Origin: Candidatus Terraquivivens ruidianensis
GTDB lineage: Archaea > Thermoproteota > Nitrososphaeria_A > Caldarchaeales > Wolframiiraptoraceae
Direction: 5' to 3'
Length of the DNA: 64,000 nt
Assembly: GCA_023267885.1 (NCBI GenBank)
Contig: JALNLB010000001.1
Coordinates: 6,083 to 70,082, forward strand
Below are positions 1 through 64,000 of this stretch, in pieces. Positions within the stretch are counted from its first letter, which is position 1; every line of letters begins with the position of its first letter. A program made the position numbers and the translations under genes. Under the pieces are notes generated by a model. It worked only from the letters and a program-made list of their open reading frames with translations, did no database searches and had not been told where the DNA came from.

Positions 1-632
1 GGGCCAACGACTAGCACCTCCCTTGCGTTGCTCGATAGTTCAAGGAGCCTTTCTATCGTCTTGTTCACGAATGCAGAGCCGGTAATTATCGCTACTGATG
101 CGTTCCTCAAAGACTTCTCGAGACTTACGCCGGGCTCTGTCGGTAGACCCAGTTCCATCAGTGCCGACTTGTTATCGTCGAAAACTATCAATTCCCTTAC
201 GTTCTGCATCAACCTCTTGACGTAGGGCGGAAAGGCTCCGACCATGACGACGCTGTCGGAGGGCTTTATGCTGACGGTATCTAAAGCATCGTTTCCAAGG
301 ATGACGTTGTAACGGCTTCTCATCTCACCGAATATAAGCGACTGGGATGCTGCGTTAATCGTAGCTATGCCGATGGCCGACAGAATCGTGTCTTCCTCCT
401 CTGCCAACTTAATGGCATCGCTAACGCTCATGCCAGCAATCTCGCCAGCCATGGGAACCTTTGGGCAGCATGTAGTTTCTGTGAGGCCCCTTGCCATGGT
501 GTAGGATACGCCACCGTGGCCTGTGCTGAGCTTCACGCCAGTATAAAATATTCCAACCCTTATGTCCTCCAAGCGCTCATTTTGGAACTTATCGAAAAGA
601 GTTTCTACAAGCTCACGTATCAGTCCAGCCAT
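1..632 (-). CDS. DUF4213/DUF364-type Rossmann-like protein (putative metal-chelation domain family); C-terminus runs off the window
   Basis: The minus-strand frame is open from the ATG at 630-632 to the window edge. It is absent from the ORF track because there is no stop in the window. The translation MAGLIRELVETLFDKF..GIFYTGVKLSTGHGGVSYTM..IGIATINAASQ..VVMVGAFPPY..AIITGSAFVNKTIERLLEL fits the two-domain DUF4213+DUF364 pattern. Confidence 0.55.
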   Translation of the reverse strand, partial: MAGLIRELVETLFDKFQNERLEDIRVGIFYTGVKLSTGHGGVSYTMARGLTETTCCPKVPMAGEIAGMSVSDAIKLAEEEDTILSAIGIATINAASQSLIFGEMRSRYNVILGNDALDTVSIKPSDSVVMVGAFPPYVKRLMQNVRELIVFDDNKSALMELGLPTEPGVSLEKSLRNASVAIITGSAFVNKTIERLLELSSNAREVLVVG

Positions 633-670
633 ACAATTTAAAGTACATATCGAGCATTAATAAGCGTTCG

Positions 671-1030
671 TCAGGTCTTAAAGAGCAGCCACCCCATCTT
701 TGTCTTCAATAGAACATACTTGCCATTGAGCTTTGAGCCCTTTAGCATGCAGACGAGCTTCTCATCCGGAACGTGTTCTAGGATTTCATAATCGCCCTTA
801 TCCCATATGAGTACCTTCCCGGCACCGTATCCCTCAGCTATCTCACCCTCAAACGAAGCATAATCGATGTCGTGGTCTTCCTGTTGTATGCCAAGCCGCT
901 TCACACCTTTTTCTTTCGGCAGTTCCTTCCTGAACGCCCAAGATTTTAGGACACCATCCATTTCTAACCTTAAGTCGTAGTGAAGGCCTGCTCTCCTTGC
1001 ATGATGTTCATGGACGACGAATATCGGCAT
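671..1030 (-). CDS. Stand-alone LigD-type 3'-phosphoesterase (PE) domain protein
   Basis: 119 aa. FVVHEHHARRAGLHYDLRLEMDGVLKSWAFRKELP matches the hallmark N-terminal motif of the LigD PE domain. The size matches the stand-alone archaeal PE proteins. Confidence 0.75.
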   Translation of the reverse strand: MPIFVVHEHHARRAGLHYDLRLEMDGVLKSWAFRKELPKEKGVKRLGIQQEDHDIDYASFEGEIAEGYGAGKVLIWDKGDYEILEHVPDEKLVCMLKGSKLNGKYVLLKTKMGWLLFKT

Positions 1031-1037
1031 GCTATCT

Positions 1038-1565
1038 TCACGCCTTCTTGCTCTTGGCTACCCTTACCTTGGGCGGCCTCAAAACCTTATCGTTGAACGT
1101 GTAACCTTTCGCCACTTCTTCTACGATTGTACCATCCTCTACATCGTCCGTCTCGACGTGTTCTATTGCTTCGTGGATGAAGGGGTCAAACTTCTTTCCA
1201 ACGGTCTCCATCCTCCTTACACCCGCATCCTCCAGAATTTTTAGAACGTCCTTACCGATGAGTCTTAAACCCTCAAGCAAAGGGGATGGTTGCTCACCGC
1301 AAGATTCCGTAGCCCTTTCGATTGTCTCGTAAACGTTTATCAACCGTATGAGTATGTTCTCGATGGCCGACCTCCTCGCTCTCTCTACCTCCTTCACCGC
1401 ATACTTCCTAAGGTTATCCAGCTCTGCCGCTAAGTACAAGTAGTCGCTCCTTAGCTTCTCGTTTTCCTTCTCGAGAGCCTCCAGCTTCTCCTTAAGGGAT
1501 TCTAATTCCTTCGATGCATCTTCCTCGGACATGCTTTTCTTTCTAAGATTGTTTGTGTTTTTCAA
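1038..1565 (-). CDS. grpE: Nucleotide exchange factor GrpE
   Basis: 175 aa. It has an N-terminal coiled coil (LESLKEKLEALEKENEKLRSDYLYLAAELDNLRKY) followed by a C-terminal GrpE beta-domain pattern (FDPFIHEAIEHVETDD..GTIVEEVAKGYTFNDKVLRPPKVRV). Confidence 0.85.
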   Translation of the reverse strand: MKNTNNLRKKSMSEEDASKELESLKEKLEALEKENEKLRSDYLYLAAELDNLRKYAVKEVERARRSAIENILIRLINVYETIERATESCGEQPSPLLEGLRLIGKDVLKILEDAGVRRMETVGKKFDPFIHEAIEHVETDDVEDGTIVEEVAKGYTFNDKVLRPPKVRVAKSKKA

Positions 1566-1596
1566 TTTATACTTTAAAACGTCTTTATGGTTGTCG

Positions 1597-2268
1597 TCAT
1601 TTTTTGCAATCTATCGGACACGTGTCCGGCGTTTCTGGGCATGGACAACCGACAGCCATGCAAACGAACTCTTGGCAAACACCGTCGCCGCACATATCCA
1701 CACAAGCTTTTCCGTTTCCGACAAATGCTTCCCCCTCCCATCGTAAGAAGGGTTCTTGGTCTTGGAACTCCACTCCCCATAACTGAACGACGTACTTCCC
1801 TTCTGGTAACGGTCCAACCTGAATGCTAATAACATATCGACATATGCATCTGCACATCCCACCTACGTTTTTCTCCTCGATTGCGACCGCGCCCCGCTCG
1901 AGGGGTTCTTCATCGAGAGCCACATTAAACTCCGCACAACAAGGATAGAGTATGACGTGCTTTAGGTAGACGTAGCTCCCCTTGACCTCCAGCAAGACTT
2001 GGTCAGTCTCAACACCTTCGTATGATGTCGGACAACACGATGAACTAACGCTGTATTTCAGATGCGGTTTAGCTCCCGTAATCGGGAAGGCGCCAGCCAT
2101 GTATAACATGACCGCTGCTGCTACGACGGCTACCGGAATAATTATTTTCCAGACGCTCTTCAACGCCAAACACCTATTCGTATACTGTAGAGACCCATCT
2201 ATATTTCTAAGCATTCGAACACTCATCAATGATTTGAAAGGGTCTGAAAAAGAATAGTTTTCAATCAT
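1597..2268 (-). CDS. Cys-rich membrane-anchored/secreted hypothetical protein
   Basis: 223 aa. There is one hydrophobic anchor (IIIPVAVVAAAVMLYMAGAF), many Cys residues and a C-terminal CGDGVCQEFVCMAVGCPCPETPDTCPIDC module. It overlaps the upstream gene's stop by 8 nt. Confidence 0.45.
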   Translation of the reverse strand: MIENYSFSDPFKSLMSVRMLRNIDGSLQYTNRCLALKSVWKIIIPVAVVAAAVMLYMAGAFPITGAKPHLKYSVSSSCCPTSYEGVETDQVLLEVKGSYVYLKHVILYPCCAEFNVALDEEPLERGAVAIEEKNVGGMCRCICRYVISIQVGPLPEGKYVVQLWGVEFQDQEPFLRWEGEAFVGNGKACVDMCGDGVCQEFVCMAVGCPCPETPDTCPIDCKK

Positions 2269-2677
2269 ACATTCGGGACGGTAGTATCTGTGGCTTTACG
2301 CAATGGACTACAACCTTATAATCATCAGCTTGGACCGCATAAACACCTTGCGATGGGGCTATGAAAAACTCTTGTGAACCGGCAGGTATTCTCTGGAACG
2401 TATGTAACGTCGACGACCTGTTATCCAATATCTTGACGTTCTCTAATTCCTTCCCTGCCGTGATGACTATCGCCATATCGGAGCAGTAAGCTGTGAGGGG
2501 TGGCTGCTGTCTGACGAACTGTGTCAAATACATGTGCATGATGAGCGACGCTATGATGATGGCTGATATACCTATCAAGAGGATGCCTATCCTCATTAAG
2601 TCACGAAGCCCGCTCATCATAAAGTCAGCATATAATGAGCGATTAAATCTTTTTTTGTTCAAAAGATTGGAACACAT
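2261..2677 (-). CDS. Single-pass membrane hypothetical protein
   Basis: 138 aa with one TM segment (IGILLIGISAIIIASLIMHMYL). It appears co-transcribed with 1597-2268. Confidence 0.4.
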   Translation of the reverse strand: MCSNLLNKKRFNRSLYADFMMSGLRDLMRIGILLIGISAIIIASLIMHMYLTQFVRQQPPLTAYCSDMAIVITAGKELENVKILDNRSSTLHTFQRIPAGSQEFFIAPSQGVYAVQADDYKVVVHCVKPQILPSRMYD

Positions 2678-2787
2678 ATTCTATGTTTTTAGAATTCAAT
2701 TGGTTTAACCCTTAGAAATGTAAGCTTTCCACTTCTCTAAGTTACTCAAAGCTGAGACATTACAGAACCATTCGGTGCGTGCTTATA

Positions 2788-3115
2788 GGTGGCGGCAGCC
2801 CCCAGTGGGTAGCGGAGGGCCCGACAGGTGCGCTTGCTGGAAGCAGGATCGGGTACGATGCTACGCAGCGGTGCCGTCGCGCCTTAGTGCTGCTCTCTCC
2901 CGAGCCTGACACAGTTCGGCGCGTAAGGGATGCCTATCCCCTCCTTACGGAGAGGCTGCGTCCCTCCGAGACCCCGCGTAGGCGCACCCTCACGCCCCCT
3001 TCCGGCATGCATTCCTGCCAAGCTCTCCACATCCCACCAGGTTATCCGGCCCTCGCGTGTAGCCCGTTTCGAGTTGAGGGGAAGGGCTAGCTCCCCAGCC
3101 CTACCTGCCGCCACC
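2788..3115 (-). ncRNA. Signal recognition particle RNA (archaeal 7S/SRP RNA), about 328 nt
   Basis: This is a GC-rich block whose ends pair (GGUGGCGGCAG...CUGCCGCCACC). Read on the minus strand it shows three SRP features. The first is an Alu-domain-like 5' part (AGGGCU-GGGGAGCU-AGCCCU hairpin). The second is UCCCCUCAACUCGAAACGG, resembling the archaeal UGUAAC/GAAAC region. The third is a helix-8-like CAGGCUC-GGGA-GAGAGCAG in the 3' half. A BRE/TATA element sits 23-34 nt upstream. Confidence 0.75.
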
Positions 3116-3137
3116 GAATAAAGGAATATCTTTGCCC

Positions 3138-3149
3138 GATAAAGGTTTT
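3138..3149 (-). promoter_or_regulatory. BRE/TATA element for the SRP RNA
   Basis: The minus strand reads AAAACCTTTATC, centred about 26-27 nt upstream of the predicted 5' G of the RNA. Confidence 0.5.
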
Positions 3150-3202
3150 GTCCGTGAAGTGGTACTCTTAAACGGGTTTCTTTATCGCCTGTTAAGATTA
3201 TT

Positions 3203-3964
3203 CTAGGTTCCGGCGCGTCTCTTCAGATACGTATCCTTTATCTCCATTTTGAAGCGTTCGTCCAGAGCCTGATACTCTTCGGGCGTTACGCCTATTTCTT
3301 TTCTCAGCCATGTCTCGAAATCCATCTCCTCTTTCTGATACCTTGCTTCTTCCATCGTCTCCTCCTTTAACGTCTGAACCGTTTCCTCTATAAGTTCACG
3401 TAAATTGAAAGTCACCCACTCGACCTGCTTATCGTCCACCAACCTTTTAATCATTTCTTGCCTTTTAGTCAGCTCGCTCGTTTTGGAGGTTTTGACGTCT
3501 ATCAGGAGTATCTTCTCCGGCCTTCCTTCCTCCAGCCCCTTGAACGCTATGAAGTCTATCGGGCTCCCTATGAATCGAGCATCCTTTGGGTTCACGCCGA
3601 GCTTCGCCAGCATGTACAAGGGCGCTATCTGTTCGCTTACACGTCCTAAAGTCGTAGAGAGCGACCTTGCTATCGCATCCATCCTTATCCTCTCCTCCTC
3701 AGTCGCACGCCACTTCTCCAACTCCACCTGCAACGCATTCCTTTTCCATTCCTCAAACCTCCTCTCGGTCTCTTCTTGAGCCCACCTCTCTAACTCCTGC
3801 CTGTTGGCTAGAGTCCTTTCTGCAACCTCTTTCTCAAGATCTGCGATGGCTTCGGCCACGCGTTTCTCAATCTCAAGCTTCATCACGGACTTAAGGCTCG
3901 AATACTTCCAAATGGTAATAATAAGCGCTACCAAAAGTAGAATGACAAGTATTTCAAGCAACAA
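3203..3964 (-). CDS. Membrane-anchored coiled-coil protein with C-terminal PD-(D/E)xK (Hjc-like) nuclease fold (COG4741-like)
   Basis: 253 aa. It has an N-terminal TM (LLEILVILLLVALIITIW), a long charged coiled coil, and then IGSPIDFIAF..ILLIDVKTSKTSELTKRQ, which fits the D...(D/E)xK motif. Confidence 0.55.
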   Translation of the reverse strand: MLLEILVILLLVALIITIWKYSSLKSVMKLEIEKRVAEAIADLEKEVAERTLANRQELERWAQEETERRFEEWKRNALQVELEKWRATEEERIRMDAIARSLSTTLGRVSEQIAPLYMLAKLGVNPKDARFIGSPIDFIAFKGLEEGRPEKILLIDVKTSKTSELTKRQEMIKRLVDDKQVEWVTFNLRELIEETVQTLKEETMEEARYQKEEMDFETWLRKEIGVTPEEYQALDERFKMEIKDTYLKRRAGT

Positions 3965-4030
3965 TTCAAAGAAAGGTGGGGGTCGTATGTTTATAAATTT
4001 TACATTAAGTTAATTAGTTGCCCTCGTGGG

Positions 4031-4095
4031 AAAAAAAATTTTTCCTGCGTTCGTAACTAATTCTTGGGCCCATAGAACCATGGTTCTATGGGCCC
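4031..4095 (-). terminator. Terminator-like hairpin plus T8 tract downstream of the mtnA-like gene
   Basis: A perfect 30-bp palindrome GGGCCCATAGAACCATGGTTCTATGGGCCC lies at 4066-4095, 23 nt after the stop. It is followed on the minus strand by TTTTTTTT (4031-4038). Confidence 0.45.
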
Positions 4096-4117
4096 ACCCT
4101 ATCCTAAGCTTTTGGAT

Positions 4118-5197
4118 TTACTGGCTGGTGATTGAGCGGTAGAGCTCCATGAGACGGTGTGGCTCGTATATTCCCTTCTCCGTGATGACCGCCGTGACGA
4201 GCTCTGGTGGCGTCATGTCAAAAGCCGGGTTTATGGTCTTAACACCCTTTGGTGTTATCCTCGTCCTTCCCACGTAGTGCACCTCGTCCTCATCCCTGAA
4301 CTCTATGACTACGTCCTCCGGCCTACTCTCGAAGTCTATCGTGGAGGTGGGCGCTGCAATGTAGAGGGGTATGCCAAAGTGCTTGGCCGATATGGCTATC
4401 GTGAGCGTACCTATCTTATTCACGATGTGGCCGCTCCTTGCCAGAATCCTGTCGGCTCCAACCACGACCTTGCTCACCAAGCCCTGCTGCATCACGTAGC
4501 CCACCATACCATCCGTGATGAGTTTAAAGGGTACGCCCATCATCTTCAGCTCGAAGGCCGTTAGCCTCGCACCCTGTAACTTAGGTCTAGTCTCGGTAGC
4601 TATGACCGAAATGGATTTTCCATCCTCGAATGCAGCCCTTATCACTCCAAGCGCCGTGCCGTAACCGACTGTTGCAAGAGAGCCGGCGTTACAGTGCGTT
4701 AGTATAGTGTCTCCGTCTTTTATTATCGTCGAGCCCTGCCTTCCTATAGCTCTGTTTACTTCCACGTCCTCATCTGCCATCTTTTTCGCTTCCTCCAATA
4801 CGCTCGAGATTACGTGCTCAACGTTTCCGCTCTTCGCCGCTTCCCTAGCTACCTTCATGACCCTCTCGAGCGCCCAGTAGAGGTTTATGGCCGTAGGTCT
4901 TGTCGAGGCTAGAACCTTTTTGGCTTTCTCCAACTCTAACATGAGCTTCTCTACGGTTTTATTTTTTCCACTCTTAGCCGCCAAGGCCATACCCATGGCC
5001 GCAGCTACGCCTATCGCTGGCGCACCCCTAACCGCCATGTTTTTGATGGCGAATGCGACGTCCCTGTAGCTATTGCAGCTGATATAGCTTAGCTTAAACG
5101 GAAGCTTCCTTTGGTCTATGAGCCTGACCTGATTGCGTTTCCAAAAAACCGTCCGTAACTCTTTGGGCATAAAACCTACCTCTATGAGTCCATTCAT
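4118..5197 (-). CDS. mtnA: eIF-2B alpha/beta/delta-family isomerase, MtnA-like (S-methyl-5-thioribose-1-phosphate isomerase type)
   Basis: 359 aa. RLIDQRKLPFKLSYISCNSYRDVAFAIKNMAVRGAPAIGVAAAMG is the MtnA-subgroup signature. The true start may be M10 (MPKELRT). Confidence 0.75.
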   Translation of the reverse strand: MNGLIEVGFMPKELRTVFWKRNQVRLIDQRKLPFKLSYISCNSYRDVAFAIKNMAVRGAPAIGVAAAMGMALAAKSGKNKTVEKLMLELEKAKKVLASTRPTAINLYWALERVMKVAREAAKSGNVEHVISSVLEEAKKMADEDVEVNRAIGRQGSTIIKDGDTILTHCNAGSLATVGYGTALGVIRAAFEDGKSISVIATETRPKLQGARLTAFELKMMGVPFKLITDGMVGYVMQQGLVSKVVVGADRILARSGHIVNKIGTLTIAISAKHFGIPLYIAAPTSTIDFESRPEDVVIEFRDEDEVHYVGRTRITPKGVKTINPAFDMTPPELVTAVITEKGIYEPHRLMELYRSITSQ

Positions 5198-5206
5198 GTG
5201 TGGGTT

Positions 5207-6202
5207 CTAAAGTGTTATGGTCAGTTCTTTCTTCATGAACTCTTCTAGGTCAATAATCTTTCCTGTCCTCATGGATTCGAGTATCGCATCTGCTATGAGC
5301 GTGGCCTTGAGTCCTTCAACTTCACCGACCAGGGGTCTCTCGCCCTTTCTAATGCAATCTATGAAATGCTGCACCTCTACCATTAAAGGTTCGACCTGCT
5401 TCACCATAGGAGACCTACTGCTATCAGCTTTTTCCACAACAACCTCCCTTGAAAGGAACTGTATGCTTATGACACCTTCCTCGCCAGTTACATGCATCTC
5501 ACGCTTCTTTCTGGGCGTGAGCCAGTTAGCCTCTATCAGCGCACTCCTGTCACCCTCAAACGATAAAACGGCTTGAACGTGGTCCTCGAGCTTATGTCTT
5601 ATAGAGCCTCCCTTGGCATACACGCTGACTGGTTCGGTATTAAAGATGTATCTTGCTAAGTCTATATCGTGTATTGCCGTATCCTTCACGACGCCTATGT
5701 CGCCTATTCTCTCAGGCCAACTACCTATTCTCTTGCTGTAAGAAAGTATGATGGGACCTATCTCACCTTTGTCCATCAACTCTTTTCCTAATCCGATTGC
5801 CGGATTGAACCTTTCTATGAAACCCACCATCACCGTGCTCTTACTATGCCCTGCCTCGGCGACTATGTCCTCGGCCTGCTTTATCGTCGTTGCCATAGGC
5901 TTCTCTATTAACACATGCTTATCCTCTCTTATGAGCGTAAGAGCTATATCAGCATGGGTGTTCGATGGGGTACACACAATGAACGCATCCACATCATCGG
6001 ATAAAGCTTCTTTGTAGTCGGTCGTGTATTTGGGAATTCCGTATCTTAAAGCCAGCTCCTTTGCCCTGTTTATATCTATATCGCATACGTGGGTTACTTT
6101 AACACCCGGCATCTCTTTGAGTACCCTTGCGTGATTCTTGCCCCAAAAACCTGCGCCGATTATTGCAACAATAATTTCCCGCATATCCTTTGACCTAGCC
6201 AC
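5207..6202 (-). CDS. Gfo/Idh/MocA-family NAD(P)-dependent sugar oxidoreductase
   Basis: 331 aa with the N-terminal Rossmann motif IIGAGFWGKNHA and the EKP motif (VLIEKPMA). Confidence 0.8.
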   Translation of the reverse strand: MARSKDMREIIVAIIGAGFWGKNHARVLKEMPGVKVTHVCDIDINRAKELALRYGIPKYTTDYKEALSDDVDAFIVCTPSNTHADIALTLIREDKHVLIEKPMATTIKQAEDIVAEAGHSKSTVMVGFIERFNPAIGLGKELMDKGEIGPIILSYSKRIGSWPERIGDIGVVKDTAIHDIDLARYIFNTEPVSVYAKGGSIRHKLEDHVQAVLSFEGDRSALIEANWLTPRKKREMHVTGEEGVISIQFLSREVVVEKADSSRSPMVKQVEPLMVEVQHFIDCIRKGERPLVGEVEGLKATLIADAILESMRTGKIIDLEEFMKKELTITL

Positions 6203-6274
6203 CTCCTGTACGTTTACCTTTTAAGCGTTATCCATTCGAAGAGTAGAAAAAGCATTCTATATTTTGGAATCAAT

Positions 6275-7450
6275 CTAGACGGAGATGATGCGGCCCAAGT
6301 CTATGAGTTTCGTCTCTTCCTTCAGCCTACATATCGTACGCTCCGAGATATTTTGGGGATGTACCGCCAAAATTATTAAGTTAACCTTGAATGGGATTAT
6401 TCTCTCTGCGCCAGCCTCGACCTTTGGCTCAATCTCGTCTATGTTATAGAAGTGGACTTTGACTCCTTTTTTTGGTAGCATGGTGCTCACTAACTCCTTA
6501 TCAGACTCGCGCTCAAATACGCATGCAACTGTCAAACCTTTGCTTCTCTGGAGTGCCAACTTGACTTCTCGCCTAAGATTTGTGGTTATTGCCCTTAGCA
6601 ATACAATCTTTGTTCGAATGATGTTCCGCATGAGCATTAACCTCTGCGGTAACCTCCTCTCCTCAGATACTAGATAATTCATTACCATCTGGGAGATTGG
6701 GTCATCCTCTATTACAGTTGGCGCCTTACATTCAGAGAGGCTCAGTGCATCTTCGACATTCACATCCATTTGTTTAAACAGCAACAAAGCATACGAAGAC
6801 AGTGCCTTCATGATTGCCTGCTTTGCTATGAGTAACAAGTTAGCCGTCTCGGCCTCCTTAAACGTTCTATACAATTTTATCATGTTCGACGGAACGAAGG
6901 TAGACATGAATTTCTTTACTATGTTGGCCGCCTCAGATTTAGGTGAGCAAACAATGTATGTTTCGGCTTGGGCTTCAAAAGGTGTAATCAGAGCCACGCT
7001 GATGTCTTTTTCTGTATCGAGTCGTGAGTATCTCTCAAGTATGTTTATCACTCCTTCCATTGTCCCTGGAGGAGCCAGCCCGCCGTATACCAACAGCGAG
7101 TTTGGGGTTATGTGAGGCGCCATCTGTTTGAAGAGATTCATCACGGCTTCCATTTCTTCTTCAATTCCTAATGCATGGCTTGTGACGAGTATAGTCTTCG
7201 ATGAGGCTAAGGCGCTTTCTATGTCAGTTGTTGCCATGAGCATTCCTCCTAACAAAAGTTTTGTGAAGAGCGACTTAGGTACCCTATGTAGCGATGACCT
7301 ATACTCCTTTAGCTGGGCTGCAACGTAGTCGCTGGTCGTTGCAAAGATCACCTTGTAGCCCGCACTAGCTATCTTGACCGATGTTGGGATACCAGTGATA
7401 GAGACGTCAACTTGGACTATCGTTTCTCTCGGACCCCTCATGTCCACCAC
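6275..7450 (-). CDS. Degenerate nucleotide-sugar dehydrogenase homologue (probable pseudoenzyme)
   Basis: 391 aa. By eye it is colinear with the bona fide Ugd at 29112-30449: LLVYGGLAPPGTMEGVINILE vs LVVVKSTVVPGTTSRVVAPILE, and EAETANLLLIAKQAIMKAL vs NAELIKYANNAFLATKISF. It lacks the GxGxxG motif (it has ITGIPTS) and the catalytic GPC-LPKD cysteine. Confidence 0.5.
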   Translation of the reverse strand: MVDMRGPRETIVQVDVSITGIPTSVKIASAGYKVIFATTSDYVAAQLKEYRSSLHRVPKSLFTKLLLGGMLMATTDIESALASSKTILVTSHALGIEEEMEAVMNLFKQMAPHITPNSLLVYGGLAPPGTMEGVINILERYSRLDTEKDISVALITPFEAQAETYIVCSPKSEAANIVKKFMSTFVPSNMIKLYRTFKEAETANLLLIAKQAIMKALSSYALLLFKQMDVNVEDALSLSECKAPTVIEDDPISQMVMNYLVSEERRLPQRLMLMRNIIRTKIVLLRAITTNLRREVKLALQRSKGLTVACVFERESDKELVSTMLPKKGVKVHFYNIDEIEPKVEAGAERIIPFKVNLIILAVHPQNISERTICRLKEETKLIDLGRIISV

Positions 7451-7706
7451 CCTTTTTCAAAACCCTATACAGCCAGAACGTCGCAAGCCTGTGCCAGCCG
7501 ATAATCCACACCACGAGAATCAAGAGAGCCGTCCCGATTCTGTATACCGAAAGCAGTAGAGGCTCATTAGGTGAAGTAGTCAACGGAATCACGAACACTG
7601 ACATCAGATAAAGAACACCGAGGAACATCCCCCACACTATGAGTAGGAGGATAGCTATCATGGATATTGTGAGAAACTTATCCTTTACATTTGACATACT
7701 ACTCAT
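7407..7706 (-). CDS. Small two-TM membrane protein
   Basis: 99 aa with two hydrophobic helices, wedged between the AglH-like gene and the degenerate dehydrogenase on the same strand. Confidence 0.4.
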   Translation of the reverse strand: MSSMSNVKDKFLTISMIAILLLIVWGMFLGVLYLMSVFVIPLTTSPNEPLLLSVYRIGTALLILVVWIIGWHRLATFWLYRVLKKGGGHEGSERNDSPS

Positions 7707-7707
7707 C

Positions 7708-8706
7708 TCACTTTATGATAAGAAACTCTGTAATGAGGGCGAGGGTTGCAGAAACGATTGAGATCATGACAAGCATCTTCACCACCTCCTTCTCGGATAA
7801 GCTACATCTAGACGTAAGCATCCTTACGAGCGTTATAGGAGCTTTCTTAGACGGGTTTGCAGATAACATATCATTTTCTACTAAAACGGGTCTCTCGGAT
7901 AAATTCTTTGCAGACCTAAAACCTTTCATAGAGTATATTATATGAAACTCGTTCATTATTTGGGGGAGTATAGTTATCAGCAGCGCTATCTCCATGCTAC
8001 CAATTATTGCTATAGATGTTAAGCTGGCACCGACGTACAAACTGCCGACGTTTCCAGAAAAGAGCCTCGCCGGATACTTGTTATAGTATGCGAAGACGAT
8101 TAAGGAGCCAAGGAGCGCAGTACACAGATACGCTGGAGGGGCATTACCGTTTGTTAGGGCTATCAAAAAAATCGTGAACACGGCTACGATTGACGTGAAC
8201 GTCATAGAACCGTTAAGTACGTCCATGCTGTTGACGGCGTTAGTAACTATCGTGAAAGCTATGGGCACGAGTATTGGATAAAGTATCGTCAGCATTCTTT
8301 TACCGACGAATGGCAAATTTGGATACGGATAGTAAGCACCCATAAAAACTATCGGGAGCCCAGCTAGTGCCAACAACACTGGCTTTAAAACTGGGTTCAG
8401 CTCCCTAAAATCCTCCCATAGGCCTACGATAGCTGCTAGCTCCGTCGAAATGATGAACGCCAAAACCCTGTTGTCAACCATGTTAAACAAAAAAGACGTT
8501 ACCAAAACAGATACGGTAACGCCGATGAAAACCGATATACCACCTATCTTCGGGACTAACGGTCTCCAGCTTTTGTGAACGTCAACGCCGAATAGTTTAG
8601 CCTTTCTGGCCAAACTCTTTATGAAAGGTACTGATGCGTAAGATAAGAGAGCAGATAAGATAAACGAGGCAAACAGTAACGGTATAGCAGACATGTTATC
8701 GCTCAC
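7708..8706 (-). CDS. Polyprenyl/dolichyl-phosphate HexNAc-1-phosphate transferase (MraY/WecA/AglH family)
   Basis: 332 aa polytopic membrane protein with the N-terminal pattern ..FIKSLARKAKLFGVDVHKSWRPLVPKIGGISVFIG typical of this family. Confidence 0.8.
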   Translation of the reverse strand: MSDNMSAIPLLFASFILSALLSYASVPFIKSLARKAKLFGVDVHKSWRPLVPKIGGISVFIGVTVSVLVTSFLFNMVDNRVLAFIISTELAAIVGLWEDFRELNPVLKPVLLALAGLPIVFMGAYYPYPNLPFVGKRMLTILYPILVPIAFTIVTNAVNSMDVLNGSMTFTSIVAVFTIFLIALTNGNAPPAYLCTALLGSLIVFAYYNKYPARLFSGNVGSLYVGASLTSIAIIGSMEIALLITILPQIMNEFHIIYSMKGFRSAKNLSERPVLVENDMLSANPSKKAPITLVRMLTSRCSLSEKEVVKMLVMISIVSATLALITEFLIIK

Positions 8707-8799
8707 TCCGTCCCTAACCTATTAATTTTTTCCTTCTTCTCAGATAAGCGTTATTACTCACATCTCTCGTGTTTGTGGATGGTTGAGGGGTGAAAATCC

Positions 8800-9870
8800 T
8801 TGAAGGTATGGTTTGATATACTGACGCCTAAACAATTTTGGTTTTTCACGTCAATCGAGAAGGAGTTGAGAGAGCGCGGTTTAGAAGTGTTGCTTACATC
8901 TAGAAGATACGAACAAATTATACCAATACTGGAAGATGTTGGTCGCAAGGATATAATCGTCGTCGGAGAATTCGGCGGCGGATCTCTGCTTGGAAAGCTT
9001 AAGGCGAGCGTCAGTAGGACCATGGAGCTCGTTGACGTTATCGAGAAACATTCGCCCGATGCCTGTGTGTCAAGTGGCTCGCTGGACATGACGAGAATTT
9101 CCTTCGGTTTACACATCCCCCATATTCTTCTCTCGGATACGCCAGAGTCTCCGGTTAATAGATACTGTGTCCCGCTTTCAAATTACGTCTTCACACCGTG
9201 GATAATTTCAAAGGATGAGTGGGTAAAGTATGGAATAAACTGCCGTAGTGTATTAAAATACAGAGCGTTAGACCCTATGGCTTGGCTGGACGGTTTCAAG
9301 CCCAATAGGCGAATACTGGATGAGCTTGGCCTTGACGAGTTTAACTACGTCCTCTTCAGAATGCCCGAGACGCAGGCATCCTACCTTATAGGAGTCAACA
9401 CAGAATACGTAACGAAGCTTGCGGAGAAATTGACCTCAAACCTTAGTGGCGTTAAGCTTGTCGTGTTGGCAAGGTACGGTGAGCAGACAACGCAGTTGAA
9501 AAAGTTAGGAAAGGGTGCCCTTATACTTGATAAACCAGTATCGGACCACAGCATTCTATACTATGCATCGCTTTTCATCGGTGGCGGCGGAACGATGACG
9601 CAAGAGGCCGTTCTGATGGGTGTGCCTACGATGTCAGCATATCCAGGAAGGCTTCCAGCAGTCCACCGTTACCTTGTAGGTATCGGCGCTCTCAGTCATT
9701 TTAGGAGTTGGCAGGATGCGCTGAAAAAGGCCTTAAACATACTAGAACGTGCCGATGATGCTAGAAAATTTCAGACGAGGCTTGCGAACCGGCTGAAGCG
9801 GAGGATGGTCAACCCTGCAAAGGTTGTGGCCGGGTGGTTGGAGAACGTAGCGTCTGGAAGAGGCGTGTAG
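8800..9870 (+). CDS. DUF354 family protein (predicted GT-B/epimerase-like glycosylation protein)
   Basis: 356 aa. The N-terminus MKVWFDILTPKQFWFFTSIEKELRERGLEVLLTSR is the characteristic DUF354 start. The start codon is TTG. Confidence 0.7.
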   Translation: MKVWFDILTPKQFWFFTSIEKELRERGLEVLLTSRRYEQIIPILEDVGRKDIIVVGEFGGGSLLGKLKASVSRTMELVDVIEKHSPDACVSSGSLDMTRISFGLHIPHILLSDTPESPVNRYCVPLSNYVFTPWIISKDEWVKYGINCRSVLKYRALDPMAWLDGFKPNRRILDELGLDEFNYVLFRMPETQASYLIGVNTEYVTKLAEKLTSNLSGVKLVVLARYGEQTTQLKKLGKGALILDKPVSDHSILYYASLFIGGGGTMTQEAVLMGVPTMSAYPGRLPAVHRYLVGIGALSHFRSWQDALKKALNILERADDARKFQTRLANRLKRRMVNPAKVVAGWLENVASGRGV

Positions 9871-9873
9871 CGG

Positions 9874-11508
9874 TTATCTTAAAGACGTTTCTATCTCCCT
9901 TGTCGTCTCCCTTATTCTGGATGTAAGCGATGAAATGTCCTTTGCGTATTCCTTTGTTATTCTGTCGTAGGTGGCCTTTCCTATCCTTCCCAGCCTAAAG
10001 TCTTCGATAGTCCTACTGAGTGCTGTCATGATGCCCACAAGTTCAGAGATTTGCGTCTCGAGGGGGCCGAGCTTTGCCATAATCTCTGGAAAACCTCCAA
10101 GCCTCTTCTTTAACGCGCTGATCCTATCAACGTCCCTCTTGACGGTAGTAAGCTCACTTTCATAAGCGCTCCTCGACCATCTGGATATCGATTTCTTGTC
10201 CAGCGGAATCGACGAGGCCAACCTCTCGCAAGCCTTTACCACTTCAAACACCTTAGAGGTCACTGTCTTGATGGCTTCTTTGACCTCTTCTGGTAGCATG
10301 GGTGCTTTAGGTCTGCGGGAAAGTCTATAGGTAACGGCCGTCGTCAAGAGTACACCAAAAGTCGCTATCCACAGGTACGGAAGGTACGGCATAATGCTCA
10401 CACCCGCAATATAACTGATGCTTATAGCGGTTTTTGGTTGAAGGGTTGCTACGCTTCCGCTGACGTAGCTAAGCATCGTAGCACCGCTTTGATCCCTAAC
10501 GAGTTCTTCGGGCTCTGGTGATGAACCTTTGAAATCGTAGCCGGGTGATAGAATAACTTTTAGAGAATATCTTCCGTATACGGTATCCAGTAGAGATGGA
10601 TAGCTCAGCACGTATGTGTATCCGGATTCGTGGGCGTAGGGTTCGAGATACTCGACCGTGAAGGACACCTTCTCACCACTCTTAACATCCCATCTAGTCT
10701 TGACAACCAGACTACCAGTTTCCCGCACGTAGCTGCTCGACAACGCCCCAAGGCTATCTTTAACGTTAAGTAAAGTTGCATTCGTTGGCAGCAACAACTT
10801 GACTTCGTTTATAGACGATTTGCCGTGGTTAACTATCTTGAGGAAGAAGGACACCTGTCTTGGGTTTCCGACGAATACAGTAACGTCGGCTTTCTCGACG
10901 GACACTATTGAAACCTTGTCGTTCATAAACCTCACAGAAACACTTGTGGGTAAAAGCAGGTCTATGTCCTTGGCCTCCGTGAACACTCCATCCATCGCAG
11001 TAGTGTAGTTAAAGCCCGGTCTCTCTGGAAGCTCTACCTCGCTTCCGCTCGGAAAGCGTACCACCATGTAAAAAGATGCTACCGTCTTCTTGATTACGGG
11101 TAACATAGGTACGTTTGCCACGAAGGTCTTAGAATCCTCCTCCGTTACCAAACCCTTGAAAACCGTTACCAGGTTCGCCCTTACGGTTTGCTCGCCGACG
11201 TTCCTCATCTCTATGAAGAAGAGAGATGGTGGTGACTCCTCCTCCACGTATCTTGTCTCGATCGTAGCTTGTTCCGCATAAAATGCTACGAGCTTATCCT
11301 TCAAGGCTATGTCAAACCCGACCTTTATAGTCCTGCCTGGCTCGACGTATAGACTGTCTGAGATGTACATTAACCCACAATCCTTTACCTCAACACCCCT
11401 GACCACTTCATAGCTCTCTCCTTCGGAGGATACAACGGCGAATTGTGCTAGTACTGTACAGACGAGTATAACAAGGATTGTGATGGTTACCAGCTTCTTC
11501 AAGGCCAA
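9874..11508 (-). CDS. Large type-I membrane protein (signal peptide, extracellular domain, TM, cytoplasmic coiled-coil tail), function unknown
   Basis: 544 aa. It has an N-terminal hydrophobic signal (LVTITILVILVCTVLAQFAVV), a TM near residues 370-395 and a charged helical C-terminus. Confidence 0.45.
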   Translation of the reverse strand: MALKKLVTITILVILVCTVLAQFAVVSSEGESYEVVRGVEVKDCGLMYISDSLYVEPGRTIKVGFDIALKDKLVAFYAEQATIETRYVEEESPPSLFFIEMRNVGEQTVRANLVTVFKGLVTEEDSKTFVANVPMLPVIKKTVASFYMVVRFPSGSEVELPERPGFNYTTAMDGVFTEAKDIDLLLPTSVSVRFMNDKVSIVSVEKADVTVFVGNPRQVSFFLKIVNHGKSSINEVKLLLPTNATLLNVKDSLGALSSSYVRETGSLVVKTRWDVKSGEKVSFTVEYLEPYAHESGYTYVLSYPSLLDTVYGRYSLKVILSPGYDFKGSSPEPEELVRDQSGATMLSYVSGSVATLQPKTAISISYIAGVSIMPYLPYLWIATFGVLLTTAVTYRLSRRPKAPMLPEEVKEAIKTVTSKVFEVVKACERLASSIPLDKKSISRWSRSAYESELTTVKRDVDRISALKKRLGGFPEIMAKLGPLETQISELVGIMTALSRTIEDFRLGRIGKATYDRITKEYAKDISSLTSRIRETTREIETSLR

Positions 11509-11598
11509 CCCTACCGTAACTAACTTTAACCTTTAACGAGGGTTATTATACTCTTCTCTGTAAAGCCTTTATATTTGTAAATCTCCACGCAACCCGAA

Positions 11599-12591
11599 AT
11601 GCGTTTACGTTTTTTGATGTTGTTGCTCGTTGGCATCGCCGTATTCTTGGCTATGGCATATTACATAAGCTTTGAGGCTCTGGTTGAAACATTTACACGC
11701 CTGAGCTTAGGTCATCTGATGCTCAGCTTCGTTCTACTCTTGCTATACTTCATTTCTAGGGCATTCAGATGGAGGATGCTTTTATCCATGTTAAAGGACC
11801 CTGGCCTTACGCTTACGCTGACCGCGACGGGCATGGGATACTTTGTTAACGTAATCTTTCCTGTGAGGCTCGGGGAGATAGCAAGGGCTGTTGCCGTTTC
11901 GAAAAAGAGCAAAGTAGGGTTCATGCCAGTATTCGCAACCGTAGTCGTTGAACGTGTGTTTGACCTAGCTTATCTGTTGGTGGCACTAGGTTTGCTGGCA
12001 GCCATAATCGGCGGGCTTGTCCAAGCGGAGCCTATTAAAACACTCGTGCTTGTCTCTGGTATAGGCTTAATCGTTATCGTCGCCATATTGCTTATACTGC
12101 TCAAAAGAGGTACGTTCGCTTTAAGGCTGTTTAACGGAATGGTAGGACGTATATTACCCTCAAGCGTACAGAATAGGTTCACCAAAGCTATTGAATCTAT
12201 TGTCAGTGGCTTAGAACAGTCGACCGCATGCATAAAGAGTGTAAAATTTCACCTGTGGACTCTTATGATAACGTTATTCAATATATACTCTTTGGTGGTG
12301 CTCTTCGCATCCACGGGTTTGCAACTACCTTTACTGGCCATCATGGTAGGAAGCACGGCCGTTGCTCTATCTGCCATAATTCCAGCTCCACCGGGCAACA
12401 TCGGCACTTTTGAGTTGGTATGGGTCGGAGTGTTCACGGTCTTAGGCTTGGGTCAGGCGCAAGCGATATCGTCCGGCATAGTCGTTCACGTTGTCCAGAC
12501 GACCTATCTTCTTGTGATAGGTGGAATAGCTACGTTGTTTTTGGGCGGCGTTAGAGAATACATACGAAGAAAGGATGAGGAGAAAGATTAA
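11599..12591 (+). CDS. UPF0104 / LPG-synthase-TM-like (flippase-like) membrane protein
   Basis: 330 aa polytopic protein. The SRAFRWRMLL motif after TM2 is typical of the family. A TATA-like CCTTTATATTTG lies about 28 nt upstream of the ATG. Confidence 0.6.
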   Translation: MRLRFLMLLLVGIAVFLAMAYYISFEALVETFTRLSLGHLMLSFVLLLLYFISRAFRWRMLLSMLKDPGLTLTLTATGMGYFVNVIFPVRLGEIARAVAVSKKSKVGFMPVFATVVVERVFDLAYLLVALGLLAAIIGGLVQAEPIKTLVLVSGIGLIVIVAILLILLKRGTFALRLFNGMVGRILPSSVQNRFTKAIESIVSGLEQSTACIKSVKFHLWTLMITLFNIYSLVVLFASTGLQLPLLAIMVGSTAVALSAIIPAPPGNIGTFELVWVGVFTVLGLGQAQAISSGIVVHVVQTTYLLVIGGIATLFLGGVREYIRRKDEEKD

Positions 12592-12703
12592 GAGTGCACC
12601 ATCCTTTTCACAATCTCTGAGCTAGTATCAACCTTAACATCCTAAGGCCAGCCTTGAGATTTATCGCCCTAAAGATTTCTATTGACATTTTTATAAATGC
12701 TTT

Positions 12704-13804
12704 TTAAAATGGTATGAGCCTAAACCACTGTAAGGCCATGTAGTTATTATAAGCGAGTATTGTGATAAGTAAAATAACTAACCAACCACGCTCTCCGATG
12801 AATGATAAAACGGGCTTTGAAGCAAGGGAGCTTGCAAGCCTTACCAGTCCTATGCCTACCAGCGGTACGAGTGCAGGGAACATGGTAAAGGTCACCCTAA
12901 CGTCAGGAACTTGGGGCAACGGTATCAGCGGTATGAGCGTGGATAAGATCAGCATGTAAACCTTTTTGGTGCCATCGCTATCAACGCTCAAGAAACCTAA
13001 TATCGCTAGCAGTAGGGCAGGCATAGAAAAGCCCGCGAAAGATTTTAGGAAAAGTACTGGGTTCTTCAGCAAACCCTCGTACCCTCCATGCGTAATCATC
13101 AACTCCTTAAAAGTGATTGTGTAAGTTAAACCAGCTACACCCATCCACATAATAAGGAGCGCAGCTGCCGATAGCAGTATGGCTAAAAAATTTTTAGGAG
13201 TGAGTTTCTTCCATAGTAGAAACGTTAAGAGAAGCAGAACTGCGAAGACGTTACTTTCTCTCGCCAAGAGACCGATGCCCAGTAGTAGCCCAAGGGCAAC
13301 GTATTTGATTATACTTCTCCACTCACCCATCCTGAATAGTATAAGATAAGCAAGGAGGGGTGCGAACATAAAGCCCGACATGTCGACCCTCGAGCCAACA
13401 GCATAATAGAGTATAACTGGTAGAGACGGAAATAAGACGGCTGCCGAGAATGCCGCAGCCCATCCGGCGAAAGCTTCTGTAAGTTTGTAAACGAATAACG
13501 TTCCTAGGACTAAAAAGATAAGGTTTAGAAGTACGAAGGCCAACTCCATGCCAACAAACGGATAGAACGCGGCAGCCAAAAAAGGCGTCAGCGGTCTGAG
13601 GAGGAAGTGAACTATTCCACCTGCTAATTCCTTAAGCTGGTCTAATGACATCTCGCCGGAGAAGAACTTTGCTAAACCATAGTAAACTTCGCTCTCTATA
13701 TCGTCGTATGGTCTAACATGTGTCGCACCATGAAGAACCGCTAAAGCTATTATCAGAACGATTGCTAGACGTCGATTCATAACACCCTTGCATCCTCTAA
13801 ACAT
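12704..13804 (-). CDS. Polytopic membrane protein, GT-C-like (ArnT/PMT-type) candidate
   Basis: 366 aa with about 10 TM segments, lying in the glycosylation island. The likely start is M9 (MNRRLAIVL). The assignment rests on topology and context only. Confidence 0.4.
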   Translation of the reverse strand: MFRGCKGVMNRRLAIVLIIALAVLHGATHVRPYDDIESEVYYGLAKFFSGEMSLDQLKELAGGIVHFLLRPLTPFLAAAFYPFVGMELAFVLLNLIFLVLGTLFVYKLTEAFAGWAAAFSAAVLFPSLPVILYYAVGSRVDMSGFMFAPLLAYLILFRMGEWRSIIKYVALGLLLGIGLLARESNVFAVLLLLTFLLWKKLTPKNFLAILLSAAALLIMWMGVAGLTYTITFKELMITHGGYEGLLKNPVLFLKSFAGFSMPALLLAILGFLSVDSDGTKKVYMLILSTLIPLIPLPQVPDVRVTFTMFPALVPLVGIGLVRLASSLASKPVLSFIGERGWLVILLITILAYNNYMALQWFRLIPF

Positions 13805-13861
13805 TATTTAAGAATTTCATAGACAAAAATATATTTCACTCACTCAAAGCCTATTTTCACC

Positions 13862-15466
13862 ATGGACAGAAAGGATGCCGTCGTCTTAGTCATCATCGTG
13901 ATAACAACGTACCTATTCGTATTTTCCATACCACCGCGAGATTTCCCCCTGTCGGACGACTATGCCTACTATTCTGAGGTGAAGACGTTCTTAGTAGAGG
14001 GGAAGTTCAGGATGCATCACTCCGCGACCGCCACCTCCATAATTCAGATACTCATAGGAAGTGTGGCAGCTTCTTTGCTCGGCCTGAGCCACAAAACGCT
14101 CATGTTTACCACGATGCTTCTGAGTGCGATTCCGATAGCTTTCGCCTATATATGGTTCAGGATTTGGACAAGTCGACAGCTTGCGGCGTTGGGCTCATTT
14201 GCAATGCTAGCAAACCCCGCATACTACTATCTCAGCCATACATTCATGACAGACGTTTATTCCTTGGTCTTCATGGTACCCTCGCTCCTATTCCTTTTTA
14301 AGGGTGCCCATGACGGTAAGGACGCTCATATTGCAACGGGCGTAACACTCGCATTGGTCGGCTTTTGGGTCAGGCAGTATTCCATTCTGTTAATCGGTGG
14401 AGTAATCCTGTGGTACGTCTATAAGCTGATTTTTGAGAAGAAGAATGAGTTCACATTTAAAAGGGTAACGATGCTCTTAGTCGTGCCGGCAATCAACTTA
14501 GCTGTCTGGTGGTATCTGTTCCCGCTACTACATGACTTAGAGCATAAGTGCGCATACGTAATGGGTTTGGGTGGATGGATTCCCAAAAACATGCTTCAGG
14601 CGCTGCTCTTCACGGGCTATTTCCTGTTCCCGCTGGGCATCGCCTACTTGGCCGACCACAAAGCACTATTCAAGGACTTTTTAAGTTTGAAAAAATACCT
14701 TAAATTTTTCTTAATCGTTGTGTTTGCAGTCCTAGTAAGCTTTATGGTGCTCAGGACTGTTTACGGTCTAGGCAACCTTTGGGTGCCGGCCATGCCATTC
14801 GCCTATGCTACAGCAAACCCTACCGGCGTTGGCGCGACTCCCTTGGCCGGCTCTAAGCCTTACTTCTTTCCAACATGGCTCTGGCTACCTATATGCTTTC
14901 TATCGGTCATCACAGCATTTGGCTTGGTCGTCCAAACCTTAAGAAATTCTTCAAACCCAAAAACCCTGATGCTGCTCGCCTTTATATTTTCGGTGATAGT
15001 CCCTCAGACTTTCTACGGAAACTTCTTCGACAGATATTACTTAATAGCAGTTCCGCTAGTGCTTCCGATAGTCCTGACTTCTACTAAGAACTACAAGTTC
15101 ACGAAGGTCGGGCTTATCCTGACGATAGTCATCTTGGGCGCATGGTCTTGGTACGGGGTTTATGATAACTTTTCTTGGAACAGTGCCAGATGGGAAGGCA
15201 TAGAGTACCTTCTTAGCATGGGTGTGCCCGAAGAGAGCATTGACGGAGGTATGGAGTACAATGCTAGGTTCTTCGAAGGATGTAATAACATCAACGTAAA
15301 GCCAGTAAGATGGTACGGATGGTCGTATAGTCTCAGCGACGAGTACATAGTGTCGTTCAGCCCACTAGAGGATTATGATGTCCTTAGGGAGATATCCTAT
15401 AGCGGTCCTTTCGGTGAAAAATTGGGCAGCATATACGTTCTCAAGAAACCGCTTAAAACCCCCTAG
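13862..15466 (+). CDS. GT-C fold glycosyltransferase candidate (ArnT/PMT/GT39-like)
   Basis: 534 aa polytopic protein. It has an acidic first-loop motif (PLSDDYAYYSE) after TM1 and a soluble C-terminal domain. Confidence 0.5.
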   Translation: MDRKDAVVLVIIVITTYLFVFSIPPRDFPLSDDYAYYSEVKTFLVEGKFRMHHSATATSIIQILIGSVAASLLGLSHKTLMFTTMLLSAIPIAFAYIWFRIWTSRQLAALGSFAMLANPAYYYLSHTFMTDVYSLVFMVPSLLFLFKGAHDGKDAHIATGVTLALVGFWVRQYSILLIGGVILWYVYKLIFEKKNEFTFKRVTMLLVVPAINLAVWWYLFPLLHDLEHKCAYVMGLGGWIPKNMLQALLFTGYFLFPLGIAYLADHKALFKDFLSLKKYLKFFLIVVFAVLVSFMVLRTVYGLGNLWVPAMPFAYATANPTGVGATPLAGSKPYFFPTWLWLPICFLSVITAFGLVVQTLRNSSNPKTLMLLAFIFSVIVPQTFYGNFFDRYYLIAVPLVLPIVLTSTKNYKFTKVGLILTIVILGAWSWYGVYDNFSWNSARWEGIEYLLSMGVPEESIDGGMEYNARFFEGCNNINVKPVRWYGWSYSLSDEYIVSFSPLEDYDVLREISYSGPFGEKLGSIYVLKKPLKTP

Positions 15467-15520
15467 TGTTTATTTAATAAACGCCCTTGAGGAATTAGGG
15501 GCATCAAAAGGCGATGACGC

Positions 15521-16861
15521 TTGGATATACAGCTGAAGCGATGGGTCGAAGAGTACTTCGACAGCATAATTAGGAATTATGGTATGAAGAGGCTGACGAA
15601 ACTCCAGAGTGCTTTAGCTGAATTCCTCGAGCGTGAGGTTGGGGCGTGTGGGATGCTCCTTGAGGTTGGTTTTGGGATAGTGTTACTAAGCGACAGGCTC
15701 CATTTTGAGGAGGCAGTCGTAGCCTGCATCTCCGATGGGACCGACAAGGACGTACAAAGGGCGTTCAGAGAGCGCGGGATTCACTTCATAGTTGCCGATG
15801 CGGAGTTTCTGCCGCTTAGGGTGCGCTTCGACTGTATAGTGATGAGTGACGTGGTTGCGTATCTCGACGATGCTTACGAAGTTTTTGGAAAGCTCAGGGA
15901 TATATGCCATCCTGGAACCAAGTTAGTGATTGCAACAGTCAACCCTTCTTGGATGCTCATCCTGCATATGTTCGAGAAGTTGGGACTAAAAGGCTCAGAC
16001 GGCCCCCACAATTGGCTATCCCATGAGGACATAAAACAAATGTTAAGCTTACAAGGGTTTAAGGTCAGCAAGGTTGAAAAACATTTCTTCAAATCAGTTC
16101 AACTAATAACCGCGACGCCTTTAATAGAACGTCCAAAACCCGAGGGTGCCAAAGTATCCTTTGTGATACCTTGCTATAACGAAGAAGAGAACATACTTGC
16201 GGCCATCGACGGAATACTCAAAAGTAATCTGTTTGACGTCGAGGTCGTCGTAGTTGACGATGGTTCAACAGACAGGACAGCCGAGCTCGTTTTATCCTTG
16301 AATGATAGCAGGGTTAAGCTCGTATCGTATAAGCCAAACCAAGGAAAGGGCGTGGCAGTGAGGAGAGGGTTCGAGGCAGCGAGTGGCGATATATTCGTCA
16401 TAGTTGATGCGGACCTATCGGTTTCACCGGACGAGGCTATGAGGTTTGTGAGGCCGCTTGCGACCAGAATGGCCGATTTTGTAAACGGGACAAGGTTCCT
16501 TTATCCGATGGAGCCTGGCGCAATGTCCGATATACGCTTTTTTGGCAACAAGCTTTTCAGCGTTGCCTTTAGCTGGCTACTTGGACAGAGAATAACGGAT
16601 ACGTTGTGCGGCACGAAGGCTATCAGAAGGAGCGACTATCTAGGGAAAATCAGCATAAAGGAGAAATCTTGGCCTGACTTTGACTTGTTGTTTGGGGCCG
16701 CGAAGAATGGTTTGAGGATTGTTGAGATGCCCGTACACTACAAGCGCAGGATGGCTGGTAAATCGAAGATGAAGATTTTCAAGCATGGATTGAGGCTTTC
16801 AAGGATGATTCTTAGAGGCATATTGGAGTTTAAGCTCAAGCCATTTTTAAAGAGAGCTTGA
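15521..16861 (+). CDS. Fusion protein: class I SAM-dependent methyltransferase (N-terminal) + GT2 glycosyltransferase (C-terminal)
   Basis: 446 aa. The N-terminal half has LLEVGFGIV..ADAEFLPL..FDCIVMSDVVAYLDD. The C-terminal half has VSFVIPCYNEEENI..VVVVDDGSTDRT..IVDADL. Confidence 0.7.
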   Translation: MDIQLKRWVEEYFDSIIRNYGMKRLTKLQSALAEFLEREVGACGMLLEVGFGIVLLSDRLHFEEAVVACISDGTDKDVQRAFRERGIHFIVADAEFLPLRVRFDCIVMSDVVAYLDDAYEVFGKLRDICHPGTKLVIATVNPSWMLILHMFEKLGLKGSDGPHNWLSHEDIKQMLSLQGFKVSKVEKHFFKSVQLITATPLIERPKPEGAKVSFVIPCYNEEENILAAIDGILKSNLFDVEVVVVDDGSTDRTAELVLSLNDSRVKLVSYKPNQGKGVAVRRGFEAASGDIFVIVDADLSVSPDEAMRFVRPLATRMADFVNGTRFLYPMEPGAMSDIRFFGNKLFSVAFSWLLGQRITDTLCGTKAIRRSDYLGKISIKEKSWPDFDLLFGAAKNGLRIVEMPVHYKRRMAGKSKMKIFKHGLRLSRMILRGILEFKLKPFLKRA

Positions 16862-16929
16862 CTCAAAATTGATTTAAGCCATAGCATAAACGTTAATAAT
16901 AATACATAGACAGCATAGGGAGACGTTGG

Positions 16930-17892
16930 ATGAATGAAAAGAAGAAAATCGCTGTCATGATGCTTACGCTCGATAGCGAGAAATACTTCAGGGTAGGTGT
17001 ATTGGACGCCCTTCAGAAGGTTCTGAAAGACTATGAGTATGAGTTAATAGTGGTCGATGGTGGTTCCTCAGATGGCACAGTAAGGATGCTACGTGAAAAG
17101 TTTGGAGAAAAGTTGAGGCTCGTTCATTCCCCCGTAAGGAACTTGGCCTTGTGTAGGAACTTAGCTCTTAACAAAGTCTCAAAGGATTCCGACTACTATT
17201 GCTTCGTAGACTCGGACGTAGTTTTGCCCGATGACTTTTTCAAGAGACTACTTCCGCTCTTAGAGGACCCTAAAGTTGGAACCGCAGAGCTAAGAGCCAT
17301 CTTAGGACGTCCCAAGAAAAGCCTTGTTTCGCAATATTATTCAACGGTAAAAACTGCCCAAGGTACTGGTGTAAGAGAGGCCATAGGTGGAGCGACGACC
17401 TGCATAGTGATTAAGCCGGAAGTTGCTGCCAAAATTCGGCTTGATGAGAGGTTCAAGAGGGCTGGCGAGGACGTGGACCTCCACTTGCAGGTTAACGAGT
17501 TAGGGTACAAGACTGTTGTGGACATGAACGAGCCTACTGCCATGCATGTCAGGGAGCCTTCGTTGCTAGAAGAGCTTAGGAGGATGTTCCATAGGGGGTT
17601 CGCAAGGACTCTAAATCTAAAGATTCATAAGAGCGTTCTAGGTGACGGGGTCGGAAAAGCGCTCTTGGTAGCTATCGCAACTTTTCTCTGCTGGGCTCTA
17701 GTATTCATCGGGATAATATTCTCAGCCTACATAATGTTGTTACCATTAGCCCTGCTGATCGTCAGACATGCGCTAAAGCTGACGAAACCTTACAGGCTTG
17801 ACCTCGCATTCGTCGGCCTGCTTATATCGTCCGCTTACCTTTTAGGGTTATTGTACAGTATTCTAAAGTTTTGGGTTCTCGAACGTGGTTAA
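16930..17892 (+). CDS. GT2 glycosyltransferase with C-terminal TM helices
   Basis: 320 aa with IAVMMLTLDSE..LIVVDGGSSDGT..FVDSDV and hydrophobic C-terminal segments. Confidence 0.65.
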   Translation: MNEKKKIAVMMLTLDSEKYFRVGVLDALQKVLKDYEYELIVVDGGSSDGTVRMLREKFGEKLRLVHSPVRNLALCRNLALNKVSKDSDYYCFVDSDVVLPDDFFKRLLPLLEDPKVGTAELRAILGRPKKSLVSQYYSTVKTAQGTGVREAIGGATTCIVIKPEVAAKIRLDERFKRAGEDVDLHLQVNELGYKTVVDMNEPTAMHVREPSLLEELRRMFHRGFARTLNLKIHKSVLGDGVGKALLVAIATFLCWALVFIGIIFSAYIMLLPLALLIVRHALKLTKPYRLDLAFVGLLISSAYLLGLLYSILKFWVLERG

Positions 17893-18996
17893 TAGTTCTC
17901 CAATCTCGCTTTTGAACCTGTTGTAGCTGAACCTCTCTACTGCTAATGAGAGCTTTTTGGCGAGCGATGGATTCCAATCCTTAAGCCACCTTCTTATTAG
18001 TTCAGCGGCTTCCTCGATGCTTTCGTACATGAACTCGTTCGAGGGCACTATTTCGCGTTGACCACCCTCATTCGGAACGATGGGTATGATACCTGCGGAC
18101 ATCGCTTCAGCTATGGCTATTCCAAAATGCTCGTCCCTAAGCGTGTTAAGATAAACTTTCGCCCTCGACATCAAATCCATCTTCTCCTTTAGCGATATGT
18201 CAACGTGAATATGAACCCTATTCGATACCCCTAATCTTTCGGCCTTAGATTTTATGAGCGCTATGACTTCATGTGCGTACTTCATGGCAGTATTGCCGAC
18301 TATATGGAACTCCGCTTCTGGTACCAGAACGGCCAAATCAGCTATGAGCTCAAGCTTCCTTTCCCATGTGTATCTACCAACGGTCAAGACTATGTTATCC
18401 CTAAATTCGTTGGCTGTAAGCTTGGAGTAAAGCGCCGTATCGACAGGGGGATAAATTACCTGCGAGTCTATGCCGAGCGTCTCCCATATTATTTGTCTGG
18501 AGTACTTGCTATTCGTAAGCACCCTTGTCTTAAGCTTCCTTAACTTCCTATCCGCTAGGTACCTGTAGATTCTGTAATATAGCTTAGCATACATGCTTCT
18601 TGAATATTTTGTGCTAAGTTCGTCCTTTGTCAAGGGGGTGTGTAAGTAAGCTATGTCCAAGTTCCACAGAAGGTTTAAGCCATAGGCATCGAACGTTATG
18701 TCGCAATCCCTCCTCAGCTTTTTAACGAGGGGAGCAGGTAGCAGGTCCCTGTAAAGTTTGAAACCGTTTACGTCTGGCATTATCGTCAACCTTCTTTCTT
18801 CGTCGGGTCTGAAAAGCCATCCTAAGCTTCTCTGGATGGGCTCCCAGTCGGTTGGTCTGGTTGTAGCGAAAATGACTTCGTGTCCCAGCTCCTTTAAGGC
18901 TCTAAGGAGATATACAACGAACACATCCCCACCTCCACCCAAGCCACTTCGCGTAACCGCTATGTTTCTGTACACCAGACCTATCCTCATGCTCAC
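17863..18996 (-). CDS. GT-B glycosyltransferase (GT4 / Glycos_transf_1)
   Basis: 377 aa. The C-terminal motif RDEHFGIAIAEAMSAGIIPIV fits the E-x7-E type motif. Confidence 0.75.
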   Translation of the reverse strand: MSMRIGLVYRNIAVTRSGLGGGGDVFVVYLLRALKELGHEVIFATTRPTDWEPIQRSLGWLFRPDEERRLTIMPDVNGFKLYRDLLPAPLVKKLRRDCDITFDAYGLNLLWNLDIAYLHTPLTKDELSTKYSRSMYAKLYYRIYRYLADRKLRKLKTRVLTNSKYSRQIIWETLGIDSQVIYPPVDTALYSKLTANEFRDNIVLTVGRYTWERKLELIADLAVLVPEAEFHIVGNTAMKYAHEVIALIKSKAERLGVSNRVHIHVDISLKEKMDLMSRAKVYLNTLRDEHFGIAIAEAMSAGIIPIVPNEGGQREIVPSNEFMYESIEEAAELIRRWLKDWNPSLAKKLSLAVERFSYNRFKSEIGELLTTFENPKL

Positions 18997-19000
18997 CCTC

Positions 19001-19795
19001 CTATGCAGCTAGCGCTCCTGCGCCATAAGCTATACTGACCGCTGTCATGAACACAGGTAAAATCGGATGCAATCTAATCTTCGGCAGATTCTTGACAAGT
19101 AAAAGCGGGACTGCGAAGAGTAGTGCACGCTGCTTCCAAGTACTCATGCCGTGAATTTTTCTCGCCCTGACTGACCATTTACCGAAATTGTACTGCTGTC
19201 TTAGTAGTTCTGGCATACTTTCCCTGTGGGCATGGTATACGACCGCCCTCGGTTCAAAGCCTATCTTCCTTCCAGTTCTCAGTATTCTCCACGCCAGCTC
19301 AACATCTTCGGCCATCTGAAGTTCCTCGTTGAACATTCCTACCTCCGTTATAGCATCCTTCTCGTACATTACGTTGCCGCCGCCATAGTGGGGCTTATTG
19401 GCCGTGGCGAGCTCGAGTAACCTTGCTGCCAGCTTGTCCGGGTTAAGGGCCTTTATGCTTCCTGCGACGCCAGCTAAGCTACCCTGCGCGTAGCGCCTCA
19501 TAAGCCAAGCAAGCCAATTTACATCCGCCACAGCGTCCGCGTCTATGAAGGCCACAAGCTCACCGTCGGATTCCCTAACGCCCTTGTTCCTAGCCCTCGA
19601 CCTTCCCACGACCGGTTCGTAAACGACTTTCACACCGAACTCTGCGGCTATCTTCGCTGTCGAATCTGTAGAGCCGTTATCGACAACTATAATTTCCTTA
19701 GGTTTAAACGTCTGACGGAGCAAGGATGAGAGACAACCCGATACGGTTTTCTCGGCATTTCTTACAATGACCACGACGGAGCATGAAGGGTTCAT
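19001..19795 (-). CDS. GT2 glycosyltransferase
   Basis: CSVVVIVRNAEKTV..IIVVDNGSTDST..FIDADA. I place the start at M14 of the track ORF, so the ATG overlaps the upstream TGA in an ATGA arrangement. Confidence 0.75.
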   Translation of the reverse strand: MNPSCSVVVIVRNAEKTVSGCLSSLLRQTFKPKEIIVVDNGSTDSTAKIAAEFGVKVVYEPVVGRSRARNKGVRESDGELVAFIDADAVADVNWLAWLMRRYAQGSLAGVAGSIKALNPDKLAARLLELATANKPHYGGGNVMYEKDAITEVGMFNEELQMAEDVELAWRILRTGRKIGFEPRAVVYHAHRESMPELLRQQYNFGKWSVRARKIHGMSTWKQRALLFAVPLLLVKNLPKIRLHPILPVFMTAVSIAYGAGALAA

Positions 19796-20838
19796 GACTT
19801 TTGGCCAAATATGTTTATGTTTTCCCTGACCCATTTCACAAGTCTTGATACACCTTCAGCAGGTGTGACCTTTGGGCTCCAGCCGAGTTCACGGTTTATT
19901 TTGGATATATCAGATATGTAGACCTTTTGGTCGGCCGGTCTCCAATCGGAGAAGGATACTGAGGGGCTTATACCTGTCATAGACTTTAACATATCTAAGA
20001 GTTCTAAAAGAGATAGCGTATTCTTTGGACCTCCGCCTGTGTTATAAACCCCGTGCCTTAGGTTGCTCCTTAGAAACAGATTAAAGGCATTCACGAGGTC
20101 GCTGACATGTAACACATCCCTAACCTGCTTTCCATCACCATATATGGTTATAGGTCTGCCGGTTAGTGTTGCTATCGTGAACCAAGCAACCCATCCTTGG
20201 TCCTCAACGCCGAACTGCCTCTCACCGTATATGCAACTCATCCTGAAGATTCCCGTTTTCAAACCGTACGTGTGATGATAGTCTTGGCAGTACATGTCGC
20301 CAGCAAGCTTTGAGCAGCCATATGGACTATGTCCGCATCCATCTACCGGAAAGTCCTCGGGTATCCCTGACGCATACTTTACATCCGCGAACGAGTAGCG
20401 TTTATCACCTTCCTTGACCGGTATCTTGTTAACGTTCTCGCCGTATACCTTATTGGTCGAGAGGTAGACAAAGTCTGCGTCATTCTTCCTAGCTATCTCG
20501 AGCATATTAAAAGTTCCGAGAGCATTCACCTCAAAATCTGTCATAGGGTCGCTTACTGACGTGGTGACTGCAACTTGTGCAGCGGCGTGTATTATGACGT
20601 TCACACCACTTACGTTCTTTTCTAGATCTTCCCTTTCCCTTATATCATATCGTAAGAGCTTTATGTTACCGTAACGCCTCAGGTAATTTACGTTAAACAT
20701 AGGGTCGCCGATGAGCTTCCCGAGAAGTGCCGACCTTGAGAGGTTATCGACTACTATGACCTCGTTGCCCATATTCGCATAGAACTCAGCTACATGTGAA
20801 CCTACGAAGCCAGCACCGCCCGTGACCACTACTTTCAT
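19792..20838 (-). CDS. NAD-dependent sugar epimerase/dehydratase (extended SDR, CDP-paratose-2-epimerase-like)
   Basis: 348 aa with MKVVVTGGAGFVGSH, the YGCSK catalytic YxxxK motif, and NLSR..LG after beta-2. Confidence 0.75.
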   Translation of the reverse strand: MKVVVTGGAGFVGSHVAEFYANMGNEVIVVDNLSRSALLGKLIGDPMFNVNYLRRYGNIKLLRYDIREREDLEKNVSGVNVIIHAAAQVAVTTSVSDPMTDFEVNALGTFNMLEIARKNDADFVYLSTNKVYGENVNKIPVKEGDKRYSFADVKYASGIPEDFPVDGCGHSPYGCSKLAGDMYCQDYHHTYGLKTGIFRMSCIYGERQFGVEDQGWVAWFTIATLTGRPITIYGDGKQVRDVLHVSDLVNAFNLFLRSNLRHGVYNTGGGPKNTLSLLELLDMLKSMTGISPSVSFSDWRPADQKVYISDISKINRELGWSPKVTPAEGVSRLVKWVRENINIFGQKS

Positions 20839-20941
20839 ACAAAATTTTTCCGTATACCTTGATTAAATACGTTTGTGTAATCATGCTCTAGAAATTAAAC
20901 ATTTAAATAATATACCGTTTCCCTACGGGTCGTCAAGGACT

Positions 20942-21613
20942 ATGAACAATGCTACTTATGGATTCGACCCTAGCGAGTTTCTTAAAGTATTGATTACCAG
21001 CTTTTTTGAGTGGGCGCCCAGGCTGCTAGTTTTCGTGACCATATTGCTAATCGGTTGGATAATCGGCAGGCTACTTTATTCTGCTGTCTCAAGAATCATC
21101 GGGAAGATGGGATGGGAGCACCATATGCGTAAGACAGCAATCGGGAGGGCAATACTTAGTTCAGGTTACACCGCAGGCACATTTTCAGCTTCTATCATTA
21201 AATGGTTAGTTTACTTCATAGCTATACTATATTCAATCTACGCGCTGGATATTCCAGAACTATCCGCAGGAGTTTCGCAAATATTTACCTATCTTCCGAG
21301 TCTAGTTACTGGCATAATCATTTTAGTTGTGGGGTTGATACTTTCTGATTGGACTGCCGAACTCGTTAAGCAGAGCCAGCCCAAGAGCGAATTATCAACA
21401 TTAGCTTCAGATATTATCAGGGTATTCTTGTATTTCATCGTAATCACGGTGGCGCTTGCGAACCTACGTATTGACATTACAATAATTTACATATTCGTCA
21501 CACCTATAGCATGGAGCGTAGCAATAATACTCGGAATAATCGTTGGCTGGACTTTAAAGGACAGGGTTAAAGAGCTTATTGAGAGGGCGCTGAAGGGAAG
21601 TGGTAGACAATGA
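20942..21613 (+). CDS. TM-helix-repeat membrane protein (MscS-N-terminal-like conserved TM helix family)
   Basis: Start placed at M24 of the track ORF. It contains repeated TM hairpins with RLL/AELVK-type linkers. Its stop overlaps the next gene's ATG by 4 nt. Confidence 0.45.
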   Translation: MNNATYGFDPSEFLKVLITSFFEWAPRLLVFVTILLIGWIIGRLLYSAVSRIIGKMGWEHHMRKTAIGRAILSSGYTAGTFSASIIKWLVYFIAILYSIYALDIPELSAGVSQIFTYLPSLVTGIIILVVGLILSDWTAELVKQSQPKSELSTLASDIIRVFLYFIVITVALANLRIDITIIYIFVTPIAWSVAIILGIIVGWTLKDRVKELIERALKGSGRQ

Positions 21614-22368
21614 GGCTATCTGGGATATTTGCGGATTACGACGGGACACTGGCCCCGAAAAACATAGCACGTAAAGAATCAAAACTTTTGGATGGGGTTG
21701 AGGATAGCATTGGTTATATCAGAGAGCATGGGAAGTTCGCTGTGGTAAGCACGAAAGACTACTGGTTTCTCATAAGCAGGCTACCAAACGTGGATGCTAT
21801 TGGGTGTATAGGCGGAATAGAAGTCGTCATAGAAGACAGGTCTTGGATAAGGAGGGGCGTAGTGCAGAAGCTTAAAGCAATTAGTAAATTACTAGAGGCT
21901 TCGATTCAAATAATTACAGACCCCGATGTCGTTTTTGAAGTAAAGGCTTTAAGGAATAGAAGAGTTGCTGGTTTATGTATCGACTGGCGTTATGGAAAGG
22001 CTCCTGTCGAGCGGTTTTTGAAAAAGATAGGAGAAGTAGCAAGGAGATTTAGGCTTTATGTCGAAGAATACAGATACGAGCCGTTCCTAGACATCTTCCC
22101 AGCTAGACCGGATAAGGGAGTTGCGGTATCTTTCATTAAGGATGTTCTTGGTATAGACGGGCCTATAATGTATATAGGCGATAGTAAAACGGATAATCCA
22201 GCTTTCAAGGCCACTAACATATCCGTGGGCGTAATCCACAATCATGATGCCCCATCTCTGGAATGTCAATATTTTATTAAGTTTGAGAATGTACCAAAAC
22301 TTCTTTCCGAACTTGTTAATCTTGAATTGAATTTTGACCCAAGTCGCCTACCGCTTTGCAGAGTTTAA
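21610..22368 (+). CDS. HAD-IIB phosphatase, trehalose-6-phosphate-phosphatase-like
   Basis: 252 aa with motif I FADYDGTLAP and motif IV YIGDSKTDNPAF (compare GDDxTDExAF in OtsB-type enzymes). Confidence 0.6.
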   Translation: MRLSGIFADYDGTLAPKNIARKESKLLDGVEDSIGYIREHGKFAVVSTKDYWFLISRLPNVDAIGCIGGIEVVIEDRSWIRRGVVQKLKAISKLLEASIQIITDPDVVFEVKALRNRRVAGLCIDWRYGKAPVERFLKKIGEVARRFRLYVEEYRYEPFLDIFPARPDKGVAVSFIKDVLGIDGPIMYIGDSKTDNPAFKATNISVGVIHNHDAPSLECQYFIKFENVPKLLSELVNLELNFDPSRLPLCRV

Positions 22369-22380
22369 GGGTGCAGGATA

Positions 22381-23601
22381 TTGAAGATTGCCGTTTTGAT
22401 GTACCAGACTAGCCTGACTAAGGGCCAAGAGCTTGTCGCTCTTCGAATGACGAAAGAGCTACGTAGGCAAGGAAAGGATGCCTTTCTCTTGTCTACTTTA
22501 TTCCACGATGGAAAACGTGTTCCTTGGTACGAGCAAGTGTTGAAGAGCGTAAGGGGCTATACGGTTAAGGAGGAATTTGGTATTCCTGTGATAAGGATGG
22601 ACGGATATATATCTAGTTGGCCTCCAAGGAGAATCATGCTTAGGGATGCGCAATCAACCTTCAGACACATCGTTGAGGACTTAGGGATAGAGTGTTTCAT
22701 AGCCCATAGCACGCTATGGAATGGCCCGGAGGAACTCGCCCGCTTCAAACTATGGAGTGACATGATGGTCAGGGAGAGGTTAAGGGATAGAAGGCTGATA
22801 GCTTGCTTCATGCCCCACTACCAACCTCCGAGCCCTATACATTACGTACAAATTGAAAGACTGTACAGAGAGGTATGGAATAGCACGGTATTTCCTATAA
22901 TATTCAAGACGGCAGATCTGATACTTTGCACAACGCCCGTTGAGGCTAATCAAATGGTCGAGCTAGGCGCCGATGTTAACAAGTGCCACCTTTATCCTGG
23001 AGGGATTGACGAGGAGATGTTCAATAATCTAGGTAAAGTGGATGTATATTCGAGATTTAACATACCTAAGGACGCTAAGATGATAACTTTCATAGGAACT
23101 GTGGAAAGGCGAAAGAACCCCGCCGCTATAGTCAAAGTTGCTACTAGATTACTCAATAGAAAAGATATAATCTTCATCGTAGCCGGTTCGCCATCCGACC
23201 AAGCCGATATTTTAACTAAAGCTACCCGAGCTCTTTCAAATTTCAGATACGTTGGTGAGGTTAGTGATGATGAGAAGATATCGCTGATAAAAGCGTCGTA
23301 CGCCAACATCATCATGAGTAGGATGGAAGCGCTTGGAATCACACAATTAGAATTCATGTATGCCGGTAAGCCTGTAATCACTTCAGCGGTCGACGGCCAA
23401 CGTTGGCTGGTCAGGGACGGAATCGATGGCATCCATGTTAATGGTCCAGAAGACATAGAGGGCGCGACAAAAGCCGTCTTAAGATTAGTCGACAATGAGG
23501 AACTTGCGAGTGAGATGGGGAAGAATGCGGTAAAAAGGGTTTCAGAATTTACATTAAGTAGGATTACACAAAATTTGATTGAACGTTTAGAAAGTTTGTA
23601 G
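22381..23601 (+). CDS. GT-B glycosyltransferase (GT4)
   Basis: 406 aa with the C-terminal Glycos_transf_1 pattern (SRMEALGITQLEFMYAGKPVITS). The start codon is TTG. Confidence 0.7.
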   Translation: MKIAVLMYQTSLTKGQELVALRMTKELRRQGKDAFLLSTLFHDGKRVPWYEQVLKSVRGYTVKEEFGIPVIRMDGYISSWPPRRIMLRDAQSTFRHIVEDLGIECFIAHSTLWNGPEELARFKLWSDMMVRERLRDRRLIACFMPHYQPPSPIHYVQIERLYREVWNSTVFPIIFKTADLILCTTPVEANQMVELGADVNKCHLYPGGIDEEMFNNLGKVDVYSRFNIPKDAKMITFIGTVERRKNPAAIVKVATRLLNRKDIIFIVAGSPSDQADILTKATRALSNFRYVGEVSDDEKISLIKASYANIIMSRMEALGITQLEFMYAGKPVITSAVDGQRWLVRDGIDGIHVNGPEDIEGATKAVLRLVDNEELASEMGKNAVKRVSEFTLSRITQNLIERLESL

Positions 23602-23686
23602 AGCCATTTATGTTTTGATTTAGCGTAAACGGTTTCGTAAGCTTTAATTATTCAGTAGCGTAGGATGTTCCTTACGGAAGAGGTCT

Positions 23687-24403
23687 ATGCAGAAGGTTTC
23701 TGTCATAATTCCAGCGCATAACGAGGAGGATAACCTAGATGAGGCGGTAACGAGGGTAGACAATTTACTAAGTAGGGCACGTGTTGATGGGGAGATTATA
23801 GTAGTGGACGACAACAGCACGGATAGTACACCGAAGCTGGCAGACTTGCTAGCAGCTAAGATAGGAAGGGTTAGGGTTGTCCACAGGACGGACGGCATGA
23901 AAGGTTTCGGAATGGCGATAAGGTCTGGAATAGAAGCCGCTAGGGGCGATTACGTCGTGCCCTTTATGGCAGACCTCTCGGATGATCCGGAGGACATACT
24001 CAAGTTGCTGCGGAAGGTTAAGGAAGGTTATGATATAGTCATAGGTTCGAGGTTCATCAGCGGAGGAAGGGCGTACGGATATTCTTTCATGAAGCTTATA
24101 GCAAACAGACTCTACAACTTCTTCCTTAGGATGCTCTTTGGTTTAAAATTAAAGGACAGTACTAATGCTTTTAAGCTTTATAACCGAAAGTTGTTATCGA
24201 ACTTGAAGCTTGAGTCCAAAGGTTTTGAGATAAACGCAGAAATAATAATAAAAGCATACCTGATGGGCGCAAAGATTGCCGAGATACCGACAGAATGGAG
24301 AGAAAGAGGTGCTGGTAAATCGAAAATGAAACTCCTGAAAGTTTGGAAGGATTATGGTCTAACCGCAATTAGATTATTTTTACGTCATTTTCTGCAAAGA
24401 TAG
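23687..24403 (+). CDS. GT2, polyprenyl/dolichyl-phosphate sugar synthase (Dpm1-like)
   Basis: 238 aa with VSVIIPAHNEEDNL..IIVVDDNSTDSTPKLA..MADLSDDP..GSRF. Confidence 0.75.
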   Translation: MQKVSVIIPAHNEEDNLDEAVTRVDNLLSRARVDGEIIVVDDNSTDSTPKLADLLAAKIGRVRVVHRTDGMKGFGMAIRSGIEAARGDYVVPFMADLSDDPEDILKLLRKVKEGYDIVIGSRFISGGRAYGYSFMKLIANRLYNFFLRMLFGLKLKDSTNAFKLYNRKLLSNLKLESKGFEINAEIIIKAYLMGAKIAEIPTEWRERGAGKSKMKLLKVWKDYGLTAIRLFLRHFLQR

Positions 24404-24437
24404 CATCTACTAAAACGAAAAATTTTCTAAGTAAATT

Positions 24438-25580
24438 TCATGCTGATGTTAAGCCACGCGTCCGAAGCTCTTCTAATGATTTTTCAAAAAGGTCCATGGC
24501 TGACCATCCATGAAGCTTCCCCCACTCGGCTAACTCTTTGAGGCCGTCGTATAGGTCATGCTCTGCCTTAAAGCCAAGCAACCGCTCAGCATTCGAGGTA
24601 TCTGCATAGCAATGCCTAACGTCGCCTTTTCGAAACTTTCCCGATACGTACGGCTGAACCTTTCCACCTATCAGCTCCGTGAGTAGGTTGGCCACGGACA
24701 GTATGGATTTTGGCTTTCCTGTTCCAACGTTCACGGCCATATAATCGGCACTACTGTTCTCAAGCGCCAAAAGGTTCGCCTTAGCAACATCCTTGACGTG
24801 TATAAAATCCCTTAGCTGTCGGCCATCCTCGAATATGAAGGGTGGCTTTCCGTTTAGTATTCTGCTCACAAATATTGCGCATGCCCCCGTATAAGGATTG
24901 GATAGGGATTGTCTTGGACCGTAGACGTTGAAATAGCGCAAAGCTACAGACGGTATACCGTAAGTCCTTCCAATAAGCAGAACCATCTCCTCTTGATGTC
25001 TCTTACTCATGGCGTAAATCGACGTTGGCATCAAAGGTTTTTCCTCGTCCGTAGGTAAATGTTTTAGGAAATTGCCGCATACATGACACCTATGCTCCCA
25101 AACTCCGGCCGCAAGTTGCTCTTCCAACCTTAACCCAGGAAAGCGCGGCTCGCCACATTCTTCACAGAAATACTTGCCCTCGCCGTAGATGCTCATGGAG
25201 GATGCAACAACGACTTTTTTTACATCATGCTCCTCGTTAACCAACACATCTAACAACAACGATGTGCCCCTTGTATTTGCGTCGACGTAATTCTCGACCT
25301 CGTACATGGATTGACCAACACCGACCGCTGCAGCTAAGTGTATGACGGCCTGACATTCCCGTAGTAATTTGATAAGCAGTTCTCTATCCCTTATATCGCC
25401 CCTAACAAATCGGATACCATCTGGCAGGTAGTCCGGAAATTTTCCATGGTGAACTTGCTCAACTAAGCTATCGAGGATTATCACTTCGTAGTCTCGTTCA
25501 AGGAGGAGGTCTACCGTGTGCGAGCCTATAAAGCCAGCGCCGCCAGTAACGAGGACTCTATCGATACCCCTAGCATTCAT
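24438..25580 (-). CDS. Extended SDR sugar epimerase/dehydratase with an inserted Cys4 zinc-ribbon-like module
   Basis: 380 aa with VLVTGGAGFIGSH and YAMSK (YxxxK). There is an insert of about 35 aa, CEECGEPRFPG...HRCHVCGNF, between the catalytic Ser region and the YxxxK motif. Confidence 0.75.
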   Translation of the reverse strand: MNARGIDRVLVTGGAGFIGSHTVDLLLERDYEVIILDSLVEQVHHGKFPDYLPDGIRFVRGDIRDRELLIKLLRECQAVIHLAAAVGVGQSMYEVENYVDANTRGTSLLLDVLVNEEHDVKKVVVASSMSIYGEGKYFCEECGEPRFPGLRLEEQLAAGVWEHRCHVCGNFLKHLPTDEEKPLMPTSIYAMSKRHQEEMVLLIGRTYGIPSVALRYFNVYGPRQSLSNPYTGACAIFVSRILNGKPPFIFEDGRQLRDFIHVKDVAKANLLALENSSADYMAVNVGTGKPKSILSVANLLTELIGGKVQPYVSGKFRKGDVRHCYADTSNAERLLGFKAEHDLYDGLKELAEWGKLHGWSAMDLFEKSLEELRTRGLTSA

Positions 25581-25694
25581 CGCTCTTGAGCGTAAGTGGC
25601 ATCTATATAAGATATGCGTAGTATAGACAAGGATTAATTAGCAAGCCGCTTTCTTCCAGAGAGAAGAGCGGCCGCAAAACTACGTGAGGAGACG

Positions 25695-27191
25695 ATGGGT
25701 GATAGGATAAGGCTACGGTATACTGGAATTCTGGGCTTCGCCTCCAGATTGTTCAGCATGCTGACTGGGGTGGCATTCGTCGTCATGGTAACGAGGAACG
25801 TGCCCGTGGCCGAGTTCGGTATATGGCAGTACATATCACTCATAACTGGATACTTACTCTTTCCCAATTTTATCGTGGGTGGATGGAGCGGGTGGACCGT
25901 CAGGTTCATAGCTAGAGGGATGCTCGTAGGTAAAACCTCCGTCTTAGTAAGCTTTCTACTATCAATCATCGCATCCATAGCATTCGTTGGTATATCGATT
26001 TGGAGTGTCGACTTTTTCAACACAAGCATAATATACTTTGCCCTGGCAATGCTTAGCATCCCTCCGATATATTTGGCCTCAACGCTCGAGGCCATATTAC
26101 AGGGCTACGAGCCGCACGTGGTTTACTATGGTACAATAATCTTTGAAGTTGTAAAACTTTCGGCAGGCATAATCGCAGTTTTTTATTTTAGGCAGGGTTT
26201 GGTGGGCGTATTAACGGCTATGCTGATCGCATACATTGCCCAAGATGTGTTCTTATTTTTAAGAGCTACGAATATGATGGGCGATAGGGTTGAGTGGAAA
26301 GTTGCGGCCGAATGGCTCAAAACAGGATGGCTTCCAGCCTTTAGGCAGGCACCGGCCACAATTTTGGGTTTGGATATGTTTCTCGTGACTTTATTTCTGG
26401 CATCTTCAGAGCCGATTGCGTTTTGGAGGGCGGCACAAATAATCTACGGTACTATAACCATGGCTAGCGCTCTTGCTTCTGCCATATATCCTAAGTTACT
26501 CAAAGACGGGAGCGGGTTCCATGTAGAGGCTACGCTTAAGCTCGTGCTACTCTTTGCCATGCCTATGACTATTGGGGCTTTGGTGCTCTCTGAGCCGCTC
26601 CTTGGCGTCCTAGGCCAAGAATACATAGCATCCTCTGGGATACTCAGGGTCGGCGCCCTCGTCGCATTCGTGAATCTGCTATCAAGCGTTTTTCATGGCG
26701 TGGCCACTGGTGCGGAAAAAGTGGATATGGATGGAAGATTGAAGGCTAAAGAACTCCTGAAGAGTACGCTTTTTAAAATACCGCTTGTTATGATGTTAGT
26801 TGCTTTCATGTACCTTTTGAGCGTCTGCTTCATAGCCACAATTTTCCAAGGGGAGCAGAATGCTCGGCTCTCGGTGCCGCTATATGCAAACTTTGCAGCC
26901 CTTGTAGCCTACATCGTAGTACTTGTCTACACGTACTGGTCAGCATTAAGAAAGATTAAGTTCAGCTTTCCCGCATCAGCCACCATAAAGTACTTGACGG
27001 GGTGTGCGTTCATGATAGTTTTTCTTTTGGTATTTTATCCTAGCGGGTCTGTAAGAACCATAGCTACTGCGCTTGCTGGAGGCGGCGTGTACTTTGTTGT
27101 TCTTTTACTGATTGACAAAGAGGTCAGACAGCTCTTCATGAGCGGTTTGAATTTCTTAAAGGGCAAGGTAGCTAGGATTTTAAGGCATTAA
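25695..27191 (+). CDS. Wzx/MOP-superfamily polysaccharide (oligosaccharide) flippase
   Basis: 498 aa with about 12-14 TM segments and the typical N-terminal segment (..GILGFASRLFSMLTGVAFVVMVTR). Confidence 0.65.
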   Translation: MGDRIRLRYTGILGFASRLFSMLTGVAFVVMVTRNVPVAEFGIWQYISLITGYLLFPNFIVGGWSGWTVRFIARGMLVGKTSVLVSFLLSIIASIAFVGISIWSVDFFNTSIIYFALAMLSIPPIYLASTLEAILQGYEPHVVYYGTIIFEVVKLSAGIIAVFYFRQGLVGVLTAMLIAYIAQDVFLFLRATNMMGDRVEWKVAAEWLKTGWLPAFRQAPATILGLDMFLVTLFLASSEPIAFWRAAQIIYGTITMASALASAIYPKLLKDGSGFHVEATLKLVLLFAMPMTIGALVLSEPLLGVLGQEYIASSGILRVGALVAFVNLLSSVFHGVATGAEKVDMDGRLKAKELLKSTLFKIPLVMMLVAFMYLLSVCFIATIFQGEQNARLSVPLYANFAALVAYIVVLVYTYWSALRKIKFSFPASATIKYLTGCAFMIVFLLVFYPSGSVRTIATALAGGGVYFVVLLLIDKEVRQLFMSGLNFLKGKVARILRH

Positions 27192-27358
27192 TAGCATAAA
27201 AGTCATCCCAAGAGAAACTTTTTGATAAATGCTGAACGGTAATTCCGCATACAAGCCTTGAAATAAAAGCTTAATCTTAGAGGCTCGAATAATGCCAACA
27301 CTTTGTTTCTGTTTCTAAGGTACACTACCAGCTTCCTACCGAGAATTAAAGCTCTATC

Positions 27359-28111
27359 CTAGGGCATCCTCCTAGCTATAAAGCGCATGACCACTATTAG
27401 AGCTACTCCCAATATGTGGACTGGGTTTGCCAGTAACTCCCTAAGGATTCTCTTTCTGTGGAATTGGGTTCTTACCAACTTCTGGTAGGTTTCGCGGCCA
27501 TAGGCTTGCCTAAGCATCCTGAAGGCTTTTCTTGATAGCAGTGTTTTCCTCAGCGTATCGGTTACGGTTACCCTCTCGTCGTGGGCTAGGCTTCCGGTCT
27601 CTATGGCCGATACTTTGTAACCAGCATTCAGGGCCCTTAGCCGTATCTCTATGTCGTCGCAAAGCCTGTATCTCGGGTCAAACAGCCCTATCTTTTTGAG
27701 TACTTCACGTTTGAAGAACATGGTTTTGTAAGTGCTTTCTCTGATGATAGCTATGCATTTTGCTAGGTACTCGTTTGGCACGCTCTTAGTAACGGGTACG
27801 GCAATTATGTCGTAGCCCTGCCTTGCTTTTTTCACACACTCTTCAACGACCGTTGAGCTTATGTACTCATCCTCATCAAGAAAGTAAACGTACTCGCCCT
27901 CGCTTGCGACGAAGCCGACGTTCCTCTTCTCTGCCGGAAGGCCTCTAAACTCTACGAGTATCGTCTCAATCCTTGGATAAGTCTGGGCTCTAATAGCTCC
28001 TAAGCAGTTTGCCAGCTTATTTCTATCATGCACAGGAATTATTATAGATACAAGTTCAGGCACATACAGATGCTCTTCATCGGTCACTCGGAATTCGTTT
28101 GTTGTACACAT
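27359..28111 (-). CDS. GT2 glycosyltransferase
   Basis: 250 aa with VSIIIPVHDR...YFLDEDE. Confidence 0.7.
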   Translation of the reverse strand: MCTTNEFRVTDEEHLYVPELVSIIIPVHDRNKLANCLGAIRAQTYPRIETILVEFRGLPAEKRNVGFVASEGEYVYFLDEDEYISSTVVEECVKKARQGYDIIAVPVTKSVPNEYLAKCIAIIRESTYKTMFFKREVLKKIGLFDPRYRLCDDIEIRLRALNAGYKVSAIETGSLAHDERVTVTDTLRKTLLSRKAFRMLRQAYGRETYQKLVRTQFHRKRILRELLANPVHILGVALIVVMRFIARRMP

Positions 28112-28112
28112 G

Positions 28113-29102
28113 CTATCCAGCTCGACTTTCTTCTGCTAACAAACGGTAAATCTCAACAACCCTCGAAGATATTATTCTAGGATTGTGTACCTTAAGAACG
28201 TAATCCCTCTGTAGCTCAGATACGGATGCACGTTCTTTTATGTCGTTCAACCTATTTAATGCCTCAACTACGTCATCCTGTGTAAACGCTGACACTACCG
28301 GAGGCACGAGCAAATCTTTGTAATACTCTTTGTTGATATACTGTATTACAGGCCTCATGCATGCCATAGCTTCCAAGCTACTCATATGCAGGTATCCAAG
28401 TGTGAGGTCCGTAGCCACCACGTCAGCCCAGCCGTATAGCTCGGTCATCTTCTCATGAGGCTGATATTTGACTGTCTCGTGCTTCACACCTAAGTCCCTT
28501 AATAAATTCAGTATACGAATGGAGTCCTTCCCATGATTTATAACCTTCAGCATACTGTTTGGATGCTCTTTTTGAAATTCTGAGAATGCCTTAACGAACT
28601 TGTCCGCTCCTTTTATGTAGGATAGGTCCGATGCCCACAGGACGTTAAATCCTGAGCGCTCCTTTACTACTTGAGGTTTAAAAAATTCAAGGTCAACAGG
28701 ATTTGGTAAATACTCGGCGTCTGACCTGTGCTGCCTAGCAATTGGTAGTATGTCGGGAACGCTGACTAAGACCTTGTCAGCCGACTTAAGATTCTCTTTC
28801 ACTATCCAACCCCACTTGGAATTCAATGTTGTCCTGAGGTCGGAGCCATGAAAGTGGCATATTGTAGGGCTATTCTTTAGCGATCTTACCAGCAGATGAT
28901 CTTGAAGGCCGTAATGTACATGAAAAACATCGCCCTTTGAGAGAGCAATCTTCGTAAGTATTCCAAGCGTTTTGGAGAACGGGTTACGACTCCTTTTAAT
29001 ATGTGAGTAGACTATGTTGGACGGAGAATATCTGATGAGCGTTTGTCCAACCCAAGCGCAATCGTTTACCATAACAACGCGTATAACGTCTCTCAAATGC
29101 AA
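28113..29102 (-). CDS. GT-B glycosyltransferase (GT4-like)
   Basis: 329 aa with a two-Rossmann layout and the C-terminal motif SSLEAMACMRPVI. Confidence 0.55.
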   Translation of the reverse strand: MHLRDVIRVVMVNDCAWVGQTLIRYSPSNIVYSHIKRSRNPFSKTLGILTKIALSKGDVFHVHYGLQDHLLVRSLKNSPTICHFHGSDLRTTLNSKWGWIVKENLKSADKVLVSVPDILPIARQHRSDAEYLPNPVDLEFFKPQVVKERSGFNVLWASDLSYIKGADKFVKAFSEFQKEHPNSMLKVINHGKDSIRILNLLRDLGVKHETVKYQPHEKMTELYGWADVVATDLTLGYLHMSSLEAMACMRPVIQYINKEYYKDLLVPPVVSAFTQDDVVEALNRLNDIKERASVSELQRDYVLKVHNPRIISSRVVEIYRLLAEESRAG

Positions 29103-29111
29103 ATCACCAAC

Positions 29112-30449
29112 TCATGGTGGACAGTAGCCTATCGCCGCGTACACGAGCTTGCCACTAAACTCTCTTGGGTCGTATATCCTTCTCCCATCAATGACGACGG
29201 GTGTGCGCATGAGCCTTATGAAGTCCTCGGGCCTTAACCTTTTAAATTCATCCCATTCCGTGACGACGATGCAGCAGTCGGCACCCTTGATGCACTCCGC
29301 CGCGGAGCTTGCATATAAAACTACGTTCCCTAAGAGCTTCTTAGCATTCTCTAAACCCTTAGGGTCGAACACGGCTATCTCAGCGCCCTCCTTTAACAGC
29401 ATATCGATTAGCCTCAATGAGATAGCGCCCCTTACGTCATCCGTATCCGGCTTAAAAGCCAAGCCCAGCAAAGCCACCTTTTTATCTTTCAGCGTCTTGA
29501 GTAAGTTCTTCGCTAGTAAGACGACTTGGTATGGCTGGTTCTCGTTCGTGCGCTGAACGGCACGCAGTATTAACGGTTCATATCCTAAGGATTGGGCATG
29601 GTTGACCAAAGCGGACAGGTCTTTGGGGAGACAAGGGCCAGCATAGCCAAGCCCAGCCCTGAGGAAGAGCGGTCCTATCCTCTTGTCAAGACCTATGCCC
29701 CTCGCAATGACCTCCACATCCGCACCTGGAATTCTTTGGCAGATGTTTGCTATCTCGTTTATGAAGCTGATCTTTGTGGCTAAGAAGGCATTGTTCGCGT
29801 ACTTAATTAACTCTGCATTCACAGTATCCGTGACGATGTAAGACGGTAATGGATCGCCATAAAAATCCTTATACAAATTGAGGAGCTTCTCACCCGAGCC
29901 CCTATCGTGCTCGCCTATTATTATTCTATCGGGATGGAAAGTATCCTCGACCGCAGAGCCTTCCCTCAAAAACTCTGGATTAAAGGTTAGGCTGAAATCT
30001 AGTCCGACCTTCATGCCCGATGAAAATTCTAAAATTGGAGCGACGACTCTTGACGTCGTGCCCGGCACTACCGTGCTCTTCACCACGACCAAATGATTTT
30101 TGCTTGCTAGATGAAGGCTCTTACCAACGGCCTCGGCGGCAGAGGTTACATAGGATAGGTCTATACTACCGTCGGATTTTGACGGCGTTCCTACACATAT
30201 AAAGGAAAACTTAGCGCCCTCCATTCCTTCGGCATATTCGTCTGTGGCCTTCAGCAGACCCTCGGAGGTTACCTTAGTTAGGATCTCCTCAAGACCAGGC
30301 TCGTGTATCGGAGACTCACCTCTTTTAATTTTTTCGACACGTCGTTTGTCGATGTCTACGCATGTAACTCTCATACCTCTACTAGCAAAGCATGCGGCTG
30401 TCACGAGCCCGACATACCCAGAGCCGACTACGCAAATTTTATAGCCCAT
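29112..30449 (-). CDS. ugd: UDP-glucose 6-dehydrogenase
   Basis: 445 aa with ICVVGSGYVGLVTAACFA, NPEFLREGSAV, the catalytic Cys in GYAGPCLPKD, and GLAFKPDTDDVR. Confidence 0.85.
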   Translation of the reverse strand: MGYKICVVGSGYVGLVTAACFASRGMRVTCVDIDKRRVEKIKRGESPIHEPGLEEILTKVTSEGLLKATDEYAEGMEGAKFSFICVGTPSKSDGSIDLSYVTSAAEAVGKSLHLASKNHLVVVKSTVVPGTTSRVVAPILEFSSGMKVGLDFSLTFNPEFLREGSAVEDTFHPDRIIIGEHDRGSGEKLLNLYKDFYGDPLPSYIVTDTVNAELIKYANNAFLATKISFINEIANICQRIPGADVEVIARGIGLDKRIGPLFLRAGLGYAGPCLPKDLSALVNHAQSLGYEPLILRAVQRTNENQPYQVVLLAKNLLKTLKDKKVALLGLAFKPDTDDVRGAISLRLIDMLLKEGAEIAVFDPKGLENAKKLLGNVVLYASSAAECIKGADCCIVVTEWDEFKRLRPEDFIRLMRTPVVIDGRRIYDPREFSGKLVYAAIGYCPP

Positions 30450-30602
30450 AGCCGTTCTAACGGGTGTTCTGCGTTCTGTTTAAAGCTTTTTCTGGAAGAA
30501 ATTTCTTAAAGACTGTTCCACTTCGGTGTAACTTTTGTTTTAATTTTATTCTAACTAAATGTTATATACCTTTGTTAACTTCGCTAAAATAGTTGGTCTG
30601 AG

Positions 30603-31454
30603 TTGAAAGCAGTGCTACCCGCTGCTGGGCTTGGTACACGTCTTCTACCCATAACAAAAGAGTTACCTAAAGAAATGTTGCCAATTTTTGTTAGAAGCAC
30701 AGATGAGGGGCTTTGCCTAAAGCCGATGATTCAGGCCGTCTACGAGCAACTCTACAACTTCGGCTTCCGAGAGTTTGTGATCGTGGTCGGCAGGGGTAAG
30801 AGGGCTATAGAAGACCATTTCACTCCTGACAAGGGGTTCATAGAACTGCTTAAGATGAGGAACAAACACAGCCTGGCGGCGGAGCTGGAGTCATTCTATA
30901 ATAAAATACTAACCTCTAACATAGTGTTCGTTAATCAACCTGAGCCGCGTGGCTTCGGCGATGCCGTGCTGGCCGCAAAACCTGTGATTAACGGTCCGTT
31001 TCTCCTTCATGCGGGGGACACGTACATAATCTCTAAGGGTGATGGACATCTCAAACGGTTATTTGACGTTCATAAAAAGTTTAACGCCGATGCTACAATC
31101 CTCATACAGGAGGTTGAAGACCCGAGGGCTTATGGTGTCATAGAGGGTGACGAAGTTTCAGAAGGCGTTATCTTAGTCAGAAATCTCGAGGAGAAACCGG
31201 ATAAACCGAAAACGAATTTGGCGATAATGCCGATATACATTTTCGACTCTGTAATCTTCAAGGCACTGGAGATAACGAGGCCTGGCAAGGGTGGCGAGAT
31301 ACAGCTCACGGATGCCATCCAAAAGCTCGTGGACTGGGGTCTTAAAGTTTATGCCGTCAAGCTCATGCCCGATGAGCAAAGACTGGACATAGGAACCCCA
31401 CATACGTGCTGGGAGTCGTTAACAATTTCCTACAATTATTTTGGGAAGGAATGA
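30603..31454 (+). CDS. galU: UTP--glucose-1-phosphate uridylyltransferase (GalU type)
   Basis: 283 aa with KAVLPAAGLGTRLLPITKELPKEMLPI. The start codon is TTG. Confidence 0.8.
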   Translation: MKAVLPAAGLGTRLLPITKELPKEMLPIFVRSTDEGLCLKPMIQAVYEQLYNFGFREFVIVVGRGKRAIEDHFTPDKGFIELLKMRNKHSLAAELESFYNKILTSNIVFVNQPEPRGFGDAVLAAKPVINGPFLLHAGDTYIISKGDGHLKRLFDVHKKFNADATILIQEVEDPRAYGVIEGDEVSEGVILVRNLEEKPDKPKTNLAIMPIYIFDSVIFKALEITRPGKGGEIQLTDAIQKLVDWGLKVYAVKLMPDEQRLDIGTPHTCWESLTISYNYFGKE

Positions 31455-31457
31455 ACC

Positions 31458-32480
31458 ATGCTGGACGGGATAGTCTCCGAAGACGTGGAATCGATAGTCA
31501 GTAGAATTGGAAATATGGGTAAAGCTCTGGAGACCTGTAAAGTGCTTGTGACTGGCGGTGCTGGGTTCTTGGGTAGTTATATTTGCGATGTAGTAAACAA
31601 GCTTGGAGCAGATGTTGTATGTGTTGATGATTTATCCAGTGGCAAAATAGAGAACATAGATCACTTACTCGGGAGCGGAAAGTTCACCTTGATAAAGGCA
31701 GACGTGTCCAGCTTTGAGCCAAACGAAAAATTTGATTATGTTCTACACGTAGCAAGCCCAGCCGCTCCAGAAGAGTATCAATCTAAACCTGTCGATACTA
31801 TGAGGGCCAATTCAGTCGGTACATTAAACATGTTAGAAGTTGCAAGAAGAAGTGATGCGAGGATGCTTTATACTTCCACGAGCGAAGTCTATGGCGATGC
31901 AAAAGCTCTACCGACTCCGGAGACCTATTGGGGTAACGTGAATCCGATAGGGCCTAGGAGCTGTTATGATGAGGGGAAAAGATTCAGCGAGGCCCTTATC
32001 ATGGCCTACATACGGCAATACGGCTTGGACGTAAGAATTGTACGAATATTCAACAGCTTCGGCCCACGTATGAGATATGATGGGGCATACGGTAGGGTCG
32101 TGTCGAAGTTCATAAATCAAGCCCTGTCTAGGAGGCCCATAACGGTCTACGGCACAGGAAGGCAGACTAGGTCTTTCTGCTATATTTCTGATACCATAAC
32201 AGGCATAACGTTAGCCTTGCTTAACGAGAAGGCTAGAGGTGAGGTCATAAACATAGGCAATCCACACGAAATAACGATACTAAGGCTTGCAAGACTCATC
32301 AAGCGTATAACCGATAGCGACTCGAAGATAATGTTCATGGAGTTGCCTCCTGACGACCCTAAGAGACGTGTGCCAGACATAAGAAAGGCGAAAAAGCTCC
32401 TTGGATGGAAGCCCTTCGTGAAATTGGAAGATGGTCTGAAAAGAACTGTTGAGTGGTATAAACTGAGGGGCAGTGTTTGA
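31458..32480 (+). CDS. UDP-glucuronate decarboxylase (UDP-xylose synthase)-like extended SDR
   Basis: 340 aa with VLVTGGAGFLGSY, STSEVYGD and YDEGKR, which are typical UXS motifs. Confidence 0.7.
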   Translation: MLDGIVSEDVESIVSRIGNMGKALETCKVLVTGGAGFLGSYICDVVNKLGADVVCVDDLSSGKIENIDHLLGSGKFTLIKADVSSFEPNEKFDYVLHVASPAAPEEYQSKPVDTMRANSVGTLNMLEVARRSDARMLYTSTSEVYGDAKALPTPETYWGNVNPIGPRSCYDEGKRFSEALIMAYIRQYGLDVRIVRIFNSFGPRMRYDGAYGRVVSKFINQALSRRPITVYGTGRQTRSFCYISDTITGITLALLNEKARGEVINIGNPHEITILRLARLIKRITDSDSKIMFMELPPDDPKRRVPDIRKAKKLLGWKPFVKLEDGLKRTVEWYKLRGSV

Positions 32481-32977
32481 ACGCGATGCTCCCTGGTGTT
32501 AAGGTAAAGGATATCAACAAGTTGCCAGATGAGAGGGGCTTCTTCGCTGAGGTATTCCGAGATGACTGGCAGGATTTGCTGGAAGGCGATAGAGTTGTCC
32601 AAGCTAACGTTTCGTTAACGTATCCTGGCGTAGTTAGAGCATGGCATAGGCATTTAAGGGGACAAATAGATTACTTCATAGTCCTACGTGGAGCGCTGAA
32701 GGTTGCAGTATACGACGATGAAGGGGAATCACCCACCAGAGGGCAGCTCAACGAGATAATCTTAAGCTCCGAAAAGTTTCAATTACTCCGTATACCGGGA
32801 CACTATTGGCATGGCTTCAAGGCTATAGCGCCAGAGCCCGCACTGACCCTTTACTTTGTGAACAGACTTTACGATTACTCGAGACCAGACGAGGAGAGGA
32901 GGCCTTGGAATGACCAGAGGATAATAGACCCTAGGACAGGAAAGCCTTACGATTGGAATGCACCACCCCATAGGTGA
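32477..32977 (+). CDS. rmlC: dTDP-4-dehydrorhamnose 3,5-epimerase
   Basis: 166 aa cupin with DERGFFAEVFR..RAWHRH..DYFIVLRGAL..HGF. Confidence 0.75.
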   Translation: MNAMLPGVKVKDINKLPDERGFFAEVFRDDWQDLLEGDRVVQANVSLTYPGVVRAWHRHLRGQIDYFIVLRGALKVAVYDDEGESPTRGQLNEIILSSEKFQLLRIPGHYWHGFKAIAPEPALTLYFVNRLYDYSRPDEERRPWNDQRIIDPRTGKPYDWNAPPHR

Positions 32978-32984
32978 GACTTCG

Positions 32985-33986
32985 ATGAGGGTGCTCGTCA
33001 CGGGTGGTTTAGGGTTCATAGGTAGCCACTTGGTGAGGGGGCTCGTCGTCAGTGATTGGTGTACCCATTTGATAAATCTTGACAACATGGGCTTCGGCTC
33101 GAACATAAACAACGTTAAGGATGTCGAGGCGAATAGAAAATATGCTTTTGTCTACGGTGACATAAGAGATTCGGAACTCGTATTTAGGTTAGTTAGGGAT
33201 GTGGATGTCGTCATTAACGTCGCAGCGGAGACGCATGTCGACAGGAGCATATCGAACCCCAGACCTTTCGTGGAAACGAACGTGTTAGGTACTTTCAACT
33301 TGCTTGAGGCATGTAGACGTAGCGAAGTTGGTCTCTTCATGCAAGTTTCGACCGATGAGATTTACGGTGATGCTCCAGACGATAAATCATTCAATGAAGA
33401 CGATGCATTCAGACCTAGCAGCCCGTACTCAGCAACGAAGGCGGCGGCCGATTGTCTGGTGATGGCATATAACAGAACTTATGGGCTTAACACCATGATT
33501 ACCAGGTCTACCAACAACTTTGGCCCCTACCAACACCCAGAGAAGCTTATACCTAAGACGATAATCAGAGCAGCCCTCGGCCTGAAGATACCTGTTTACG
33601 GTAGCGGCAGACAGGTGAGGGATTGGATATACGTGGAAGACCATGTAGAAGCAATAGAGTTGGCTCTTCTAAAGGCAAAAGCCGGAAGGGTATACAACAT
33701 CTCAGCAGGTAATGAGATCAACAACTTAGAGGTTGTAAAGCAAATTCTGAAAATAATGGATAAACCCATGGACCTTATAGAGCATGTCGAGGACAGACCT
33801 GGGCACGATGTCAGATATTCGCTTGACTCTTCGCTCATAAGGCGCGAGTTAGGATGGGCGCCAAGGCATAGCTTTTTAGAGGCTTTAAGGAAGACCATAA
33901 GATGGTACATGGATAATGAATGGTGGTGGAGGCCTTTAGCGGATGAGAAGACGCTTCACCCGATGCCTTGGAAGCTCAGGTGGTAA
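32985..33986 (+). CDS. rmlB: dTDP-glucose 4,6-dehydratase
   Basis: MRVLVTGGLGFIGSH..STDEIYGD..YSATKAA..NNFGPYQHPEKLIP. The start is placed at M10 of the track ORF. Confidence 0.85.
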   Translation: MRVLVTGGLGFIGSHLVRGLVVSDWCTHLINLDNMGFGSNINNVKDVEANRKYAFVYGDIRDSELVFRLVRDVDVVINVAAETHVDRSISNPRPFVETNVLGTFNLLEACRRSEVGLFMQVSTDEIYGDAPDDKSFNEDDAFRPSSPYSATKAAADCLVMAYNRTYGLNTMITRSTNNFGPYQHPEKLIPKTIIRAALGLKIPVYGSGRQVRDWIYVEDHVEAIELALLKAKAGRVYNISAGNEINNLEVVKQILKIMDKPMDLIEHVEDRPGHDVRYSLDSSLIRRELGWAPRHSFLEALRKTIRWYMDNEWWWRPLADEKTLHPMPWKLRW

Positions 33987-34891
33987 GCTTGAGGTTGCTC
34001 GTGACTGGTGGTTCTGGCTTGATAGGCGGACGGCTTTGTCTGGAGGCCGTTAAGATGGGGCATGATGTTTATGCAGCCGAGCATGAAACCAGTGTCGATG
34101 TTGGCATTCCCGTAAAGCTTGACCTACTTGATGCATTAAGCATAGAATCTGCTTATGAGAAGTCTAGACCTGAGGTTGTTATCCATACGGCCGCGCTCAC
34201 GGATGTTGATTTATGCGAAAGGAATCCGGAGCTGGCCTTCAGGGTAAACTCGGATGCAACAGCACAGATAGCCTTACAAGCAAAAAGGAGGGGGGCGTTC
34301 CTTATATACATATCAACGGATTACGTGTTTGACGGAGTGAAAGGGATGTACAGAGAGACCGATGAGCCAAATCCGATAAACGCTTACGGCCTATCAAAGC
34401 TCAAGGGTGAAGTTGCGGTAAAGAAATTTGCTGAGAGATGGTGTATCGCAAGGCTTAGCACACCGTATGGCATCCATAAGATGAAAAAGACCTTTCCTGA
34501 ATACGTAATAGAAAGGCTCGCTAAAGGTGAGAGTGTTAAGGTTGCGTACAACCAATTTACATCACCTACATATGTTCCGAACTTCTGTAGGATGCTCCTA
34601 GAGGTTGTAGAGCGTGACATGCAGGGCATAATACACCTGTCAGGCAGTACTAGGGCATCTAGGCTGGAGGTGGCCGTAAAGGTAGCCGAGTTGCTTAATC
34701 TAGACAAAGCCCTAATCGACCCAACACCTCTCTCGGAGCTTAAGCTCGATGCAAAAAGGCCAGAGGATTCATCGCTCGATGTTTCAAAAGCATTACAAAT
34801 TTTAAAAGAAAAACCAATAACGTTAGAAATCGGTCTTAACATGCTTATCCATAACCTTTATGAATTAAAAGCAGGGGGCGCTACTGTGTGA
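33968..34891 (+). CDS. rmlD: dTDP-4-dehydrorhamnose reductase
   Basis: LLVTGGSGLIG..STDYVFDG..PINAYGLSKLKGE. The start codon is uncertain (TTG/GTG candidates at 33968-33989). Confidence 0.8.
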   Translation: MEAQVVSLRLLVTGGSGLIGGRLCLEAVKMGHDVYAAEHETSVDVGIPVKLDLLDALSIESAYEKSRPEVVIHTAALTDVDLCERNPELAFRVNSDATAQIALQAKRRGAFLIYISTDYVFDGVKGMYRETDEPNPINAYGLSKLKGEVAVKKFAERWCIARLSTPYGIHKMKKTFPEYVIERLAKGESVKVAYNQFTSPTYVPNFCRMLLEVVERDMQGIIHLSGSTRASRLEVAVKVAELLNLDKALIDPTPLSELKLDAKRPEDSSLDVSKALQILKEKPITLEIGLNMLIHNLYELKAGGATV

Positions 34892-35955
34892 AGGGTCTGC
34901 TCCTAGCAGGAGGGCATGGAACTAGGCTGAGGCCTCTTACATTTACTGGTAACAAACACCTTCTTCCCATTGCCAACAAGCCGATACTCTTTTACGGGCT
35001 TGAGAATCTAGCAAAGGTCGGCATAAAGGAAGTCGGGATAATACTTGGGCCGATAAAAGAGGGCATCGTGGAGGCCGTAGGCGACGGGTCCAAGTTCGGC
35101 CTGAAAGTTACATACATACACCAACCGGAGCCGCTTGGTATAGCTCATGCCATCTTAATATCTGAGGACTTTCTCCATGATGAGAATTTCGTCGTCTACC
35201 TTGGTGATAACCTGCTTAAGCAGGGGATTAAATCGTTCGTGGAACTTTTTGAGAAAAACCAAAGCGATGGCGTGATAGGCGTAACGCCGACAAAGGAGCC
35301 GCAAAGGTTCGGCGTCGTGGAGATGGGGAATGGAAAGGTTGTCAGGCTTGTAGAGAAGCCAAAGCAGCCGAGAAGTAATCTTGCTTTGGTTGGTGTTTAC
35401 GTTTTTAATGCTTCCATATTTGAAGCATGTAGAAGGATTAAGCCTTCTTGGAGGGGCGAGCTAGAGATAACGGATGCTATACAGACGCTCATTGACATGA
35501 AGAAGAGAGTAGACGTTAACTTTGTTGAAGGATGGTGGAAGGATACGGGCAAGCCAGAAGACCTACTTGAGGCCAACCAGCTCGTTCTACAAGAGCTCGA
35601 GCCCTATACTAAGGGAAGCTTGGAGGATGGAGTAGTGATAACGGGCAACGTAGTCATCGAAGAAGGGACCGTAGTACATAAAAACAGCACCATAAGAGGG
35701 CCTGTTATAGTAGGTCGCAATTGTGAGATAGGCCCAAACGTCTACATAGGCCCTTATACGTCCATAGGCGACGGAACAAGAATAGTCAGCGCGGAGATAG
35801 AGAATAGCATAATAATGAATAACGTTGTCATAGAATGTAACAGGAGAATAGTTGACAGTATAATCGGCAACTATACCACGATAATAGAGCATGAGAAGAA
35901 CAGACCGAGGGGTTTCAAGTTTATCCTTGGGGAAAGAACGTTCGCTAGTATATGA
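34888..35955 (+). CDS. rmlA: Glucose-1-phosphate thymidylyltransferase, long archaeal form with C-terminal left-handed beta-helix
   Basis: 355 aa with KGLLLAGGHGTRLRPLTFTGNKHLLPIANKP, plus C-terminal hexapeptide repeats. Confidence 0.85.
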   Translation: MKGLLLAGGHGTRLRPLTFTGNKHLLPIANKPILFYGLENLAKVGIKEVGIILGPIKEGIVEAVGDGSKFGLKVTYIHQPEPLGIAHAILISEDFLHDENFVVYLGDNLLKQGIKSFVELFEKNQSDGVIGVTPTKEPQRFGVVEMGNGKVVRLVEKPKQPRSNLALVGVYVFNASIFEACRRIKPSWRGELEITDAIQTLIDMKKRVDVNFVEGWWKDTGKPEDLLEANQLVLQELEPYTKGSLEDGVVITGNVVIEEGTVVHKNSTIRGPVIVGRNCEIGPNVYIGPYTSIGDGTRIVSAEIENSIIMNNVVIECNRRIVDSIIGNYTTIIEHEKNRPRGFKFILGERTFASI

Positions 35956-35992
35956 GTTAAAAAGCTATGGTTCGCATCATATAACCTGACTT

Positions 35993-37207
35993 TTACTCCT
36001 TCTTTTGCAGCGCCGCTCGGCCTAGGACTGTCTCTAGCCCCCATATTCTCACGAAGCCCTCGGCCATCTTCTGATCAAAAGTGCTCTCGCGTGAGTACGT
36101 TGCCATGGCTACCGAGTATACAGGTTTTTCAGCCCTTCTCCCAACAATCCTAGCAGAGCCTTTATGCAACTTTATCCTTACATCGCCAGTGACGTTTTCC
36201 TGCGAGGTGTCTATGAAAGCGTTAAGCGAATCCATTAGTGGGTCAACCCATAAGCCAGCGTAGACCATGTAACACCACTGCCTGTCGATCATCTGCTTAA
36301 ACATCAGATGCCTTCCGCCTAATGTCATCTTCTCCAAGTCGGCGTGAGCCTTGATTAGCATGAGCGCGGCCGGGACTTCATATACCTCCCTTGATTTTAT
36401 TCCCACGACCCTATCCTCTACGTGGTCAACTATACCGAAGCCGTGTTTTCCGCCGATTTGGTTCAAGCGCCTTATTATATCCGTCAAAGGCAACTTCTCG
36501 CCATCTAGCGAAACAGGTACGCCTTTCTCAAAACCTATTGTGACCTCTTCAGCTTTGTCCGGAGCTTTATCTAAAGGCGCAACAAGCTTGAAGGCCTCCT
36601 GCGGTGGTTCAAGCCATGGGTCTTCCAGCTCAGCCGCCTCTATCGACCTTCCCCACAAGTTCTCGTCAACGCTGAACCTGCTTTTCTTGGGGTGTATCGG
36701 TAGCTTCCTGGATAGCGCATACTCTATCTCTTCATCCCTGCTCATATTCCACTCCCTCACAGGCGCTAGTATCTTTATCCCGGGCGCGAGCGCTGCGAAC
36801 GTTGTCTCAAACCTTATTTGGTCATTGCCTTTTCCAGTACACCCATGGGCTACCGCGTCGGCGTTCTCCTTTAGCGCCACCTTAACCGTCTCCTCAGCTA
36901 TCAAGGGCCTGCTAAGGGCAGCGGTTAGCGGGTACTCTCCCTCATATAGAGCGTTAGCCTTAATGGCCCTCGCTATGAACTCATTTGCAAACTTCTCTCT
37001 TGCATCTATATAGTAATGCTTTAATGCACCGCTCAGCTTTGCGCGTTCAGCTATCGCACCAAAATCTTCCTCTTGGCCGACGTTTACTGTTACAGTTATA
37101 ACCTCTGCGCCATACTTCTCTTGGAGCCATTTAATTATCACAGTCGTATCGAGACCGCCGCTATAGGCTAACGCTACTCTCACGACACATCCCTCCAAAG
37201 AAACCAT
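35993..37207 (-). CDS. argG: Argininosuccinate synthase
   Basis: RVALAYSGGLDTTV..AHGCTGKGNDQIRFE. The start is set at M56 of the track ORF (MVSLEG..), because the 55-aa upstream extension is AT-rich promoter sequence. Confidence 0.9.
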   Translation of the reverse strand: MVSLEGCVVRVALAYSGGLDTTVIIKWLQEKYGAEVITVTVNVGQEEDFGAIAERAKLSGALKHYYIDAREKFANEFIARAIKANALYEGEYPLTAALSRPLIAEETVKVALKENADAVAHGCTGKGNDQIRFETTFAALAPGIKILAPVREWNMSRDEEIEYALSRKLPIHPKKSRFSVDENLWGRSIEAAELEDPWLEPPQEAFKLVAPLDKAPDKAEEVTIGFEKGVPVSLDGEKLPLTDIIRRLNQIGGKHGFGIVDHVEDRVVGIKSREVYEVPAALMLIKAHADLEKMTLGGRHLMFKQMIDRQWCYMVYAGLWVDPLMDSLNAFIDTSQENVTGDVRIKLHKGSARIVGRRAEKPVYSVAMATYSRESTFDQKMAEGFVRIWGLETVLGRAALQKKE

Positions 37208-37323
37208 GCCTTGTATAAAAAGGCTGTTTAAAAACGTTTTATTGTTTTTGGTCAATTTCTTAATATTCTTCATTAATGGTTTCCGTAAAGTATTTAACGA
37301 ATGGTGTAAATAAAAATTTTTGC

Positions 37324-37737
37324 ATGGACGAAATTGATAATAGGATACTCGAGATATTAAAAAGAGACGCAAGAAAACCTTTCGTGGAGATAGGTAAGGA
37401 GCTGGGGCTTTCAGAGGGTGCTGTCAGACGACGTGTAAAGAATTTAATTAAGAACAACGTGATAACCAGGTTCACTATAGAAGTTGAGAAAGGGCATGCT
37501 GTGAGGGCAATAACCTTTATCACGGTGGACCCTGGGATGCCAACACCATTTGTGAGCGAAAAGCTTGCCGCCTTAGACGGTATTGAGAGTGTTTATGAGT
37601 TGACCGGTGAATACGATGTAGCCGCCATAGTCTCCGCTAACAATGTAGCCGGGTTAAACAAGTGTATTGAAGAGATAAGGAAAATAGATGGTGTGAGGAA
37701 CACCAACACGGTCTTAGTGCTCAGAGTCGTCAGGTAA
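37324..37737 (+). CDS. Lrp/AsnC-family transcriptional regulator (full length: HTH + RAM)
   Basis: MDEIDNRILEILKRDARKPFVEIGKELGLSEGAVRRRVKNL. It is divergent from argG. The start is placed at M17 of the track ORF. Confidence 0.8.
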   Translation: MDEIDNRILEILKRDARKPFVEIGKELGLSEGAVRRRVKNLIKNNVITRFTIEVEKGHAVRAITFITVDPGMPTPFVSEKLAALDGIESVYELTGEYDVAAIVSANNVAGLNKCIEEIRKIDGVRNTNTVLVLRVVR

Positions 37738-38248
37738 CCCTCCTCTCTGTTTTTGATTTATTAACGTTCGCGAGTTCTTCTATAACACCTTCGTGGGACA
37801 TGAGTAACGTTAGTTCGCTATACTTGCTGTCTATCTCGTTGACGTAAACGTCCGGAAAAGATAGGTCTATAGGCATTCTAGTCTTCCAGTAGTAACCGTC
37901 CTTTACGTTAAGTCTCGTAAAAATTCCAACGAGACTCTTCTTAAGAGGAAAACTCAGCGCGTTTATTATGAACTCGACGAAGCATATCTTGTAAGCTTTT
38001 TCGTAAACATCCCCATAGAAAGTATTAAAATAAACGTATAGAGGGCTATCCCTGCAATAAGTTTCCCACGTCGTAAACTGGGTGTACAGAGGGACCCAGC
38101 CCTCCTCCCTTAACACCATGTCCTCAAGGCTCTGCGGTCTCTTCCAATTACTCACCATAAAACCCCTCTCTTCTAAGGCAGGTATCACATAGCGGTGGAG
38201 GATGCCTTGCCTGAGCATCTCTATCCTTTCCTTTAAACTAATTGGCAT
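37730..38248 (-). CDS. Hypothetical protein
   Basis: 172-aa ORF with coding-like composition and no recognisable motif. Confidence 0.35.
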   Translation of the reverse strand: MPISLKERIEMLRQGILHRYVIPALEERGFMVSNWKRPQSLEDMVLREEGWVPLYTQFTTWETYCRDSPLYVYFNTFYGDVYEKAYKICFVEFIINALSFPLKKSLVGIFTRLNVKDGYYWKTRMPIDLSFPDVYVNEIDSKYSELTLLMSHEGVIEELANVNKSKTERRVT

Positions 38249-38462
38249 ACCATTGAACTCTCCTGACTTTCAACCGTATTCAGCCTTCCATCTGCCCATT
38301 CTGCTAGCTTAGAGAAGTAATTAACGGGGGTTAAAACGTTTACTTTAGCACAAAATAGCCGTCATGGGCGTAAAGAACGTGTAGAGGTGACGCGATGGGC
38401 AAGCTCAAGTCCGGTTAACATTTTATATAACCGCTGAGCTTTGATACAGTGAGGAGTAGGCT

Positions 38463-38741
38463 ATGCCTTTCAAGCGTAAGAGTAGAGGTAGGGCCAAAGG
38501 CGCAAAGGGCAAGGAGCCGATGGTGCAGTGCGACAACTGCGGCGCTTACGTACCTAGGAGCAAGATTCAGAGAGTTACGAGGAGGGTATCGCTCGTGAGC
38601 AAAGACCTTGCTAAAGAGTTAAAGCAGCAGGGCACATACCTTGCCGAGAACGTAATAACAAAGAACCTCTGCATCAGTTGTGCAATACATTACGGCATCC
38701 TGAAGGTGAGGGCTAGGGAAGAAAGGAGGCCGTATCCTTAA
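38463..38741 (+). CDS. rps26e: 30S ribosomal protein eS26
   Basis: 92 aa with the pattern KRKSRGRAKG..VQCDNCGAYVPRSK..CISCAIH, typical of eS26. A TATA-like TTTTATATAA lies about 30 nt upstream. Confidence 0.85.
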   Translation: MPFKRKSRGRAKGAKGKEPMVQCDNCGAYVPRSKIQRVTRRVSLVSKDLAKELKQQGTYLAENVITKNLCISCAIHYGILKVRAREERRPYP

Positions 38742-38747
38742 ATTAAT

Positions 38748-39764
38748 TTGGGTAAAGGTTTTTTAGAGGGATTTAGTCTGTTTGAAATCGGTGCGTCTTC
38801 TATGATGCCTAAGGCAGGCATGTCGCTTATAAAATTAAGGCTTGCTATGTTGAGTACGCTGGCTGTTATAACCGGCTTAGCAACGCTTATTCTTGTGCTG
38901 ATTTTAAGTTGGCTTGAGGTTCCATTTGGCATATACACGATACTCGGTATAGTGGTTGCATTCCATATACTACAGTGGTTAATCGCGCCCTACATAATTA
39001 ACGCCATATATAGGGTCAGACCTCTCGAAGCGCATGAGTATCCTTGGCTCCATGAGGCCGTATCAAAGATCTCGGCCGTAAGCGGGCTCGATGTAAAGCC
39101 GAGGCTTATGCTAGCAGAGATAGATTTGCCTAACGCCTTCGCTTACGGTAGCCCGATTACGGGTAATTTCGTGGCGGTCACTAAGGGTCTCCTATCCACG
39201 TTGCCTCGTGAAGAAGTTGAGGCGGTCGTAGGACACGAGCTAGGCCACGTAAAGCATAAGGACGTCATGTTCATGATGGTCATAAGCATAATACCCGCGC
39301 TGATATATTACCTCGGACACATACTTTACTACTCCGGCTGGCTCGGTAGTATGTCTAGGGACCAAAGGGGAGGCGGTGGTGCGCTCTTGGTGCTCATCGG
39401 AGCAGGTCTGATGGTTCTAAGCTTCATCTTTAACCTCTTCGTATTCTACTTTAGCAGGTTGAGAGAATATTATGCTGACTCGCATGCCGCGATATCTGTG
39501 CAGAATGGTGCAAAGAACCTTCAGAGGGGCCTGGCCAGAATAATGAACGTATCGGGAAAGATTCGCAAGGAAAAGGTTGCCTCTTATACCCAGATGAAAG
39601 CACTGTTCATAGCAGACCCTGAGGTAACTGTCAGAGGTTACACCGACATAGATGCTCTTGTAGAACGGATTAAGTCAGAAAAACCAAGCATCCTGATGGA
39701 GCTTTTCAGTACTCACCCGCACCCTGCCAAGAGACTTCGTCATTTGGATACCTATATAACTTAA
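38748..39764 (+). CDS. htpX: HtpX-like M48 zinc metalloprotease
   Basis: TM helices plus the HELGHVKHKD zinc motif. The probable true start is M19 (38802). Confidence 0.8.
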   Translation: MGKGFLEGFSLFEIGASSMMPKAGMSLIKLRLAMLSTLAVITGLATLILVLILSWLEVPFGIYTILGIVVAFHILQWLIAPYIINAIYRVRPLEAHEYPWLHEAVSKISAVSGLDVKPRLMLAEIDLPNAFAYGSPITGNFVAVTKGLLSTLPREEVEAVVGHELGHVKHKDVMFMMVISIIPALIYYLGHILYYSGWLGSMSRDQRGGGGALLVLIGAGLMVLSFIFNLFVFYFSRLREYYADSHAAISVQNGAKNLQRGLARIMNVSGKIRKEKVASYTQMKALFIADPEVTVRGYTDIDALVERIKSEKPSILMELFSTHPHPAKRLRHLDTYIT

Positions 39765-39766
39765 GG

Positions 39767-41221
39767 TCAGTATGCCTTGGCCACGTAGACGACCTCCTGA
39801 GCCTTCTCACCGCAAACTATGCAGCTCTTTTGTGGCACCTCTGCTATATCGAACCTACTGCCCCTTACCTCGCCTCCAGCATACTCTTTGAGTTTTAGGG
39901 CACAGTCTTCCTTACCGCACCACTCAACCCTTGCTATCTTTCTTTCTGATAAAGCCTTTTTTACCTCATCTGGAGTCTGAGCCTCAACTATCAATCGCTC
40001 CATCATTCTAGCACTCCTTTCTCTTAGAGATGCGAATATCTTTGCCATGAGTTCTTCAACTTGGGTCTCGATATCCTCTAAATCCACCTCAACCCTCTCT
40101 AAGGTATCTCTCCTAAAGAGCGTAACCTTATTGCTCGAAACTTCTTTCGGGCCTACCTCAACCCTCATCGGCACGCCAAGCATTTCCCAATGGTAGAACT
40201 TTTCACCAGGCGTGACATCTTCTCTATCGTCCATCACACACCTGTATATTCGTGCTAGCTTTTCATGAATTTTCTTACAATATGATGCTATGGCTTCCTC
40301 GTATCCTTTAAAGGGTATGGGTACTATGACTACCTGAACTGGCGCAATGCTGGGAGGAAAAACGCAACCCTTATCGTCACCATGTTGTGAAATGACGGCA
40401 GCTAGAACTCTACTAAGACCAAAGCCATAGCAGAGTTGGTACACTAATGCCCTGCTACCGTCCTTCTGCTCAAACTCTATCTCGAACACCTTCGAGAAGT
40501 TCCTACCGAGGTTGTGAACCGTGGCCACTTGGTTGACCTTACCGTCTGGATTCCAAGCGTCAAAAGCTATCGAGTACTTTGCACCAGCGAACTTATCAAA
40601 ATCTGGCCTCTTCAATAGAAGATAGCTTATACCAAGCTCCTTGAGGACTTTGGAGTATATCTCTATCGCTTCTCTCACCTGCTGCTCCGCATCCGCGGCA
40701 GTAGCATGCGCAGTGTGACCTTCGTTCCACGGAAACTCCCTTGCCCTGTATAGAGGCCGTGTTGCCTTCGTTTCGTACCTGTAAACATTTACTGTTTGGT
40801 GAACCTTAAGCGGGAGGTCTGCGTGTGATCTTATCCAAAGCTTAAACATAGGATACATTATCGTTTCGGACGTCGGACGTATTATTAGCTTCTTTTCTAA
40901 CGGTTTATCGCCAGCCCGCTCTATGATGAAGACTTCGGAAGAGAAGCCCTTTATATGTTCCGCCTCTTTGGCAAAAAGCTCGTCGGTAGTTACGAGGGGG
41001 AACATCATACTCTTGTGTCCAGTCTCAACAAGAAGCTCTTCCAGCCTCTTCTTTATCATTTCGAGGATGAACATACCATTCTCGAGATAGACTATAAAGC
41101 CCTTGACCGGAAACCTGCTGTCGGCTATCCTAGCTTGGAACACCAATTCGTCAAACCAGTTGCTAAAGTTTGTGAACTTATTAATCATGGTCGACGCTAC
41201 GGTCATACCGTCTTCCTCCAA
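39767..41221 (-). CDS. proS: Prolyl-tRNA synthetase (archaeal/eukaryotic type)
   Basis: 484 aa with class II motifs (FRDE-like REFPWNEGHTAH), a C-terminal zinc-binding domain (CIVCGEK) and the terminal Tyr (..AKAY). Confidence 0.9.
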   Translation of the reverse strand: MEEDGMTVASTMINKFTNFSNWFDELVFQARIADSRFPVKGFIVYLENGMFILEMIKKRLEELLVETGHKSMMFPLVTTDELFAKEAEHIKGFSSEVFIIERAGDKPLEKKLIIRPTSETIMYPMFKLWIRSHADLPLKVHQTVNVYRYETKATRPLYRAREFPWNEGHTAHATAADAEQQVREAIEIYSKVLKELGISYLLLKRPDFDKFAGAKYSIAFDAWNPDGKVNQVATVHNLGRNFSKVFEIEFEQKDGSRALVYQLCYGFGLSRVLAAVISQHGDDKGCVFPPSIAPVQVVIVPIPFKGYEEAIASYCKKIHEKLARIYRCVMDDREDVTPGEKFYHWEMLGVPMRVEVGPKEVSSNKVTLFRRDTLERVEVDLEDIETQVEELMAKIFASLRERSARMMERLIVEAQTPDEVKKALSERKIARVEWCGKEDCALKLKEYAGGEVRGSRFDIAEVPQKSCIVCGEKAQEVVYVAKAY

Positions 41222-41295
41222 CCCTAAGCCTATGCATGAGTGTTAAGGATTTTTAAATCCTTATCTGTCGGTCTACGTTTAAGGTCTAGCAGTTT

Positions 41296-42370
<1,075 letters not shown>

Positions 42371-42481
42371 TCACCTTGAGCATGCAAATGCTATCGCTAC
42401 TTATACTTTTACAGTACCCTCTCATGTTGAATTCGCAAACAATAAAAACACGTCAATCTTTATAAGAGCTGAGGACGTATA

Positions 42482-43192
42482 GTGACTGGGGTAGACACAT
42501 ATCATCAGAGGACGTTTGGTGAGATAACGGGTACTTGGAATCCTATTACAGGGTGTAATCATCAGTGTATTTATTGCTGGGCTAGAAGATTGGCTAGAAG
42601 GCTTGAGGCGATGGGTGTAGAACCTTACGCCAGCAACGCATTCAAACCGACGTTCCTTCCTCAGAGGCTTAACCAGCGTTTCAAGAGAAACGCTATGATA
42701 TTCGTGTGCAATATGGGCGACCTTTTCGGCGAGTGGGTTCCAGAAGAATGGATACGGAGTGTACTCGACATAGTTAGACGACAGTCGCAAGCATACTTCA
42801 TGTTCCTTACGAAGAACCCTAGTCGATATTTGCGACTTGAGAATGAGTTTCCAGGGAATGTCGTGCTGGCCGCGACCATAGAGTCCAACCGTGATTATGG
42901 ATTGTCACGAGCCCCAAAGCCTTACGAAAGGCTTGAGGCGATGAGGTTGCTGAAGCATCCCTATAAAGGAGTAGTCGTGGAACCTATTATTGACTTCGAC
43001 GACCGTTTTATCCGAGCGTTAAGGGACATAGGGCCTGCTTTTGTATATGTAGGGTACGACAATTACGGACACAGACTTCCGGAGCCTCCACTTAGCAAGA
43101 CCATGATTCTTATGAAGACGTTACGTGAGTTTACCGATGTTAAGATAGGTACGTTAAGGGTGGCATGGTACGAGCAAAGACATGGTTCCTAG
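42482..43192 (+). CDS. DUF5131 (phage Gp37/Gp68-like) protein
   Basis: 236 aa. WNPITGCNHQCIYCWA is the family-typical N-terminal Cys motif. Confidence 0.6.
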   Translation: MTGVDTYHQRTFGEITGTWNPITGCNHQCIYCWARRLARRLEAMGVEPYASNAFKPTFLPQRLNQRFKRNAMIFVCNMGDLFGEWVPEEWIRSVLDIVRRQSQAYFMFLTKNPSRYLRLENEFPGNVVLAATIESNRDYGLSRAPKPYERLEAMRLLKHPYKGVVVEPIIDFDDRFIRALRDIGPAFVYVGYDNYGHRLPEPPLSKTMILMKTLREFTDVKIGTLRVAWYEQRHGS

Positions 43193-43257
43193 GACCTTGG
43201 TCTTACTTAGATAACCTTTTTAATCTATGACATAGAATTTATGACTGGTGCAGCATT

Positions 43258-43821
43258 TTGCAAAAACGTGAGAAGGCCGGACCAAAGATTTGCTTCCTTG
43301 ACGTTGAGGCTACGTCCTTGGAGGCAGACGTAGGAATAATTGTCGGGGCTGGCCTCATGGAGGACAACGGAAGGTTTAGCTATATATCCGTGAATAGGCC
43401 GGAGCTGGAGAAAGATAAGCTCAAAGAACTACTTGGAAGGCTTGAGCAGTATCACATAATAGTCACATGGAATGGAAAGAGTTTCGACATACCATTCTTA
43501 GTTTCAAGAATAATAAAGCATGGTCTGAAGGTAGAGTCTTTGCTTTCTGCCTACCATCTCGATATGGCTGAGCTCGTCAGAAACAACCTCAAGCTCAGCA
43601 GGACGGACCTCTTTCATGTATCAAAGTTTCTTGGGATAAGAAAGGACGTCACAACGCTAGGTCAGGACGTCCCCGGACTTTACGTTAAGGCGATGAAGGG
43701 CGATAGGGTTGCAGTTAAACGGATAGAGATGCACTGTAAGGATGACCTGAACGTTCTCCGTTTAATCTTCTTGAGGCTTAGACCTCTAGTTAGGATACTT
43801 AAGCCAGAGCTACCGACATGA
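43258..43821 (+). CDS. RNase H-like / DEDD-type 3'-5' exonuclease domain protein (YprB/COG3359-like)
   Basis: 187 aa with ICFLDVEATSL (Exo I-like) and IVTWNGKSFDIPFL. Confidence 0.5.
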   Translation: MQKREKAGPKICFLDVEATSLEADVGIIVGAGLMEDNGRFSYISVNRPELEKDKLKELLGRLEQYHIIVTWNGKSFDIPFLVSRIIKHGLKVESLLSAYHLDMAELVRNNLKLSRTDLFHVSKFLGIRKDVTTLGQDVPGLYVKAMKGDRVAVKRIEMHCKDDLNVLRLIFLRLRPLVRILKPELPT

Positions 43822-43825
43822 CTCC

Positions 43826-44017
43826 TTAGTCCACATCAATGCCATGCTTCTTTAGGGCAGCTTTTATCTTCACGACCTCGGCCTTAAGTGTCTGAACCTC
43901 CCTTACGAGTAGCTCTATGTCAGACGGTAACAACGGTCTTGGCTGAATTTGTCCGAGTGTCGGCACGTCCCCAAACCTTTCACGCAGTATGTCTTCAGGT
44001 TTTCTTATTCCGCTCAT
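43826..44017 (-). CDS. Small hypothetical protein with C-terminal coiled coil
   Basis: 63-aa ORF with no recognisable family. Confidence 0.3.
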   Translation of the reverse strand: MSGIRKPEDILRERFGDVPTLGQIQPRPLLPSDIELLVREVQTLKAEVVKIKAALKKHGIDVD

Positions 44018-44140
44018 ATCATGTAATACTCTTTGACAGATAGTTATATGTCCTTCGTTCTAAATAGATAAGCACGTCGTAATTTCAAAATAAGTTTAGC
44101 AGGCTTTGGTAAGCTTTTTATTAACTTCGAGCATAAAAAG

Positions 44141-45586
44141 GTGGGAAGAAGGTTGCAGAGACCCGAGGATTTGGAGGTTTACCTCTATTCGTACGGACCT
44201 AGAGGCAAAGTATCGATAGGTCAGAAGACCGTAGTCCTGGAGCCGGATCTATTTATTGCGTTGGAAGGTGCTGGAACCTTTGGGGGCATATCGCTTGAGG
44301 AAAGATTGCAGAGTCTTCTCGAGGGAGGGAAGGATTTAGAAAAGTTCGCTTCAAAGCTGCACGGTGAATCCACGAAAAGGGGTCACGCGTCGCTATCAAC
44401 CAGCGTCTTTGTCCAGCTTGAGGTCAGGAGCTGCAGTAGGATAGGCTCCATGCTTCTTGTGGCGGCACGCTTCGGCTCTTACCTTCAGGAGTCGCAAAGA
44501 AGGAAAAAGGTTGAGGCGAGTTACCTTCTATGTCCCAAGGAGATAAATGTGAAAGGTTTAGGGAGCGCGTATCAGGATTCTATTAAAGCGTGCTTCGATG
44601 TCTACTCGCGATTCTGCAAGGAAGGCATACCAATGGAAGATGCACGTTACATCCTACCGCTCGGTGTTAAAACCTCGGTCTTTGTTAGCACAACCCTTGA
44701 AGCCATGATTCCGTTAATCAAGCTCGGCCTTGAGGCTAAATCACCCGAACTCATTCCGGATGAGGTCAAAGTTCTGGCAAACAAAATAAGTAGCATACTT
44801 TCTCAAGTATCTCCTGTCCTCTTTAGAGCAAGGATGAAGTTTAATGGTGAGCTTACTACATATCCTCTCTCAAATCCATTCAAGAATGAAGATGTTGTTA
44901 CTAAGATTGCAACGGAAAGCGGCTTGCCTTCCGAGCCTAAACTGCTCGACTTCAGGACAATAGGCGGTGAGAGCGTTCTATCGTGTATAAGCGAGTATGC
45001 AAAGATGGAAAACTTAGGACCGCTTAGCCACCTGATACATGCCACCATGCTGGAGCCCATGTCGCTCGCAGCATACCATCAAGCCATCAGACATAGAACC
45101 GTGCCGACAGCCGTCGAATCCATATACACGGCCGTGCGCAGAGCTTTAAAGGATGTTGAGAAGTGGGTTGTAGTTCCGCCGACGATTAACAGGAATGCTA
45201 GCATGCGGGAGCAGTTCTTGAATGCTGCCAGCATGGCCTTAAGGACTTACGAGGAGCTTGTCGCTTCCGGTGCTTCGCCTGCATCAGCCGTATACATAAT
45301 CCCCCAAGCTGTGAAGGTTTATGCGGTCAGGCTGTACGATGGTTTTAATCTGCTCTACCCTATTGGATTCGTTGCTACGAGGACATGTAGCTACGCCCAG
45401 CATGAGGAGAGGGGTATAGCATACAGACTTTGGACTGCTGTGTCTAAAGTTAACGAACTCATAGGTTCGATGATGGGCGAAAAATGTAAGCTCCTAGGAT
45501 ACTGTCCCGAGAGAGACTGGTGTCCTATTATCCTAAAATATCGAGAGTACGACGACGGGATTCATCAAAGATTTTCTAACATTTGA
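44141..45586 (+). CDS. ThyX-like (FAD-dependent thymidylate synthase fold) protein, internally duplicated
   Basis: 481 aa. The C-terminal half carries RHRTVPTAVES (RHR-x7-S). The N-terminal half carries GHASLS..SRIGSMLLVAARFGSYLQESQRR, which is ThyX-like with RHR replaced by AAR. Confidence 0.55.
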   Translation: MGRRLQRPEDLEVYLYSYGPRGKVSIGQKTVVLEPDLFIALEGAGTFGGISLEERLQSLLEGGKDLEKFASKLHGESTKRGHASLSTSVFVQLEVRSCSRIGSMLLVAARFGSYLQESQRRKKVEASYLLCPKEINVKGLGSAYQDSIKACFDVYSRFCKEGIPMEDARYILPLGVKTSVFVSTTLEAMIPLIKLGLEAKSPELIPDEVKVLANKISSILSQVSPVLFRARMKFNGELTTYPLSNPFKNEDVVTKIATESGLPSEPKLLDFRTIGGESVLSCISEYAKMENLGPLSHLIHATMLEPMSLAAYHQAIRHRTVPTAVESIYTAVRRALKDVEKWVVVPPTINRNASMREQFLNAASMALRTYEELVASGASPASAVYIIPQAVKVYAVRLYDGFNLLYPIGFVATRTCSYAQHEERGIAYRLWTAVSKVNELIGSMMGEKCKLLGYCPERDWCPIILKYREYDDGIHQRFSNI

Positions 45587-45643
45587 CAGAAGACAATAAA
45601 TACTTCCAACGAAAGAATAGTTTAGAGGGCGTGGTGGTGTAAT

Positions 45644-46768
45644 CTGCCAAAGATAACTGTATCAGTTATAAAGGCAGACATCGGGAGTGTTGTGGGCCAC
45701 TACAAACCCCACACCGCTATGGTAGAGTATGCAAAACGGAAGCTTCTCGATGCTGAGGAAGAGGGGCTGATAAACAGCGGCTACGTAACCCACTGCGGCG
45801 ATGATATAATACTCGTCATGACGCACAACAAGGGTCCGAATAATCCCAAGATACATGGTCTTGCGTGGGATACGTTTCGCGAGATAACTGAGAAGATATC
45901 GAGGCCCATGAAGCTATATGCCGCAGGACAAGACTTACTGAGCGATGCCTTCAGCGGAAACATCAAAGGCTTGGGCCCAGGGGTTGCGGAGATGGAATTC
46001 GAGGAGAGAAAGTCAGAGCCTATAATAGTCTTCGCCGCGGACAAGACGGAGCCCGGTGCTTGGAACATACCGCTGTATAGGATATTCGCATCGCCGGACA
46101 ATACGGCAGGTCTAGTGATCGACCCGAGTATGCATGGGGGGTTCATCTTCGAGGTGCTGGACCTTATCGAGTCAAAATCCGTTGAGCTGAAAATGCCCGA
46201 AGAGTTGTACGACTTGATTGGTCTGATCGGAACAACGAATCGGTACGTTATCGCAAGGGTCTTGAGAGCTACTGATAGAGAGCAGGTGGCAGCGACCAGC
46301 ACGACGAGGTTGAGCCTTATCGCTGGAAGGTACGTGGGTAAGGATGACCCTGTCATGATAGTAAGGTGTCAGGCAGGCATGCCTGCCGTCGGCGAGGTAC
46401 TCAGCGCCTTTGCAGTTCCGACACTTGTAAGCGGCTGGATGCGTGGTTCACATATAGGACCACTTATGCCCGTATCTTTCAAAAAGGGTCAAAATGTAGT
46501 CTCGTACTTTGACGGGCCGCCCAGAGTGATAGCCATGGGTTGGCAAATTTCCAACGGAAAGCTCGTTGGTGTTGATGGAAAGGAGCCCGCAGATATGTTC
46601 GAAGACCCGTTCTTCGATTACTCACGAAGGTTTGCATCCGAGATGGCCGTCTATCTTAGGACGATGGGCGAGTTTCAGCCAGCGAGGCTTCAGGAATCCG
46701 AGATGGAGTACACAACCCTACCTTCAATTCTGGAGAAATTAAAGCCGAGGTTTAGGCCAGTAGAGTAA
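45644..46768 (+). CDS. fbp: Fructose-1,6-bisphosphate aldolase/phosphatase (class V FBPase)
   Basis: Strong family pattern: YAAGQDLLSDAFSGNIKGLGPGVAEME, DKTEPGAWN, GKDDPVMIVR, WMRGSHIGPLMPV and MEYTTLPSILEKLK. The 5' end is extended to an in-frame CTG because the conserved VSVIKADIGS segment lies upstream of the track's GTG at 45692. Confidence 0.85.
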   Translation: MPKITVSVIKADIGSVVGHYKPHTAMVEYAKRKLLDAEEEGLINSGYVTHCGDDIILVMTHNKGPNNPKIHGLAWDTFREITEKISRPMKLYAAGQDLLSDAFSGNIKGLGPGVAEMEFEERKSEPIIVFAADKTEPGAWNIPLYRIFASPDNTAGLVIDPSMHGGFIFEVLDLIESKSVELKMPEELYDLIGLIGTTNRYVIARVLRATDREQVAATSTTRLSLIAGRYVGKDDPVMIVRCQAGMPAVGEVLSAFAVPTLVSGWMRGSHIGPLMPVSFKKGQNVVSYFDGPPRVIAMGWQISNGKLVGVDGKEPADMFEDPFFDYSRRFASEMAVYLRTMGEFQPARLQESEMEYTTLPSILEKLKPRFRPVE

Positions 46769-46911
46769 GTTCAGAAAACGGGCCATGTGACAGCAGCGTA
46801 GCTCCGTGTATACAATCCACCACAAACAATTAGCTGAAAAAAATGCTGAGGATGTAACAAACTATGCTTTCGGGCCTTATGGCGGCTTTGCCAACCCGTC
46901 GGTTTCGTCGC

Positions 46912-47088
46912 TCAGAAGTCCTCTTTTATCAACGTCTTGCGACCGTTGGCCTGACACCTTTCGACTGCTTTTTTGATGGCTTCTCTGACCACTTGATCGA
47001 GTCCTTCTAGAGCGTCCGATGCGAGCCTTATGCCCTCCGGCAGCAACTGCCTTACCTTCGACTCAACTATTATGAGTTCCCTAGCCAT
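46912..47088 (-). CDS. Small histone-fold-like protein (DUF1931-like), 58 aa
   Basis: Below the ORF-track size cut-off. MARELIIVESKVRQLLPEGIRLASDALEGLDQVVREAIKKAVERCQANGRKTLIKEDF resembles a single histone-fold helix-strand-helix ending in ..GRKTL.xEDF. Confidence 0.5.
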   Translation of the reverse strand: MARELIIVESKVRQLLPEGIRLASDALEGLDQVVREAIKKAVERCQANGRKTLIKEDF

Positions 47089-47196
47089 TTTCGCTCGCTA
47101 ATGCTGGTTCAGAGGCAGTAAAAGAGCGTTTCTCAGCCCAACGGCCATGTAGTACGTTCGGTAATATATATAACAGGCTATAGGTATTACGTTTTG

Positions 47197-48645
47197 TTAA
47201 ATGACGATTTCTTGAGATGTTGCTGGCTCTATAACTTTAGATTTTATACCATGCCTCTCAAGTAACTTTCGAAACATTTCAGGGTATTCTGTGTGCACGG
47301 GGATTATTGTCCTCGGCGAAATCTTCTCAATCGTGCTGATTACCTCTCCCTGCGACGCATGACCCGAAGCATGAGCATATACGGGCCGCATGTTAAAAAG
47401 CTCCAACCAGTTGATTACCCTCTCCCTCTCTATCTCCTGCTCCTCGTTATGAGGCTCGCTAGATGAGAATAAGAATATCGAACCTGGCTCCGGTTTGATG
47501 GAGATAAGTTCTGGCAAGTCCTCAGTCTGACATAATGTGAAGATGTACTTGCCCATTTGCTTAGCCAAGCTTTCTGGCGTTATAAGTCGTACGCCGATAT
47601 CCTGACACTCGCATAAGAACTTCCTTAACCAACCACGATAATCTTTTTTAGGCTTGTATCCACCAGAACCGCTTGGCTCCAAGTAAACCGATAGCACCTT
47701 ACTCCTAAGCTCTGGTACTTGGATGTTTGTTGCCCTTTTTGCAAGGCGGTCGACAACGTAGGCCAATTTTGGCGATAGCACCAATTCTCTGCCCATATGC
47801 TCGGCAGCAGACATTAAGCTTCTTAGCCTGTCAAAGTCAAGAGGACCTATTAGCGCAACGGCAGCCTTTCCTTGAGCATCTCTCAAAGAGCTTATCATAC
47901 TAAGCATCACGCTTTCTTCAGAATGGATTAGGGGGTCGTTTATTCTCGTCCCCTCTATTATCAGCGAGTCCACGTCTTCTCTCGACGTACGCTCTATGAA
48001 GTCCTCAGTCATCTTGCGCATAGGACCATGCAACCGAAAGTCGCCTGTATATGCAATGCGGGCTTCGTCCATTTCCAGTACGAGACCGTAAGATGATGGT
48101 GTCGAATGATCCACATGTATCGGAACCGCATTTACGTCTCCTATCTTGAGTTGCTTACCTGTCGAGAAGGTATCCATTTGTCTCTTGAATACCCTTCCGT
48201 CCCTGTAATCCTTCATTTGGACTATCTGGTCTTCTGGCTCTTTACCCATCTTGGTATCTTCTCTTGCTTCCAGCAAGATAGCTGCCGTAGCTCCGACATA
48301 GAGCTTGATGTCTGACCTAAGGAATGATGCATGCCCACAGTGGTCTAAGTGGGCATGCGTGATTATGCATGCGTCGACGAGTGGTTCGTTAGTATTCATG
48401 TGGGTTAGATTTCCGAGTAAATCCTCTCGGTATATGCCAGGTAGCTCTGGGAGTATTCCTGTCAGAGCGTACTCCTCAAGTATCCTAAACCTCTTTACCT
48501 TTATGAAACCGCCGTAAAACCTTCTCTTTCTCGTAAAGCTCGTGCCGAAGTCCAAGAAAATTTTTGTCTCTTTCGTGTTTATGAGTATCTTGTTACCACC
48601 TATCTCGCCAGCTCCACCATAAACCCTTACGCTAACCAAGCCCAT
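47197..48645 (-). CDS. Metallo-beta-lactamase / beta-CASP ribonuclease (RNase J / aCPSF2-like)
   Basis: 482 aa with HAHLDHCGH (motif 2) and HASGHASQGE (beta-CASP His motif C). Confidence 0.65.
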   Translation of the reverse strand: MGLVSVRVYGGAGEIGGNKILINTKETKIFLDFGTSFTRKRRFYGGFIKVKRFRILEEYALTGILPELPGIYREDLLGNLTHMNTNEPLVDACIITHAHLDHCGHASFLRSDIKLYVGATAAILLEAREDTKMGKEPEDQIVQMKDYRDGRVFKRQMDTFSTGKQLKIGDVNAVPIHVDHSTPSSYGLVLEMDEARIAYTGDFRLHGPMRKMTEDFIERTSREDVDSLIIEGTRINDPLIHSEESVMLSMISSLRDAQGKAAVALIGPLDFDRLRSLMSAAEHMGRELVLSPKLAYVVDRLAKRATNIQVPELRSKVLSVYLEPSGSGGYKPKKDYRGWLRKFLCECQDIGVRLITPESLAKQMGKYIFTLCQTEDLPELISIKPEPGSIFLFSSSEPHNEEQEIERERVINWLELFNMRPVYAHASGHASQGEVISTIEKISPRTIIPVHTEYPEMFRKLLERHGIKSKVIEPATSQEIVI

Positions 48646-48698
48646 TTAAAACGACGTAAGCAGACTTTAATGGATTTCTCATTTTTAAGCGATGCGAA

Positions 48699-48959
48699 TC
48701 ACTCACTGATCACGAGCATCGTGAGCGTGCTCCTAACTTTATCCAGTCTTCTTATCTTCCATGAAACTATCTCCTTAAGCTTGTCCATGCTATCTGCCTC
48801 GACCTTTACTATCACGTCATAAACACCGTAGACGATGAATGCTTCCTTAACGGCGTCTATCTTTCTTAGCTCGTTAACTACCTCTTCCTCAGAACCTCTC
48901 GAGCCCCTTTATTGTGCAAGGGGTATCTCGGTGTTCACTAAGACAAATGCCTTTGGCAT
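48699..48959 (-). CDS. Stand-alone RAM-domain (Lrp/AsnC ligand-binding domain) protein, interrupted by a 27-nt BHB-flanked insert containing an in-frame TAA
   Basis: Hand translation gives MPKAFVLVNTEI[PLAQ*RGSR]GSEEEVVNELRKIDAVKEAFIVYGVYDVIVKVEADSMDKLKEIVSWKIRRLDKVRSTLTMLVISE. Without the bracketed 9 codons it is a canonical 77-aa RAM protein. Confidence 0.65.
48898..48924 (-). other. Candidate bulge-helix-bulge (BHB) intron inside a protein-coding gene (27 nt)
   Basis: mRNA sense: GAAC-A-C|CGAG|AUA|CCCCUU-GCACAAUA-AAGGGG|CUCG|AGA|G-GUUC. The central helix is 4 bp (CGAG/CUCG), flanked by two 3-nt bulges. The inner helix is 6 bp with an 8-nt loop, and there is an outer helix. The canonical cleavage positions excise exactly 27 nt. 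Confidence 0.6.
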
Positions 48960-49004
48960 ATTGATTCACAGCATGATTTTTAACGTTGACGTTTATAAAC
49001 ATTT

Positions 49005-49742
49005 TCAAAGAGAGCCGCATGAAGAACATTCAGGATTTCTTTCAATTTTTATCTCATAGAATACCATCTTAAGGGCATCGTATACAATCATTCTTTCCAC
49101 GCAAAGTTCTCCTATGCCAAGTACGATTTTAATTACCTCTGTGGCTTGTAACGTTGAGATAGTTCCTGGAATCGTGCCAAGAATTGGTAACCTTTCCTCT
49201 TCCGGCGGCGGTGCAGGCACGATGCATCTGTAACAGGGCCCTTTGCCTGGTAGAATCGTTATTAGTCTGCCCTCGTATGCATACACGGAGGCATGAACGA
49301 AGGGTATCCTATGCATAATGCATGCGTCATTTAGTGCATATCTGGTCCTGTAGTTATCCTGACCGTCTACCACGACGTCGCATCCCTTTACTATATCGGG
49401 CGCATTCTCTTCGTTTATCTCAACCGTCAAAGCCTCTACCGATATCTCGGGATTTAGGGAGCTTAACTTCTCGGCCGCAACCTTTGCCTTTGGCTTTCCT
49501 AGGTCATATGTGGTGTAAAGAATTTGACGATTCAAGTTGCTGAGTTCGATCGTTTCTTTATCAACCAACATAAGCCTGCCCACACCCGCTGCTGCAAGGT
49601 AGAGAGCCGATGACGTACCAAGACCTCCTACTCCTGCAACAAGTACCTTTGCAGCCTTCAGCTTCCTTTGACCTTCTATGCCGAAGTTTGGCAGCTTAAT
49701 CTGCCTGTCGTATCTTTCCAGCTCTCTTTCACTAAGCATCAT
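49005..49742 (-). CDS. ThiF/MoeB/HesA-family E1-like adenylyltransferase
   Basis: 245 aa with RYDRQIKLPNFGIEGQRKLKAAKVLVAGVGGLG and two CxxC pairs (CYRC, CSSC). Confidence 0.8.
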   Translation of the reverse strand: MMLSERELERYDRQIKLPNFGIEGQRKLKAAKVLVAGVGGLGTSSALYLAAAGVGRLMLVDKETIELSNLNRQILYTTYDLGKPKAKVAAEKLSSLNPEISVEALTVEINEENAPDIVKGCDVVVDGQDNYRTRYALNDACIMHRIPFVHASVYAYEGRLITILPGKGPCYRCIVPAPPPEEERLPILGTIPGTISTLQATEVIKIVLGIGELCVERMIVYDALKMVFYEIKIERNPECSSCGSL

Positions 49743-49756
49743 GTCAAGCCCTTACG

Positions 49757-50218
49757 ATGGTTTTAAATATATTTTGTTTGCATGAACATATGTTAGGTGT
49801 AAAACCAACTTTGTTAGAATTAAAGCGCAAGCGCGTGAATTTTCTTAAAAGGCAGAGAGTTGGAAGGCTCGGGACGGTATCCGAAGATGGTACAGTTCAC
49901 TTAGTTCCGATATGCTATGCCTTTGATGGTAGGGCAATATACATAGGAACGGAGGCTAACTCTAAAAAGGTTAAGAATCTGAAGAAGAACCCATCAGCTA
50001 CGTTACTCATCGATGTATACTATGAAAATTGGAACCGATTAAAAAGCCTCATGATTCAAGGTACCGCCGAACTTTGTGAGGGCGGTGAAGAGTTTGCATA
50101 CGCAAGGCGTCTGCTTTATAGAAAGTACAAACAGTACGAAAGGATGGCCCCTATAGAGGAGGGCGAATCTATCATAATAAAAATCATACCTAAGAGGGCC
50201 ATAGCATCAAACGTATAA
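49757..50218 (+). CDS. Pyridoxamine 5'-phosphate oxidase-fold (PPOX / F420-dependent class) protein
   Basis: RVGRLGTVSEDGTVHLVPICYAFDGRAIYI is typical of the split-barrel family. The probable start is M12 (49790). Confidence 0.6.
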   Translation: MVLNIFCLHEHMLGVKPTLLELKRKRVNFLKRQRVGRLGTVSEDGTVHLVPICYAFDGRAIYIGTEANSKKVKNLKKNPSATLLIDVYYENWNRLKSLMIQGTAELCEGGEEFAYARRLLYRKYKQYERMAPIEEGESIIIKIIPKRAIASNV

Positions 50219-50254
50219 TAACCGATGGGCTCTAAGCGTTGGATGAAAGATATG

Positions 50255-50277
50255 AGCCATGGGCGGAATTCGCACCC
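50255..50277 (-). repeat. tRNA 3'-end-like fragment (T-arm + acceptor 3' strand), degenerate copy of the tRNA-Thr 3' end
   Basis: AGCCATGGGCGGAATTCGCACCC compared with tRNA-Thr AGCCCCGGGCGGGATTCGAACCC gives about 19/23 identical positions (hand count), in the same orientation, about 2.2 kb from the tRNA gene. Confidence 0.35.
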
Positions 50278-50578
50278 ATAATGATTCTTATTTAAGGCTT
50301 ACAATTCTGTCAGCATGCAGGAAAAATTTTTCTTTTATTTGCTGACAGAATTCGATGGCCGCACCCCATCTACCGATGACTAAGCCGATTAGTTAAGCTT
50401 GCAGGTCACCCATGGGTAGATGGGCCCCTCGACCCCTTGAACACGCTCTCGCCTACTATATTAAAGGCGTGAATTTCTGAGGATATGTCTTTAGGAACGG
50501 AGCCGGCGGTTCTTGAGACTGTACCATGTGTCGCTAAGCTGAATTTTCGTAGACTCAAAGTCCACATTTTTCCAACAC

Positions 50579-50608
50579 TATTTAAATATTTTGTAAAATA
50601 TTTAAATA
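50579..50608. promoter_or_regulatory. Perfect AT-rich inverted repeat (14+2+14 bp) overlapping the promoter of the wHTH gene
   Basis: TATTTAAATATTTT-GT-AAAATATTTAAATA ends 15 nt before the ATG at 50623. Confidence 0.4.
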
Positions 50609-50622
50609 ATATTTGATCATAA

Positions 50623-52290
50623 ATGACGTTGATGTCTACTAAAATTGGGCTCAGGGGGAAGGTCGTCGACACGCTGATTCTGGTATCTAGGGGCATGAGC
50701 TCTCCGCTTGAGGTCTCGAAGGAGCTCGGGGTGCCAGTAACAGAGGCGAAGATGCTCTTGGAGGAGGTTAGGGGGCTCGGCCTAGCCCATCTTGATGAAC
50801 ATGGGAGACATCGCATGGACGCGATCACCTCTTCCGCGATCGCGACCTTGGCAGAAAAATACCCGCTTGGAAAAATCCTCTCCGGGATAAGCCCGGTGGT
50901 ACTGGATGCCATGATAGAACCTGCGACAGTAGCGGATATCGCGAAAAGGCTTGGGGTTGAGAGGGAAACGGTCTACAGGGTCATCAGGAGATTTCCCCAA
51001 GTAATCCGGAGAAGCGAGCGCGGATACCAGCTCATAGGCGACCCAGTTTTAAGATACGTTATAATCCAGTTTGCGAAGATCGTGAGGAAGGCCAGCTTGA
51101 AATTCGAGGAGGTCGTGCGGCTGAACACACACTCGCTGGTCAGGACAGTTAAGCCGCTTAGTGCGGAAGAGGGAGAGCCGACGGCCTTCACGGCGTTTGG
51201 GGTATACGGCATAGGACTATCTGGTGGAAAAGAATACTACTATGTGGTTCCTCCGCGGAAGCTCTCACCGGAGGAGGTTTTGTTGCATGCCCTGAAGGTT
51301 TCCAAGAACGCGGACGATAGGACTAAAGCCGTGCTACTATACGCTAAGCTTCTGCTCGAAGGCAGTATAGATGAAGGTAAGCTGATAGCTCTCGCAAACA
51401 AGCTTGACCCATCCAGTGAGCTGAGGAAAACAGTCTACGATATGGATCGATATGTCAGGGGACTGTCTTTGGATAAGCCCGAACTCTTCATGCCAAGGAG
51501 AGAGCTGCTTGGATATGCTGAAACTTACGGTATTAATATTAGGCAGCTTGAGCCTGCACCCATTTCAGAGGATTTCTTCACGAGACTTGGAAGAGCGTTG
51601 GATAATCGGGTCAAGGCATACCTGTTTGGAGGAGCCGCCATGATGCTTCGAGGCTACAAGGCTGCGACGGTGGACATAGATCTAGCTGTGAGGAGTCGCG
51701 GAGATCTGGCCTACTTGGATAAAGCATTGAGGTTGATGGGCTATAAGCTGGTGGGAGACCCGAATGAAGGTTCCTTGGAAGGGGGTGTTCCAAGGGTTTA
51801 CTCGGACGGAGAGTATCCCAGAGTCGAGGTGTTTCTCGATAAGATATTCGGCAAGGTCACGGTTACAGAGTCTATGCTAAGGGTTGGAGAGATGAGGGAA
51901 TACGGGAATCTCATTCTCGTAGTAGCCTCAGACGAGGACTCCGTATTATTGAAGCTGTTAACCGGAAGACTCCGAGATCTGATGGATGCGGAACTTATAA
52001 TACGTGGAAGGGGGAGGCCGCTCAACTGGGACAGGATAGTGGAGGAAATAATCGAGCAATATGGAATCATGCGATCCTATATTGGAATAACCTTTTTCGA
52101 TGGAATACGAGACCTAATCGAGGTCAAGGGGATATTCATTCCGCGTAACGTAGTGAAGAAGTTCAGGGCACTAGCGGAGAAACAGGTAGTAGAGTATGCT
52201 GCCAAGGAAATGGAATTGAAAGACTTAGAGAAGATCTCGGAGGCCACGGGCATTCCGAAGAACAAAGTGAAGAAGCTTCTAAGCTCCTAG
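50623..52290 (+). CDS. Multi-winged-helix protein fused to a minimal nucleotidyltransferase (pol-beta-like) domain
   Basis: 555 aa. It has several HTH-like segments (SPLEVSKELGVPVTEAKMLL; TVADIAKRLGVERETVYRVIRRF). The C-terminal part has YLFGGAAMMLRGYKAATVDIDLAV, which fits the G[GS]-x(n)-DxD NTase motif. Confidence 0.5.
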   Translation: MTLMSTKIGLRGKVVDTLILVSRGMSSPLEVSKELGVPVTEAKMLLEEVRGLGLAHLDEHGRHRMDAITSSAIATLAEKYPLGKILSGISPVVLDAMIEPATVADIAKRLGVERETVYRVIRRFPQVIRRSERGYQLIGDPVLRYVIIQFAKIVRKASLKFEEVVRLNTHSLVRTVKPLSAEEGEPTAFTAFGVYGIGLSGGKEYYYVVPPRKLSPEEVLLHALKVSKNADDRTKAVLLYAKLLLEGSIDEGKLIALANKLDPSSELRKTVYDMDRYVRGLSLDKPELFMPRRELLGYAETYGINIRQLEPAPISEDFFTRLGRALDNRVKAYLFGGAAMMLRGYKAATVDIDLAVRSRGDLAYLDKALRLMGYKLVGDPNEGSLEGGVPRVYSDGEYPRVEVFLDKIFGKVTVTESMLRVGEMREYGNLILVVASDEDSVLLKLLTGRLRDLMDAELIIRGRGRPLNWDRIVEEIIEQYGIMRSYIGITFFDGIRDLIEVKGIFIPRNVVKKFRALAEKQVVEYAAKEMELKDLEKISEATGIPKNKVKKLLSS

Positions 52291-52454
52291 AAGATGGGTT
52301 GGACCTGTATCTTAGTGACGATTAAACATGCTTGAAAACTCTTACTATGTTTGGGTGAGGTCGGATTGAGCCAATTTATGATAACAAAAACAAGAATTCT
52401 AAGTATATTATGAGACATACGACCCGAATTAGGGATTTTGAGGTTTTTGGATAA

Positions 52455-52529
52455 AGCCCCGGGCGGGATTCGAACCCGCGACATGCCGCTTACGAGGCGG
52501 CCGCTCCGACCGGGCTGAGCTACCGGGGC
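52455..52529 (-). tRNA. tRNA-Thr (anticodon CGU), intron-less, CCA not encoded
   Basis: Hand fold: GCCCCGG-UA-GCUC-AGCCCGGUCG-GAGC-G-GCCGC-CUCGUAA-GCGGC-AUGUC-GCGGG-UUCGAAU-CCCGC-CCGGGGC-U. A TATA-like TTAATAAATTT lies at about -23 to -33. Confidence 0.9.
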
Positions 52530-52627
52530 CCGTTTAACGCACTTAATATGGAAATTTATTAATTTAGCAGTATTCTCACTATATTGTTCGAATGGGCGGA
52601 TATTCTTAAACTTAAGCCTGAGCGGTC

Positions 52628-53377
52628 GTGATGGGGTTGACAGAACGAAATGTCGCGGTGGTCATACCAACATATAACGAGGCGGGGAACATAGGCACCG
52701 TCTTAGAATTAACTTTCACAACTTTCTCAAGCGGTAACATAAACGGCTGGGTTATCGTAGTTGACGATAACAGTCCAGACGGTACGGCAGATGTGGTTGA
52801 ATCTATTAAAGATAAGTACGGCAAAATCGTAGTTATAAGGAGACCACGAAAGTTAGGGCTTGGCTCCGCTTACAAGGACGGTTTTGCCTTAGCGCTGGAA
52901 AAGCTGGACGTTGAATATTTGGCGGAGATGGATGCAGATGGTTCGCATCCACCTGAAAAGATTCCCCTCATGCTCGACTTTCTAATGAAAAGCGGTGCTG
53001 ATTGTGTCGTGGCATCGAGGTACGTGGAAGGCGGAAGTTGGGGGCGGGGGTCTTCCAGCAGAACTTTGGTAAGCAAGGGCGCTAACTTGCTGGCGAGGTT
53101 GGCGACGGGTATTAAGCTGAAGGATATGACGTCTGGTTATAGGCTGTACAAAGCTGAGGCACTAAGGCATCTTAAACTTGATGGTCTAGACTCTGGCTAT
53201 GTTTTTCAAGTCCAGATAATTTACGAGTTGGCAAAGAACGGGTTCAGGGTTGTAGAGTATCCGTTTGTCTTCATGCCAAGGCTTGGAGGAAAGTCTAAGC
53301 TTGGCAAGACCGAGTTCTGGAGATTCTTTAAGTGGTGCATTAAAACCATGCTGGCCAGATTGTTTAAGACTAGGTGA
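52628..53377 (+). CDS. Dolichyl/polyprenyl-phosphate mannose (hexose) synthase, GT2 (Dpm1-like)
   Basis: 249 aa with VAVVIPTYNEAGNI..VIVVDDNSPDGTADV..RPRKLGLGSAYKDGF..MDADGSHPP. Confidence 0.8.
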   Translation: MMGLTERNVAVVIPTYNEAGNIGTVLELTFTTFSSGNINGWVIVVDDNSPDGTADVVESIKDKYGKIVVIRRPRKLGLGSAYKDGFALALEKLDVEYLAEMDADGSHPPEKIPLMLDFLMKSGADCVVASRYVEGGSWGRGSSSRTLVSKGANLLARLATGIKLKDMTSGYRLYKAEALRHLKLDGLDSGYVFQVQIIYELAKNGFRVVEYPFVFMPRLGGKSKLGKTEFWRFFKWCIKTMLARLFKTR

Positions 53378-53441
53378 ATTGGTTTTTAATGGAAATCAAC
53401 GTTATAACTCGGTAAATAAGATTCTTGATGGTTGACCTGAC

Positions 53442-54410
53442 TTGTTCAGGAAGCTTCAGGATATTGGTGAGAAAGGTCTTGTTGAACGGATACTCTCGAG
53501 GATAACCTTGGGTCCACAGCACATGCTTCCAAAAGGTGATGATGCTGTAGCGATTGGGTTTACGGGAAAGCTTGTCGTATCCACTGATATGCTGGTAGAA
53601 TCAACGGATGTTCCGCCCGGTATGGATATGGAGAGTGTTGGCTGGAAGGCCCTGACGATGGTGGTGAGCGACCTTGCAGCTAAGGGTGCGACACCCGTGA
53701 TGTACCTAATTTCGCTTGGCCTTCCTAGAGACATGCGTCTCGAGGATTTTGAGGCATTGTGGAGTGGTTTAGAGAACGCTGCACATTATTACGGTGGCGC
53801 AATAACTGGTGGCGATACCAACGAAGCTCAGGAGATAATCGTATCCTGCACCGGCATAGGTTCGGCAGAAAGGGTCGTGTCGAGAAGCGACGCATGTGTC
53901 GGAGATATCTTGGTGACGACTGGGCTCTTTGGCCGCTCCGCAGCTGGCCTTTATGCTCTACTGAAAGGTGTTGAAGATGTAGATGAATCGTTGAAACGCG
54001 CAACTCTGAGACCGATGGCTAGAATTAGAGAGGGCGTGGTTTTAGCAAAATATGCAACATCATGCATAGATTCCAGTGACGGATTAGCCATATCTCTTTA
54101 CGAATTGGCCAAGCAAAGCCGTGTGGGCTTTGAAGTGACCGCACCTCCAGTCGATGAAGCGGCCAGAAAGTTTGCTGAGAGGCATGGGTTGGATACCTTC
54201 GAGTTAGTATTTTATGGCGGCGAAGAGTATGAGCTGGTGTTTACTGTCAGCCGTGATGACCTTGAAGTAGTCAAGAAAGCGCTGACCTCTGTCAATGGAA
54301 GGTTGATAAAGATTGGCAGGGTGGTTCATGAGTCAGAGGGCATAACTGCCATCTGGGAAGGAAAACGCATACCGATTGAGTATAAAGGATGGGACCATTT
54401 TAAGAGATAA
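53442..54410 (+). CDS. thiL: Thiamine-monophosphate kinase
   Basis: 322 aa of the AIR-synthase-related fold, with GEKGLVERIL..GDDAVAI..VVSTDMLVESTD..GGDTN. Confidence 0.8.
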   Translation: MFRKLQDIGEKGLVERILSRITLGPQHMLPKGDDAVAIGFTGKLVVSTDMLVESTDVPPGMDMESVGWKALTMVVSDLAAKGATPVMYLISLGLPRDMRLEDFEALWSGLENAAHYYGGAITGGDTNEAQEIIVSCTGIGSAERVVSRSDACVGDILVTTGLFGRSAAGLYALLKGVEDVDESLKRATLRPMARIREGVVLAKYATSCIDSSDGLAISLYELAKQSRVGFEVTAPPVDEAARKFAERHGLDTFELVFYGGEEYELVFTVSRDDLEVVKKALTSVNGRLIKIGRVVHESEGITAIWEGKRIPIEYKGWDHFKR

Positions 54411-54939
54411 GTCTCGTCAGTAGCAGTATACCCGCAACGGTCTTGGCATCCTCTATTTCACCATCCACAATCATATCTATGACGTCGTCCATCTTTAGAA
54501 TTGCAACCTTTATTTTTTCATCAGGCTCTAGCTTCTGGCCTACCCTTTTTAGGTCGGAGGCCATGTAAAGATGGACCTTCTCCGTACTGTAACCAGGCGC
54601 TAGATAGAGCGTCATCAATTTCTCCATCCTGCCCGCGACAAAACCCGTCTCCTCCTCAAGCTCTCTGTATGCGCATTTTTCAGGGTCCTCTCCAGCCTCT
54701 ATCGTTCCGGCAGGTAATTCCAAAAGAGTCTTTCCAACTGCGTGTCTATATTGCCTAACCAAAACGACCGACCCCCTATCGAGCAACGGGATTATGACGA
54801 CTGCGCCTGGATGCTCAACTATCTCCCTGATGGTCGATTTGCCCCACGATGTTGATACCTTGTCAACCCTTACATTAAATAACCTGCCCTTGTAGATGAG
54901 TTTGCTCTCTACGGCCTTCTCGTAAGCTTCGTCGCTCAT
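54400..54939 (-). CDS. NUDIX hydrolase (ADP-ribose pyrophosphatase-like)
   Basis: 179 aa with the Nudix box GTIEAGEDPEKCAYRELEEETGF. Confidence 0.8.
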   Translation of the reverse strand: MSDEAYEKAVESKLIYKGRLFNVRVDKVSTSWGKSTIREIVEHPGAVVIIPLLDRGSVVLVRQYRHAVGKTLLELPAGTIEAGEDPEKCAYRELEEETGFVAGRMEKLMTLYLAPGYSTEKVHLYMASDLKRVGQKLEPDEKIKVAILKMDDVIDMIVDGEIEDAKTVAGILLLTRLIS

Positions 54940-55328
54940 GTGCCCTCACGCAACATCATGACCTTCACGGGCATTCCACTCTTCACCTTCTTAAGAACAT
55001 CAAACCCTTCAACGACTTTACCTATAGGGTTGCAGGGACTATATGCACGTGGCTCACCCGACCGGCTGACGGGCGTAGGGCCAAAGAATATCGCTATGGC
55101 CCTTCCTGGTGGCCAGTAAGCTAGCTCACCGACTTCCATGATGGTTTTTGTATTTTCTTCGCCGACTGACACGGGTGTCTCAAAGTACACCTCGTCTCCC
55201 CACCTCATCGCCTTAGATTCTATGGGCAGCCTTTTCAAGATAGCGGTAACCGTTTTGGGATTTAGCGACCCAACAAACTCAGCCTTAACACTACCGAGTC
55301 CCTTAAACTCAAGCAAGACTAGAACCAT
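54936..55328 (-). CDS. Cyclophilin-like fold protein (TM1367-like family)
   Basis: The pattern ..LNPKTVTAILKRLPIESKAMRWGDEVYFETPV..GELAYWPPGRAIAIFFGPTP fits the family. The start is placed at M18 of the track ORF. Confidence 0.5.
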   Translation of the reverse strand: MVLVLLEFKGLGSVKAEFVGSLNPKTVTAILKRLPIESKAMRWGDEVYFETPVSVGEENTKTIMEVGELAYWPPGRAIAIFFGPTPVSRSGEPRAYSPCNPIGKVVEGFDVLKKVKSGMPVKVMMLREGT

Positions 55329-55421
55329 ACGTGCCCATTGCAAAATCAAGAGGGGGCGATATATACATCTTGGACCCAAAGGCTAATCTCGGATAATCCG
55401 TATTCACATATTTCGGATAAG

Positions 55422-55429
55422 TTTATAAT
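55422..55429 (+). promoter_or_regulatory. TATA box for tRNA-Lys
   Basis: TTTATAAT is centred about 29 nt upstream of the tRNA 5' end. Confidence 0.5.
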
Positions 55430-55454
55430 TGAGGTATTTAGAGCATCAGAATCG

Positions 55455-55563
55455 GGGCCCGTAGCTCAGCCAGGTAGGGGTTTCGCCTAAAGCGGTGGGC
55501 TCTTAAGTATGATTAAACGGAGTAACCCATAGGTCGTGGGTCCGAATCCCACCGGGCCCGCCA
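55455..55563 (+). tRNA. tRNA-Lys (anticodon CUU) with two introns (13 nt at position 22/23, 19 nt at 37/38); CCA encoded
   Basis: After removing 55478-55490 and 55506-55524 the sequence folds as GGGCCCG-UA-GCUC-AGCCAGGUA-GAGC-G-GUGGG-CUCUUAA-CCCAU-AGGUC-GUGGG-UCCGAAU-CCCAC-CGGGCCC-G-CCA. Confidence 0.85.
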
Positions 55564-55606
55564 ACTAATCTTTCCAAGGTTGAGATAACGTTAAAAGGGA
55601 TAAGGA

Positions 55607-57181
55607 ATGGGGTTGGACGACTTGAGTGAGCAAAGACTGATACCAAAAACAATGTCAACGCAACATCCTGATAACGCTTCTATTCCTCCTTGGTGCGACT
55701 CGGATGTAATAGAGGGTGAGAAGGAGGTCTACGAGGCATACTATGCCTATAGCACCCTAGGTTGCCAAGAGGTTATGTGGGACTCTGAGGGAAAGGACAT
55801 AGACCCGCATGTCGTCAGGAAGCTTCTGACGAGTTATCCTAGCTTCTTTAAAGAAAAGGTTCTCGGTAGGGACATATTCCTCACATATAGGATTCCAAAC
55901 CCGATGCTGGAAAAGGTAGAGAAGAAAGTATTCCTCGAAACACTTCAGGCCATACCTAAACATTTTGACGTGGCCAGACAGTTTTATGGGGACGGGGAAC
56001 ATGCACCGGTCTTTGAAGTCATACTACCTTTCGCTAGTAGTCATAAGGATGTAGTAAGGGTGTTAAGGACGTATTCCGAGGCTGTGGTCGGCATAGAGAA
56101 TGTAAGGGTTGACTTTCCAGATGTTACGCTAGCAGAACTGGTAGGCGAGATTCGACCAAGATCCATAAACGTAATACCTCTATTCGAGGAGTGGTCAAGC
56201 TTAGTAAGTTTAGACAGTTTGCTTTTTAAGCTTTTAGAGGCGACTTCTCCGAAATATCTACGCGTCTTCCTCGCCAGGTCCGACCCGGCCCTTCATTACG
56301 GGCTCGTGTCATCCGTAATTCTGGTAAAGGTCGCGCTCTCCAAAATCAGGGAGCTTATCGAAAAGGAGCGCGTAGATATCTATCCTATAATCGGTGTTGG
56401 CAGCTTACCCTTCAGAGGCCATCTTTCACCAAGCAATCTAGCAAACTTTGTTGAAGAGTATAAAGGCGTGAATACCGTTACCATACAGTGTGGGCTCAAG
56501 TACGACTACCCTGAGAACGACGTGAAGATGGTTGTCGAGTATCTAAACAGAAACTTACCAAATGGCGAGATTGATGACTTCTCGCAATTGGAGCAGACGC
56601 TTTTATCTGTTGCGTCCAAGTTTAAGGACGCGTACTATGAGTTTTTGGCACATGCTGCTAAAACTATCGAGAGAATATCAAGGCTTGTGCCGGCAAGGAG
56701 GGCCAGAAGACTGCATGTAGGTCTATTCGGTTATAGTAGGATGATAGGTGATGTACCTATGCCGAGGGCCATACCATTCACAGCTTCTCTCTATTCTTTG
56801 GGCTTGCCGCCTGAATTTATAGGACTGAGAGTCTTTGGAACCCTAAGAGAGGGGGAGCAGCGTGCGCTGCTGGATGCATATAAGAACATAAAGGAAGACC
56901 TGAAAGTTGCTGCAGAATTTTTTTCGTGGAGGAATATAGATACCATCCATGAGAGTAGAGCGTTTGATAAAGAATTCGTAGAGCTTGCACTTCCATTATT
57001 AGTCAAGGATGTTAAAGTAGCAGAAGAGGTAATAGGTTTAAGGGTAGGGGCCAATAACTCTGTTACAAAGAGGCATGAAAATAGCACGAACGACTTCATA
57101 ATTCTGTTCTCCGAAGGTAAAGTGGATGAAGCTAAGCGAGCGTTGGTTATGGCCGCCAAGCTTAGGCGAAGCCTTGGGTAA
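55607..57181 (+). CDS. ppcA: Phosphoenolpyruvate carboxylase, archaeal type
   Basis: 524 aa. The N-terminal IPKTMSTQHPDNA motif and overall length fit the archaeal PEPC family. Confidence 0.85.
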   Translation: MGLDDLSEQRLIPKTMSTQHPDNASIPPWCDSDVIEGEKEVYEAYYAYSTLGCQEVMWDSEGKDIDPHVVRKLLTSYPSFFKEKVLGRDIFLTYRIPNPMLEKVEKKVFLETLQAIPKHFDVARQFYGDGEHAPVFEVILPFASSHKDVVRVLRTYSEAVVGIENVRVDFPDVTLAELVGEIRPRSINVIPLFEEWSSLVSLDSLLFKLLEATSPKYLRVFLARSDPALHYGLVSSVILVKVALSKIRELIEKERVDIYPIIGVGSLPFRGHLSPSNLANFVEEYKGVNTVTIQCGLKYDYPENDVKMVVEYLNRNLPNGEIDDFSQLEQTLLSVASKFKDAYYEFLAHAAKTIERISRLVPARRARRLHVGLFGYSRMIGDVPMPRAIPFTASLYSLGLPPEFIGLRVFGTLREGEQRALLDAYKNIKEDLKVAAEFFSWRNIDTIHESRAFDKEFVELALPLLVKDVKVAEEVIGLRVGANNSVTKRHENSTNDFIILFSEGKVDEAKRALVMAAKLRRSLG

Positions 57182-57194
57182 AGTATAATAATAT

Positions 57195-57965
57195 ATGAGT
57201 GATTGTTGCATGGTGTTACAAGTTGAGCTAATACAACTGGGAATTTTGGCAAGCCTCATCGTTGGCTTGGCGACTGGAATAGGTGCCGTGCCCGTGTTGT
57301 TCTTCAAGCAGGTATCGCATAAGGTAACCGATTCAGCGTTAGGTTTCGCTGGCGGCGTTATGATAGCAGCTTCGGTGTTCAGCCTACTTATCCCTGCGAT
57401 AGATGCGGGAGGCGCATTCGTCGCCGTAATAGGTTTTGTATTTGGAAGCGTATTTGTTTATATCTTAGACAAATATGTACCTCATACCCATATCCTAAAG
57501 GGCATAGAAGGTCCGAGGAGTACACTATCTACGGTGAGCCTCATGATACTTGCGGTAACTATACATAATTTTCCAGAGGGGCTTGCGGTCGGCGTTGGCT
57601 TTGGTTCAGGAGACTTAACGTTGGCCACGACAATCGCCGTGGCTATAGCCCTGCAGAACATCCCTGAGGGTATGGCGATAGCCTTTCCGTTAATGGGCGT
57701 AGGTTTAAGGAAAGCAAGGGCATCCTTCTATGCGCTACTTACTGGTCTAGCTGAGCCTGTTGGAGGCATCATAGGTGTTTTAACTATCACCTTCATGAGC
57801 CAGGCCCTTCCGCTGGCTTTAGCCTTCGCAGCGGGCGCTATGGTTTATGTGGTGAGTGATGAAATGATTCCAGAGAGTCACAGGCGGGGCCATGAGTTAG
57901 AGGCCACGTTTGGCTTTCTCATAGGCTTCGTCGTGATGATGATACTCGATACAATCTTCTTATGA
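57195..57965 (+). CDS. ZIP-family divalent metal transporter (ZupT-like)
   Basis: 256 aa polytopic protein with HNFPEGLAVGVGF and QNIPEGMAIA motifs. Confidence 0.8.
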   Translation: MSDCCMVLQVELIQLGILASLIVGLATGIGAVPVLFFKQVSHKVTDSALGFAGGVMIAASVFSLLIPAIDAGGAFVAVIGFVFGSVFVYILDKYVPHTHILKGIEGPRSTLSTVSLMILAVTIHNFPEGLAVGVGFGSGDLTLATTIAVAIALQNIPEGMAIAFPLMGVGLRKARASFYALLTGLAEPVGGIIGVLTITFMSQALPLALAFAAGAMVYVVSDEMIPESHRRGHELEATFGFLIGFVVMMILDTIFL

Positions 57966-58115
57966 TGTCCTTATCGAGTTTAGGCTATAAGGTACCTTTT
58001 ACGTTATTTCTTACCATACTTAATTCGACAAGAAAGCCTACGGTTTTAACCGTGGGATGAGTTGTCGATAAGGTTTATATACTTGATACCACTATTGTGG
58101 TTTATTGTGGTAGAT

Positions 58116-58253
58116 ATGGAGTCCATGTCCGTGAGGATTAAAAAGGACACCATAGAGGAGCTTAAGCGGTTGAAGGTGCATTATAGAGAAACATATGACG
58201 ACGTGATTAAGAGGCTGATTGAAGCGTGGAAAGGACGAACACGTTCACAGTAA
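58116..58253 (+). CDS. Ribbon-helix-helix (CopG/Arc-like) small protein
   Basis: MESMSVRIKKDTIEELKRLKVHYRETYDDVIKRLIEAW has a beta-strand + two-helix RHH pattern. Its 3' end overlaps the tnpB start by 28 nt. Confidence 0.45.
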   Translation: MESMSVRIKKDTIEELKRLKVHYRETYDDVIKRLIEAWKGRTRSQ

Positions 58254-59458
58254 ACGACCATCCAAGCCTTAGGAAGCTGGCGGACAACTGCGCCAGATTA
58301 TGGAATGAACTGAACTTCGAGCGCAGGCAAGCCTACATACGCTATAAGAAGTTCTCTTGGCATCCTAAGCATTTATACGAGAAATACGCTCCAATCATAG
58401 GTTCAGCAACGGCACAGCAAATCATAAACAAGAATAACGAGGCTTGGAGAAGCTTCCTAGCCTTAAAGAAGTTAGAGATGAAAGGAAGGCTTCCACCGTA
58501 CATCGCTAAGATTTCAATGCCAAGATATTGGAAGAGGAACGGCAGAAGAAAGCTTAGAATCATCATAAGAAACGATTGCTACAAGTTCGATGAGGAATAC
58601 ATCTACCTTCCAAAAGGACTTAAATTAAAGTATAAGGGTGAACTAAAGTGGCATGGGAGAAAAGGAAGGCTTGAAATAATCTACGACGATACGGATAAAG
58701 TATGGAGGGGCTTTATGACGGTTAAAATTGAGAAGCCTCCCATTAGAGGAGGCAATAAGCCCCTCTACATAGATTTAGGTGTAATAAACCTAGCGACAGT
58801 ATGGTTTGAAGGTTTAAGACAACCAATAGCATACTCTGGAAGGACGTTATTGGCAGATTGGTGGTACTGGACGAGGAAGATAGCGAAAGAACAAAGTAGG
58901 TTAGCTAAGGTGAATAAGCGTAAAACATCTAGAGGACTTAGAAAGCTATATAGGATTAGACTGCGAAAGTTCAGACATGCTGTAAATGCTATAATAAAAA
59001 CCATAGTCGAAAATGTATACGTATTGGGTATATCGAAGATAGTCATTGGGAAAATCAAGGACATAAGGAATAATAATCATAGTAGTACAAAGATAAACGC
59101 AATAATAAACAACTTTTGGAGCTTCAACTACATAATCAGAAGGATCAAAGAGAAGGCAGAGGAATATGGAATAGAAGTTATCGAAGAAAGCGAATATGAA
59201 ACATCGAGTACATGCCTAAGATGTCGTTCAAAAAACGTGACCAATAAAGGAAGGTTGTTCAAATGTTATAAGTGCGGACTGGAAGCCCATAGAGACGCTG
59301 TGGGCGTATTAAATATAGCTCGCCTCTACGGAGGCGAGGTTAACAGGGTGGTGGCACACCCTTTGCTTCTAAGGTGGAATGGGATGATGTGGGAGCCTAA
59401 AAGGGTAATGAACAACAGACCGATGAGAACCTTAGAAGCAAGAATCTCCCGGCTTTAG
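58226..59458 (+). CDS. tnpB: TnpB (IS605 OrfB / RNA-guided RuvC nuclease family), archaeal IS1341-like subgroup
   Basis: 410 aa with RuvC-I YIDLGVINLA, the zinc ribbon CLRCRS..CYKCG and RuvC-III AHRDAVGVLNIA. The N-terminal region LWNELNFERRQAY..NNEAWRSF..GRLPPY is typical of archaeal OrfB proteins. Confidence 0.8.
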   Translation: MERTNTFTVNDHPSLRKLADNCARLWNELNFERRQAYIRYKKFSWHPKHLYEKYAPIIGSATAQQIINKNNEAWRSFLALKKLEMKGRLPPYIAKISMPRYWKRNGRRKLRIIIRNDCYKFDEEYIYLPKGLKLKYKGELKWHGRKGRLEIIYDDTDKVWRGFMTVKIEKPPIRGGNKPLYIDLGVINLATVWFEGLRQPIAYSGRTLLADWWYWTRKIAKEQSRLAKVNKRKTSRGLRKLYRIRLRKFRHAVNAIIKTIVENVYVLGISKIVIGKIKDIRNNNHSSTKINAIINNFWSFNYIIRRIKEKAEEYGIEVIEESEYETSSTCLRCRSKNVTNKGRLFKCYKCGLEAHRDAVGVLNIARLYGGEVNRVVAHPLLLRWNGMMWEPKRVMNNRPMRTLEARISRL

Positions 59459-59477
59459 TCGTGGAGAGTGTCAACGG

Positions 59478-60599
59478 ATGCGCGTCTGCATAATTTCCCA
59501 TGAGGGAGAACTTGGGCCCCAGATGATTCAGTTCGCTAGACATATGGTCAAACAGGGTATCGAGGTTGATGCGATAATCAAGTCGCATCCTCTTCAGGTA
59601 AGGGAGTTCGCTAAAAAAGACGGTGTTAAGAGACACATAGCGCCCGTAATACCAATAAGAAGGTTAATGTTTCTCTCGTACTTTCTTAGCGCGCTCCTCA
59701 TCGCCCTGTTCATCAGGGGCGCTATAGCGGTCTGCAGAGAGCCGTTCACGGGGCTGATTGGGGTAGCGGTTAAGCTTCTTACAGGTAGAAAATCTGTCAT
59801 ATATGTTGTAGATTCCTCGACTGAGCTTAAGGTAGAGCGGGGGACATGGGGGAGCCGCTGGCTCGTGAAGTTTGGAAGACTGCTCGAGAAGCTGGCGATA
59901 TCCACTAGCGATCTTATAATCGCCTTAGACTACTCTCTGATGCCTTACCTCAGGGCCATGGGTGCAAGACGCATCGTTGTAGTGCCTTACGGAGCAAACC
60001 GTGAAGTCTTCAAGAGAGGCGACCCGATGAAAGTCTTAAAGAAGCTAGGCTTGGACGGGAAAAGGATTGTAGTATATGCCGGAGGCATGGAACCTTATCA
60101 CGGGGCGCAGTATCTCGCGAAAGCTGCACCGATTATAAAGCGGAAAATTCCCGACGCCATTGTGCTATTTCTCGGAAACGGCCCGTTAAGGAATCTCATG
60201 GAAAAAGAGGTTGGCGATGCTGGGATTTTCCTCGGTACTGTTCCATACGAAGAATTGCCTGACTACTTTGCAGCTGCGGAGGTTGCCGTAGCACCACCAG
60301 CACCGAACTCGCCTTACGTGACTGTCCTTACGACGAAGATTTTTGATTATATAGCTGCTGGTAAGCCTGTTGTCGCGACAAACGTTGGTGGAATCAAGCG
60401 GGCTTTTAGTGATGCTGCAATAATCGTTAAACCAAGAGACCATGTGCAGCTGGCAGAGGCAATCATTCAACTACTGAAAGACGAGCAACTTAGGTCAAAA
60501 CTGGAGCAAAATGCAATTAGGCTGGCTGAAGTGACATTTAATTGGGAAAAGTTGACGAAGAAATTCATTGCTGCCTTAAAAGAAATACATTCGACATAA
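59478..60599 (+). CDS. GT-B glycosyltransferase (GT4)
   Basis: 373 aa with the C-terminal EX7E-type region (TKIFDYIAAGKPVVATNVGG). Confidence 0.75.
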   Translation: MRVCIISHEGELGPQMIQFARHMVKQGIEVDAIIKSHPLQVREFAKKDGVKRHIAPVIPIRRLMFLSYFLSALLIALFIRGAIAVCREPFTGLIGVAVKLLTGRKSVIYVVDSSTELKVERGTWGSRWLVKFGRLLEKLAISTSDLIIALDYSLMPYLRAMGARRIVVVPYGANREVFKRGDPMKVLKKLGLDGKRIVVYAGGMEPYHGAQYLAKAAPIIKRKIPDAIVLFLGNGPLRNLMEKEVGDAGIFLGTVPYEELPDYFAAAEVAVAPPAPNSPYVTVLTTKIFDYIAAGKPVVATNVGGIKRAFSDAAIIVKPRDHVQLAEAIIQLLKDEQLRSKLEQNAIRLAEVTFNWEKLTKKFIAALKEIHST

Positions 60600-60602
60600 A
60601 GC

Positions 60603-62660
60603 TCACTTTATTCTTATGTCAACGTAGGTCGTCTCAGGCCTTAAACCCTTAAAGGGCTTGCCACCACCCTCGAAGAATTTTGTGAAGAACTCGTATAGGT
60701 GGAGCCTTAAGGATTGTATGAAGACTATTAGACCCTCTAAGGCCATTATGCCCAAGTTTCCTATCACAAGTATCGGCAGGGACATCAGCCCAAGCGCATG
60801 CCAAACGTTATTCAAGAGCATTAAGAGAGCGATATGGACAAGCAGGAGTATCGTGAGCCTAGCGTAAGATATCGTGTTTGATAGGAAGTGTATTATGTTC
60901 TCCAAGACCTCGAGCAGACCCATACCGGCGGCACCCACGAAGCCACCACACTTTCGGGTTAACAAGTTTGCAACGGGTCTTCCTAAGATTAGGACAAAAA
61001 TGCTCGCGATACCGCCTGCCATACCAATCGTTCCAACGAGTGAAGATGGAAGGCCTATGAAGGGTGCTGGGTTTTGGGACGTTAACATCTGCGTAACACC
61101 TCCGGCGCCGAAGAATGCGAGGGCAAAGAACACGCCGAAGACATACATAGCTATCGTCGGAATTTTGGAGGCAAACGCCTCCAAGTATTCTCGGTTCTTG
61201 ATGAGTCTGTAGGCGCTGAGGGAGTAACCAAGAGTAAGGTGCACGATTCCGAGCATTATCGTGAACTGTAGGAGCTTCTGGACTGCTGCCAGATTAAGCT
61301 CCTTGACACCGGCATGCTCCTCTACCAAATGTACGAGTTCTGGTGAGGCTATGCCCCAGCCGGATAGTTTGAAGCCGAAGCACTCACCCAGCAGGAAGCC
61401 GGCAACGCTAGACGACAAACCAAGCATGGCCAAAAGCATACCCCAATCCCTCAGCCTACCTTTGGTCCTCATCCTCATGAAAAGTCCGAAAAGCATGAGT
61501 ACGAGTCCCTGACCGAGGTCAGCGAACATTATACCATAGAAGATAGAGAAAAAGAGTGCAACGAAGGGCGTCGGATCTATTTCGCCGTGGCCGGGCAACC
61601 CCTGTATATTCGTAACGTTCTCGAAGGCCTTCATGAGGCCCTTGTTTTGTAGCAGCGTGGGCGGGTTTTCGTTATAGGTTGTACCGTGCTCATCCATGTG
61701 TATCGCCTCCACTTCAGAAACATAAACAGGATATTTTCCATCAAACCTTTTGACCAGCTCCTCACTTTTTTCGTAGGGCACATAACCCTCGATTGAGGCA
61801 AACCTCTTTAGCCTACTCGTAGTCTTTAACCTTTCTAACGAATCTTTAAGTATGCTCGCGCCCTCCCTCAGCGATAGAATCTTTTCCTTTGACGTTTCCA
61901 ACGCAAAATTCAGCTTTTGTTTAGCATCAGACAGCTCTGCGTTAAGCTCAGCCAACTTAGATTCGACGGCTGCGTATGCCTCAGGGATTGTTCCGGGCAG
62001 CCACTCTGGAATGGCGAACGGCTTTACACCGAAGCCCTTAAGAACCCTTTCGACCCTCTCCACATCCTTAGATGATGCCACGAAGAGGGCGGCGCTTAAG
62101 GTCTTGGTTAGGGCAATATGAAGTGTCGCGACCTCCGGGAGGCTTCTCTTTATCTCCTGAAGGTCCCTAATCGACACAACGGCAAAGACTGCATACACCC
62201 TCTTCAAAGCTGAGAGGGATGATGGTGCTATACGCAAGTCTTTTAGGAGCTGTAGCGCCGCGAGGAGCGCTTCATCTTTTTGCACCTCTTTTGTTATCGT
62301 ATCAATTTTTGAGGATAGCTCCTTTAGCTCCGATACAATCGGTCTTGCCTCGAACTCTAACGCGTCCACAAGTCCCTTCACGTCCTCGGCCTCGATTCTA
62401 TGCCGCTCAATCTTGATGCCCTTTATTATGGAATCAATGACGCCAATCTCCGACTTTATACCGAAATCGTTAACTATCGTGTCAAGTGCCAACTCAATTC
62501 TCTTAACTCTGTCTAACATCTCTTCCAAGTTTTTGTCAATAGATTCGTGCTCCTGCTCTATTGGATGGAAATCTCCAAACTTGAAAAGCTCCTTAACGAC
62601 GTCTTCGATATCTGCCTTCGGTGCGATTATGGAGACCTTAGCCAGTTTTGCCAGACCCAT
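60603..62660 (-). CDS. atpI: V/A-type ATP synthase subunit I (a-subunit)
   Basis: It has an N-terminal soluble coiled-coil half and a C-terminal polytopic half with the conserved Arg region (ISYARLTILLLVH). The start is set at M26 of the track ORF. Confidence 0.8.
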   Translation of the reverse strand: MGLAKLAKVSIIAPKADIEDVVKELFKFGDFHPIEQEHESIDKNLEEMLDRVKRIELALDTIVNDFGIKSEIGVIDSIIKGIKIERHRIEAEDVKGLVDALEFEARPIVSELKELSSKIDTITKEVQKDEALLAALQLLKDLRIAPSSLSALKRVYAVFAVVSIRDLQEIKRSLPEVATLHIALTKTLSAALFVASSKDVERVERVLKGFGVKPFAIPEWLPGTIPEAYAAVESKLAELNAELSDAKQKLNFALETSKEKILSLREGASILKDSLERLKTTSRLKRFASIEGYVPYEKSEELVKRFDGKYPVYVSEVEAIHMDEHGTTYNENPPTLLQNKGLMKAFENVTNIQGLPGHGEIDPTPFVALFFSIFYGIMFADLGQGLVLMLFGLFMRMRTKGRLRDWGMLLAMLGLSSSVAGFLLGECFGFKLSGWGIASPELVHLVEEHAGVKELNLAAVQKLLQFTIMLGIVHLTLGYSLSAYRLIKNREYLEAFASKIPTIAMYVFGVFFALAFFGAGGVTQMLTSQNPAPFIGLPSSLVGTIGMAGGIASIFVLILGRPVANLLTRKCGGFVGAAGMGLLEVLENIIHFLSNTISYARLTILLLVHIALLMLLNNVWHALGLMSLPILVIGNLGIMALEGLIVFIQSLRLHLYEFFTKFFEGGGKPFKGLRPETTYVDIRIK

Positions 62661-62697
62661 CGCTGAGTAATTTACGATTTTTTCATAAATATTAGCT

Positions 62698-63765
62698 TTA
62701 ACGCATAGATATGGCAATATCCAAAGCGACCACAACTTTCCTCGGAGCTACTTCCTTTAGTTCTTTAGCCCAGAGGAATTTAGCATTGAAGCCTAGTGAG
62801 TTTATGATCGAACTGACGTTAACCTTGACAGTCTCTACTGCATTCTCATCTTGTGCAGCGCCATAAAAATGTACGATGGCGCCCGATGGCGCAGCCAGCC
62901 TTATCGCCACATCGAGATACTTATCCGCAGAGAATGGAAGATTCATCACCAACCTGTTGGCCTTTTTTTCTAAAATCCTATAATTATGTCTAACGTCTCC
63001 GAATATTGCCGTAACCCTATCCTCAACCTTATTCAGCTTGATGTTCTCTTCAAGGAACTTGTAGGCCGTAGGGTTTATCTCAAATGCATATATCTTGCAA
63101 CTGGGCTGCATTCTCGCAATCGTTATCGAGAAAGGACCTACGCCTGCGAACATGTCTGCCACGCATTCGTTAGGTCTAACTTGAGATGCGACCCTCAACC
63201 TTTCGCCAGAAAGCCTCGGCGTGAAGAAGACCTCCCTTACGTCAAGTCTGTATTTGCATCCATGCTCTCTATGCTCTGTCAACGTGTTTCCGGAGCCAGC
63301 TATGACATCATACGGCCTAATCCTGTATTCTCCGGTTGAAGGACCTGTTTTGAGGAGTACCGTGTCGACGTGCTTATGGACGAGTTTCAGTGCGGATGCG
63401 ATATCCTTAGCGAACGGTCTTAGCCCCTCATTCAGCTCGAGGATTGCTACGTTGCCTATAATGTCGAAAGACCTTGGAACAAGCTCCATGAGTTTCTCAT
63501 CTAAAACACCCATCATGGCTTCTTTCAGGGTCTTTGGCTTAGGTACAAGTTTATCGAAATTAGCTTCTTGAATGAGTGCATCGCCCGTTATCAGCTCCGG
63601 TAATTCATCGGGATTTGGTACTCGCTTGACTGGAAAGTAAACGTACTTATCGTCCGAAAACACTTTCATGGACGTTCTTAAAATTCCGAGAGATGCAAGC
63701 CTACGCTTGACTGTATCAGCCATACGCTTCTTAGCAACCACCGCCAACGAAGCTTCGTCCATCAA
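62698..63765 (-). CDS. trm5: tRNA (guanine37-N1)-methyltransferase Trm5 / Taw-type (Met-10+ family)
   Basis: 355 aa with the SAM motif [14 protein letters not shown] and NLP (MNLPFSA). Confidence 0.75.
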
Positions 63766-63923
63766 AATATACGTAATCTTCTTAGCCTTTAGCCTTTTAA
63801 GAGACGGCTATTCCCCTTTATCATCACTAAGACTATCCATTTCATTTTTATAACTTGAACTGATTCGGGATGCGGTAGAATTTTAGATAGCTCTCGAAAA
63901 CTACACAAAAAATAAAAAATGTT

Positions 63924-64000
63924 TTAGCCGCCGTAGGATATTAGCTCCATCGACGACATCAGCTTGCCGTCCTCGAATATCTCTGCTTTAACAACCCCGA
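63924..64000 (-). CDS. C-terminal fragment of an unidentified protein ending in Gly-Gly
   Basis: The minus frame ..VVKAEIFEDGKLMSSMELISYGG* is open to the window edge, with the stop at 63924-63926. Only 24 codons are visible. Confidence 0.3.
   Translation of the reverse strand, partial: GVVKAEIFEDGKLMSSMELISYGG

What the first reader, a model, noticed from the sequence alone, without database searches (positions are those of the whole stretch)
48699..48959. Candidate BHB (tRNA-type) intron inside a protein-coding gene: a 27-nt insert with in-frame TAA in a stand-alone RAM-domain gene
- **Hidden gene:** a minus-strand gene, invisible in the ORF track because both pieces are under 60 aa, reads MPKAFVLVNTEI-PLAQ*RGSR-GSEEEVVNELRKIDAVKEAFIVYGVYDVIVKVEADSMDKLKEIVSWKIRRLDKVRSTLTMLVISE.
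- **Insert folds as BHB:** the 9 aberrant codons (one is TAA) lie in a near-textbook hBHBh' motif. The central 4-bp helix is CGAG (48930-48927) / CUCG (48903-48900). It is flanked by 3-nt bulges AUA (48926-48924) and AGA (48899-48897). The inner helix is CCCCUU/AAGGGG with the 8-nt loop GCACAAUA. The outer helix is C-G plus GAAC/GUUC with one bulged A.
- **Cleavage rule tested in this window:** I applied the cut-after-the-2nd-bulge-nucleotide rule. That same rule correctly delimits both introns of tRNA-Lys at 55455.
- **Result of excision:** cutting there removes exactly 27 nt (48898-48924), keeps the frame, deletes the stop and yields ..NTEIGSEEEV... This is the consensus junction of 75-80 aa RAM-domain proteins.
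- **Significance:** to my knowledge, BHB introns in archaeal mRNAs are established essentially only for cbf5 in some Crenarchaeota. A second, regulatory-protein target with a stop-containing mini-intron would be new. It also suggests splicing-dependent expression.
Basis: partly seen in the sequence, partly recalled or inferred. Interest (0 to 1): 0.9.

Follow-up and report, generated by a model that had tools for sequence, protein, structure and literature searches.

The report
tRNA-type introns inside an archaeal protein gene
A small archaeal regulator gene is interrupted by a 27-base insert that has the shape cut by the tRNA-splicing enzyme, and relatives show it must be removed from the RNA, making this only the second protein-gene family known to carry such introns.

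Summary

- **The gene:** a minus-strand gene (48959-48699) encodes a 77-aa stand-alone RAM (Lrp/AsnC ligand-binding) protein. This works only if 27 nt (48924-48898), which carry an in-frame TAA, are removed.
- **The fold:** the insert forms a bulge-helix-bulge (BHB). The standard cleavage rule restores the invariant N-T-E-I-G junction.
- **Chance:** BHB-like shapes are common in this window. The evidence is their exact position plus comparative data.
- **Relatives:** every relative of this Nitrososphaeria lineage, in at least 15 independent assemblies, has an insert at the same codon boundary. It is 27 or 25 nt long, so the 25-nt form shifts the frame if left in.
- **Covariation:** the first central-helix pair is C-G, U-A or G-C. 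Its exon base is a silent codon position, and the intron partner changes with it.
- **Selection:** both exons are under strong purifying selection (dN/dS 0-0.03; dS up to 1.8).
- **Second clade:** a probable Bathyarchaeia clade has a 20-nt intron at the same site and a second 29-nt BHB intron in the same gene.
- **Literature:** the papers available here report coding-region BHB introns only for crenarchaeal cbf5.

Caveats: the outer helix is short and irregular, and splicing itself has not been observed.

The parts
48992..48999 (-). Putative archaeal TATA box (TTTATAAA), centred about 36 nt upstream of the ATG and just after the stop of the upstream ThiF/MoeB gene
   Evidence: Read from the sequence. 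The motif and its spacing are conserved in relatives of the same clade. Its function is inferred, not tested.
48925..48959 (-). Exon 1: ATG plus 11 2/3 codons (MPKAFVLVNTE-I). Its last 7 nt supply the 5' strand of the central helix (CGAG) and the first two bulge nucleotides (AU).
   Evidence: Across 10 distinct relatives, the variable sites in exon 1 fall 2/0/8 by codon position, with only one variable amino-acid column.
48898..48924 (-). 27-nt BHB intron: A-CCCCUU-GCACAAUA-AAGGGG-CUCG-AG, with an in-frame UAA
   Evidence: Homologous inserts of 27, 25 and 20 nt lie at the same codon boundary in relatives.
48699..48897 (-). Exon 2: last base of the Ile12 codon, then GSEEEVVNELRK...TMLVISE and the stop codon
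   Evidence: dN/dS 0-0.03 against relatives. It is collinear with PDB 2ZBC.
48892..48936 (-). Whole BHB motif. Outer helix 48936-48933 plus 48931 paired with 48895-48892 plus 48896 (bulged A at 48932). Central helix 48930-48927 / 48903-48900. Bulges 48926-48924 and 48899-48897. Inner helix 48923-48918 / 48909-48904. Loop 48917-48910.
   Evidence: It is the MFE and centroid fold. Pair counts are on alignment A4. RNAalifold recovers the central and inner helices.
55455..55563 (+). Context: tRNA-Lys(CUU) with two BHB introns (55478-55490 in the D-arm and 55506-55524 at position 37/38). This shows that the organism uses BHB splicing, including at a non-canonical site.
   Evidence: Rfam tRNA hit. 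The spliced sequence folds as tRNA-Lys(CUU) in ARAGORN.

Best explanation
The gene at 48959-48699 (minus strand) encodes a 77-aa stand-alone RAM-domain (Lrp/AsnC ligand-binding) protein. A 27-nt bulge-helix-bulge intron interrupts it after codon 12.

Proposed mechanism:
1. In the primary transcript, the end of exon 1 (CGAG-AU) pairs with the 3' part of the intron (CUCG). This gives a 4-bp helix flanked by two 3-nt bulges and closed by a 6-bp inner stem-loop.
2. The archaeal tRNA-splicing endonuclease cuts after the second nucleotide of each bulge.
3. An RtcB-type ligase joins the exons. The intron is released, probably as a circle.
4. The spliced mRNA reads ...N-T-E-I-G-S-E-E-E....
5. Unspliced mRNA yields only a 16-aa peptide.

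What is shown: the structure, its conservation and covariation, the exactness of the predicted junction, purifying selection on both exons, and use of BHB splicing by the same genome for a tRNA.

What is inferred: that EndA and RtcB carry out the excision, that the intron circularises, and any regulatory role.
For: 1. **Exact junction.** The BHB cut rule removes 48924-48898 and restores the N-T-E-I-G junction found in intron-less homologues: N9, E11, I12 and G13 are invariant and Thr10 is Ala in some. It gives a full-length PF01037 match and a gapless alignment over residues 1-75 of PDB 2ZBC. The chance of a BHB of this quality on one given pair of sites is about 3e-6.
2. **Universal in the lineage.** Every relative examined carries an insert at the same boundary: L016, L084, L088, L092, L095 and L106-L119. 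These come from NCBI MAGs, JGI, ENA and Logan assemblies. Their ThiF neighbour is 64-100% identical. Insert lengths are 27 or 25 nt, so the 25-nt forms would shift the frame if not removed.
3. **Covariation.** The first central pair is CG in 4, UA in 4 and GC in 1 of 9 distinct sequences. Its 5' base is the silent third position of Thr10 (ACC/ACU/ACG). An inner-helix pair switches between CG and GC. The central and inner helices are paired in 100% of cells, while the loops vary in sequence and length.
4. **Selection.** Against L016 there are 29 synonymous and 1 non-synonymous differences. Over 10 distinct CDS the variable sites fall 11/4/57 by codon position (exon 1: 2/0/8), with dN/dS 0-0.033 at dS 0.46-1.8.
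5. **A second clade.** L096, L101 and L104 are nearest to Bathyarchaeia MAGs. They have a 20-nt BHB insert at the same site and a 29-nt BHB insert between W-K and I-R-R-L-D. The same cut rule restores an 80-aa RAM protein.
6. **The host uses BHB splicing.** The tRNA-Lys in this window has two BHB introns. The broad-specificity (alpha-beta)2 endonuclease is reported for Thaumarchaeota, Aigarchaeota and Crenarchaeota (PMC5829648, PMC3082918).
Against: - There is no RNA-level evidence. None of the nine predicted spliced proteins occurs among about 15 billion public proteins, so no assembled cDNA is on record.
- The endonuclease and ligase genes of this organism were not seen. They are not identifiable in the data I could reach.
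- The outer helix is short and irregular, with two conserved pairs and a 1-nt bulge; the distal part is not conserved.
- In the Bathyarchaeia-like intron 1, the textbook register lies about 6 kcal/mol above a competing fold.
- BHB-like shapes are not enriched in the window.
- The 5' half of the motif is coding sequence, which is conserved anyway. This limits how much covariation can be observed.
Confidence: 0.88

Rival explanations
1. Translational recoding: ribosomes bypass (hop over) the 20-29-nt gap, as in phage T4 gene 60, so the insert is skipped during translation and not removed from the RNA.
For: A stable stem-loop follows the last exon-1 codon, and an in-frame stop lies 2-5 codons into the insert in the window's clade. 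Purifying selection on both exons fits any mechanism that joins them.
Against: - Bypassing needs matching take-off and landing codons. Here the take-off codon is AUA, while the triplet before exon 2 is AGA or AAA. At intron 2 the take-off is AAG against AAU or AAA (sequences).
- The features kept by covariation are exactly the EndA signature: a 4-bp helix between two 3-nt bulges. They are not a take-off hairpin.
- Gap length varies from 20 to 29 nt.
- The same genome demonstrably uses BHB splicing.
- To my knowledge, bypassing has not been described in archaea.
Confidence: 0.03
2. The insert is removed from the RNA by a mechanism other than the tRNA-splicing endonuclease, such as an unknown ribozyme or another nuclease and ligase pair. 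The BHB resemblance would then be partly coincidental.
For: The outer helix is irregular. One variant prefers a competing fold. No enzyme data are available.
Against: - Three separate insert types (27/25 nt, 20 nt and 29 nt) at two sites all place the required junction exactly after the second nucleotide of each 3-nt bulge.
- Inserts of 20-29 nt are far too small for group I or group II introns.
- Relaxed motifs are typical of the known cbf5 pre-mRNA introns and are cut by hetero-tetrameric EndA (PMC2738675).
Confidence: 0.04
3. The locus is a pseudogene or an assembly or sequencing artefact, and the BHB is a chance fold.
For: Public annotations call no gene, or only 29-60-aa fragments. BHB-like folds are frequent by chance.
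Against: - The NCBI and Logan assemblies have the identical sequence.
- The insert is present in at least 15 independent assemblies.
- dN/dS is 0-0.03 over dS up to 1.8, and all spliced ORFs are intact.
- The helices show compensatory changes.
- The TATA box is conserved.
Confidence: 0.01
4. The BHB is cleaved but the exons are not ligated. The motif would be a processing or decay site that shuts the mRNA off, and no full-length RAM protein is made.
For: EndA also acts in non-splicing RNA processing, for example rRNA maturation and the HVO_1309 5' UTR (PMC7714728).
Against: - Exon 1 is under codon-level selection in frame (2/0/8), and exon 2 has no start codon of its own in the window. Selection therefore acts on the joined product.
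- The joined product is a complete RAM domain.
Confidence: 0.02

Closest known systems
cbf5 pre-mRNA BHB intron of Crenarchaeota (Desulfurococcales and Sulfolobales; Watanabe 2002, Yoshinari 2006, Yokobori 2009 = PMC2738675)
   Same: Both are short BHB introns inside a protein-coding sequence, often with a relaxed cleavage motif. In both, part of the motif is made of exon sequence. Both occur in lineages with the hetero-tetrameric (alpha-beta)2 endonuclease. Both are overlooked or mis-annotated by gene callers, and both show gain or loss among relatives.
   Different: The host gene differs: a 77-80-aa RAM-domain protein here, an RNA pseudouridine synthase there. The lineages differ: Nitrososphaeria and probable Bathyarchaeia here, Thermoprotei there. 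One clade here has two introns in a single ORF of about 240 nt. Exon 1 is only 12 codons. cbf5 splicing has been shown experimentally; this case has not.
BHB intron in the 5' UTR of Haloferax volcanii HVO_1309 (PMC7714728)
   Same: It is a BHB motif in an mRNA that is processed by the splicing endonuclease, and its removal appears to matter for expression.
   Different: It lies in the untranslated leader of a euryarchaeon and does not interrupt the reading frame.
Non-canonical tRNA introns of TACK archaea, including tRNA-Lys(CUU) in this window
   Same: The structural signal and cut rule are the same, the size range is similar (13-19 nt in the tRNA, 20-29 nt here), and the same enzymes are presumed.
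   Different: The substrate here is an mRNA with no tRNA body. Excision restores a reading frame, not an RNA fold.
IRE1-dependent unconventional splicing of HAC1/XBP1 mRNA in eukaryotes (works-like analogy only; my own knowledge, mentioned in PMC13149111)
   Same: A protein endonuclease recognises small stem-loop structures in an mRNA. It removes a very short intron (26 nt in XBP1) whose removal changes the frame or stop. An RtcB-type ligase rejoins the exons.
   Different: The nuclease (IRE1) and the recognition motif are unrelated, and the process is regulated by ER stress in eukaryotes. There is no evidence here that splicing is regulated.
Stand-alone RAM-domain proteins (PF01037 only; for example PDB 2ZBC, 2CVI, 2E1A)
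   Same: The spliced product is collinear with 2ZBC over residues 1-75 (E 9e-24) and matches the full PF01037 profile.
   Different: The known members are encoded by uninterrupted genes.

Membership tests
Archaeal bulge-helix-bulge (BHB) intron | Two 3-nt bulges on opposite strands, separated by a 4-bp helix | tested here: met
   Window: CGAG/CUCG with bulges AUA and AGA. The same architecture is found in all 9 distinct intron-1 variants and in both intron-2 variants. The central helix is paired in 100% of cells. In the Bathyarchaeia-like intron 1, a competing register (3-bp helix, 4-nt bulge) is thermodynamically preferred.
Archaeal bulge-helix-bulge (BHB) intron | Flanking helices: an inner helix h' and an outer helix h that close the two bulges (strict hBHBh' form) | tested here: inconclusive
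   The inner helix of 4-6 bp is always present. For the outer helix, only C8-G43 and C/U6-G44 are conserved, with a 1-nt bulge between them. The distal GAAC/GUUC is paired in the window but not conserved (82% of cells). RNAalifold predicts no outer helix. This is a relaxed motif, as described for cbf5 (PMC2738675).
Archaeal bulge-helix-bulge (BHB) intron | Cleavage after the second nucleotide of each bulge yields the functional mature RNA | tested here: met
   The rule restores N-T-E-I-G and a complete RAM domain. The same rule holds for the 25-, 20- and 29-nt inserts and for both introns of the tRNA-Lys in this window.
Archaeal bulge-helix-bulge (BHB) intron | The structure is maintained in evolution by compensatory changes | tested here: met
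   Pair 9-39 is CG:4, UA:4, GC:1 and pair 17-34 is CG:7, GC:2. No shuffle out of 500 reaches the observed covariation score, and slid controls drop to 50% paired or less. Only two pairs covary, because most of the 5' strand is constrained by coding.
Archaeal bulge-helix-bulge (BHB) intron | The host encodes the splicing endonuclease (EndA) and an RtcB-type ligase | not testable with these tools
   Only the 64-kb window and short related loci were available, and I did not identify either gene. There is indirect support. The window holds a tRNA with two BHB introns, one at a non-canonical site. (alpha-beta)2 EndA is reported for Thaumarchaeota and Aigarchaeota (PMC5829648, PMC3082918).
Archaeal bulge-helix-bulge (BHB) intron | Excision and exon ligation are observed in RNA (spliced junction, linear or circular intron) | not testable with these tools
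   No transcriptome was accessible. None of the 9 predicted spliced proteins exists in the collection of 15 billion proteins.
Stand-alone RAM-domain protein (Lrp/AsnC ligand-binding domain only, PF01037) | A full-length PF01037 domain with no DNA-binding HTH domain, about 75-85 aa | tested here: met
   The spliced product matches PF01037 over 1-73 of 73 positions, E 1e-15. It is collinear with the 83-aa PDB 2ZBC. NCBIfam hits cover only the C-terminal ligand-binding part of the AsnC, LysM and Lrp models, all below cut-off.
Programmed translational bypassing (T4 gene 60 type) | Matching take-off and landing codons flank the skipped gap | tested here: not met
   The take-off codon is AUA and the pre-landing triplet is AGA or AAA. 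At intron 2 they are AAG against AAU or AAA (sequences).
Pseudogene | Relaxed selection and accumulating lesions in relatives | tested here: not met
   dN/dS is 0-0.033 with dS up to 1.8. All 14 distinct gene sequences give intact spliced ORFs.

The most novel reading that the evidence does not exclude
BHB introns in protein genes may not be a cbf5 curiosity. They may be a recurrent feature of TACK archaea that gene callers systematically miss. In that reading, the site-1 intron of this RAM gene is either ancient, predating the split of Nitrososphaeria and Bathyarchaeia, or has been gained repeatedly at a preferred exon sequence. Its stop-containing mini-intron, 36 nt from the start codon, would act as a gate: an amino-acid-sensing regulator is made only when the tRNA-splicing machinery (EndA and RtcB) has spare capacity.
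Probability: 0.15. Interest if true: 0.9.

Novelty: new member of a known kind. Interest (0 to 1): 0.78.

Why it matters
- **A rare class gains a member.** For more than twenty years cbf5 in some Crenarchaeota has been the only protein-coding gene known to carry a tRNA-type (BHB) intron. PMC7714728 says so explicitly, and papers from 2018 and 2025 still cite only the cbf5 work.
- **What is new here.** This is a second, unrelated host gene, in two other archaeal classes. The introns are only 20-29 nt, and one lineage has two of them in an ORF of about 240 nt. Endonuclease-dependent mRNA splicing in archaea is therefore broader than assumed.
- **A blind spot in annotation.** The true 77-80-aa product is absent from about 15 billion public protein sequences, because gene callers emit nothing or truncated fragments.
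- **A discovery recipe.** Degenerate-codon patterns that allow a short gap at a conserved junction could be applied to other gene families.
- **A test system.** The locus is compact and tractable for asking how an mRNA is spliced when transcription and translation are coupled, and whether such splicing is regulated.

Tried and rejected
1. **BHB enrichment.** I tested whether the BHB shape itself is significant. It is not: 466 loose hits, and 11 strict hits against 14.4 in shuffles. I did not use the shape alone as evidence.
2. **ORF-rescue scan.** I scanned the window for other genes that BHB excision would repair. It gave 861 candidates and is uninformative without homology, so I abandoned it.
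3. **Strict hit at 50593-50610.** It lies upstream of the TrmB-like gene and is part of an AT-rich perfect palindrome. It is not an intron.
4. **False positives in the metagenome scan.** Fifteen of the 23 pattern hits ('23-nt inserts') were intact genes in which the 3' half of the pattern matched again out of frame. I discarded them.
5. **ARAGORN.** It misses the two-intron tRNA-Lys and, with intron search on, miscalls it as Asn. Rfam plus manual excision resolved it.
6. **Exact look-up of nine spliced proteins.** I hoped to find spliced cDNA or intron-less alleles, and found nothing.
7. **Translational bypassing.** Considered and rejected, because there are no matching take-off and landing codons.
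8. **Pseudogene or assembly error.** Rejected.
9. **Similarity to the tRNA-Lys introns.** By eye, the intron shows no resemblance to them, so there is no evidence for intron transposition.
10. **Not attempted.** I built no phylogeny of the 77-aa protein, which has too little signal. Whether the two intron-bearing clades share an ancestral intron remains open.

Full report
**Observation.** On the minus strand, an ATG at 48959 opens MPKAFVLVNTEI. It runs into PLAQ-stop, and then, with no start codon of its own, continues as GSEEEVVNELRK...TMLVISE-stop at 48699. My own BHB scanner returns exactly 48924->48898, 27 nt. RNAfold gives the proposed structure as MFE and centroid, with z about -2.1 to -2.5. 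Removing the 27 nt gives a 77-aa protein that matches the Lrp/AsnC ligand-binding (RAM) profile PF01037 over positions 1-73 of 73 (E 1e-15). The unspliced reading loses the first strand. The window comes from MAG GCA_038850335.1. An independent Logan assembly of SRR27730040 is identical at this locus, and neither annotation calls the gene.

**Is it more than chance?** The shape alone is not. A loose BHB definition gives 466 hits in the window. At the quality seen here there are 11 hits, against a mean of 14.4 in dinucleotide shuffles. What is improbable is position: the fraction of cut-site pairs that satisfy the motif is about 3e-6. Here the cut sites fall exactly where protein homology requires them. 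Intron-less homologues read N-T-E-I-G straight across the site; N9, E11, I12 and G13 are invariant, and Thr10 is Ala in some. The spliced product aligns without a gap to residues 1-75 of the solved 83-aa stand-alone RAM protein 2ZBC (E 9e-24).

**Relatives of the window's own lineage.**
- Among 80 species-representative genomes carrying a homologue, 79 have an uninterrupted gene. One, L016 (an uncultured Nitrososphaeria MAG), matches only exon 2, at 98%. It has a 25-nt insert at the same codon boundary.
- A metagenome scan used a degenerate-codon pattern that does not presuppose the intron sequence. It found more carriers: L084, L088, L092 and L095.
- I then used the adjacent ThiF/MoeB gene as an anchor (100% down to 64% identity). 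Every relative fetched from NCBI, JGI, ENA and Logan (L106-L119) has the insert. Their annotations show either no gene or a truncated 29-60-aa AsnC fragment.
- Inserts are 27 nt (window, L106, L107) or 25 nt (all others). The 25-nt forms would shift the frame if they were not removed.

**Covariation.**
- In an alignment of the nine distinct variants, the central helix and the first four inner-helix pairs are paired in 100% of cells.
- The first central pair is C-G in 4, U-A in 4 and G-C in 1. Its 5' base is the silent third position of the Thr10 codon (ACC, ACU, ACG), and the intron base changes to match.
- An inner pair switches between C-G and G-C. No shuffle out of 500 reaches the observed covariation score, and slid controls fall to 50% paired or less.
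- RNAalifold independently recovers these two helices. Loops vary freely in sequence and in length, from 3 to 10 nt.
Only two pairs next to the 3' bulge hold, with a 1-nt bulge between them. The motif is therefore relaxed, not textbook.

**Selection on the exons.**
- Window against L016: 29 synonymous and 1 non-synonymous difference, dN/dS 0.005, dS 1.08.
- Over 10 distinct spliced CDS, the variable sites by codon position are 11/4/57. In the 12-codon exon 1 they are 2/0/8. dN/dS is 0-0.033 at dS 0.46-1.8.
- Every unspliced reading stops after 14-25 residues.
- Both exons are therefore translated, in frames that join only if the insert is removed. This excludes a pseudogene.

**A second clade and a second intron.** Three GC-richer metagenome contigs (L096, L101, L104) have intron-less Bathyarchaeia MAGs as their nearest named relatives, at up to 90% protein identity. 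They sit in a different gene neighbourhood.
- They carry a 20-nt insert at the same I12|G13 boundary. The inner helix has a different sequence (CGCC/GGCG).
- They also carry a 29-nt insert between W-K and I-R-R-L-D. Its central helix is UGGA/UCCA, its bulges are AGU and AUA or AAA, its inner helix is GGAC/GUCC, and it has an 8-bp distal outer helix.
- The same cut rule at both sites yields an intact 80-aa RAM protein that keeps the invariant residues W58, R61, R62, L63 and D64 at the second junction (W-K-I-R-R-L-D).
- For this clade's intron 1, RNAfold prefers a competing register (3-bp helix, 4-nt 3' bulge) by about 6 kcal/mol. That register places the cuts at the same nucleotides.
- The two intron-bearing clades are only about 72% identical to each other. 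Each has closer intron-less relatives, at 82-90%. Either the site-1 intron is old and was often lost, or it was gained more than once. I could not decide between these.

**Host context.**
- The window contains a tRNA-Lys(CUU) at 55455-55563 with a 13-nt D-arm intron and a 19-nt intron at position 37/38. Both are delimited by the same rule. The organism therefore uses BHB splicing at non-canonical sites.
- The literature assigns the broad-specificity (alpha-beta)2 endonuclease to Thaumarchaeota, Aigarchaeota and Crenarchaeota (PMC5829648, PMC3082918). It also links relaxed pre-mRNA motifs to that enzyme (PMC2738675).
- I did not see the endA or rtcB genes of this organism.

**Mechanism.**
- Shown: the structure, its conservation, the exact junction and the selection on the joined product.
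- Inferred: EndA cuts after the second nucleotide of each bulge, an RtcB-type ligase joins the exons, and the intron is released.
- Speculative: a gating role. The unspliced mRNA gives only a 16-aa peptide, and the 5' strand of the motif lies in codons 10-12, so a translating ribosome would compete with BHB formation.
- A conserved TTTATAAA centred about 36 nt upstream of the ATG suggests the gene has its own promoter.

**Rivals.**
- Translational bypassing lacks matching take-off and landing codons.
- Pseudogene and artefact are excluded.
- Cleavage without ligation conflicts with codon-level selection on exon 1 and with the absence of a start codon for exon 2.
- A different RNA-level excision mechanism cannot be formally excluded without enzyme data. 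It is unparsimonious, because three insert types at two sites all obey the EndA rule.

**Novelty.**
- In the searchable literature, coding-region BHB introns are reported only for crenarchaeal cbf5. A 5'-UTR intron in Haloferax HVO_1309 is the only other mRNA case (PMC7714728). The 2018 and 2025 papers still cite only the cbf5 work.
- Earlier predictions in other genes were never confirmed and concern Sulfolobus and its viruses (PMC2738675).
- Searches combining Lrp, Bathyarchaeota or Aigarchaeota with BHB introns found nothing relevant.
- None of the nine predicted spliced proteins exists among about 15 billion public sequences. The intron therefore appears fixed in these lineages, no assembled cDNA is on record, and the real gene product is missing from the databases.

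**Verdict.** This is a genuine new member of a very small known class. The comparative genomics support is strong, and RNA-level proof is still missing.

Noticed in passing
window 55455-55563 (+): tRNA-Lys(CUU) with two introns: 13 nt in the D-arm (55478-55490; central helix AGGU/GCCU) and 19 nt at position 37/38 (55506-55524). ARAGORN misses it in default mode and miscalls it tRNA-Asn with intron search on. Rfam detects it.
   Followed up: yes
window 50577-50612 (+): Perfect AT-rich palindrome TATTTAAATATTTT-GT-AAAATATTTAAATA, immediately upstream of the 555-aa TrmB-like ORF (50623-52290). It may be a promoter or an operator. My scanner scored it as a BHB, but it is not an intron.
   Followed up: partly
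L096 ~1890-1920, L101 ~12330-12360, L104 (second insert in the same gene): A second BHB intron of 29 nt in the RAM gene of a probable Bathyarchaeia clade, between the codons for W-K and I-R-R-L-D. That makes two introns in an ORF of about 240 nt.
   Followed up: yes
L101 12101-12343 (+); L109, L112, L114-L119 (called genes of 50-60 aa); L002, L106 (29 aa); L107 (36 aa): Gene callers mis-annotate the interrupted gene. They emit nothing, truncated AsnC fragments, or (as an ORF in L101) an 80-aa chimera that joins an out-of-frame N-terminus to exon 2. The true products are absent from about 15 billion public proteins.
   Followed up: yes
window ~46912-47088 (-); also L001, L002 and L115-L119: A conserved 58-aa ORF with no Pfam hit lies between the beta-CASP/RMMBL gene and the FBPase gene. 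It is called in several relatives.
   Followed up: no
window 47197-48645 (-) compared with L016 and L115-L119: The 482-aa metallo-beta-lactamase/RMMBL (beta-CASP-like) gene downstream of the RAM gene is present in the window and in L106-L113. It is absent in L016 and L115-L119, where the RAM gene is followed directly by the 58-aa ORF and, except in L119 where the contig ends, FBPase. This is a lineage-specific insertion or deletion.
   Followed up: no
window 2792-3111 (-): Archaeal SRP RNA (Rfam RF01857, 120 bits), complete.
   Followed up: no
L052 and L075 (genome contigs): Two contigs carrying typical archaeal RAM genes are filed under bacterial MAG names (Chloroflexia, Acidiferrales). This is probably bin contamination.
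   Followed up: no
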